A stretch of 50,206 nt of DNA, filler included, from Ionaspis alba (taxonomy: Eukaryota): assembly GCA_964255285.1 (NCBI GenBank). It is 2 parts of 2 records of this genome, joined end to end, with 100 filler letters (N's around TTAATTAATTAA, not from the genome) between each part and the next. Parts side by side here need not be neighbours in the genome. Positions count along the whole stretch, not along the records: positions 1 to 25,065 come from CAXUUL010000162.1; 1 more part is not named here. One strand, written 5' to 3'. The position numbers and the translations under genes are program-made. The notes beneath the pieces are model-generated. The model made no database searches. It had not been told where the DNA came from and saw only the letters and a list, made by a program, of their open reading frames with translations. Positions 1 to 50,206 of this stretch are shown here, in pieces. How positions within the stretch are numbered: the first letter of the stretch is position 1; each line of letters opens with the position of its first letter.

Positions 1-841
1 GGGTCGTCAATGAGCTTCCCCATATTTTTCCCACTGTCGTAGATTTCATTCTGATTGCCAAAGCTATGATCGAGTCAGTCTCGGGAATCGAAAACTTCTG
101 ACACCGTACTTACGGCGAGTATTGCGTGATGTGAATGCCTTTCGCTTTGTGGAAATCGATAAATGATTTTTGCTGCAGGTAAGGGTGCAGCTCCAGCTGA
201 TGCATGGCAGGTACAATGGTCGTCTCTTTGAGCAAACGCTCCACCTCGGCCTTGGAGAAGTTGGAAATACCAATGGCTTTGGTCTTTCCACTTTTCATTG
301 TTTTCTCCATTGCTTTGTAGGTCTGTTAATGTAAGCTCTGCACACGGTCTGACTAGAGCCAGAGGAGCGTACGTCCACATAGTCGATGTCGGCAGTCTTG
401 ATCTTCCCGTCTTCGCCCTTGGGCATCGGCGAATCACCTCGAGCAAATGCTGATGGCCAATGCATCAGATACAAGTCAAGATAATCGGTGCCTAAGTCTT
501 TGAGCGAGGCATCAACGGCAGCTTCTACGTCGTCTGGATGGTGCGAATTGTTCCATAACTTGGTGGTGATGAAGATTTGGTCCCGGGGGATGCCCGACTT
601 CTTGATTGCAGAGCCTACGGCCGGCTCAGTGCCGTATCTGTGTCATTGAGCAAACGGTTTGACATGCTAGCATGACTGCCCAGTCAACTTACATTCGGGC
701 AGTGTCGATGTGCCTGTAGCCAGCCTTAAGGGCTTCAGTAACAGCGTTCTCCTGGGCGTCCTTATCCTGCCAGGTACCAAATCCTATAGCAGGAACCTCT
801 GCACCTGTATTGAGCTTCACTGTGCTGCTTGAGGTAGCCAT
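1..841 (-). CDS. Aldo-keto reductase (Gcy1/Ypr1-like), 3' end truncated by window edge
   Basis: Exons 841-693, 637-373, 322-114, 63-<1 with GT-AG introns. The translation [25 protein letters not shown]...[14 protein letters not shown]...ITTKLWN...[10 protein letters not shown]...KAIGISNF...[11 protein letters not shown]...QYSPFGNQN contains the AKR catalytic tetrad D-Y-K-H. Confidence 0.95.
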
Positions 842-1658
842 CCTTCTGGATTTGGGCAGTAGTTGATTGGATATTTGAGTAAGTCTGGTATATGCAGTCT
901 TGGAAGGTCGTGTCAACATTGAGCCAATACCGCCGTTTAAGTGATGCTAAAGAGAGAAGATGCGGGTGAACACCACAATTTGGCGCGAGATATATTTGTA
1001 GTGCAATTGGAGAAGCGCTTCCAGCCTCGACTTTCGTCATCGTATTTGGCTCTGACGTCGGTAGCTTATGGGTAAGGCATCCAGACACGGACGCAAGTTG
1101 CCGTTCGAAGCGGTTTTGCATCATCCCACAACAGTACTGCGGAGACGGCTCCGAAGATAGAGTGGGAAACGGAGCATGACCATATACTTACCTGCCTGGT
1201 TAATGGATCGAATACAAAGTCTTGGAAACAGTTGCCATTTGCGCTGCTCATTTCTCCTTCCGCGCAACGCCAACAGTGCCCAAGCTTGTGTCACGCAATG
1301 AGGTGAAAGTGCAGCGAAGCACTGTACTGTACTTGTACCTCGGTGCTACACGTACTTCAGTTCCAAACGCATAGACAGGCACGCGATCTCCTGCACGATG
1401 CGTTCAGCCCGGTAGATTTATGTAGGGCTGACTCTAAACATTGATTAGTGACGTACACTCACATATCAGTATCTTCGGCCTTTAAACCCTGGCGGCATTA
1501 CCATCAATCAAGGCAGAATCGTCGGTCGAAAGTATAGCATATAGACCTTTGTTTCTGCCTCGGATTGGACATATTGCTCTATACATAGCATCATGCTATC
1601 GAATTGAAAATCTACCTATCCCGAACCAGGCCTATATATTGGGCGCCAATAGCTAGCC

Positions 1659-3117
1659 ATGCCTTCGTCTTTAGCAGCATCGTTCCTAGGAGCTCTGCAA
1701 GCTGCCCTCTCCGTGCTTTTGACGATTGGCTATGGCGTTGTGGCTGCCCAATTCGAGTTGCTCAAAGGCTCCAACACCAGCGATATCAGCAAGACATGTG
1801 TGCGCCTATTCTTACCTGCGCTCTTGATCACGAATGTTGGCAGTGAATTGCATTTGGACACTGCCATGAGATATGTGCCAATCTTGAGTATCGTGCCCTG
1901 ATAACATCTACCTGCTTGATCAGATCTGATACAGTACATAGTATGGTCTACGGCATATGTCTTGCTTTCCATGGTTCTCGGATTCACCGCCACACGCCTC
2001 TTCAAATTTCCGTCCTGGGTGACGCCAGCGATCTGTTTCAATAACACTACCGCTCTTCCTCTCCTCCTCGTGCAATCACTGTCTTCTACCGGGATTCTGG
2101 AGATGCTCCTGAGATCGGACTCCGACACTACCTCCGAAGCTGTACAACGCGCCAAATCGTATTTTCTGGTCTGTGCAATAGTGGGCAACACCTTGACCTT
2201 CGCGGTGGGACCAAAGTTGTTGGATGGAGAAGAAACACCCGATTCTGAAGAGGATGAAGATCTAAAACAGCTTCCCAACGGCGACGGCATCGTTGGCCGA
2301 GGAGAGGATGTTGAGCAGGGCGAGAATAGCAATGAGGGAGGAAATACCGAAGACCAGGACGACAATGCCTCAGTCAATGAGCAGACGTCGCTTCTCCCTG
2401 ACCCTGTCGTACGTCAAGGGCAGGCGGCAGGTCGTGAAGGCTATCACAGGGGCAAGAAACAGTGGGACCGTCTCCCGCAAGGAGTTCAGAAATTCCTAGA
2501 CTTTCTGTACGACTTCTTGAACGCGCCCTTAATCGGTGCACTGATCGGAGCAATCATCGGTCTTGTGCCCTCGTTGCACAGGGCCTTTTTCAGCGACCAG
2601 CAAGAAGGTGGTTTCTTGAATGCTTGGTTGACCACCTCATTGAAAAACATTGGTGAACTCTTTGCAACATTGCAGATCATTGTGGTCGGGGTCAAATTGA
2701 GCAGCAGCTTGCGGAAGATGAAGAGAGGCGAGAAAAGTGGCGATGTTCCTTGGCTGCCGATGGTTTTCGTGCTGACGATCCGGTTTGTGATATGGCCTAT
2801 GTAGGACTCGCTCCCAGGATGGATAGGATAGGTTAGGGGCTGACTGTTGCAGTATCTCGATTGGTCTCATCTATCTCGTCGCCATGCATACTGATTGGCT
2901 CTCAAACGACCCTATTCTATGGTTCTGCCTCATGTTGATGCCCACCGGCCCACCGGCGATGAAACTCACCTCTCTCGCAGATGTGGGAGGTGCTGAGGAG
3001 GGCGAGAAGTTAAGCATCGCTAAGGTACTTACCATTGCTTACGCAGTGAGCCCGTTGATTGCTTTCGCTGTGGTTGGGAGTCTCTATGCTTCCAAAGCGG
3101 CCATGGGAAATATGTGA
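1659..3117 (+). CDS. Auxin-efflux-carrier/PIN-like (Mem_trans family) membrane transporter, 450 aa
   Basis: Exons 1659-1887, 1942-2800, 2853-3117 join in frame. Two multi-TM halves flank an acidic loop. Motifs: LFLPALL, AICFNNTTALPLLL, NAPLIGA, LMPTGPPA. Confidence 0.85.
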
Positions 3118-3765
3118 AGATCGGCAATGGCATCTGGTTCTCTGGAAGGTATGGAGGGGGCATGTCAAATAATAAATACAGACTATGGATATAGATATGC
3201 AGTTCAGACACATTGCTGTGGACACATGGTTGATGTTGTCGTCCGGGTACGGGAGAGGTTCACCGTAGGGTAAAGTCGTGTGATCCACACCATAGCCAGG
3301 CGCTGGAGGCTCCATGGACATCTTGGAGCTCGATAATTATGACGCCTTCCGCCTAAGACATGTCTTATGGCACTTGGTAGCTTAATATTAGGGTGCTAGA
3401 AGTTTCACCGTATATGTTTCGTGAGCACATCTCTCACTCTTCAAGTGAACATAACCAGTGGCGCAATTCGATAAGATTATCGGGGAAAGAGATTAAAAAA
3501 AATTAAAAATTCATTAAGTCATTAATTCGTAAATCAGTCGTAATATCCAACACACGAGATCCTATCACAGCCTGCCACCAACCAATAGGCGCATTATCAT
3601 CTGTGCCATTCATCCTCCGATGAGCTAGTAAACGTGAGGTGGATGGCCCCAATATCTGTTCCAATTTGTAGCTCCCAGTTCTTGATGGAAGGGGGAGTAT
3701 TGAACGTGCTCCACAATCAGTCGTTGCCCCAATTTCCAGAAGTGAACGATCGGAAGACGTAAGAA

Positions 3766-5567
3766 TCAATATCTCACAGGTTCGTTCCCCATGGGTGGAG
3801 GCGGTAGGCCACCAGCACTGTAAGGATTTCCATCATAGTACCTTGGTCCGTAATCTTGATACCTCTGATTCAGATTTGGTTCCGAATTTCGATAACTGCC
3901 GCCACTTCCATTTCCCCGAGTCAGCATCTTTCTCCGACGTTTTTCCCTCTTCTCCTCGAGCTCTTCGCGCATGTGGTGGTATTCGTCACGCTGCTCTTTC
4001 ATTTCTTTCCACTCGCTCATTGCGCCCTTGATGCCAAGGGCGGCAACACCAATCCGGGCACTGTCCTGAAGCAAAGCTTTTGACTTCAATTTCTTCGCTT
4101 CCTCGGCACTCATCTTGCCCTCAGCGACGGCCTCGCGACGCTTTTCGCGCTTCTCCATAGACTGGTAGACACTGTGAGCTGCATGGATGGTGGCAACTGT
4201 GGCAAGTCCTGCCGTGAGCATTTCCTTACCACGCATCTTCTTCTGCTTGCGCTCCTCCTCCGAGGAAGAATAGTCGGTTGACGTATCATGCTTCCGCTCT
4301 TCTCCTCCTCCGCCGCGAGGACGCGCATTGTACCCATCATCATAGTTGCGCCGACCCGACCGCTCGTCACGGTAGTCGTCACGGTTCTTCTCACCGGAGC
4401 CTAGTCCGAGCTTCGCCATCCCTCGATCGACCATGGCACTAACACTCTTACTTCGGCTCCGGCGTTTGGGAGGACCATCATCACTGGAGTCGCTGTATCT
4501 GCGGCCCCTACCGCTGTCTCGATCTCTCGACTTGTTGCGGTAATCGTTGAAAGCTTTGCCCGCCAATGCCGCCAAGCCTCCAGCGGCTGCAAGACCACCT
4601 GCCCCAAGGGAATTGCTTTCCTTCTCTCCGCCTCGACGTGGACGAGATCGTGAGCGAGAACTTTCCCTCTTACCGTTGATGAGCCTGTTACCAGCTAATC
4701 CTCCAAGCGCGGCTTCAATGGTATGTCGGGTACTGTGTTTGTCTGGATCGCGATCGATTGCCCCATCAATGCCGGCAGCTCCGATAGCAGCAGTCATGAC
4801 TCGTTTGCCTTGTCCAGCCCATCCACCAGGCTCCTTGCGAGATCTGAACGCTTCAACAGCTCCAGCCGTAACGGCAGCTTTCACAGCTTGCTGGATCTTC
4901 TTCGTCCGATCCTCGGATCTTGAGCGAGATCTGGATCGTGAGTCGTAGCGACGGTTACTACCGCGGGCACGATCTCGACTCCTGTCGCGATCGCGATCTT
5001 TGTGTCCTCCGGTAGCAGCACCTGCAAGACCTCCCAAACCAATTGCTGCAAGCGCTTGCTCACCTAAAGATTTGCGACGTTGGTGGTGGCGCGGGGGACT
5101 ATCGGAATCGGAATCAGAGTCGTAACGGCTTCTTCGACTGCCTAGATGGTGTCAGCATACGTTAGCAAAACTGGAACGACAGATCCATCGGAACTGATCT
5201 GACCTCTTGCATCGCTGCGTCTGCTGCGGCCCCCAATAGCACCTTCCGAGCGTCGTGGATCGCCGCCATAATAATCATCGTAGTAACGACTCCGGTCGGC
5301 CGATCTCGCGCGTGCAGGCGGATATGCATCACGAGTTGTAGTTCGACGCTTGACATATGCTCCGCCGCCGGGAGGAAAGTCGCGACTGACTTCTTCGATG
5401 GAGCTGGCACTATCATCACGAGGACGACGGATCAGGTCCATCTGACGAGTTGGGCGGCCGTTGCGAGTGTGAGACTGGATGACCTCTTCTTCTTCATAGA
5501 CGGGACGACGCGATTCACGATGCGTTCTGTGCCTCCGGGGCGGTTCGTCATCGTAGTAGCCTGACAT
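3766..5567 (-). CDS. Arg/Ser-rich fungal protein, DUF3824-like, 579 aa
   Basis: Exons 5567-5204 and 5141-3766 (intron GTCAGA...CTGAC...TAG). RS/RD repeats alternate with small hydrophobic helices (AVKAAVTAGAVEAF, LTAGLATVATIHAAH, GVAALGIKGA). The family call is from recalled sequence character. Confidence 0.75.
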
Positions 5568-7431
5568 TGTTGCACTTGTGGTGGATTTTTAGGTGCTGTA
5601 ATGGTAGTAAGGATGTTGTTGGCGAGCCAGCGATCCGGCGAGGCTGCGGCGTCTAATATACGACCAGAGCACTCTCAACTCACTGTGCTCTTGTAGTGTA
5701 TATTTCAATATCGAATGAATGATGGTTGGATGTGATGGTCGCTAGTGGTGGCTCTAGTGATGGGATCGGCCAGAAGAGCCGGATGTTTGGTATTGCGGCG
5801 GGGTTCTGTGAGTGAATTTCTGAAGCTTTTCGGGCTGAGAAACGTGTTCGGTTCGATTTGGTATTTATGAAGTGGGGGTTGTAGATGAAAGCAAGACACT
5901 GATGATGTTGGGTTGGGTTGGTCTGGGGATGCAGCCCTCGCGGTGTTGCAACAAAAGTCGGGAAGTTAGAACGGAGAGATGGTGGATTGGGAGAGAAGAA
6001 TGAGGGGATGAGAATCGTGATAGAGAGGTTGGCTTACCAGGGCACAAAGGCAAGGCATCCGCATTATTGCCTAACACACCCTCGAACAGCTCTGGGACAA
6101 GATTTGACAGCGGGCGCATCGAGCTACGTCACCCTCGACCCACCCGGACTTTTCCAGTGCCACCCACTGCAACCACTGCATCCACTCCGTCCATCAACCA
6201 ATTCAGCTTGACCAGGATTATTCTAGAATCTCTCACAAATAGTCGGTCGACCGACAGCAAACAACAGGCGTGAAGCAGCCTCGTCCTACCCTATTGTCCA
6301 GATCATCTGCTGCAAGGCTTCCAACACATGCAAGCCATCATACTGGTATTCAGTAACGGTGGTCCTCCCGTTACCATTAAGATGTTGTAATGAGCCCATC
6401 TCCGTCTTGTATATGCGCCCTCTTTCATAGACTCATTCATGTTTCAGTCCTGCTTTACATCGAGTATCAGCCTTTCACTATGTTCCCATCGTTCACCATT
6501 CGTCCACGTTCTCGGCCCACAGTTGTCGTTGATCCATTCTGAGCCTCAGACTCGGTGATTTGTTCAGGTGTTCGTCCATGCTGCCTCACACTGTCAGGCT
6601 GTCGAATATGTAGCTGATGCTGCAGCGTCAGCAATGCCTCACCCACTCCCACCCCTAGGACCGCTTTCTTGCTTGAAGCAACAAATGCTCTGGATTCCCA
6701 GCTTGGACAGTCCTGCTGCTCTCAACTGTCCAAGTCGTGGTTAGAGAGAGACACATCGCACACCAGGGAAGCTTTTCAGCCGTTCTACGTGAGAATTAAA
6801 GAGCGCATTCCGATTGAGTGACTACTTACGTTGGTTCCAGCGGGAGAGGATCATGTAGCCGGTTGTGATCGGGTTTTACCCATAGAATTGGATTTGCGAC
6901 AACGTTCATGCTGCCATGTGGCTCAAACACTCCGGGACTTGCGGATTCCTCATTGAGCAAACAACGATCTGAACAGCTACCTTGCGTACTGCGGAAGTAA
7001 TGTTCAAGTCGTTGGGACCCTCCAGAGTATAAATATTGGGTCCTACGGTGATAGGCTCAAGATAATAAAGGACTTCACAAGACAACGGAGTGATCCTCGA
7101 GAAATGCATGTCCTACTCACAAACAATATACATGAAAAGGTTTTTGTTCGTCGAAGTGCAGAGCTGATAGATGATCATGGTCTCGCATCTGACGTGTCAC
7201 TTTCTTTCCTCCAGACATGGATGACTATAACCAATGCGTGGTATATCAGGACTGCCTACCCTACAGAGGAGAAGCACAGCTGTGGATGTACTCTTACAGA
7301 TACAGCTGGTATGTATGTGCTATCGAAATGCGCTGGACTTCGCTATACCATATTATCGTTTGAAGCCGCGTACAAGGACTCCTCTGCCAAGCCTAGAGTT
7401 CGGAGAACTCGCTAGGACTACTCTAGTATAG

Positions 7432-7641
7432 ACCACTGCTGCTAGTTCTTTTCACATGTCGACGGTTGACCTACTACGTCATGAACNNNNNNNNNNNNNN
7501 NNNNNNNNNNNNNNNNNNNNNNNNNNNNNNNNNNNNNNNNNNNNNNNNNNNNNNNNNNNNNNNNNNNNNNNNNNNNNNNNNNNNNNACCACTGCTGCTAG
7601 TTCTTTTCACATGTCGACGGTTGACCTACTACGTCATGAAC
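7432..7641. other. Assembly gap (100 N, 7487-7586) flanked by an exact 55-bp duplication
   Basis: 7432-7486 is identical to 7587-7641. The gap is exactly 100 N. Confidence 0.95.
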
Positions 7642-7680
7642 CAGTCGGATCTGAGAAACGCTTGAGATGTTGGATCGGTC

Positions 7681-7702
7681 CTGTGCATGTCGTTCAATAC
7701 CA
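7681..7702 (+). repeat. Direct repeat copy 1 (22 bp exact, CTGTGCATGTCGTTCAATACCA), overlapping the carrier start codon
   Basis: Identical to 17523-17544. Both copies are preceded by ATGT(GG)TGGATCG. Confidence 0.9.
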
Positions 7703-8825
7703 ACACCGACATCCTCATCGTGAGCTCCCAAACTCCCCTCCGATTTCGATGCTGATCTCGCTTAGGCAGGAGCTTTTGCAGCATTTACTGTCGATCTGCT
7801 TGTCTATCCTCTAGATACTATCAAAACCCGTGTCCAATCTCCCGACTACACAAAACTTTACAAAAATGCTGCAACCGATACCATTAATAGATCGCTGTTC
7901 CGTGGTCTATACCAGGGCATTGGCAGTGTCGTGATAGCCACTGTTCCGTCCTGTAGGACTCTCGATTTACTAGCTCTCTAAAGCCAGCATGATTGCTAAC
8001 ATCTTATATTAAGCTGGAGCATTCTTCACAACTTACGAAGGCACGAAAAGTATACTACATCGACTCAATCCCACTATCGGCGTATCAAGCTCGCCTCTCA
8101 TACCAGCGCCTTTCATCCACTCTGCGGCCTCTTCTGTGGGTGAACTTGTCTCATGTCTCATTCTCACGCCGGCGGAAGTCCTCAAACAGAATGCGCAGAT
8201 GGTAAAGAAGTCGGCTTCTTCCTCGACGGAAGCTTTTGATGGAAACGCTACTATGCAGGCAATTAAGAAATTCCAAAGACCAAGCCAATTATGGCGTGGA
8301 TATACAGCCCTTGTTGCCAGGAACCTACCATTCACGGCGATGCAATTTCCCATGTTTGAGCATCTAAAGAAAACCATCTTAGACTACCGTCACCGTCATG
8401 GAATTGAGCGAGGAACACTACTTGAGAAAGGGACAGTCACCGCTATCTCCGCGGGAAGCGCGGGCTCAGTCGCAGCCGTCATCACAACACCCATTGATGT
8501 GGTCAAGACCCGTATCATGCTGAGCGCTGCTCATGACGATGGACCGTCTCAGCACGCAATACAACAGGTCAAGGCTCAAGGCAAAGATCTAGAAACAGAG
8601 ATTCAAATGGCTCGGCGAGCGGCGCGAGGAGGCCGAGCTAATGGTCTCGCTGTAGGTAGGGAGATCCTAAGGATTGAGGGCATCAAGGGTCTCTTCAGAG
8701 GTGGAGCCTTGCGCGGAGCGTGGACAGCTCTTGGTAGCGGGCTTTACCTCGGAGTGTACGAAAGTGGTAGAACTTACCTTGAGAGTCGGAGATTCGACAA
8801 CAGCCAGGGCCAGACCATTATTTAA
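7687..8825 (+). CDS. Mitochondrial carrier family protein, S-adenosylmethionine-carrier (Pet8/Sam5)-like, 343 aa
   Basis: Exons 7687-7719, 7766-7952, 8014-8825. Three carrier signature motifs: YPLDTIKTR, TPAEVLKQ, TPIDVVKTR. Also RGLYQGIG and RNLPFTAMQFP. Confidence 0.88.
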
Positions 8826-8890
8826 GATGCGACATAATGAACAGACGTACTCTCATTTGCGAGACATATTAATTTCTGACATCTATGGTG

Positions 8891-9885
8891 CTAGCCTATC
8901 ACTTCAGTCGCCACGACAAGAAATCTTTCCCAGTCGTCCTTGATGTCTCGTGCCGACTGCTGAAGAAGGTCAAGATCCACATTAGAGTCTTTGATATTTA
9001 TTTCCTTCACGACATTCGGTATGAATCTCCGAACAAGTTCTAACTGGATCTTCGCTTCCCTCAGAAATGCCAATGCGGGACTCCGGCATTGCCGGTTATG
9101 ATTTCGGCAACGCTGAAGAGCAAAGGGTCCAAAGTCTTAACCCTTGTGACCAATTTGTCTATGTCAGAGACCATTTTCTTGATGTTGTCGTTCATCTGCT
9201 TTGTAGTCCGATGGTATCTCTATAAAGTTGCCTTTTGCTTTGAAGTGAAGTAGGTACCGAAAGAGGGTCCCATGGAATGCTCTTCCTTGTGCTTCAAATG
9301 TTCCATCTCTTCAATCAGTCCTTCCACATAGAGGACTAGTTCAATCATTACGTTACGACTGTTCTTCTGGAATTTCTCGATAGCCCGTGATAAGTCATTC
9401 GAAAGTTTGAGATATTTCGTTGACCATTCGATTAAGTCTACTTTGGAGTCAAACTCCCTCCATTTGCTATGGTCTTTCAGGTAGCGTATTGCGTGTTCGG
9501 CCGCCAATAGGTGCATTTTTACTGTCGGCTTCAATGCGCTCGTCTGGGCTTCTGCTGCGATCGACGGTATCCGATCACTCTCGTCTCCATGAGCACGGCT
9601 GATCTTGTCCACTTGCTTCGTTATTGGAGTAGGTGGCTGGGTCCTACATAAGGATCTTTCCCGAAAGGAAGATGCCATAGTCAGAAGATCAGAATGCAGG
9701 CCAATTGCGAACAAGATTGGAAGGAATATTATTACAACTTTTGCAACTCGCTTGACCTCCGAGAGAGTGGCAGGTAGTTGTTCAGTGCATATCCCTTTGG
9801 GTGCTGGACTGTCTAGAGAGTCCAGGGGCTCCAGACCATCATCCTTCGTGCCTCGTCTTCTGCGATTGGTTGTGCTTGATGCCAT
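8891..9885 (-). pseudogene. Probable disrupted gene for a single-TM, coiled-coil orphan protein
   Basis: A 221-aa ORF with a TM segment (VVIIFLPILFAIGL) ends at TAG 9222-9220. The same frame reads on for about 50 amphipathic codons, and a further helical segment follows in another frame (9073-8891). Confidence 0.5.
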
Positions 9886-12256
9886 ACCTTCCCAACCTTT
9901 CTCGATATTGAATATTTGCTCCCATTCTATGATCGGGCGTCGTGGTTGTGCTGTCGTTGTGGAGAGAATATGCTTAGTAGCGCGGGCCCATTCTATTGTG
10001 CTTGATGTTGGCGTGGTTCTTCAAGACGAGTATCACTCGAGGTCGCTCCAGTATGGTCCTATATGTATATCAACCAAAAGAACATGGCCTGGCTGTGAAA
10101 ATGTTCTGTTGTAGTATGGAACAATGAACATATGATTGCAACTGTCGACATTTTCAGAATTCGCCAACTGGTTGATTCCACTGTCCTCTGACGTTTGCAG
10201 AGTCGATATCCAGAAACCGCATTGCAGATCAATCATCGTAATTTGCTGGAGCAAAGGTTTCGTTTTCTGGATTATGAGTAAGTTAGACTACTTTAACTCT
10301 CATGCATACATCTCTCTCAACATAGAATGGTATAGATAGCGCCTTAGAAGTCTCGTAGCACGCATGCCACAAAAGCAGTACTTTAGCGGGCGGTCGCCTC
10401 GCTAACGTTTCATGAAATCTTAATTGGACCAATCCCAAAACAAAACAGCAAGACAAGTTTGGGCGCGTTCCTCCCCTGTGCTCGCCAAAGCCTCGCTGGA
10501 CGGCTTCTCTAAGTTTATCCCTCTTCCCGCATCAATTTTGGTGGCCGTCCCTAACTTCGAAGACCAAAAGTAGAGCAATTGCCAAATTGTTTACAAGCTA
10601 CTCTCTTTCACCATCTAGACCAGAGGCCCTTTGTTTCTTTCTCAGGTCGATTGAGATGTCCAACATCTCAGCGTGTCACCTTTCCCAAGGCTGAAAAGTA
10701 TTTCAGACTACAGAAGGGAACTCCCCTCTGCTTTGTCTCTCGAAAAGATCTCTGGGAATGGTAGGTCTGCTTCGGTGCAGCGTCTGTCTAGACAGACAAT
10801 CGTCACTTCCATTTTTTTTTCTTCGACGATCTTGCCTATTTTCACACTTCTCCCAAGTATCTCTTTCCGATTGCCACATGAATGGATACTGCTTTCTAAT
10901 CCAACCACGACTGATAGTTACATCTGTTGGCCTCTGATGCTACCTAGTTTCTCAAGTTGGACAGCGCTGTCTCACCTGGCAATGCGGACCCTCAGACCAT
11001 TGTCAAGCAACTTGCTGTTACTATCGTGCGTTCTCACCTCGTCAGGGCCAAAGGTCTACCGTGAATACTTCTTACAGTTGCGGAGGCTATTCTTTTGTGA
11101 GCACAGGATGCGAGAGTATCTACTTGGATCCATCTCGAGAGCAAAAATCACTGCAATGTGCCTGTAACACTCAATGCTTGGAATAATGCTTCTGTCCTTG
11201 CCTGGAGATATTTCATACCTCTTACATATTTGCCCGTATCAAAGACCGGTGAATAGCAACTAGTCAGCTGGTCCATAGGATCCTTGAATATCCGGAAACC
11301 AACATGGTCCTGGGCGTTCAAGCCGTATTCGCTTTGGCGCGTTTATGTGGCACAGCTTTCACTGCGCCAACCTCTGTTGGAAGCGAAGGTTCCGTCTAAT
11401 ACGGTTTCCTATCACCTCACAAATTAGCAAGTATTGGTTGAGACTGTTGGAATAATTGCTAATTTGGGTCGAATCGAAGGTCTGAAAATAGAGAATTCGT
11501 GGGACCAGAATCGTTGACTCTCCCTACCAACATACTAAGCGCGGCATTACCAACAGCCAACACCCGAGTCAGGCAACAGCGGTGAAAAGGGTGACTCTAC
11601 GCCTGTCATCGATGTGCTACCGATTGTTTGCTATCGGTTCTAAGGCAGACTGTCCAAAGCGCCGTGGAGGAGTTATGCAGTCACTTGCCGGCTATCTTCC
11701 TGGCTGTTCCGACTTGGAATCCTGAAACCAATCCCTGGAATGGAAAGCATTGAAGGCTTTCCCAGCGGCCAATGAGAGATGACACAGTTCCCAGGGCTGG
11801 ATTGTGGAAGGCCAAAGGAAGCTTCTAAAGGAAGGGCCCAGAATGGAGCCCCCACAAAGCGGTTGCAGGTACTCTGCTCTAGCCCTTGGTCCCCTCCACA
11901 ACCCCAGCCCAATGCCATGCGAAGTTTGCGCTTCCGCACAATGCATGGCGCTAGACGTTGTTTGGGAGTTCCAAGATCCTTTGGGATCCCTCAAGATCTA
12001 ATCTTGACCGTTGTGAAATCTCGAGTACCAAGTATATGTACCTGAGGTGGTCGATAGTCTCTGTCGACTCCTTCCACCCAAAGAAACTGTTTCCTACACC
12101 TTGGAGACGAGATCCTCATTTTCCTGTATATTGTCGATTTCTTCCGTAGTCAGTCTGCTTTCATTGTCGTCCGGCGAAGCTGTCTCATTCGTCTGCAAGG
12201 ACACAGCCTGGCCAGACTTCGCATGAACCTTGCACCGATCGATCATAGCTGGGACT

Positions 12257-13399
12257 ATGCAAATACATTTACGGTCTGCCACAGATGATCCCGTTTCAAC
12301 ATTCGACGGTGTGTCGACGACTGATGTTGCATCCACGACCGTGGCTTCATCAACGAACGCGGCGATCTCAGCCACTACGATCACATCAACGTTATCAACT
12401 ACTTCAACGCAGGCACCAGCCACAGCATCAAACGGCGGATATAATTATGTTACCGGAGGCGGCCTTGCGGCAACTTTGATATTGGGCTTTTTTATCATAG
12501 GTTCTGGGTCCTACCTTGGTTATCTCCTTTACCTCAAATTCCAAAGACGTCTTATGAAGGCGGATGAAATCGACGAAGAGAAGGTTCTTTCCGAATCTAA
12601 TCTTAGAAGGTTGAGCGAAGCACATCCGGGCGATCTTTCCAAGAAAGGACCTACGAGCTTCGATGATATTGTTACTCGGAACGGGAAGGTTCTTGATAAA
12701 AGCTCTTCTACTAGTCGAGCATCGCACCCGTCTAATGCTAGCACCGAAAAGGCTGAGACCCAGCCTGAAGACCACGGCGAAAGAGCAAAGCCTCCAGAAC
12801 TCCCACGTAGACCTTCAGGCACACCCCATCCTCGCACTCCACAGCAGGTCTGGCGTTCTCCCCGAAGAAAACCTCCTCAGCTTGCAACTCGTTACCGGAA
12901 GGCTTCAACATCCAGTCCAAAATTGCCGACAACTCCGCCATCTGCTGATTGGTCGTCCGCAATGCCCTCATCACTCAGCACTCCGTCACGTCCAGACCTC
13001 ACGCGATTGCCGTATCCCCTGTCGTCCGCCCCGCCGACTACGCCTCCACTCGAACACGGGCAGCCTGTTCGGCCAACTCGCCCGCCGCGCCTATCTTTAC
13101 TCGGCGTTAACAGATATACGCCACACACTCCGTCGCCTCTGAGCGGCCGTTGCCTCTCTCCCGAGGCCAGTTCAGCACAGTTGATGAATCATCCGGCAGC
13201 CAAAGGAAGACGTCTCAGCGATCTGAGTCCGGGTTTGGATCCGGACTACGTGTACCCGATGACACCGGCGCAGATTGGCGACGGAAGGCCGCTTGAAGGA
13301 CTAGGGAGGAGGGGCGAAGAGGGAGTAAGTAAAGAACGGAGGGCAATGGAGGCCGAGAGGGGAGCAGGGCGGGAGGACTGTATTGAGCGAAAGGATTAG
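12257..13399 (+). CDS. Single-pass membrane protein: Ser/Thr-rich N-terminus, TM helix, Pro/Ser-rich cytoplasmic tail (380 aa)
   Basis: Uninterrupted ORF from ATG 12257. S/T-rich stretch, then TM GLAATLILGFFIIGSGSYLGYLLYL followed by basic KFQRR, then a tail with many PxxP motifs. No family recognised. Confidence 0.75.
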   Translation: MQIHLRSATDDPVSTFDGVSTTDVASTTVASSTNAAISATTITSTLSTTSTQAPATASNGGYNYVTGGGLAATLILGFFIIGSGSYLGYLLYLKFQRRLMKADEIDEEKVLSESNLRRLSEAHPGDLSKKGPTSFDDIVTRNGKVLDKSSSTSRASHPSNASTEKAETQPEDHGERAKPPELPRRPSGTPHPRTPQQVWRSPRRKPPQLATRYRKASTSSPKLPTTPPSADWSSAMPSSLSTPSRPDLTRLPYPLSSAPPTTPPLEHGQPVRPTRPPRLSLLGVNRYTPHTPSPLSGRCLSPEASSAQLMNHPAAKGRRLSDLSPGLDPDYVYPMTPAQIGDGRPLEGLGRRGEEGVSKERRAMEAERGAGREDCIERKD

Positions 13400-13808
13400 G
13401 CATGATGCGTCAAGGATGGTGTATGATAGCACGATTTTTATGACCGACATGATGACCTGGAGAGTATGATACGATTTGTAGAGGAGAGGAGGAAAGGTAA
13501 TAGTGAGCGGTACAGAGATATCATAACAGATTAATCAAGTTAATAAGCTATCTCCGTCCACAAAAAGCCATTGAGCGCAAGGTATAGACGAGTCAGTATA
13601 CCTTGATCTTGCACCGCCAAGCAGGTACCATCGAGATCAGAACTTGTTCCCATTAGTAACATCTGTGCAGGCTCGACAAAAAAGAGGCATAGTAGTGATC
13701 GAGTGGGTCTCAAACCAGTAATCTATTGTTGTTCGCAAGGTAGACCTTTTGTAGACATTGTGAGGCCTTTTGGACCTCGAATGTAGTGCATCTTGTAGAA
13801 TGAGTGCC

Positions 13809-14018
13809 AGGCATTTGAAGAGCGGTGTCTGGAGGATTTGGTTGAGCTCATGAAGGAAGAGGANNNNNNNNNNNNNNNNNNNNNNNNNNNNNNNNNNNNN
13901 NNNNNNNNNNNNNNNNNNNNNNNNNNNNNNNNNNNNNNNNNNNNNNNNNNNNNNNNNNNNNNNAGGCATTTGAAGAGCGGTGTCTGGAGGATTTGGTTGA
14001 GCTCATGAAGGAAGAGGA
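13809..14018. other. Assembly gap (100 N, 13864-13963) flanked by an exact 55-bp duplication
   Basis: 13809-13863 is identical to 13964-14018, the same 55-bp length as at the first gap. Confidence 0.95.
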
Positions 14019-14391
14019 TGACACGTCTGCTGTTGCTGTTGCTGTTGCTCTTGAAGACAACTGTTTTGTGATGACTGTGTTGTAACGGGTTTAGCTACGA
14101 GCCGTAAGCGAGTCTTCCTTGGAGATTCACCCCGCTATTGCCCCGCTATCAGCAATCATAAGCCGCTCCCAAGGGCGTTCATGTTGATGACGATGCATCC
14201 CCGTCCCACCCCCAACGGCAGGAAAAAGGATCGAGCATACGTGGGGAAGGAGGGTTGGGAGTTCTATTCCTACATACTCCTGCATTGACCTCCTCTACCA
14301 TTATTGATACTTGGGAGTTGTGCTTTCTCACTGTACCATTGTATCCTTCTATATCTCCGATAGAGCTGAATGCTCAGATAACACAGGCGTC

Positions 14392-15445
14392 ATGGCAAAC
14401 TTGAATATCACCTCGTAAGTCCAAGTCGCGTGCTTATCGGCCACTCCTGTCTGGAATTATTTCACGAGAGAAATAAGTGCTAACATTCCCAATAGTAAGA
14501 CTTTCCCTCTCAACACAGGCGCGCAGATCCCCGCCCTTGGTCTTGGAACGTGGCAAAGCAAACCGGAAGAAGTAGCCAAGGCGGTCAAATTTGCGCTGCA
14601 AAAGGGCTATCGTCATATCGACACCGCTCTTGCCTACGAAAACGAAGCCGAGGTGGGCCAAGGCATCAAAGATTCGAAGGTCCCGCGCAAAGAGATCTGG
14701 TTGACGACCAAACTCGAAAACGTCTGGCACGACCGCATCGAAGAAGGTCTTGATAAGTCCCTCAAGGAGCTCGGCACAGAATATGTAGATCTGTGTCTAA
14801 TCGTACATAGCAATGGTTGAGAGGTTTCACAAGAGGCATAGGACTGACCATTCCTAGCATTGGCCGCATCCAGCCGAGTCCAAGCAGGTTCCCGACTGGG
14901 ACTTCATCAAGACTTGGTAATAAACAATCCTTTCAGATATTATTCCCTCCCCCTACTCTCTGCCACACCAGTATCTGACAATGCCGGGTAGGCAAGAAAT
15001 GCAAAAGCTCCCAGCCACGGGCAAAGTCCGTAACATCGGGGTCTCCAATTTCAGCATCAAGAACCTTGAGCGACTTCTTTCGAACTCGTCCTGTAGAACC
15101 ACCCCTGCAGTCAACCAAATCGAGCTCCATCCTAAACAGCCTCAACCCAATCTTGTCGCCTACTGTCACTCCAAAGACATCCACTGCACGGGGATCTCGT
15201 GCCTAGGCTCTTACAGCTCGCCTCTCTTCAAAGACCCGACGATCACACTGATGGGTGACAAGCGGGGCAGGACGTCGGCACAGGTACTCTTACATTGGGG
15301 CATACAGAGGGGATGGAGCGTGATTCCACAGAGCACCACTAAAACCAAGATCGAAGAAAATTTCGATCTCGATGGGTGGGAGTTGAACGAGAGGGAGATG
15401 AAGGAGTTGGACTTGATGGCGGATAGAGACGCGCTGGAGATGTAG
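14392..15445 (+). CDS. Second aldo-keto reductase (glycerol dehydrogenase Gcy1-like), divergent, 280 aa
   Basis: Exons 14392-14414, 14496-14802, 14858-14916, 14992-15445 join in frame. [52 protein letters not shown]. The catalytic tetrad is intact. Confidence 0.9.
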
Positions 15446-16183
15446 GATAGAGTTGGAATGTCATGTTCATCTGGGACTTGCCAACGAGAATTGTTGATAT
15501 AATTATTCTGGTACTTGGGCTCAAACCTTCGGGGGGAGGCTTTTGGACATCCACATAATGTTCGTGGCTTTTCTCGCCTCTTTGTAGTTAGTGCAGATAC
15601 GAGATGGAAGTGCAGCAAGCTGTGGCTGTTGGGCATGGCTCCGTTTGGGTCATAGAAATATCAGCGACCAAGATGTTTTTGGCAGATTCTCTATTTATGT
15701 CATGAGTATATAAATTGAGAGGGACGGAAGGTTTTCATTCGCTGATAGGCTTTAGAATGGCTTGATCCGTCACCGTATAAGGGTTAAAGTGGGTGAACTC
15801 CCCTAAACCCGTACACAGTATTTAGGACAATAGGGATAGTTATCCCTGGTAAGGGTAACTACAGTGGTCCTTTGGCAGTTGGACCCTGTGACCCTGTCCC
15901 CGAAGGTTACAAAACTCCATCAAGATATTGCGGATTTCATGCTAAGACTCACCGAGGAAATCCAAGAAAAGCAAAGAGTATAGTCCTAGATGATAATATC
16001 AATATTGCCAAGCCTATCAATGAACTTGGCGCACTAACAAAATTTCCCGCTGCTAGTCTACCAAATAGAATTCATATTTCCCCCATTGTTCTCATCTCAC
16101 CTGTCTTTTATATTTCACCTATCACTTTTTACTGCGACGTAAGAGCACTGAGAACTTCCCTTATCAGCTCCCAGCTAGCTAGA

Positions 16184-17507
16184 ATGGAACAGCCAACAAG
16201 AGCAAAGAGCTGGGTACAGGTACCGCAGCACCAATCATGGGGCTTCGACGAGCCTAGACCAGAACTGGTTAAAATCGTAATCGATCTGCGTTCGAAAGAG
16301 CACCAGCCGACGTACCACCCGGCTCCAGAAGCAGCCTATGGTCCGAGCCTATCCTCTATCCTTGCCCATCACCAACAGGCTAAGGTCAGTGATTCCGATT
16401 GGCCAGAATCTCTTAATGTTAGCATTGCTAATTCTCAGCAGAATCTGGAGGTCGGAAGACAACAGTCCACCCTGTCTGATGTCCCAGAGCTCTTTGTATG
16501 TTTGCTACCCTCGGCCCTCTTGTTTTTAAGAATGCTAATAGTTGAGTCAGCGAAAAGAAAATCAACGACCAGGCTCGTTCCAGGACGAGAACTTTAATAA
16601 TTTTGTATTGGAGCATGTCGCAGGTGCCGGTGACAATTACTTTGGTGGTCCTATACTGGATAAGTCTGTGTTACGATGGCGACAAACCCACTACACCAGG
16701 GCATGTGGAGAGGTGATCGGGACGCCGGAATTGAATATACCGTTACCTTCCAACATGAGCCAAATCGTCAAGTCAGTTGCTGTTATGTCAAGCGCATACA
16801 TGACCCAAACAGCAATTTGGGTAGGACCACGCCTTCTCCTCTCAACATTACATCTACATCCCTGGGTCCAAGGTCTCCCATCGAATGAAGAATGCGATCT
16901 AGTCCGGAAATCAGGTCAGACCTTTGACGTCGAGACCGAAATATGCTCGCAGGTTCTGTCAGTACACTCGCCGAAAGTGCAGCTTGTTGAATTCAGCGCC
17001 GAAGACGATATTGGAATTTTCAAACTCCAAGACTGCTATCCTCCAAGATCAGACTGGGTGAGCCCAGATTGGTTGATGGAACGCGACGATGCCTACAGAC
17101 AGAATCTGACTGCGGGACGGAAGGTTGCCTGTGTGGCTTACGATGGAAATATAAATGAAGGAGATATGAGGAAGATCAAGGATCAAGCTGCGATGCAATT
17201 GCAAATGACCTTACAACAATTCGCGTTCTGCTCTCAGCCAATAGATCCGGATACAGTTACCAAGCCACAGATGAAAGTTTTCGCTCCAGGGACTCTGGAC
17301 AAAGCAGACGCCAATGACAAACGCACTACTTTTGGAGTAAGTACTTCCTTGTCGAAAAGCTCCAGCGGAGGACCATGTGTTTTGTTGAACGAAATCGGTG
17401 GTGGTGCAATCATCGGATTGGTACGGGGCTACGAGCTTCTTTCAGATCCATACAACTTGATTGATGGCTTTCCCGTTGGCCTGAAGGCGGCGCTGAAACA
17501 ATTTTAA
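16184..17507 (+). CDS. Putative intracellular trypsin-like (clan PA) serine protease, about 404 aa
   Basis: Exons 16184-16384, 16439-16495, 16551-17507 (introns GTCAGT..GCTAAT..CAG and GTATGT..GCTAAT..CAG). Ordered motifs TAIWVGPRLLLSTLH (His codon 16851), EDDIGIFKL (Asp 17007), SSSGGPCV (Ser 17364), IIGLV. No hydrophobic signal peptide. Confidence 0.7.
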
Positions 17508-17522
17508 TGTGGTGGATCGCTT

Positions 17523-17544
17523 CTGTGCATGTCGTTCAATACCA
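17523..17544 (+). repeat. Direct repeat copy 2 (22 bp exact), 15 nt downstream of the protease stop codon
   Basis: Identical to 7681-7702. Confidence 0.9.
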
Positions 17545-18212
17545 TGGTGGCAACCAGATTGCGGGCTCTACTTTATGTGCAGACTCTGGACGGCGATGTT
17601 GTGATTCGTTACTTTCGTCAAACCTGCGGCCCGTGATATGTCTGGGTCGTGGGGACGGAATCTAGGAGAACAAATTAGCTTAGACGAATGAACATGTGAA
17701 TGCTGTATGGCCCAGTGGTGTTCTAATAGTAGGGTGGGTGCTTTACCGGGAGTGTAGTTGGTCCTGTCGATGGCGATACAGAATTTTTGCACATCTAATA
17801 TCATTCAGAAATTGGTCGAGGTGTTATATGGGAGAAGCGGATTTCGTAAGCGAATGTGTTGACATTTGGATTCCATGGTCAAGGTGACTCAGACGTCGAA
17901 TAGGGTTATCGTCGACAAGCTGTTCAATACAATGCCATAATCTTAATATTGGGGGATAGGAGCCTGACTATCTTGCTTAGAAGACATCGACCAGTGATGC
18001 GACAATAAGGAGATGCCTTCATTATCTGATAGTATTCTTCCATGAAATTTATCATATATAGTCCAAACCCGGAAAAGCAAGAACAAGAGGGGGTATCTCC
18101 AAATTAAGTATTCAGCGCCATCCCAAATCACACTCGGGGAGCTTTGACCATGATGTAGAAGTCCACCAGACACTCCGGGCACTCTGAAGTGTCACAAACT
18201 TAGTGAGAACTA

Positions 18213-21200
18213 CTAACTGCCGTCCTTAAGTTTCCTGACCGCTCTTCTCATGCCGTCCAACCGTCCCTTTTCTCGAACGACCATGCCTCTCACAAAGTTC
18301 CTGATGGCCCCTCTCGCCATCCGCGCGTGTCCTTCTTCCCATCCCGCGACCTCGCCCGCAACGGTCACTTGTGTGTACCGCAACTCGCTGGCAACTCCTC
18401 TCTTCTCCTCCTGCGCTCTTTCCAGTCTCTCTTCTGCGTCAGCTTGTATGCCCTTCCGTGTATCATCGAGTAGTGCAAGGCCAAGCGGCCAGCGATCGGA
18501 GCGACGGAGGGAGGATCGATGACGGTCGATTGTCTTTTGAGCTGCTGCGAGAGAAGCAATGAGCTGTGGAGGGCGAGCAAGTGCCGCGAGGAGAGCTTGG
18601 GTGGTTGTAGTAAGGGCTGTCAAGGTGCTGTGGATTAGGGTGTAAGGATCTGATGCTGCAGGCTTGAAGACATTGGTGTAGGAAGTGAAAGCTGCCAGGT
18701 GATTCGCAGGCAGGAAGGGAAGCGCGGCGATATTCGTCGAGGTTAAATGCAGGGAGCTGAAGAGGTCTTATAAATTGAGATATTAGCCGGGTGCAGATAG
18801 TGAAATGTCCGTTGGAAAGCGATGACTGACCAGTAGAAACATTACGGATACTATTGACCCGGCGCGTGACGCTTTTGGTGGAGTGATTGACACTGCGGAT
18901 AGAGTCGCGGGCATGGCTGACAAATTGCTCTACTGTGCGGACATCGTCGATGGGCTCGTATTCCTCTTTCACTTTCTCTGTCCTAATGTCGGCCTTCTTG
19001 AGGGAGCGTTCGGCCATCATTTCAGGTTGGATTTCAGGTACAAGGATGAATTCCCAAAGAAGCTCGTGCGTGGAGAACGTTGGGTGGGCCAACATGATCT
19101 TGAGAAATTTGTCAAGCCGGACTTGGATGTCATGCAGGACCGCCCTCGAAGGTCGAGAGGGAATCTGGAAAGGAGAGCGAAAATTGGAAATTGATGGTAG
19201 CCACGACGCAGGATGCTCAATCGATAACCACTTGGTTAAGTTTTCAAAATCCGCCAACGATCTTCGACAAGTCGTCACAGCGATCATGCCATCCCCGCCC
19301 CGAGCGGCAGACTTAATGATCAATCGGATCGTGGAATCTTCCACAAAAAACGATCTGACCACTGCGGTAACACGACCATCGGAAGCAGGTGGATTCGACA
19401 CCAGGATCATATCATCTATGCGATTGCGTACTTCGTCGTCCTTGGCTAGTTCGACTGCCGTCATGCCTCGCATCTCTTTTGCTTGGATATCTACTCTGCG
19501 GTCCGAAAACATTGCCCTGACAAGATCAAAACGTCCAAACTTGCTCGCAACCATCAACGGAGTAAAGAGTTTGTCGTTTGGTGCGTTCGGATCTGTATCG
19601 CAATGCTCCAATATCCGTAGGGCCAGGTAAGGATCGCTCACAACATGAAGAAGGGTATTGCCTTTGGAGTCGATGTGATCATCTAGATGCAGCGGTTCCT
19701 GGTCCCCTTGTTCTTCCGTTGCAATCTGCAACGCAGCGTTGACCATATCTAGATACTTAGAATGGTCGTATGATCTGCAAAGAGCCAACAACGGTGTTTG
19801 CCCGTTTTTGTCCTTTTGCCGCCACGGGAGTAGAGTACCGAATTCCTGAATCAGCTGTGGAGCATTGAACAGGTAGTGAGCAAGAGTTCGCCCTCGAGTG
19901 TCTTGTCGTCTAAGATACTGCCGTATTTTCGTGACATCACGAAGCCGAAATACGTAATCAACCATGATATTAATGAGCCCTTCGTGAGCAGATTGTATTG
20001 CGGCGCTCAATAGTGTGGTACCATCGCTACTGCATTCAGCAAGAACTACTTCACTCGGGTAGTATTCTTCCAGTGACAAAAGGTAGTCAAGAGCTTCTGG
20101 TTGTCTAGTCTCGACAGCCATCATGAGTACAGAATCGCCCTTTGAGTCTTGTGTTTGACACAGCTTCTCTATGGAGGTATCTCCTTCGATTGCACTCGTC
20201 CTGGACGTGACAGTACTGGTTCGTGACCTGAAAGAGTATTCCGAAGCATTGGAGAGACTTCGTAAGTCCATGGAGACGCGTTTGATAGGGCGAGGCCTTG
20301 CAAGAGATGGATCCGGCTCTTGAGCAATCTGGAACGGGAAGACATGGGCCAAATTCGACTCACCAGATATATCCTCTGTTTCTCCTTCTCTTTCCGGGGA
20401 GCTTTCAGGTAACTTGAACCCATTGGATTGATCATGTCCTCGCCACTGTGGATGTCCGTTCGTCCCGGTGATAGATGAGTTATTGCTGACCTCTGCCTCA
20501 TCCGAAGACTCTTCTTCACTAGAGAGCGAGTTCTCGTTTGGCTCTAAGATAGATTTCATTTCCAGCAAATTTCCTTTTTTCGTAGCTTGCCAAAGCCGCC
20601 TATTTCTGCGACTGGCAACTCTCAAACCGCCCGAGTCGTGAGCAAGGTAGGACAAAACGGCCTCAAATGTGCTCAAGGCATAACCCATCTCACCACTCTC
20701 GACATCATCAATGAAGATGAAGCCTCGCACATAAGCCAATCTCGCCTGAAGATGTCGAACCTGAGATCTGATAACGACCACAAGAAGCAAAGAAACCAGG
20801 GTATCAGCATTCATGGTCATGGCTGGATGATGCTTTTCGGAAGGAGCTGGAGCCTTGTCAGTAGAAGCGTTGGCTGGTGGACTACTATCGCTCGAGGAGG
20901 TAATGATCTTCTGGGTTTCAAGCAGAATGTTCATCATTTCTTGAGGGCTGCCGGCAACGCCTAGCTTTCGAAATTCGGCCACTCCGAGGCTTAGTCTCTG
21001 AGTAAGTTGCTCTTTTCCTTCTCGTCCATCCTCAATTTCTATACCAACTTGAGCGATATCGATATACATCATATGGTGAATGCGGGATTCGAGCTCTTGG
21101 TCTTCGAGCTTATGGACGTTGCAGAGCCGGGGGAACAGAATTGAATCATGGAATTGCTCGGTGACGTAGCGTTCTATCAGTCTCTCAACTAAGGGACCGG

Positions 21201-22269
21201 TGAGCTCGGTAGTAGCACCTAGTAAAGATAACTGCTGCTTGTCCACTAATTGAAACAGATCAATTGCTGCTGTGACTGCATTTTCTAAGGTCTTCCTCAT
21301 GTGATCCTCTTCATCGTCTGCATAAGTATCTAGGCTCCCAACAGAGGACGATTTGGCATGACCATTGGAGTATCTGCCAAACACAAAGCCGTTGCCTTCT
21401 GTATGCGAAGAAGCCGAGGAGCGACGTCTCAGAGTACTAGATGGAGATTTCGGATGTACTGCAGGTAGTGGTTTGCCAATATCCTTGTTGAAATCCTTAA
21501 AAACCTTCTCCAGGCCAGATTGCATTTGCCGAGCGATCATAGGGAAGTTATTGAGAAGATCATTAAAGGATTTGATATCCTTCTTGCTGGGGCTCGTGGC
21601 GGTGAATACAGTCTCGCCTCCATTTCTGGTGATGGTGGGGGGTAATGCAGGACTCTTCAGGCTAGCTTCTTGATGGGGAAGTATTGCAGGAGTGATTTTG
21701 ATAGGCTCGAGTGCTCCGACCAGCGGTTTGGAGATGTAATAGATAAGCCATTGCTGGGCATCGAAAGTGTCTGGATAGTATAGAAAATCCAGATATAGCT
21801 GGGCTTGATTTAAGTTCCTGAAACCTACACGACCATATTAATCCACCTTTCCACGATATCGCTACATCCTGGTTTACCTTTATTGCTGTAAACAAATGAT
21901 TCCTTGACAACAACTGTGCGTCCGTTTACCGTAGTAAATTGCTTGGCCTTTCCTCTATTGTCTCGTACGCTACCAGCATCCTTATTCCCCTCGGACGGTC
22001 CGGCTTCACCAACACGAAGCACATGGCTGGCAAGAAACTCTTCGGTTGCCACAAGATCGATAAGGGCGTTTCCAGTATCTCGATCTTTGTGAGTTAGGAG
22101 TACTTCGGTCGTAGGAAGCAGGATGATCTTGCAAAAGTCAGCTAGGTTGTAGAGTCCTCCACTGACGGAGCTGCCAAAGCAAGCCACTCACATGTTGGTT
22201 GACGGGAATGCATTGAGATGGCAGGGTACTTCTGAAGAAAGCCCGCAGAAAGGGATTTAGGGAGTGCAT
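18213..22269 (-). CDS. VPS9-ankyrin-PX(-BAR) endosomal Rab GEF, Vrl1/VARP-like, 1291 aa
   Basis: Exons 22269-22192, 22127-21878, 21824-18831, 18766-18213 join in frame. VPS9 motifs MNADTLVSLL and GEMGYALSTF, ankyrin repeats (GQTPLLAL, GNTLLHVV, TPLMVASKFG), PX-like RRSLADFENL...LDKFLKIMLAHP, helical C-terminus. Confidence 0.88.
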
Positions 22270-23324
22270 TCATTCGGCATTGAGGCAAGACAAAGGTCTC
22301 CGAGGCGGCATTGATACTTCGGCGCGAGAAAGAAGAGCCCACATATCACAGACGCGAAGGGTGTGCCCCAGGAAGTCCCAGACGTTGATGATCTTTGGCA
22401 CATGCTGGAGTTGTTCCTGACTGAATCCCTGTAGCATGCACGGACTGTGGCAGTATGTTTTTCCGCGAAGCAGTCTGAAAGAGGTTAGACTGTATTTCGT
22501 CCTCAGCGGGATTCACGGGTTTTGGATCAAGAGTATTATTTTTTGCTCTTTCGTCCCTAAGTTGGAAAAAACCAGATAACGTGCCTGCTGACTTGATTCT
22601 GGGTTGAAGTGATCTCTAAGGGCCATAAAAGGCGCTTTCGAGTCGAGATAAGGAGAATTGTACCAAGAACCTCCCTCGTTCATCTGCCACGTCTCCGTTC
22701 GCTCGTGGAAGCCTAGACAGTACATATTCTAATGACTTGTATTCATGTGGGGAGGAAGAAGACGTCCAGTGCGGAATATGTATGGCATCCATCGTAAGCA
22801 TGCGACGCATCCAGCAAGCATCACCTAGCGCCTCCTGTGAGAACCTAACATGACTTAATAGTGACTGCGATATTGCCAGCAGTACATGATACTGCAGGAG
22901 TCAAGTTGACCATGGAGCTCAGAAACACTCTCCGAGTGTATGGGGGAGATTCTCAGCATCTCGAGCCTCATCTTTGGATATAGGGCTTCCTGTTTATTCT
23001 TCGATTGTCATATTCCACAAATCATATCTTCCACAACGCAAAGACGAGAGAATCTCCTGGAGTCATTTCTAGTAATCATCAATTTAGATCGAATGTGTAG
23101 ACATCTTTCAAATAGACACAGGAAAGGTACAGAGCCTGTTGTACATGGAGTGGCGACCGAGATTTTACCCCTTTTCCAGTGCGCCAGACCACCCATTCCA
23201 GAAAACACCCAACCATAGCTTGCCAGTAATAGTATACAACATGAACGCATAGCACTAGACCGTCGATGCTCGCTAAAAGCCAACCAGATAGAAACGTCCG
23301 AAAGTCGAGAACCTCTGGACAAAA

Positions 23325-25021
23325 TTAAATATAATCCCTATTACTCTTCTGCAGCTCGATAAGTCTCCAGCCTCTCGTCTCAGGGTTATTGACATCCTCG
23401 GGTGTCCTCGTGACACCAATGGCATACGTGACTAGCTGTACCTTGTCTTCCATCCCTGCGGCGAGCTCGTTCGTCTTGATCTGACGATAGACGTGGACTT
23501 CTTGCGTTCGACACGTGATGATGAACACTGGAATTTCACCTGGCTCCAGCATTCTGGCAGACAAGATATCGACGTGCCTAATGTCCAGAATTCTACCATC
23601 GACCTTCAAGCCTGCCGCTGTCCATTGCTGTGCTAGCGCCGAATAGACTTGGAATTGTGCTGCCGACAACCACAACTTCAGCGTCTCGGTATCACCTTTG
23701 ACATAGGCGTCCAAGACCTCGGGTAGTATGTATTCACGCATCTCCCTCAGGAAAGGCTCGATCTGGAAGTTGGGGTCCATTTCACGAAACTTCTTGATAA
23801 CCATGGCTGTTTCGTTTTCGGCGAAGAAACCCGCGACACGATCGGAGATGCTGCGGGCTGTAGAGATAAGAGGGTTCTCAGATTCGTTATAGCTAGATTT
23901 GAGGGTAAAAAGGGATTGCATGAGGCGGTTAGAGTCTTTGAAGTCACGCCAAGACTCTTTCCAGGCGGCGTCTTTATGGAGGGTTACGTTTGTACCAGCT
24001 CTGTCAGGAAGAATTAGGGCATGTGTCTTGTTTTTGATCACAAAGATACTCACTCAGGGTCTTCTTCCATCTTCTCCAGACGCTTTCCCATCCGACCAGT
24101 TGCTCGTGCTTCGTTGAGTTCCCGCAACTCTCTTTTCTTCCGACGCTCTTCTTTCTCGACCCACCCGCCGTACCTCGAACTGCTCCCGTCATCGATGACT
24201 TCTTTCACACTCTTGAAAGCGGCTGTCTCTCTGACCGGCTTCGTGACTTTGTCGAGCCCCTTGCCAGTGGCACTGACGCCGGCGCGCACACCTTTTACCA
24301 CAGGAGTGTCCCAAGTCCACGCTGCACCTTGACCAATAACCTTGCCGGTGGTTTTCAGAGCGGAGGAAGTGGTAGATGTTGCTGCGCCTGACGCAGCAGT
24401 GTAGGCCGCTCGTGCGCGCTTGACCGATTCATTCTCCGTGAATTGGTGTGCTGAAGACGCCAGGGCTTTGGTAGATTCATTCCATTCTTTGGAAGCTTTG
24501 AATTCGCTACGGAGGGTGTCGGTAAAGACTTGCCACGGGGTTTTGTTGCCGTGAGGCGGAGGTGGCGGAGGAGGCTGGTTTGATTTTTCTTCCTTGCCCT
24601 TGCTATTCTGACCGTCCGAACCTTCGCTGCTATCTCCAGATTCTGACTCTTGGGATTTTCCTGAAGTCTTCGCTGATCCTGATGCCTCCCCATTGGCTGA
24701 GGCTTCGTCTGTCCGAGGTGGATCTCTGACCTCTTCTTGCTGAGCTTCCTTTGCGAATCGAGAGATGGATGACGAAAAACTTCTTGTTGATATAGGTCGA
24801 GCGTATGATCGTGGAGACGAAGAGGACAGTACAAGCTGGTGTAAGCTGTTCGATCGAGCATGTAACGAATTTTCTCTCCTTGTCGATATGGCATTCAGAT
24901 CTTGAAGTGCGATATGTAATCGTCTATAAGCTGCCGTTCTGCCATATGAGGCAAAGAGGGGAGTGATGGTTCTGGCGGTGCTGCCGCGAGAAGATGAACA
25001 TTGTCGTAACAGCAAGCTCAT
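23325..25021 (-). CDS. TIM44: Mitochondrial import inner membrane translocase subunit Tim44, 547 aa
   Basis: Exons 25021-24054 and 24000-23325. Arg/Ser-rich presequence, SSRYGG motif, and Tim44 C-domain (ESENPLI, FFAENETAMVIKKFREMDPNF, YILPEVLDAY, GWRLIE). Confidence 0.95.
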
Positions 25022-25065
25022 GATAAGGCTCACTCCGACAGAAGTAATGTAGAGGGTAGGGCGTG

Positions 25066-25165
25066 NNNNNNNNNNNNNNNNNNNNNNNNNNNNNNNNNNN
25101 NNNNNNNNNTTAATTAATTAANNNNNNNNNNNNNNNNNNNNNNNNNNNNNNNNNNNNNNNNNNNN
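25066..25165. other. Artificial contig-joining linker with six-frame stop spacer
   Basis: 44 N + TTAATTAATTAA (25110-25121) + 44 N = 100 nt. The palindromic 12-mer gives TAA stops in all six frames. Confidence 0.95.
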
Positions 25166-26993
25166 CAAGCCGCCAAAAAAACCCTGCAGCAAAGGGCGTT
25201 CGAGTGGCTTTGGCACCTTCCTTGCTAGGCTTTTCCCCCAACACCATACCAGTCTAGCGATTTGCGCGTGTTTCGTGCATGAGCGTGTCAGCATTGGCAT
25301 GAGCGACGCGCTGGTGGCGAGAAACGCTGGCGGCGATCTTCATGTGAATGGGTTGGTTTATCGTGTTCGTTTTGCTGCTGATATAGTTAGGTTGCGGTTG
25401 GCTAGATTCGCCGGGGTGAGGGAAGTTAGTGCGGAGATCAACGTCTTTCAATCGGTGGGTCGCTGCTTAGAGACCTTGATGGGGAGGACTGCCATGGCTT
25501 TCACGTGTATTTGACAAGATCGAAGGATTCAGTGGTGGCTGCGAAGATAGTTGATTTCGGTAATCATGATTCGTGTACGCTTGATGTGGTCGTGGGAGCC
25601 GACCTAAGATACACTTTTTACACCAGGGAGCGTGGAGTCGCGAATAAACGCAGCTGAAGATCGGACGGTCGGAGATAGGTCCTCGGTTAGGATGCCGTAC
25701 CACTGTTCGCAGAGCTCCTCGACTTCATGGAGAACTTTTAGGTTGAGCCTTTCTGACGACATGAATTGCCTCTTTTTCCCCAAGTCCTATCACTTGAAGC
25801 TCGAAGCACAGACGCCGCACTAGATTAGTCGATGCCGGCAATAATGTCTCGCATCTTGATCGGTTGTGCGACGGCGGCGATGATTTGGTGGGGCGCATGA
25901 ACCCTGCCTTGGAGGTGGAGGAGGGGTTGCAGGGTGAGAGATACCCCAACAATACTTGTAGCCGTATACATACTTGGAAGGAAAGAGGGGTGAAGAGGGT
26001 TAATTGAGGAGTAGCCCTGGCGTATGGCGTTCATGATGGGTGCTGTTTGGTTCGTGATGCGGGAAGCATCAGCGCCGGTTTGACTCAGGAGCTTGACTGC
26101 ACGGTTACACAAGCTGGCGATCATCAACGTACTGTACGGTTGTCCAGAACATCCACTGCTCCGAGACACAACCTCGGACCCCGCGAGATTTTAGTCTTAG
26201 CACATCAAACGCCTTCGCCGGCGGGCAGCTCAGCCACAACCACTTCTGACAGCGGCCAATTGCAGGTATGCTCCTTGCCTGCGCCTCAGAGCCCCGAAGC
26301 CACAGACGACGCCCAGCCGGTACCGGTCCGATTGCTCCAGACCGTGACTCTGCAGCCAGCTTGTCCCCTGCGGGGAAGAAATGTATATCTTGATCGTGGA
26401 TGGACCGATCAATAGAGCTGATGTCTCACTTTTCAGCGGTTACGTCAGCCGAAAATCTCACTCTACGTAAACATAAAGTCCAGCCAGAAGTCCCTGTGAC
26501 GATAGAGGCTCGATCACCAGACCCGAAGGTAACATTGAATCTGCACATGTCAAATTGGGCTGCCCCTTGAATCTCGAATTTGCTTGCTGTCTAGCGATCT
26601 CCATGTCCCAAGTGCCAATCGGCCACTCAAGCCCATTATCAGAAATTTTCGATTAGGGGTCGAAGTGGAGGAAAATTCAAAATGCCGCCCACCCCATACC
26701 CAAAAACCCAAACGCCAGTCTAGTGAGTCCGGTCGACCTGGTAAAAGTACACCAAAAAAACAGCCTTTTTAGTACGAAGCGCCTAACGTAACGAAGGGTA
26801 AGACAAAAGACGCGGCACGCGCTCAAAACGCAGGACAAACACGTGTTCTGCAGAACTTTCAAGGTCAAACCCAAAACATGTCACAGATTCGCAGACCAGG
26901 TTCGAGTGAAATATTATCGATAGGTCCAAGGCACTGTCTGTGGTAAGAATGATGGTAGTCGGTACGGCAAAGTCGGTTCGAGGACCACTTCCT

Positions 26994-28556
26994 TTATTGA
27001 GTGAAGTTCTGGCGAGCTCGGATGTCGGCGGCCCTGTCCCGCTCCATTTGGCTAATGTGTACCATACGATAGCCACCATTGGCGTCGGCGCCTTCGCGGC
27101 TGCCCCAAGCGGTCTGATAAGAGGCCACTTTGTTAGCCATTGAGGACTATTGAGAAGCACTAGGGAAACAAGCGGCAGATCGGCAAAAGAGTAAAAGTGA
27201 CGAACGTGAGGGGCAAGTGGGCCGCTAGTAGGGCGTCGACTTACCACATGAAGAGTGCAGGCGGCGTGAAGCTTGATGCCGCCATGGAAATAGCCGAATA
27301 GAATGGACACGGGCAGGAGTAGCAGGTCGACCGGAAAACGAATATAGTGATCGATGAATTTGATACACTTGCTCAAGATCATGATGGTCAAGAGTATAGA
27401 CAATGCGATTGACTCCTTGGGGCAGAAATATATTAGTCCTGCATCCCATAGCAGTGCCCATTGAGTAATGGTAGTTTGGTGTACTGCGTATGTACTCCAC
27501 GGTTGCTGTCTGCTACCGTCAACATGCGACAAGGATTCCTCGCTATTGAGACTAACCTCCAGATATGTCCCTCCACGAACATGCTTGTAATGTTACTTCG
27601 CCAATTGCTGCGAGACCAGCGCAGGCACTGCTTTAGGAACTTCGGATTATCTTCGAGTGTAGTCAGAACCTCGGCTCCTCTGTGGTACTGAAATGCTATT
27701 TTGTAGTTGTGCGATACAAGCCATCTTGTGATGAAGTTGTCGTCATCTGCATTCAGTTGATATTCACGCCGCCATTCCTCGTGGGTAAAGCCGTATATGA
27801 ATGTGTCTTCACACAGGATCTTGGTACGATATGCCACTGTTCTTCCAGATAGACAGGGCAAGCCTCCATCCATGTAATTGCAGGATGCACAGTCGAAGTT
27901 TCTTCGGAGCAGGTAGAGATTCCCCAAATAACCCCAGACTCGCTGCTTCAACGTTGGGTTTTCTGCACGTCTCAATCTCTGATTCGTTCCAACGCCGCCG
28001 TATGCTTCATCCTCCAAGGGAGCCAGCATCCAGGGCAGAAGCGTCCTCGGCCACGTGACGTCGTCGTCTGCGAAGATCGTAACGTCTGTGCGAATTTCTG
28101 GGAGCGCTCGAACCATTTGGCGGCGTTTGTTTGGCTGGGTGACACTCAGAACCTGTATTTTGGAGGACTCAAGACCTTTGACCATCATTCTCGCTCTTTC
28201 CACATTCTGATTGATGGTAACCAGGATGATTTCATAGGGTCCCGTGACAAGGATACTGCGAATGGTTTCCAGGAGGCTCGAGTCATCATTGTCACAGAGT
28301 GAAGGAATAACCACAGTGACGTCTCTAGACGTCAATTTTGGATTCTCTGGGATTGGAATAGGTCGAAGGCTCCAACGAGCCATAAAATTAATGAGTAACC
28401 GAAGGTATCGAAATAGGCTAAACTCGGATCAGTCGATGCTTTGAATGTCCAATAATTGTAGAAGAAAAATTGCCGGAGCGGGAAACCATACACGAATGAC
28501 CAGAAGTAGATGTGATCTGCAAACATGCCACAATCAAAGGCAACGGAATCAAACAT
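26994..28556 (-). CDS. Processive GT2 glycosyltransferase, Cps1-like polysaccharide synthase, 436 aa
   Basis: Exons 28556-28492, 28417-27557, 27509-27245, 27113-26994 join in frame. Motifs VTVVIPS, NKRRQM, FADDD, CLSGRT, NADDDNFITRW, QCLRW (QxxRW) and TAWGSR, with C-terminal TM helices. Confidence 0.9.
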
Positions 28557-30890
28557 GGCAAGATCAAACGAAGGTGAAAAGCGACCGTATCATGACAAAC
28601 ACCGAATTATCTATATTGCTCTAAGTGTGCGTATAGGAGATTGGAGCGAGGGAGGGGAGGGACAGTTTTTTTGGAGAAAGGTACGATGAGATCTTAATAT
28701 CCCAAGCCACCGATGAACAAATGTTAATGTACCGTGTAAACTGTCATGGCCATGGACCTTCTGGCTAGGTATGGAGGTGCATGACTTAGTGGCCGCTGCA
28801 GAGGAAGGCTCTTGCGCCATATGGTCCCCCACCTGTACCGATCGGGCTGGCTTGGGCGGGTGATTGCGAGGGACGATGCGCGTCTGGCAACGACCGTGGT
28901 CGCTGGCCGCTGATTAAAGAAGACATTGCACCTTCCATCTCTCCACAAATCCACCACCGCATCGAAGAAAATCGACAATGTGGTGTTGGTTGTGATTGGG
29001 GGTGCAGTCCCCTGTCCTGCACGCGCATGAGTTGTGGTTGGTCTTAGCGGCAAGCTAGGATGACAACGTCAAGCCGCAAACCATGTCCACCCCACCATCT
29101 TTTGCCAATTCGCCCCGGCCGTTCTCTTTTCTTGTGTTTTTTGGCCTTTGGCCTGCCTTGTGACAGAGAATTCCAGTGAGACATGTACTCCACAAGCAAA
29201 GTAACCCGAGGAAACAATGAGACAAACAACGAGGAAGGAGGAACGGAATCTTCCGGAGCGAAATAATAAACATAATAAGAAAAGCTCGGAGGCTGACTAC
29301 GAAACGCCATGTCTCCAATAGGAAGAATACCACGGAGAGACTTGAGGGACAGAACGAGAAAAAGTTGTATCATTCAAGGAAGGCCAAATTGCCAATGCAA
29401 CAAAGTATGAAGTAAAGTAGGAGTAGCAGCAAGCTACTTGCTTCTATTCTCGATCAGTTCATAGTTCGCATAATCAACGTCGACAATGCCGGCAAAGTTG
29501 GCGACAAGGGTAGCGCCTCGACGTAGTGGCGTTTCCGAAATATTGATCGTGCACTTTTGAGTCGGGATTTCTCAATCAAGTAGGCCAATTGTCTGCTGCC
29601 TATCGTCACGGCCAAATGAACGCTTACAATCATTCATGTTAGCGACGGGAGGCTCCCCCGTCCGGGCGTGCTGTTCGATCCTATCTTCATTCCCCTGCTG
29701 CATGTTTTATCTAGGCCTGACGCACCCTTCGTGATCATAGGTACGCAAGAGCGTCAAACTTTCGGGTGCGTTAGCAAAGCCGTACTTACGATCAACTATA
29801 CACGTAGGACCACTCCCCACGAGCTTGCATGGCGCACGCTCAATGTTTCGGTACGCCGCAACAACCACTTTGGGTTACCGGACTTCCAACCACTCGGGTC
29901 CAGCTCGTGTTGCTGCCACCAGCTTCACGAACTCTTGGAGTACCTTTCCGCGGATGTAGCTTGCAATGTCGGGAGAGTAGAGGCATAGGCGCAGGCGACC
30001 TTGGCCTGTCTACAATAAACCCGTAGAAGCCGTTTTTCACGCTTTTTGGTCGGTCGAGTATCCGTAAGCGTCATGGCGCGATCAAGCACACCCACCCTAC
30101 CTAAGCGCATGATCTTCGGAGACGCAACGGGGGGAAGCACACCCTTGCTTCCGATGCAGGTCCTGCTCGAAATCAGCATGGCAGGTAGTGTGTTGCAGGT
30201 TGTAAGTGCGGCGTGAAATTCGATGCAGGTCTTTGACTGCAAGCAGGAAATCCCCAGCGAGGGTGCTATCATCTGCAGGTTTAACAGCCCTCTAATGTCA
30301 AAAACCAGGATCGTACATGAATGATGTCAAATACTAGTGGCTCGTTGAGGAATCGAAGTAGCGATCGAATGGAAAGGCTGCAGCAACAATTTCTGCGCGG
30401 CGAGATCGGAACACAAGTCATCTCCGCAACAACGCTACAACTTGATCTCTTCTACTTCGCCATGCTGACGCACGGATCGATACGTGTCTGGTGCATAAAG
30501 GGTACGGATAAGTCGGGTTTTTGCGGTAATAGAGGAGATTTGCAATCAAACAAAAGATACGAGAAGTATTCGTTCGCACAGGACGAGCCGCAAAAAGAAA
30601 ATAAAACACAGGTTACAACACAGAGAATGCCGTCACTCTCTGGAGGCAAGAAACATATTACGTCAAATCATGATGTCGGTCTCCAGTGATCTCCAAATCT
30701 GTACGACCCACTCGTCTCGCACTCACTTCACAGCTGCTAGTGAGAGAGTGCTGCACGTTAGGAGTCAAGTTCAAAAGCATGGATGACACGCCGAAGACAC
30801 GCGTGAAGACAGATCCACCGGCTTCGCATCATGGATCCTGCATCTCAGCGAGACAGTTCGAGGCCTAAAAAGTCAACAAGCCCAGAAAGA

Positions 30891-32141
30891 TCACCTTGGC
30901 TGCCATAGCCAATCGCGACTATTGAAGCTCACTCTGAAGCTCACTTCTCCAAATATGCCAACCGCTCCATAAAGGTCGAATTTGCCATCAAGACCCAGAA
31001 CGCCAAACTCGGAGTCAGCATCCAGCTCCTCGTGCAGGTTCCAACCTCCATCTTTTCTACCGTTCCTAGTGAAAAAGATCTCCGCATCAAGTGGGGTTCC
31101 TTCGATCGGCGAAGGTCTGTAATCGGCTGCAGCTTTGGGAATAGAATACACAATACCAATACCAACTGTATCTCCTGCTTTTACAGGCGCTGTGAAATCT
31201 TTGCCACCGTCCGTGTCGTTGACGTACCGACGGCCATCGTCAGAATGTACAGCTAAACTCCCTCTCTCCCAGCCGGGCATTCTCCAGGTCGGGTAGGGGA
31301 CAGCGCAGTAGCCAACAGCGAGGGAGCTCTCGTCGCCACCCCTGCCGCGACCGATAGAGTCGACCTGAACTTCGAAGTAAATAGTTTTTGGGACCTCGGT
31401 GATGAAGGGGGAGTCTGTTTGTGTAAAGTAGAGTGGAAGTGAGGTCAGGAGACAGGAGTCTTTGCTCCCAGCTCGCGTCGAGCCTCTCCATGACCCTGTA
31501 CCCGTAGCTTTTAGGCTTCCATTGTACTCTCTAGGCTGAATAAGCTGGAAGGTTGTGTTCCTCACACTCATGGATTGCTCGTATGTGGGCTGGTGAGGGT
31601 GAATCAACGGATACTGACGGCACCACTCGTGCGCTCGTACGGCATCGTCATAGCTAGCATTGCTGGCTGGGCTTGCCTGATGACCTAAAGCTGGAGGTGG
31701 CGGGAGAAGCGCAGTGTCTGGTATTGATGTCCAGTCATGGTATGGAGGCGGTTGTTCTTTCGTGCCCTGCTGATGAGATGGAGGTGGTCCAGCTGGTGGT
31801 TGATACTCTCCATAACTATGTGGGGGAGATGGGCCTGGTGGTGGAGCATATTCATTGTTGTGATATGAAGGTGGAGGGCCTGGAGGAAGGGCGTAGTCAT
31901 CGATTCTGCGCGATGGCGGAGGACCTGGAGGTGGAGCATAATCGTTGGTCTGTTGAGAAGGCGGAGGGCCGGGAGGAGGGGCGTATTCATCGACTCTGCG
32001 CGATGGCGGAGGACCTGGAGGTGGCGCGTACGACTCCTGGTCGTACTGATCAATTCTTCTCTTGCTCTGAGATGCAGCATCTGAGGATGAGTCTCCGATC
32101 TTGTCAGGATGATCACCCTTCAGCGACTTGAAGAGGCCCAT
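30891..32141 (-). CDS. SPRY-domain protein (Ssh4/Ear1-like SPRY) with Pro-rich repeat N-terminus, 416 aa
   Basis: Single ORF. SPRY motifs IYFEV, PYPTWRMPGW, SLAVHSDDG, GDTVGIG, FFTRNG. A PPPY motif is present. Confidence 0.88.
   Translation of the reverse strand: MGLFKSLKGDHPDKIGDSSSDAASQSKRRIDQYDQESYAPPPGPPPSRRVDEYAPPPGPPPSQQTNDYAPPPGPPPSRRIDDYALPPGPPPSYHNNEYAPPPGPSPPHSYGEYQPPAGPPPSHQQGTKEQPPPYHDWTSIPDTALLPPPPALGHQASPASNASYDDAVRAHEWCRQYPLIHPHQPTYEQSMSVRNTTFQLIQPREYNGSLKATGTGSWRGSTRAGSKDSCLLTSLPLYFTQTDSPFITEVPKTIYFEVQVDSIGRGRGGDESSLAVGYCAVPYPTWRMPGWERGSLAVHSDDGRRYVNDTDGGKDFTAPVKAGDTVGIGIVYSIPKAAADYRPSPIEGTPLDAEIFFTRNGRKDGGWNLHEELDADSEFGVLGLDGKFDLYGAVGIFGEVSFRVSFNSRDWLWQPR
31776..32045 (-). 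repeat. Coding tandem repeat, 6 x 45 bp (15 aa; consensus xxxxxYAPPPGPPPS)
   Basis: Tyr at residues 38, 53, 68, 83, 98 and 113 of the SPRY protein, each followed by an APPPGPPPS-like run. Confidence 0.9.
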
Positions 32142-32574
32142 TGTGTTTGAGAGTTTTGCAAATATCCTTTGAGTGCGAAATAGACGTATGATAGATGCAA
32201 GACTTTGCTAGTGGAGCTGAGGAATATGTATGAAAGGATGATGATTGTGTGGAGAAGTGAATGAAGAGCACACCGCCTTTTGCTAATATTCCATCATTTG
32301 TGCCTGGGCGCACATGGCTCAGCATTAAGCTCAGCCACGGTGACGTCGATCCATCTTGCTTGCTTGCATTAGCTTGCTATCGAATTTATAGACTAATCAA
32401 GCGATATTCCATCAATAGTAGGCAATTCCTACATATCTCTAGCATCATGAGCCGTGGTAAACATCTTGTATATACATCTACACCGATAATTATCAAGTGA
32501 GAAATATCGACAATGTTGGCCTCGCTAGCCTACTTGATTTACGACATGAGATTTCGTGGGTAAAAGTAATCTGT

Positions 32575-33675
32575 CTATTCCAAGAGCAGACCTTCTCCAC
32601 TTCCTAACGGTGTAAATCTCACATTCTTCAGTCTCAATAGAGCTTCCGAATCCACGCTATATCCCTTCTCTGATCGTTCCCGTTCGATCACTTCTGCAAG
32701 ACTAAGTTGTTTCCGACGGAGCAAAGAAGAAACCAAGCCTCCTCCCTCTTTCACTTCGTCATGGGTGCCAATCCAGTACTTAGCTCCACAGGCTTGCTGC
32801 ACCTTCAGGCCGTTATGACCACCCAAATTGAGTTGCGCGGCCATGGTGAGTGTCACATCATGCAAGCCGTGCAACAGTGCCAGAGTCTTGATCGATGGTA
32901 CAGCCTCATTTATGGGTTCGACATCTTTGGGAAAGATGCCGTGCGGTGTGTAGATGATGGCCTCAGCAGCAGCTTCGCTACCCGAGGCTCTGTTGATATT
33001 GAATGCGAGGAGTAGAGCTGAGTGAAGATATGCCGCATCACGTTTCTTTCCAATCCTGGATATACCGATCCAAGATGGTAGACGAGGGACTGAAGTGGTC
33101 GTCCAATCGAAAGGTTTTTCTGAAAGCAGAGGGATGGTAGACAGTTCTGACACGTGATGAAAGTGTTTCCACGAGTCGACTATGCTAGCGGCCGTCCCTG
33201 TGGCAAATACAGGCACGGTAGGGTCGATCTCATGTAGAGTTTCCTTGTGCATGTGGTCTGTAAATTCATATGAAATTACCACAGCATCGATGAAGGTCGT
33301 CCTTTGCATTTCTATATTGTCAAAATTTTCCTCGTTCTTGCCACCGCTGCCGGCCTTACATGCTAGCTCCTCGCTGGCTTTCAATGCCTCATCTAAAGCA
33401 CTGATAGTCTGAACACTGGAAGGTATGGCGTGCCATTGTTTTGAGAACCAGGGATGATAATCGGTCTGCGTCCCTCTGAACCAGGGGTCGATAAGTATAT
33501 TGTACCGAGTTCGATCAGGTGGCGGTGCGACATTTGGCGGATATGGGAGTTGGAGAAGCCAAGAGGTGTCGGCATTCAGATGCGTCAATATAGGCCGTTC
33601 GACTTTCAAGGTCTTCGCAATGATGCTACAAAGTTCTCCTTGGAGCTGACTTGATGCGACCTCGCTCTCCCTCAT
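32575..33675 (-). CDS. Metallo-beta-lactamase-fold hypothetical protein, 366 aa
   Basis: Single ORF. LTHLNADTSWLL, NILIDPWF, VVISYEFTDHMH, YTPHG and WIGTHDE match the order of MBL-superfamily motifs. Confidence 0.75.
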   Translation of the reverse strand: MRESEVASSQLQGELCSIIAKTLKVERPILTHLNADTSWLLQLPYPPNVAPPPDRTRYNILIDPWFRGTQTDYHPWFSKQWHAIPSSVQTISALDEALKASEELACKAGSGGKNEENFDNIEMQRTTFIDAVVISYEFTDHMHKETLHEIDPTVPVFATGTAASIVDSWKHFHHVSELSTIPLLSEKPFDWTTTSVPRLPSWIGISRIGKKRDAAYLHSALLLAFNINRASGSEAAAEAIIYTPHGIFPKDVEPINEAVPSIKTLALLHGLHDVTLTMAAQLNLGGHNGLKVQQACGAKYWIGTHDEVKEGGGLVSSLLRRKQLSLAEVIERERSEKGYSVDSEALLRLKNVRFTPLGSGEGLLLE

Positions 33676-34512
33676 TGTTGTTCTTCTAAAATCCTAATTA
33701 TGTGGTGAATACACTAAGTGATGGACTCTGATCGCACCGCGTGAGTTCATGATGAACGATGTGGCGGTTATTGAATTTTGCGGAGGTGCACAGCCTCATG
33801 ATGTCGATCCAAGATTTTGGTGGGGTCGTAGCTGTCAGAATTGCACCGGCAGTGGGAACCGAGACTGAGGTGTCCTGCATGCTGTGAGGTACCAGCGAGT
33901 ACCCAAAGTAGTAACAACGTTGAGGAATATAGGGAACCAAATGAAAAGCGTTCTGTAGATCGCTATGATTGTATACAAACATGTGAAAGATCGAGATTCC
34001 TACAAAGTATCATTTGTCATATACCAAGGAAAGTTCTCTCTTGGCTCCTGCATCATTTCCATCAATGTCAAAGATAAACTAGGTTCTGTGCCGTGTCCTG
34101 CACGCGCCTTGGATCTTCTAGATGACGATAGAAGTGTTGGGATCGTTATCGTGACGATGCTGGTGAATTCTTGGTTCCAGCACATCGCTTTCACTGCATT
34201 TCACAGTTCATTCTCATCTTTTCTATTTGTTTGATTGAACACTTCCTGCTCTGATTCATTAAAATCGCTGGCTCTTGGCGCCACGTCCTCATTGTAGCAG
34301 CTGCCTTGTTTGCCCTCGATAGCCAAGGATTATCAGGTTATCCTAGCGTGCCGAGCCACAGCCGCCTTCTTTATCCTTCGCTTTGTCCCCAATTGAGTCG
34401 CATTCTTCAACATCCTTCGGAACCTACACAATAATTTCGTTCAACTAAGCATCTTCGTAATCCAAGCACTCTGGTGCTTACTGAACCTCGCTCTTCCTTA
34501 GGAACAACGCCG

Positions 34513-37316
34513 ATGGTGGAAAGTTCTGACGATCCGAGTTTATTCGACCGCATTCGCTCTATCGCGCATGTCTCGACGCCTCATCGATCGACAACAGACG
34601 GACCTACCGGCCCACCCCTAGGCCACAACTCTGCCCACCATGCAGCAAATTCAAGGAGCACAACTATGGGCGAGAAGCCTCACAGTGGTAGGACGAACAC
34701 CACAGGCAATAATGTGGCCGTTGAACACTCGTCAACGTCCCCTCCACCAGCTCCTCCTCCTAAGGTCGGAGCCGATGATGGAGAGGCATCTACCACCATA
34801 GAGTCGGAAGAAAAACAGAACATTGCTGTTCGCTTTTATCATACCGTAACGGAAATATTGCTCTCGAGCATTATCAATGTATTATTGGTCTTCGTACCAG
34901 TCGGAATCGCAGTCAATTTTGCTCACGTGAGCCCAACGATTGTGTTCGCCATGAACGCGATTGCCATAATACCACTTGCAGGTCTCCTCAGCCATGCCAC
35001 TGAGAGTGTTGCAGCAAGTATGGGCGATACTATCGGAGCCCTTATGAACGTGACTTTTGGAAATGCAGTTGAGCTCATTATCTTGTATGTATTGAGAAGG
35101 TCGGCCAACAAATTTCTCCTAGTTAACGAGATATAGCATGTATGTACATCGTACAGATATCAAGACAACAGAGAGCCAGAGGTTGCCCGGAAAGCGCCTG
35201 CAACTCAATAGAGTCCCACATTATCTTTGCTGCCCTGTAGTCCCTAGTGTCACTCTGTGACACTTTGTTTCATCTGCTTACTCGTGGCATACTCATGACT
35301 ACAGTATTGCGCTCTCAAAAGTATGTCTGCTAGGATTTCTGTTGATGGACTATGCTAATAACTTGATTTTAGAATGAAATACGCATTGTTCAAGCCTCGC
35401 TGCTGGGGTCGATACTCGCCAATCTCTTGCTCATCCTTGGGATGTGCTTCCTATTTGGCGGCCTCCGGTTTCGTGAACAGGTACCGTAGATTCTCTCGAT
35501 GGGACCGGTTGGCATATCTGACCAAGTTCAAGATTTACAACAGTACCGTAACGCAGATGAGCGCTTGTCTGCTCAGTCTAAGTGTCATGAGCCTACTTTT
35601 GCCAGTACGTAGTGTATGGCATACTTTGACACGCCAGAAACTGAACAATCCGACTGTATTCTGAGTCCTGTGCTGATATGATAATCACAGACCGCTTTCC
35701 ACGCATCTTTCACCGACAGCAGTGTAGCTGATAGTGCTGTACTGCAGGTTAGCCGAGGTTCCAGCATAGTAATAATGCCCAAGGCTCGCAATGCACTGAG
35801 AAAGACATTGACGGTCAAGCAGATCCTACTTCTAGTATACGTGCTTTACCTGCTATTCCAGCTGAAATCACATGCCTACATGTACGAAAGTACACCACAG
35901 CACGTCATCGATGAAGAGTCTCATCCTGGACTTCTAGCCGATATGTTGAACTCTTCCAGTTCCTCTGATTCGTCGAGCTCTTCGAATGATAGTGACTCGG
36001 ATGCCACTTCAGGCTCACACCACACAGCCAGCAGAATCAAGAGAGCTTTTAAAGGGCGAAAACGCCGCAAGTCTAATGCGAGCTCCAAGGAGACGACCAC
36101 TATGCCGTCAGCGCAGCGGACTCCATCCTCGGGAACTTTCAATGATCCACACATCCTGAGAACTCCATCGGATACCTTGCCTTCGCATCGTCTTGGCGCG
36201 ATCTTTAGTGGGGACGAAGCAGATTCAGATGGCGAGCCCACAGGTCGTCGCTTGCGTATCAATGCTCCAACAGTAAACCATCGGGACTTCGAGAACGAAA
36301 AAAGCTCGTCGGGTGCAAAGTCTCCTGACACGAAGCCAAGGAGAAGGAAGTCTAGGAGGAAGCATCGGAAACACCACAAACACGATGAAAAGGAGGATGG
36401 CACGCCTGGTACGCTGATGTCGCCTCGAATTGACGAAGTCCAAGCACTACCGCCTTCGCCGCGGGTCAGCTTCGTCCAAGATGTGCAGCTCGTTCCTGAA
36501 AACTCCACGAAACGAGTATTTAACATCGGCGGCATCTCTGTTCGACCTTCAATGCCCAAAATGTTGACTTCCACAGTATTCTCTGCAGCAAACCCTACCG
36601 GAGCATCAGGCTCAGGTCCTCCAGCTCCCGTCGCTGTGCCTCGCGTGCCTTACGGACTGCGACGTGCTACATCTCTTCCAGATCGTTTGAACCAAGCACA
36701 GTCTGCACCATCAGCTCAAGCACCGCCACATCTGGCCCCTCAACACGCATCCTCGCTCCTGATCAACTCGAACAGCAACGCGGCTCAGAAAAAGTACATT
36801 TCCAGTACCTCGGCCGTCGTCTTACTCTTGATCTCAACAGGCTTGGTAGCTGTCTGCGCAGAGTTCCTCGTCAGCAGCATCAACTATCTTGTCGACAACA
36901 CGAACGTCAGCGAAGCTTTCATCGGCCTTATAATCCTTCCAATTGTCGGAAACGCCGCTGAACACGTGACAGCTGTCACTGTAGCCAGCAAGAACAAAAT
37001 GGACCTCGCCATCGGTGTGGCCGTTGGCTCGAGCATCCAAATAGCGCTTTTTGTGACTCCTGTTATCGTTTTGCTTGGGTGGGCACTGAGCAAGGACATG
37101 AGTCTCTACTTCTCGCTCTTCGAAACCATCTCACTTTTCGTGTCGGTGTTTGTGGTCAATTTCTTGGTTCTGGATGGCCGGAGCAATTATCTTGAAGGGG
37201 CTTTACTTATTGCTGCTTATATCATCATTGCTGTTGCGGCTTTCTTCTATCCGGGTTCCGACCAGCAGAGCACGATTGGTGGCGCTGTGGCGTCGCTTGG
37301 GAGGAGGTTTCTGTGA
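34513..37316 (+). CDS. Ca2+/H+ exchanger (CAX/Vcx1-like, CaCA family) with long central loop, 780 aa
   Basis: Exons 34513-35084, 35137-35139, 35305-35320, 35373-35480, 35533-35604, 35691-35768, 35823-37316 join in frame. Alpha repeats [10 protein letters not shown] and IVGNAAEH, plus [18 protein letters not shown] and DGRSNYLEG. Confidence 0.92.
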
Positions 37317-38008
37317 TGTACGGTGTTGGGTTCGGGATGCAGGTTAAGAGCGAAGACAAATTGACGGAACAAGACAATGTGGTGCAATGAGGCTAGTGAT
37401 TTAGCCTCTGCTAGATTGAAATGCAAGCGGTAGTCGATAGGGAAGTTGGGTCGTGCTACAACTTCGTAGCTTAGCTAGTGCTTGCAGGATGTGGACACTC
37501 ATTAGGCGATAACATGCTTGCTGGCAAATGAAATTAGCTTTTGTTGCTTCATTTGATTGTTGAACGTGCTTGTGTCATTCATGTTCTCTGAATAAAAGAA
37601 AGGATCTATAATGTTCCGTCGAAGTCTCCGGCCAAAAATCTTCGGAGTTTAATGGATAATGCTATAAACTTAGACACATTCTTTTGGAAAACCCCTCCTG
37701 TTCTGCTGTGGCTTCAAATAAGATGCTGCCATAGAGGAAAACTGACAAAGTTTAAGATCGGTCGATTTGGAAAGAGGCAATATTTCTTTTTGGAGCTGTT
37801 GTACATTAATTACAGCACTCTATCACCACAACTGTATGTTCGAACAAACAAAAAACCTCCTCTCTCACAGCGGCCAGAGTATAAGGAACCAGTTGCCTGA
37901 CTAATACCCTTCATGCACTTCTCCAGGTCCAACGAGCATGCACTGCCGCAATGGCTTTTTCACATCCTTCACAGCATTCGTCAATTCCACACCGATCAAC
38001 CCACGGTT

Positions 38009-38927
38009 CTAATCGTGCGGTGTCGCCGTCTCATGATGGTGCACATCCCCTCTATACCCAACCAACTTCAATCTCCCGAGCATCTCACCAACCGTGAAGA
38101 ACCCTAACACCTCTGCCAGAACTACACCAGCCGAGACCATCTGCGCACGATTGACATTCCGAACACGACTAAGGACGCTCTCGGGTGACATGTTGGACTC
38201 GGTTGCGGAGGGCCGGATAGCGGCGGCGGGATTGCGGACCATGTTGAAGACGGGTTGGAGGTAGGATTGAAATGTTGCAATATTTCTGATGTGGAAAACC
38301 TGTTAAAGTGTTCCTTTTGAGGGCAGGATAGGGGAAGGTAGGGTGGCTTACGGTGGTGACATCTTTTGCCCTTGGAAGACTAGTTTGGAGAGCTCGAGGC
38401 CGACTTTGGAGTAGTAGATTGTCGGGGGAATCATAGCTAGTAGAAAGAGATGTCAGTCGCTTTACAGGAACTTCAAGATTTCAATATACGAGCAATGGCC
38501 GCTGAACACTCAGCTCGATAAAAGCATTTGCAATGAGAAAAGCCGCAGTTGAGTCCGGAGCGGGTCGTGACGCTCGGGGCGACTCAATGCTACGCCAGCA
38601 AAATAACGAGCTCTCCTTCAGCATGTCTCTGTACTCACATTCAACAAAAGATATCAATCTCCCTGTCCTACCTCCAATCCTGCTTATTGTCCTGCTCAAT
38701 CCCTGCCCAGCACGGCTCAATCCTGAGCTCGCGGACGATGTGACTCTCGACAACCCCTGCGAAGCTTGCGAAGTAGCATTGCTGGCCGTGTCTTTCGCCT
38801 TGGAAGCAGTTTCCGAAGCAGCGTTTGCGGCTTTCGATGTCGTGGACGCTTGTCGAAAAGCTATTTGTCGTTCGATCAGGTGCTGTGGCCGCCGGAGCAG
38901 AAGGCGGGTTGCTGATGTGGCAGGCAT
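38009..38927 (-). CDS. ATP20: Mitochondrial ATP synthase subunit g, 216 aa
   Basis: Exons 38927-38639, 38436-38352, 38285-38009 join in frame. Presequence, IYYSKVGLELSKLVF..QKMSPP and AEVLGFFTVGEMLGRLKLVGY (GExxGR, GxxxG). Confidence 0.95.
38501..38622 (-). other. Nested inverted repeats (predicted long stem-loop) inside ATP20 intron 1
   Basis: Complementary pairs: 38501-06/38617-22, 38512-17/38607-12, 38527-31/38598-602, 38549-55/38581-87, 38558-62/38571-75. Confidence 0.75.
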
Positions 38928-39375
38928 CTTTTGAGATTGAGCCTGCGCTTGACCGGTGGATTGATTGGTTTGGGGTGGGGACGAGATGGTGCTGGTGAAG
39001 GGTGGAGGAATGGGCCTTGGTACTTAAGCTCGGGAGGTTGAGGAAAGTTGCGAAAAGTGCTTTGATTGGTCAGTGGTCCTTGGTAAGAGGAGCTCGGCTG
39101 AGTGGACTACACGACAAGGATGACAATCAATCACGGAGGGTTCAAGCAAAGAATAGAACTGCGAGTTGATCAAGAAGTTGATCTGAATGTCCATTGTACG
39201 TGTATGTTGATGAGAACACGTTCATGCTTCACCGATACAGCCCATGCAGCTCATGTTCCATACTGGGTTTTCCGGCTTAGGAAGTGAGCAGAGGCTCGAC
39301 GTCGTGAAGAGGACCAATTTACAATGATCACATCCCAATGATCAAGATTTTGCTATCTCGAGGCTTTCAATACTC

Positions 39376-41538
39376 TCAATCACCAAACCCGACCCACTCA
39401 TCATCGCTATCACTATCAACATCCTCGACGATGTCAAGAGCCATTCTCCTCCGGCTTCCTTCCATGGCACCTTTTTTCTTCGTCTCAAGCCTCCTCTCGA
39501 ATCCGCTTTTGGTACTAATTCTCATCCTCTTCCTCCCCTTTCCTCCATCTTCGCTTGATTTGACCGCTCGCCTAGATTCGACACCCTTCTTCTTCAGCTC
39601 CTGTCTGGTCTTCTTGCTCACCGTCGGCAGTGCATCCAAGAGCCATTTCTGAACCCCTTCGCTTTCCTGTCGTTCACTTTTGCCCTTGACCTTCTCACTT
39701 GCAGCGATGACATTCGCAATGTTTTTCACATATGGTATGTCCTCTTTTGTGTAGAACGTGACAGCAATTCCTCCTTCACGACCCGCACGTCCAGTTCGAC
39801 CAGCTCGATGAACGTATGCAGCTCCAGTATTTGGTATGTCATAGTTGACCACCCCGTTCACGCCTCTGAAGTCGACGCCTCGAGAAAGTAAGTCCGTCGT
39901 GATAAGAATCCAGATTTCTCCTTTGCGAAAACCTGCCATGATATTTGAACGTGCTGTGTCAGAAAGATCCGAATGCAAAACAGCAATTCGTGCGGAGCCA
40001 CCAGCTTCGGGACTTATGTCATAGAGAAGCTCAGAGTGTAGAGCAATTGCTCGAGCGATGGTCTGCGTGAACACCAGGAACGGCGGTCGGAGAGCAGCGG
40101 TAGAGTCAGCCGCTGATGGGTGTAAGAGCTGGCGTAAGGCAAGCAGCTTTCCCTGTTCCGTGGCTGCGTACACTAGTCGATGAGATATCGTTGGTAGAGC
40201 AGAATCTTTGAGACCGACGACTAGTCGAATCATGTGGTGGTTGGAGGACGAGAGATTTAGCTTTCGCCGTCTCTCGGAAATAAAGGACTGAGCTAGAGCT
40301 TCGATGGAGGATCCAATGGTGGCCGACCACATTGAGGTTTGGAGTATATCGCTGGTACACGCCTCCCAAATTGCAAGAGTCTGCTGCCGGAACATTGGGT
40401 CTAGCAGAACATCTGCCTCATCGAGGACAAGGTACTGAACTGATGAAAGGTCCCCTGGAGTCCCATCGGTTGTAGAGGATATTGCATGGACAAGATTCAA
40501 TGGAGTCGCCACCAGTAGATCTGCCTGTGAGAAAGTCTGACTTCCTGGAAAAGTTTCTGAATCCTCCCGATTATGATATAAGTTCATTCCCTTACTCATA
40601 CCAGCTACTTTGATGCCGGTGCCTATTGCTAGCTTTTTGCCTTCGTTGACGAGCTGATCAACTAATTCATGGGTAGGTGCTATCACAACGGCTCCGAGTT
40701 CGTGACCAGGGCTCTTCTCTGAGGATTTTCCCTTCCTGATATGACGGTCTTTGAGTAGCCCGTGCACGATCGGTATCAGAAATGCCAATGTCTTGCCGCT
40801 GCCAGTCGGAGCAATCGTGAGCAAGTCAACACCAGATCTCTGGTCTTGCTTGCTCTTCCTCGAAGCTCGAAGGCCTCTTTCCTCATCCGAACCTAGCAAT
40901 AGAGGCAAGCTCCCCAGCTGTACCTCTGTTGGTAAGGAGTAGCCCTGTCTATCCAGGTTTTCTGCCAATCTCCTTGATATTCCGAACTTCGCGCGGAGTT
41001 CAGTGAAAGACATCAAAGGCTGCGGCAGTAGCTGCACAGGCGTCATTTTATTTGGCCTCGTAGCTGCTGTACGCTTTTTGTGCCGCTTCTGATCTTTAGT
41101 AGCCTCCTGATCTGATCGACCCAATAGAGTAACTTTGAGTTTGTGGGACTTGAATATTCTCCTGCATTCTTCTGCACTCAATCTGTCTATAGTCTCCGTC
41201 GGAGACCTTGAAGCCGGTCCGTTCTCTCGTATTGTGCCTACACCAGTGGCAGACTGACGGCTTCGGGCTCTGTGCAAAGTCTCTACGGAGTCACTGAAAA
41301 AGTCTAGATCGATCTGTGTTTCCACATTTTCGCCCCCTCTCTTACGCTTAACCCCTCGCATGGTCTCACTCGGGGGCTCTGAAGGGAAGGTTTCCGCAGA
41401 CGAAGAGATTTCGCCATGGTAGCTCTGTGGATGCGTCGAATGGCCTGTAGAGGGTATATTTTTGTTCGAAGCTTTCTTGTTGGCGGGTGAGGTCTTTTGT
41501 AGATTGGTTGATCTGCTCAACAGCTTCAGTATATCCAT
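39376..41538 (-). CDS. ROK1: DEAD-box ATP-dependent RNA helicase Rok1, 720 aa
   Basis: Single ORF. Q motif PTEVQ, APTGSGKT, PTHEL, DEAD, SAT, SRGVDF, HRAGRTGRAG. The MDILKLLSRST start, GKLLALRQL and LRPPFLVFTQT are Rok1-like. Confidence 0.92.
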   Translation of the reverse strand: MDILKLLSRSTNLQKTSPANKKASNKNIPSTGHSTHPQSYHGEISSSAETFPSEPPSETMRGVKRKRGGENVETQIDLDFFSDSVETLHRARSRQSATGVGTIRENGPASRSPTETIDRLSAEECRRIFKSHKLKVTLLGRSDQEATKDQKRHKKRTAATRPNKMTPVQLLPQPLMSFTELRAKFGISRRLAENLDRQGYSLPTEVQLGSLPLLLGSDEERGLRASRKSKQDQRSGVDLLTIAPTGSGKTLAFLIPIVHGLLKDRHIRKGKSSEKSPGHELGAVVIAPTHELVDQLVNEGKKLAIGTGIKVAGMSKGMNLYHNREDSETFPGSQTFSQADLLVATPLNLVHAISSTTDGTPGDLSSVQYLVLDEADVLLDPMFRQQTLAIWEACTSDILQTSMWSATIGSSIEALAQSFISERRRKLNLSSSNHHMIRLVVGLKDSALPTISHRLVYAATEQGKLLALRQLLHPSAADSTAALRPPFLVFTQTIARAIALHSELLYDISPEAGGSARIAVLHSDLSDTARSNIMAGFRKGEIWILITTDLLSRGVDFRGVNGVVNYDIPNTGAAYVHRAGRTGRAGREGGIAVTFYTKEDIPYVKNIANVIAASEKVKGKSERQESEGVQKWLLDALPTVSKKTRQELKKKGVESRRAVKSSEDGGKGRKRMRISTKSGFERRLETKKKGAMEGSRRRMALDIVEDVDSDSDDEWVGFGD

Positions 41539-42028
41539 ATTGTCTCCCTGCCACCAGGCTCATAAAGCCGGCATGGCAGCTTTATGACGTAGACGTTGGA
41601 CTCATGTGTGCTGTTCGAAAACGGTTGGAAAAATGGTGCGTGACTCCGGACATAGCGCGCTGGCTTATCGTGATGCCTGCACTGGGCTGCTGGCAGCCCA
41701 CCTTACCCGCTAACCTCCCTACATCATATGCCGGCGTACTGCCCCCGCGCGCCCTGTTAATGACCATCATTGTGTCCTGTGTCAACCTTTACCCCAAGGC
41801 TCTCGACGATTGCGCGCCTCCAGCTTGTGCGCGTCACATCGCATACCATGATGGCTAAAGATATTTATCTCGACACAGAGCTACTTCTAGATTACGCCTT
41901 GCTAGGAAACGACAATCATCCGAAGGGCACGGTTGGGATGGCTCACACCCTCCACCTTCACGAATATCGTGATCTACCTTGATCACTCGCCCATACATAC
42001 ATCCTCTGAACGAAAAGACACCGGGAAG
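41539..42028. promoter_or_regulatory. Probable bidirectional promoter region between ROK1 and ATG2
   Basis: Head-to-head start codons 490 bp apart. No specific motif assigned. Confidence 0.55.
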
Positions 42029-45000
42029 ATGGGCTATTTCCTCCCTTCTTTTTTCCAGAAGCGCATATTGCGTTATGCCCTCTCCAGACTCAACTGGCTC
42101 GATGCAGATGCTTTGGACTTGGATAAGCTAGATATTGTCTGGGGTAAAAGAAGTACAGTGGACTTACGAGAAGTTGGACTAGACATAGCTGTAAGCTCCT
42201 CTCTCGGGTTGGCAGTAACATACTGGCAGATCGTGCTTGGCTGATATATATCACATAGCAACTAGCTTCCGTGCTCTCACTACCAGACTACGTAACCATT
42301 ACAAGGGCAACAATATTGGTCTTACGAGTCACGATACCTGCAGATATCTACGGTAGTGGAATACTCGTGGAGATCGATGGGGTAGAGGTCAAAGTCCTCA
42401 TTAGCTCTGATGTCAGAGGTATGGGCACACGCTCTCAAGCAAAGACGAAGAATGGGGCGAGAAGTGGGCTCCTCAAGGGGGTGAAAGCAAATCGACCGCG
42501 GAATACCCATCCTTTGGTCCACGACCCAGGGGGATTTTCAAAGAACCCGTCCTCCGGCAGCGCAAGCGACGAAGGAGGTAGCCCGCCGATCCTTCCGACA
42601 AGCATAGATCTTGCTCAGTCATTCTTACAGACCGAACCCCCTCAAGAGAGAGCCCAATTACAAGCTGCGATTTCTAGGTCTCAACAACTACATCATTCGA
42701 ATTCGAGTGACGATGGTGAGGAAGAGCTTGGGACGGGCCTTGGTACGGGTTTCTCATTACCTGGTTTCGTTGCCAATTTCCTGAAAGGAGTGGGAGACCG
42801 TCTCCGGCTAGAGGTGAAAAATGTTGAAATAGATCTGGATATGAAAATTGAAGTCAGCACAGGCGTTTCCCCAGTCTCTAGCTATCCAACGAGTTCCGAG
42901 AATGTGACCTTCAGACTGGTTATAGCTACTATGAGTATCAGCGAAGCGCTGGAAAAGGAGAAAGAGCTTCCGTCGGAGTCTGGTGAAGGCGGAGAAGCTA
43001 CCAAGACTCAATACTCCCCCCAAAGGGCAGATCTTCACATGAGCCGTCGGATTACTTTCTTCAACGTCAAGGGTATGCTTCTCTCCGAGTCTTCGCTTTT
43101 CGCTTTAGTTTCACAATTCTCGGGTCCGCCGTCTCCAACGGCGACACATTCTAGTAGTAAACCTGGCCGAAAAGAAAATGCTACAACCACGTCTTCTTCC
43201 TCATCAAGTGCGGCACTAGCCATGTCTCAGTCCACAATTCTAGATGGTCATGTGGAAACGACGGGTTCCACATCTGGTCTAGAAGCATCTATAGCAACGA
43301 GCGATGGAGAGAGGCTTGAAGACACGGAAATCAATGAGCTCGAAGAGAGACATCCCCAGATCCAGGATATGAACCATGAGGATTACTCTGGTGCGAGTCA
43401 GTACTCGGACTTTGGTGACAATAATCAGTCGCTTCTTCGTCAAATCGAAGAAGCACCTGAGATGAAACCAATCGAGGACTCGGATACTCTACCTCGGGCT
43501 CTGGACTTCGAACAACCTCGGCCACTTGATAAGGGGCAGGAGCGAAGTCACGTATCTCAAATGTCAACGCCTACATCTACCCCGGCTCTAGAAGCTAGAG
43601 AATCGCAGTCATCTCCGGAAGATATTTTTACTTCCATACCTTCCTCGACAGACAATCTCTTAGCTGTTGAGCCCAGAAGTCTTACAAGAGCTTGGGAACA
43701 GTCGCGGCACCTGCATACGATTTCAAGAGAAGAAATTTCCTCTGGCTCCGAGTCCTCACCTGAGCCGCCTTGCCGTGTCGTTGGCGCCCCTAGTCCTTCT
43801 GATCAGTCAAATTCTGACTCGGATGAAGACTTGACTCAGTCGAAGATTTTCAGTCACGAAGAGGCAGAGAGTATGTACATGAGTGCTATTAGCCAGCACT
43901 CGGACAAGAGAAATCCGGACAAGCCAATTCCCGGTGGCTGGGAAGGCTTCAGCTCCGACGGTGATGAGACCTCTAGAGCCTATCCACGCACCTCCGTTGT
44001 CCCTGAGAGACCATTAAAAACCCCTTTGCCTCCAGAGAGGGACTCTTCTGTTCACAAAGGTTCTGCTTCTTTACACTCGAAACCTGCTGGTCAAGAGCAT
44101 GGATCTCATGTTACTGCTGATGAATCAAAGGAGGAACTGCAGCATCCTGAGAACCCGGTCCTGCCAAGGGAAATTGCTGCAAGCCAGACGCTAGAGAGAC
44201 TGGAAGAAGATCCTTTGGTGTCGGAGTTGATCAATTCTTCTGGAAGCACTCATGATGCTCTGCGAATGGCGAAACATATCGTGTCTATCGAGTCATTCAC
44301 AATCGATCTTCCTCAAGATATGGATGACTCTGTCGTTGGAGATGGTACGCGAGAGCCGTGGCTCAATGCAGAGGCAAACAGCACAAACCACTCTACGTCG
44401 CAGGAGTCAGGTCATATTACGGAAAGATCATTACCTAAGAGCCCGAGTGCAGAGCACATACCCAATCGGCATTCGGCACAGCCACCCCCTATTTCAATAA
44501 CTGTCAAGAGTCTGTCCTTTCTTGGAGATATGGGTCTGACAAGACTGATGATAATGATTGCGCAACATTTTGTCGCCCTAAAATCCCGGCAGCCAGCTTC
44601 TGCTGTTTCTCAACAAGAACCGCAACATCCTTTGAAGCCAATAAAAGTTCATCTCAACAGGCTCTCCTGGAATTTTGTCGACGTGATCAGAGGCTATACC
44701 GATGCCAGGGCTCAGCGGCCGAGCCAAGGAGCACAGCCTCCCGTGATAGATTCTGATGTGCTTCTCACGGCAGCAATCGAAGACCTAGACATTCTGCACA
44801 ACATGAGAGACAGAACCTCTCGTACCGAACTTTCTATTGGTAAGTGTACGTTTGGGTACGCCTCCGATAATATTGTGTCGTTCGATTCCACAATCAAGAT
44901 GAGGGAGTCTATTCGTGACATTCTCTCCCCTGTTGACAAGGATATAAAAGTATCTGTTGTGCGAAGCCAAATGTCGTCGAAAATCAATGTCTCGACTCTT

Positions 45001-48000
45001 CCACTTCGTGTCAGATTAGATTTAGCGCGATTGGATGAAACCTTCAGCTGGTTCGGTGGACTGAGTAGCGTACTCGGCCTTGGTAACTCTGTGATCTCAG
45101 TCGCTACAGTCGTAGACACGAAATCGAAGCATCAGCAGAGCAACACAAAACGTGTGCGAGGTGTCCGATTTCAAACCCCAGGTGAACCAAAAATACCACA
45201 ACCTCAGTCTGAGATCTCGCAACAGAAGGTGACTGTCAGAATAGGTGGGCTTCTGTTTGATCTCCAGGGCAAAGAATCCTCACTTCGACTGGAAGGCACA
45301 GCTTTGAAGGTGGTAAGCCGTGCTGAGGGTGTTGGCATGCAGCTTGATAAACTAAAGTTCAGCGGACCACATCTAAGGCAGTCACCAGAAGAGCCCGCAG
45401 TCTACGCGCAACTCGGAAATATCAGGATTGAGTATCTCGAAACACCCAACGAGACTGATCTAGGCAGACTTCTTGCACTTCTGTCACCCTCACGAGATAG
45501 AGACGATACGGATGATGATATTCTTTTGGATACCTTGTTGCGTCAACGCAGACAAGGTGGTGTTGTTCGAATCACAGTCGCGTCCATTGAAGGCATGGTT
45601 AAGAGGTTGAATGAAATGAACCATTTCTCTGTGATCTCGGAGGAGCTTGGGAAATTGTCGAAAGTCGCCAAATATCTACCGGAGGATGATCGTCCAGGGA
45701 TTCTCACCCTCGCACTCGTGCGTGACCTACGAGTGGACGTTCAGGTTAACAGCACCTTTGGTCTAGCTTCGATTACTTCCAATAACATGGAAGTGGCTCA
45801 TGTCTCTCTACCATCTTTAATCTTGCTCGGCATTAGCTCCCTGCAGGCCCACCATCAAGGACAAGAACTTGTCGGTTTCGCTCTGCCATTCGAAGAAACA
45901 CTTGAGCAACGAACGCCTATGATCATGACAAGATATATAGGCGACGAGCTTGAGCCAACGATGAAGTTCAAGCTGTGGAATGTGCGACTGGAATATCGTA
46001 TCTCAACAATCATGGCAATGATGGGACTCACCGAGTCTATCTCTGGCGAGGTTGTCATTTCCGATATGGTCAATTCTATAGCAACGCTAACAGACCGGCG
46101 ATCTTCTCCTAAGCTCAGCAGTCAGACTTCTTCGAACAGCGACAGGTCATCTACTGGAACCAAGCTTCTCAAGTTTGACGTTTGTATTCGGGACTCGGTC
46201 ATCGCACTCAATCCTAGGGGCTCTCAGTGTAGAGGCTTAATTGTCCTCACTCGAACCAACATCACTGGCACGTTCCCTAAAAGCGACGAAATTGAACTTG
46301 GTGGCGCGCTGGAGATCAAAAAGGCTTCAGTAATGGTGATTGACGATACAGATAACATCATATTTCCGAAACACCAAGCGCTGTCACAATCACCGTCAAT
46401 TAATGCGGCTCAGGTACAAAGTCTCTCGTCCATGGGATATGTTGTAGTCAGTGATATCTCAGCTGCCAAGATCAGTGTCCAGACAGTCCCATCTGGGAAC
46501 GAGGGCACAAAGACTATCGATATTGAAGTTCGCGATGAACTTTTCGTTCTCGAAACCTGCGCAGATTCAACACAAACACTGCAGAGTATATTGAACGGGC
46601 TAAAACCCCCCATGCCACCGAGTCAGGAGCTCAAATATAGGACAGAAATCGTTCCTGTGGAAGACATGCTTGCCTCGTTTTCAGGAGACGCATATGAGAC
46701 TGTGGGAGCCGGCGAAGGCGAAGACGACTTTCCTCTTGGTCTCGACGAAGGCGACATGATGGACGATGAGGTGCCTCAGAATCTGGAATATGTCAGCAGT
46801 TTCTACGATCCAAATCCTGCGTCGACTGTAGACGACATTGCCAACAGTATGTTGGAGGACGATTTAAGCTCTTTGGCACGTCCACCAGCCACTCGAGAGA
46901 TAGGCGATAGAAGACTTCTGCAGAGCTTCGAAGAACAATTCGAAATTGCACCTGGAGGTGAATCTCTTAATTTCAGTGACGACCACTTTGGTGGCACCTC
47001 CTCGATGGGCGGTACTGCACACAAGTGGAACTCGGACCGAAACACTTACGATCTGACGAATGAATCTCGGATGCGCGGAAGCCCGCTGAGACTGCGGATG
47101 CGCGACGTCCATATTATCTGGAATCTGTTCGACGGATACGATTGGCAAAACACTAGGGATACCATCAGTCAAGCTGTAGCGGAGGTTGAGACCAAGGCTG
47201 CCGAGCGACTGGCACGCAAAGATAGGCGGAAGTCCTTCGAGATAGAGGAGGAAGAGGACTCTGTGATTGGAGACTTCCTTTTCAATTCCATATATATCGG
47301 CATACCAGCAAATCAGGACCCCAAAGACCTTACTCGCCAAGTCAACCGAAACCTCGACGATTTAGCCAGTGAAGCTGAAAGCTACGCTACCTCAACTACT
47401 GCATCAGGCTCACCCAGTAGACCGGGATACATGCCAAGAGCGAAACGCAGAAAGCTCCGACTCAATCGAAGCAAGCATCACAAGATGACTTTCGAGCTCA
47501 AAGGCGTATCCGCCGATCTCGTAGTCTTCCCTCCCAATACTGGGGAAACCCAAAGTTCCATCGATATTCGAGTGCAAGAACTCGACATCTTTGACCACGT
47601 CCCGACATCCACCTGGAAGAAATTCGCAACCTACATGCACGATGCCGGCGAGCGCGAAAGCGGCACCAGCATGGTCCACATCGAGATTCTCAATGTGAAA
47701 CCTGTCGCTGACCTCGCCGCTTCGGAAATCATCCTCAAAGCTACCGTCCTCCCACTCCGTCTCCATGTCGACCAAGATGCCCTTGACTTCATGACCCGTT
47801 TCTTCGAGTTCAAAGCCCCTACCGCACCTCTCCACTCCAGCCCTGCCGACGTCCCCTTCCTCCAACGAGTCGAAGTAAACTCCATCCGCGTGCGCCTGGA
47901 TTTCAAGCCTAAACGTGTTGACTACGCGGGCCTCCGCAGTGGGCACACGACTGAATTCATGAACTTCTTCATCCTAGACCAAGCAGACATGGTCCTGCGC

Positions 48001-48755
48001 CACGTCATCATCTATGGCGTTTCCGGCTTCGACAAGCTGGGCAAGACCCTCAACGACGTATGGATGCCTGACATCAAGCGTAACCAGCTACCTGGCGTCC
48101 TAGCCGGTCTTGCGCCTGTTCGCTCCCTAGTCAACGTGGGAGGTGGTGTCCGTGATCTGGTGGTCGTGCCTATGCGCGAGTACCGCAAAGACGGCCGTGT
48201 CTTGCGCAGTATCCAGAAGGGTGCTTTGTCCTTTGCCAAGACGACGACGACCGAGCTCGCAAAGCTGGGTGCGAAATTGGCCATTGGTACGCAGACCGTA
48301 CTGCAGGGCGCGGAGGACTATCTCGTCCCGACCTCGCCATCTTCTCAGCGCGTAGAACACTGGGAGAGCGCAGACATCGACCCCGAGGAGAAGAAACATA
48401 TCTCGCTCTATGCCGACCAACCTGTTGGCGTCGTTCAAGGTCTGCGAGGCGCGTATAGGCATCTGGAAAGAGATCTAGTGATGGCGAGAGACGCGATCGT
48501 CGCTATGCCGGGAGAGGTTATGGAAAGTGGGAGTGCAGGTGGGGCGGCGAGAGCAGTGTTGAGAGGGGCGCCAACGGTGATTTTGAGACCAGCATTGGGA
48601 GTCACAAAGGCGGTGGGACAGACGTTGTTGGGCGCGACGAATAGTTTGGATAGGGGGGAGAGGAGGAGGGTTGAGGATGTGAGTGATCGTCTCCGTGTGC
48701 TTTTTTGTCTGTGGGATTGCGCTAACTGTTGGAGTAGAAATACAAGAAGCATTAG
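42029..48755 (+). CDS. ATG2: Autophagy-related lipid transfer protein Atg2, 2199 aa
   Basis: Exons 42029-42190, 42259-48678, 48738-48755. N-terminus [49 protein letters not shown]-terminus EDKYKKH. Confidence 0.96.
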
Positions 48756-49098
48756 AGGTTCTAGGAGAGGTTCCGAAATTGTGAAACCTAGGTAGATTCG
48801 AATGGGTCGTGAGATTGGCGAATGAGATTGGGTGCACTGCTAGCATAGCGATTTATGAGCTGCATTTTTTGTGTCTTCGCCCCTTTTGGTTATTTTTTCG
48901 GGACTTTATGATTATGACGAGCATCAAATACGCACGGGAAGGAGTTCTTTAAAGGAAACAACCACGAGTTCTTGACTACGAGACTTCTCAATATGATTTG
49001 TTTTGAGCTTGCTCGAAATCACTAGCATACAGGTATTGTGTTACATCAAGGCCGTTCCCTCGGTTTCAACATTCGTCCCGCTGATCCTAAGAATCGTT

Positions 49099-49966
49099 TC
49101 AATGCGTCTCCCTCACATTCGCCCCCGCCTTCCCACTTGGCCCCGTCGGCGTTGCAGTTTGTATTCCCTTCGGCCCCACACCACTACTCCCGCTAACCTC
49201 GCCCTCAGCCGCATATTTCTTCAGATCCGCCATGCTAATCGAATTGAGCGCTGACTCGTCCGTCGCATGGAGAAAGACCCTACACCACCAAACACATCAG
49301 CAAATGAACCTTCAACTAATCAAGAGCAAGCATCACACAATCATGAGCATATTCAATTTTCCCAGCGCCTGAAGGAGGTGCAGTGGAAAAAGAGAGGACT
49401 TGGAATTTGCAAACATACTTAGGCACAACAGGATCATCTTCTCCCTTCGCAGCCTCCATCGCCTCCTTCCACCTCGCCGTGCACAAGCACCATTTACAAC
49501 CGTCCGTCAAGCCAATGTCTCGGAGATTGTTTCCACGTGAAGCGGAAAAGTCAAGGAATTTGTCTGTCACAACGCCTTCAATCACGGTACGTCAGCCACA
49601 ACAGCTTGAACAAGATGGATATTGGAGGGAAAGGGAGGGTGGAAAGAGGCAGGGGGTGGGAAGGGAAGAGGGAGGTACCTGCAACGGCATGATTGCCCTT
49701 GTCCTCGGGCCCGACACGACAGTAGCCGTCGCGGTAGAAACCGGTCATTGGTTTTTGGGAGAAGAGACCGAGGGGCTTTTTGAAGACTAGAGCACCAGTT
49801 TACACGTTAGCAGCATTCAATTGAGAAAGCTCAATAGAAGTAGCGTAAGAATAGATTTATCTCTCTACTCTCTTTCTTTCGTTCGCTCGATCGTTCGGAT
49901 TACATCCCCCTTGAAGATGCTAAACGGCTTACCATTCAAATTGTGGTTACTCGGTTTCGTAGCCAT
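49099..49966 (-). CDS. DUF2237-family protein, 159 aa
   Basis: Exons 49966-49933, 49786-49679, 49575-49419, 49279-49099 join in frame. LNVFKKPL, PMTGFYRDGYC, FLDFSASRGNNL, KWCLCTARWKEA and VFLHATDESAL. Confidence 0.88.
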
Positions 49967-50206
49967 CTCGAGAGCGACAATAAAGGCGACGATTGGGCAG
50001 CTGATGACAATGAGAAGATATGAGATATCGCGGGTAGTCCAGGGCATAAAAGGCACTATCTTCTGTAGGATTAAGAAGACTAGGAAAACAACTTTGTCGA
50101 TTTCAGTACTATGTGATTTAGATAACTTTCAATGCCCTATTTTTGATCATTATGTCATTGACGAAGAATGACGATTAGAGATCTGGGATCGGGAAGCTCG
50201 GACCAT

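Follow-up and report, generated by a model that had tools for sequence, protein, structure and literature searches.

The window, that is the whole stretch of 50,206 nt from Ionaspis alba that was analysed, carries on its plus strand a gene that is carried by a pair of stop-to-stop frames, 15797-16597 and 16542-17507, which overlap; it starts with an ATG at 16184 and ends with a TAA at 17505-17507. Two exons (16184-16495 and 16551-17507) encode 104 + 318 residues, giving a protein of 422 aa. The features of the locus are as follows:

16184..16495, plus strand: exon 1 (P0001), 104 aa, Ser/Gln/Pro-rich for the most part and probably disordered, judged by composition and hydropathy
16238..16291, plus strand: conserved N-terminal motif WGFDEPRPELVKIVIDLR (residues 19-36), a candidate docking or regulatory motif
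16496..16550, plus strand: single spliceosomal intron of 55 nt, phase 0, with GTATGT donor, CTAAT branch-like site and CAG acceptor
16551..17507, plus strand: exon 2 (P0002), 318 aa and the TAA stop, characterised by translation, AlphaFold2 and Foldseek
16851..16853, plus strand: codon CAT of the candidate catalytic His (exon-2 residue 101, full-length residue 205), in LSTLH directly after a beta-strand
17007..17009, plus strand: codon GAT of the candidate catalytic Asp (exon-2 residue 153, full-length residue 257), in DIGIFKL, where a beta-strand begins
17352..17375, plus strand: nucleophile motif S-K-S-S-S-G-G-P, which holds Ser268, Ser270 and Ser272 (exon-2 numbering)
17352..17354, plus strand: codon TCG of Ser268, in the alignment column of a conserved Trp
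17358..17360, plus strand: codon AGC of Ser270, in the alignment column of the oxyanion-hole Gly
17364..17366, plus strand: codon AGC of the candidate nucleophile Ser272 (full-length residue 376), in SSSGGP

A first, sequence-only reading of this DNA had already described a gene split over two ORFs, which agrees with the two plus-strand frames, but had assumed three exons and about 404 aa; only one intron is supported. The intron at 16496-16550 is required because the two ORFs are frame-shifted relative to each other, and the exon junction VPELF/RKENQ recurs in P0149 and P0004 (as VPDLF/RKENQ), both annotated relatives, and nearly so in P0150. The start Met and the N-terminus are common to the window protein, P0004 and P0024, exon 2 (16551-17504) is collinear over its full length with residues 574-895 of the Psora crenata model P0149 (71% identity), and its C-terminus is matched by P0023 and P0165. 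Judged by these spliced relatives, the gene is real and the two-exon model is supported. Two candidates for a second intron were rejected because both encode conserved residues: the sole in-frame intron-like stretch in exon 2 (17058-17123) codes for the conserved PDWLMERD block, and the stretch at the GTAAGT at 17337 falls within conserved Gly-Val-Ser codons.

Regarding the N-terminal part of the protein, about 150 aa of no recognised family had been described from the sequence, and we find a stretch of ~130-180 aa without family match, made up of exon 1 and the beginning of exon 2, where residues 1-28 are of low confidence or disordered and residues 29-75 are structured in the AlphaFold2 model. 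Within the motif WGFDEPRPELVKIVIDLR the residues F21, I33 and D34 are invariant (alignment A4, 12 sequences), and we infer that the motif may serve as a docking or regulatory site. A prediction of the complex between the exon-1 peptide and the exon-2 domain, run without alignments and with an uncertain fold of the partner, gave no verdict for or against docking of the N-terminus on the protease (score 0.01, mark 0.34). As the sequence-only reading had it, no signal peptide is present: over the first 60 aa, Kyte-Doolittle hydropathy in 9-residue windows peaks at 1.57, at residues 27-35, a stretch that contains charged residues. Neither exon holds a membrane segment, with top 19-residue hydropathy windows of 0.09 (exon 1) and 1.40 (exon 2). 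Peroxisomal or mitochondrial targeting was considered as well and rejected, no canonical signal being seen by eye (the C-terminus reads ...LKQF and the N-terminus is acidic).

A Pfam match was found for neither exon, even at E<=10, and exon 2 had no sequence match in the PDB. An AlphaFold2 run on exon 2 with a 15-sequence alignment gave a pLDDT of 43.2, and the run with 70 sequences was used instead (pLDDT 89.1, pTM 0.88, 252 of the 318 residues at 90 or above). In the model, aa 1-28 are a disordered linker and aa 29-75 a structured extension that precedes the first barrel; the protease domain is a double beta-barrel into which helices are inserted at aa 112-121 and 203-237. Foldseek returned at least 500 matches in the PDB at E<=0.001, and all among the matches listed are PA-clan serine proteases. 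The top match was V8 protease (1qy6, E 9.8e-9, TM 0.64 by target length), followed by Esp, Rv3671c (MarP), MucD, HtrA1, DegP/DegQ, thrombin and kallikrein, the TM of the best PDB matches ranging from 0.63 to 0.67 by target length. The look-alikes retrieved by a language model were all Trypsin_2 clusters (score 0.97, 187 of 256 features). The predicted PA-clan (chymotrypsin/trypsin) double-barrel fold is well supported by the model, and the trypsin fold proposed earlier, to be checked by AlphaFold and Foldseek, is thereby recovered as a two-barrel PA-clan fold. The case is a well-supported fold assignment and not the discovery of a new mechanism.

The four motifs on which that proposal had been based (GPRLLLSTLH, DIGIFKL, SSSGGP and IIGLV) are all present in the exon-2 translation, in the His/Asp/Ser order of trypsin. 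In the AlphaFold2 model the strand 154-159 directly follows Asp153, a column that is invariant in alignment A1, and the protein ends 46 residues past the nucleophile Ser. The model shows the putative triad His205, Asp257 and Ser376 in canonical order and secondary-structure context, at the expected strand boundaries. Among the filled rows of the 70-sequence alignment the triad residue is found in 36 of 48 cases for His, 43 of 53 for Asp and 38 of 52 for Ser. Of the 30 members with a residue in each of the three triad columns, 15 retain canonical His-Asp-Ser, some rows being mis-spliced models or read-through ORFs, so that catalysis is clearly dispensable for part of the family. Two positions before the nucleophile, 47 of 53 filled rows have Gly and the window protein has Ser, a departure that had been spotted from the sequence. 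The relatives carry the nucleophile motif W-K-G-x-S-G-G-P, which in the nearest fragment, P0173 (84% identical), reads WKGSSGGP.

The relatives form a separate family that is missed by current domain libraries and has an N-terminal motif and structural inserts of its own. It comprises 131 representatives among 1.84 billion proteins, with named members only from Lecanoromycetes (lichen-forming), Orbiliomycetes (nematode-trapping) and one amoeba (Acrasis), the first two being ascomycete classes with specialised lifestyles. In a close-relative scan of 185,579 bacterial and archaeal genomes no relatives were found (38 pattern matches, 0 confirmed). Identity amounts to 33-42% among Teloschistaceae members, which split into two supported clades in a quick tree, and to 36-50% among Orbilia/Arthrobotrys members. 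Matches to Trypsin_2 (PF13365, gathering cut-off 27.6 bits) occur at E<=0.1 in 18 of 70 members with a best E of 1.7e-4; all 18 lie below the cut-off because their best E equals the best of the three matches that were scored (18.6-22.8 bits). The gathering score is thus reached by 0 of the 70 members, in keeping with the little-described family that had been suspected. The family diverges fast, is hard to recognise from sequence, and many of its members lack triad residues. A check for patchy distribution, also proposed earlier, gave named members that are patchy and, in the neighbourhoods compared, no conserved synteny; the gene is therefore not a single conserved syntenic orthologue.

None of the 27 long members (239-697 aa) carries a fused sensor or repeat domain or a NACHT/NB-ARC fusion, and profile searches spanning 35-1220 aa yielded fusions only as gene models joined to housekeeping domains. 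We found no mention of the locus tags of six named relatives in the literature, and the family was not found in the literature on Trypsin_2/PF13365 in fungal, NLR and intracellular contexts or on lichen serine proteases. Since domain libraries miss the family, its members bear no annotation beyond 'hypothetical protein'. Once defined, the family would help to annotate the genomes of lichen fungi, would draw attention to gene models that are repeatedly mis-spliced so that the catalytic Ser is lost, and would provide a candidate through which regulated proteolysis in these fungi becomes tractable.

To our knowledge very few intracellular trypsin-fold proteases of fungi have been characterised (Ssy5, SltB, Nma111). 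Each of these is a signalling or quality-control switch. With the bacterial S1B/S1C proteases (V8, Esp, MarP/Rv3671c, HtrA/DegP; Trypsin_2) the family has in common the double beta-barrel, the His-Asp-Ser order and the G-x-S-G-G-P turn, the first Gly of which is Ser in the window copy. It differs from them in an identity of only ~12-14% in structural alignments, in its extra elements (the structured 47-aa extension, the helix 112-121 and the long helical insert 203-237) and in being eukaryotic, the window protein having no signal peptide. In contrast to HtrA/DegP (S1C), a PDZ domain is absent from the window protein and its relatives according to Pfam.

Ssy5 (MEROPS S64), the protease of the yeast SPS amino-acid sensor, is likewise fungal, intracellular and chymotrypsin-like with a long N-terminal non-catalytic region, and its action is limited proteolysis, with latent transcription factors as substrates (PMC4985261). 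Peptidase_S64 is however matched by 0 of the 70 members at E<=0.1, and in place of the 381-aa prodomain of Ssy5, which inhibits the enzyme and stays bound after autoprocessing, the N-terminal region here measures ~130 aa and is for the most part disordered. SltB of Aspergillus nidulans is described as a cytoplasmic chymotrypsin-like serine protease of a filamentous ascomycete, as is our reading of the window protein; it cleaves itself and the transcription factor SltA, and its oxyanion hole was assigned to Ser1142 and Gly1140, the Gly two residues before the Ser (PMC4985261). At 1272 aa and with an N-terminal pseudokinase (PMC4985261) it differs, by description, from the 422-aa window protein. 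No kinase-like Pfam match was obtained in the window protein or the 27 long relatives, and proteins of SltB size were absent among the relatives retrieved. With neither Peptidase_S64 (0 of 70) nor a pseudokinase, the analogy to Ssy5 and SltB would be a functional one only.

We consider it reasonably probable (roughly 60%) that the gene encodes a cytosolic, probably attenuated PA-clan protease of limited proteolysis with a disordered regulatory N-terminus, belonging to an uncharacterised fast-diverging family. Such an enzyme would process its substrates in the cytosol or nucleus and would not be a bulk protease. Its disordered N-terminus of ~130 aa, which holds the conserved WGF..PR.EL.K..IDLR and RKENQ.P motifs, may be the regulatory or docking part, similar to Ssy5 and SltB. 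The exchange of the oxyanion Gly for Ser and of the adjacent Trp for Ser would probably give a slow or very selective enzyme, not a dead one. A precedent is human KLK10, where Ser193 in place of the oxyanion-hole Gly193 goes along with slow, selective cleavage (PMC5551965). KLK10, which is secreted, of animal origin and of type S1A, is cited for the substitution only and is no relative of the window protein. Against the limited-proteolysis reading stand the missing Pfam and PDB sequence matches of the window protein mentioned above, its substitutions within the nucleophile motif and the loss of triad residues in part of the family.

Both substitutions, Gly to Ser and, two residues earlier, Trp to Ser, are private to the window copy (P0173 keeps both residues) and affect the motif that is best conserved in the family, as would be expected also of a copy losing catalysis. 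The protein could accordingly be a catalytically impaired pseudoprotease, with the fold kept for binding or scaffolding, or a copy drifting to loss under relaxed constraint, and two counts are in line with this: the canonical triad is lost in 15 of the 30 members with all three columns occupied, and the window protein has 8 private differences in 224 shared columns, compared with 0-11 in close relatives. The window protein itself nevertheless retains His, Asp, Ser and the GGP turn, and its 422-codon frame and splice signals are intact. Over 224 shared columns it shows 62 differences to the Psora outgroup, inside the range of five close relatives (51-65). Gly193 is not strictly required for a serine protease to be active, and Ser193 is tolerated in factor XIa mutants as well as in KLK10 (PMC5551965). 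On its frame and distances the copy is not visibly decaying, and we regard impairment or drift as rather unlikely.

The limited-proteolysis reading also has to be weighed against the idea, put forward from the sequence, of a protease for defence, allorecognition or cell death, i.e. a cytosolic enzyme that cleaves and thereby activates a pore-former or other executioner, or that serves a conflict system as guard or decoy. Besides the lack of a signal peptide, it draws on the restriction of named members to Lecanoromycetes, Orbiliomycetes and Acrasis, the very high divergence even inside a family or genus, the two supported Teloschistaceae clades, the different neighbourhoods between genera and the frequent loss of triad residues, as seen in decoy-like families. 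Fungal gasdermins are moreover activated by non-secreted proteases (PMC8851545), and HET-Q2-like activators resemble the window protein in being serine proteases that are not secreted, come from filamentous fungi and are patchily distributed (PMC8851545). These, however, have an S8 or CHAT fold and lie <10 kb from a gasdermin, and a survey of 1,884 fungal gasdermins reports clustered proteases of S8 or CHAT type, the word 'trypsin' being absent from its main text (PMC8851545); here we have a trypsin fold and no S8/CHAT match.

The genomic surroundings do not favour the defence idea either. Its direct flanks are a gene for an aldo-keto reductase and one of VPS9-ankyrin type, and next come Tim44, a mitochondrial carrier, a DEAD helicase and ATG2, an ordinary housekeeping neighbourhood. 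The 'orphan-rich block' of the sequence-only reading is only half right, the flanks being of known families. In 56 stop-to-stop frames (22 window-wide and 34 within 5.7-26.4 kb) we obtained 0 Pfam matches to NACHT, NB-ARC, HET, HeLo, gasdermin, S8 or CHAT, although Pfam may miss fungal gasdermins and the nearby stretches 9220-10020, 10655-11167 and 12227-13399 are without family assignment. Three fused gene models of relatives lie in three different neighbourhoods, none like that of the window, and a comparison of the window with the contexts in Psora and Xanthocarpia shows no recurring partner gene. Together with the lack of sensor or repeat domains in the 27 long members, this leaves the defence or death idea unsupported in the contexts covered, and we judge it improbable. 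From the sequence-only reading the motifs, frames, fold, missing signal peptide, oxyanion departure and obscure family are thus kept, the orphan-rich block in part; the exon count and length are given up, and the defence link is left unsupported.

Regarding the neighbouring frames, a TM/coiled-coil frame on the minus strand (9223-9885) had only unnamed hypothetical clusters as look-alikes in the Atlas (score 0.90), with a recognition of 1932, below the 2300 reached by 91 of 100 known-family proteins.

A broader and equally doubtful conjecture is that this family, so far without a name, consists of trypsin-fold proteases and pseudoproteases of the cytosol that diversified rapidly in fungi living in close contact with other organisms (lichen symbionts and nematode trappers), and that it forms a proteolytic switch for recognition of non-self or of a partner. 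If this were true, active members would cleave an executioner or signal protein, triad-less members would be decoys or regulators, and the WGF..PR.EL.K..IDLR motif would be the docking site.

The least probable explanation, descent from a 3C-like or sobemovirus-like RNA-virus protease captured by the fungal genome, can point to a calicivirus 3C-like stretch as the sole sequence-level PDB similarity, to many picorna-like polyproteins among the BFVD structure matches (E about 1e-8) and to Peptidase_S39 or Peptidase_S7 on a minority of members in some look-alike clusters, but we hold it to be very improbable, as the structure matches to viruses are no better than those to bacteria, the 3C polyprotein proteases use a Cys nucleophile whereas here a gene that stands on its own, holds a spliceosomal intron and matches its surroundings in GC content encodes a Ser nucleophile in a cellular-type GxSGGP motif, and the idea concerns origin and predicts no function. 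The calicivirus similarity came from a search of the PDB with the family profile, had a non-significant best E of 0.048 and covered 24-27 residues around the His, and a search with the single member P0041 gave unrelated chance matches only. The calicivirus His that aligns to His205 is presumably the catalytic His of the viral enzyme.

Two overlapping stop-to-stop frames on the plus strand, 15797-16597 and 16542-17507, form one gene with a predicted product of 422 aa, composed as follows:

16184-16495, plus strand: exon 1, 104 aa, beginning with the upstream frame's first Met (16184)
16496-16550, plus strand: intron of 55 nt with GTATGT donor, CTAAT branch-like site and CAG acceptor
16551-17507, plus strand: exon 2, 318 aa, with the TAA stop at 17505-17507

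The N-terminus is common to annotated relatives, and the exon junction VPELF/RKENQ is read straight through in the Psora crenata protein P0149, crossed at the same point as VPDLF/RKENQ in P0004 of Lepraria neglecta and almost so in Xanthocarpia P0150. Residues 574-895 of P0149 align collinearly with exon 2 at 71% identity. The third exon proposed in the sequence-only reading finds no support, given this collinearity and the conserved residues at both candidate intron sites: the in-frame intron-like stretch 17058-17123 encodes a conserved PDWLMERD block, and a possible donor, GTAAGT at 17337, is itself part of conserved codons for Gly-Val-Ser, so both were rejected. The four protease motifs quoted in that reading are all found in the exon-2 translation, and the absence of a signal peptide was likewise upheld, as hydropathy revealed neither signal peptide nor membrane segment (best 19-residue windows 0.09 and 1.40).

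A Pfam search with both exon products (E≤10) gave no family match, only a sub-cut-off GbpA_2 hit on exon 1 (E 0.097), and exon 2 matched no PDB sequence at E≤10. An alignment of 15 sequences resulted in an unusable AlphaFold2 model (pLDDT 43.2); with a family alignment of 70 sequences (A2) exon 2 was modelled at pLDDT 89.1 and pTM 0.88, with disorder limited to exon-2 residues 1-28. Foldseek comparison of this model to the PDB yielded at least 500 matches at E≤0.001, and all among the matches listed are PA-clan serine proteases, in agreement with the trypsin fold suggested earlier. The top match was V8 protease 1qy6 (E 9.8e-9, TM 0.64 by target length), followed by Esp, Rv3671c, MucD, RsgI9, HtrA1/3, DegP/DegQ, Deg5, thrombin and kallikrein. 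Independent support comes from language-model look-alikes, all of them Trypsin_2 clusters (score 0.97, 187/256 features), and from weak Trypsin_2 matches in 18 of the 70 family members (best E 1.7e-4), none of which reached the gathering score. Beyond the core, the model shows a structured extension (exon-2 residues 29-75), a helix (112-121) and a long helical insert (203-237). The PA-clan fold, the order of the triad residues and the non-secreted nature of the protein are well supported.

A profile search of 1.84 billion representative proteins at a threshold of E≤1e-3 identified 131 relatives (90 pass E≤1e-10, 41 pass E≤1e-30), including many ORF fragments from intron-containing genes. Named members belong to the Lecanoromycetes (Lepraria, Psora, Xanthocarpia, Pyrenodesmia, Polycauliona, Pseudocyphellaria) and to a distant Orbiliomycetes branch (Orbilia oligospora, O. 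javanica, O. brochopaga, Arthrobotrys megalospora), a range to be taken as a minimum because only about one quarter of the database proteins carry names. The bacterial and archaeal genomes searched gave no confirmed relative. The single named member outside fungi, P0125 from the heterolobosean amoeba Acrasis kona (338 aa), is called 'methionine tRS' by its source, a name which looks wrong; it shares about 22-24% identity with the protease family and retains His-Asp-Ser. A quick maximum-likelihood tree of 50 rows, picked by length with short fragments excluded and three fused models trimmed to the protease part, placed 28 rows in a Lecanoromycete-type clade and 22 in a separate Orbilia-type group, each with support 96, with Teloschistaceae sequences split between two supported clades and P0125 unsurely placed because of its long branch (2.4). 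With pairwise identities of 33-42% among Teloschistaceae and 36-50% among Orbilia/Arthrobotrys members, divergence within the family is high. The N-terminus is variable and disordered, with a conserved motif WGF..PR.EL.K..IDLR (12 sequences share F21, I33 and D34 without exception) and a second one, RKENQ.P, at the exon junction. Neither topic searches for this family nor searches for the locus tags of six named relatives gave a hit in open-access papers and bioRxiv. We regard this as a distinct, library-invisible protease family whose fold is very well known.

The candidate catalytic residues are (exon-2 numbering, full-length position in brackets):

His101 (205): in LSTLH, after strand 95-98 of the model
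Asp153 (257): in DIGIF, opening strand 154-159 of the model
Ser272 (376): candidate nucleophile, in S-S-S-G-G-P

Among filled rows of A2, His is present in 36 of 48, Asp in 43 of 53 and Ser in 38 of 52; all three are kept in only 15 of the 30 rows filling every triad column, and part of the missing triads are artefacts from mis-spliced models. Around the nucleophile the family consensus is W-K-G-x-S-G-G-P, whereas the window protein reads S-K-S-S-S-G-G-P. The Ser noted earlier in place of Gly two residues before the nucleophile is therefore real: this column holds Gly in 47 of 53 rows and the -4 column Trp in 40 of 53, and the window has Ser at both. The closest fragment, P0173 (84% identical), reads WKGSSGGP, and each change is one base from the inferred consensus codon (AGC vs GGC, TCG vs TGG). 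The -2 position provides a backbone amide to the oxyanion hole, as PMC4985261 and PMC5551965 describe. According to the latter, KLK10, which has Ser at this Gly193 position, cleaves slowly, and Gly193 is not strictly required in active serine proteases. The window copy is probably attenuated by the Gly-to-Ser change; one rival reading would make it a pseudoprotease. The gene does not look to be decaying, since its frame and splice signals are intact and its distance to the Psora outgroup (62 differences in 224 shared columns) falls within the range of five close relatives (51-65).

The most likely mechanism would be limited, regulated proteolysis of one or few substrates. This proposal draws on the cytosolic PA-clan fold, on the short conserved motifs within a long and disordered N-terminus, and on Ssy5 and SltB (the latter in PMC4985261) as fungal precedents for such proteolysis. 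The rival proposal of a defence or death protease acting with neighbouring partners is consistent with the patchiness and fast evolution of the family, but neither a partner nor a fused sensor was found. The following genes flank the protease gene or lie farther away:

14419-15445, plus strand: aldo-keto reductase, flanking
18463-21837, minus strand: VPS9-domain ankyrin-repeat gene, 1124 aa, very long uninterrupted frame, flanking
42259-48795, plus strand: ATG2, 2178 aa, very long uninterrupted frame (Pfam ATG2_CAD, E reported as 0)

Other farther genes encode Tim44, a mitochondrial carrier, a family-2 glycosyltransferase, a SPRY protein, a Na/Ca exchanger and a DEAD helicase. With ATG2 and VPS9-ankyrin being core autophagy/trafficking genes, the window represents ordinary chromosomal DNA. 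Among 34 further frames within 5.7-26.4 kb, Pfam gave one match (Mito_carr) and no NLR, HET, HeLo, gasdermin, S8 or CHAT domain. No family was assigned to the frames 9220-10020 (minus), 10655-11167 (plus) and 12227-13399 (plus). The last of these (390 aa, no Pfam match) combines an N-terminal part rich in Ser/Thr with a single hydrophobic segment (GGLAATLILGFFIIGSGSYLGYLLYL) and a long tail rich in Pro; it resembles a single-pass membrane protein of low complexity and is probably one of the 'orphan membrane genes' proposed as partners, and no link between it and the protease gene was found. The frame 9223-9885 (minus, 221 aa from the first Met) contains a single hydrophobic segment, and its C-terminal half is helical and charged; it has no Pfam match, and its Atlas look-alikes (score 0.90, low recognition) are all unnamed hypothetical clusters from fungi.

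Gene models of lichen fungi from metagenome-assembled genomes merge the family protease with adjacent genes. P0149 (895 aa) carries upstream a mitochondrial carrier and an isoaspartyl (PCMT-type) methyltransferase, and Xanthocarpia P0150 and P0151 (650 and 628 aa) carry downstream a DUF1279 protein. None of these neighbour parts matches the window, so that across the three visible contexts synteny is not conserved and no partner recurs. Such fused models are handy accidental synteny records and misleading as domain architectures. A further rival, a viral origin of the family, would rest on similarity to calicivirus 3C-like proteases, which is non-significant.

Four N runs, 7487-7586 and 13864-13963 (100 bases each) and 25066-25109 and 25122-25165 (44 each), mark the window as a gapped scaffold; the second sits between the 12227-13399 frame and the aldo-keto reductase gene. 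The conserved Gly-Val-Ser codons GGA GTA AGT (17334-17342) spell a perfect splice donor, G/GTAAGT. The relatives P0004, P0022 and P0040 depart from the family sequence exactly here, omitting the catalytic-Ser segment, and the tail of P0004 corresponds to a different reading frame of the window. Probably these gene models share a recurrent error that deletes the active site; alternatively, they may reflect a genuine Ser-less isoform. Near 17230-17250 and 17415-17430 the window gene lacks two introns that its close relatives apparently have (compare P0005, P0006, P0166, P0170-P0173): ORF fragments of 79-85% identical relatives end just past FAFS, and in other fragments IIGL and VRGY are separated by about 16 junk residues of read-through. 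At both places the window gene is contiguous, and it retains only its 5' intron, a pattern which, judged from protein fragments of relatives, fits cDNA-mediated, 3'-biased intron loss.
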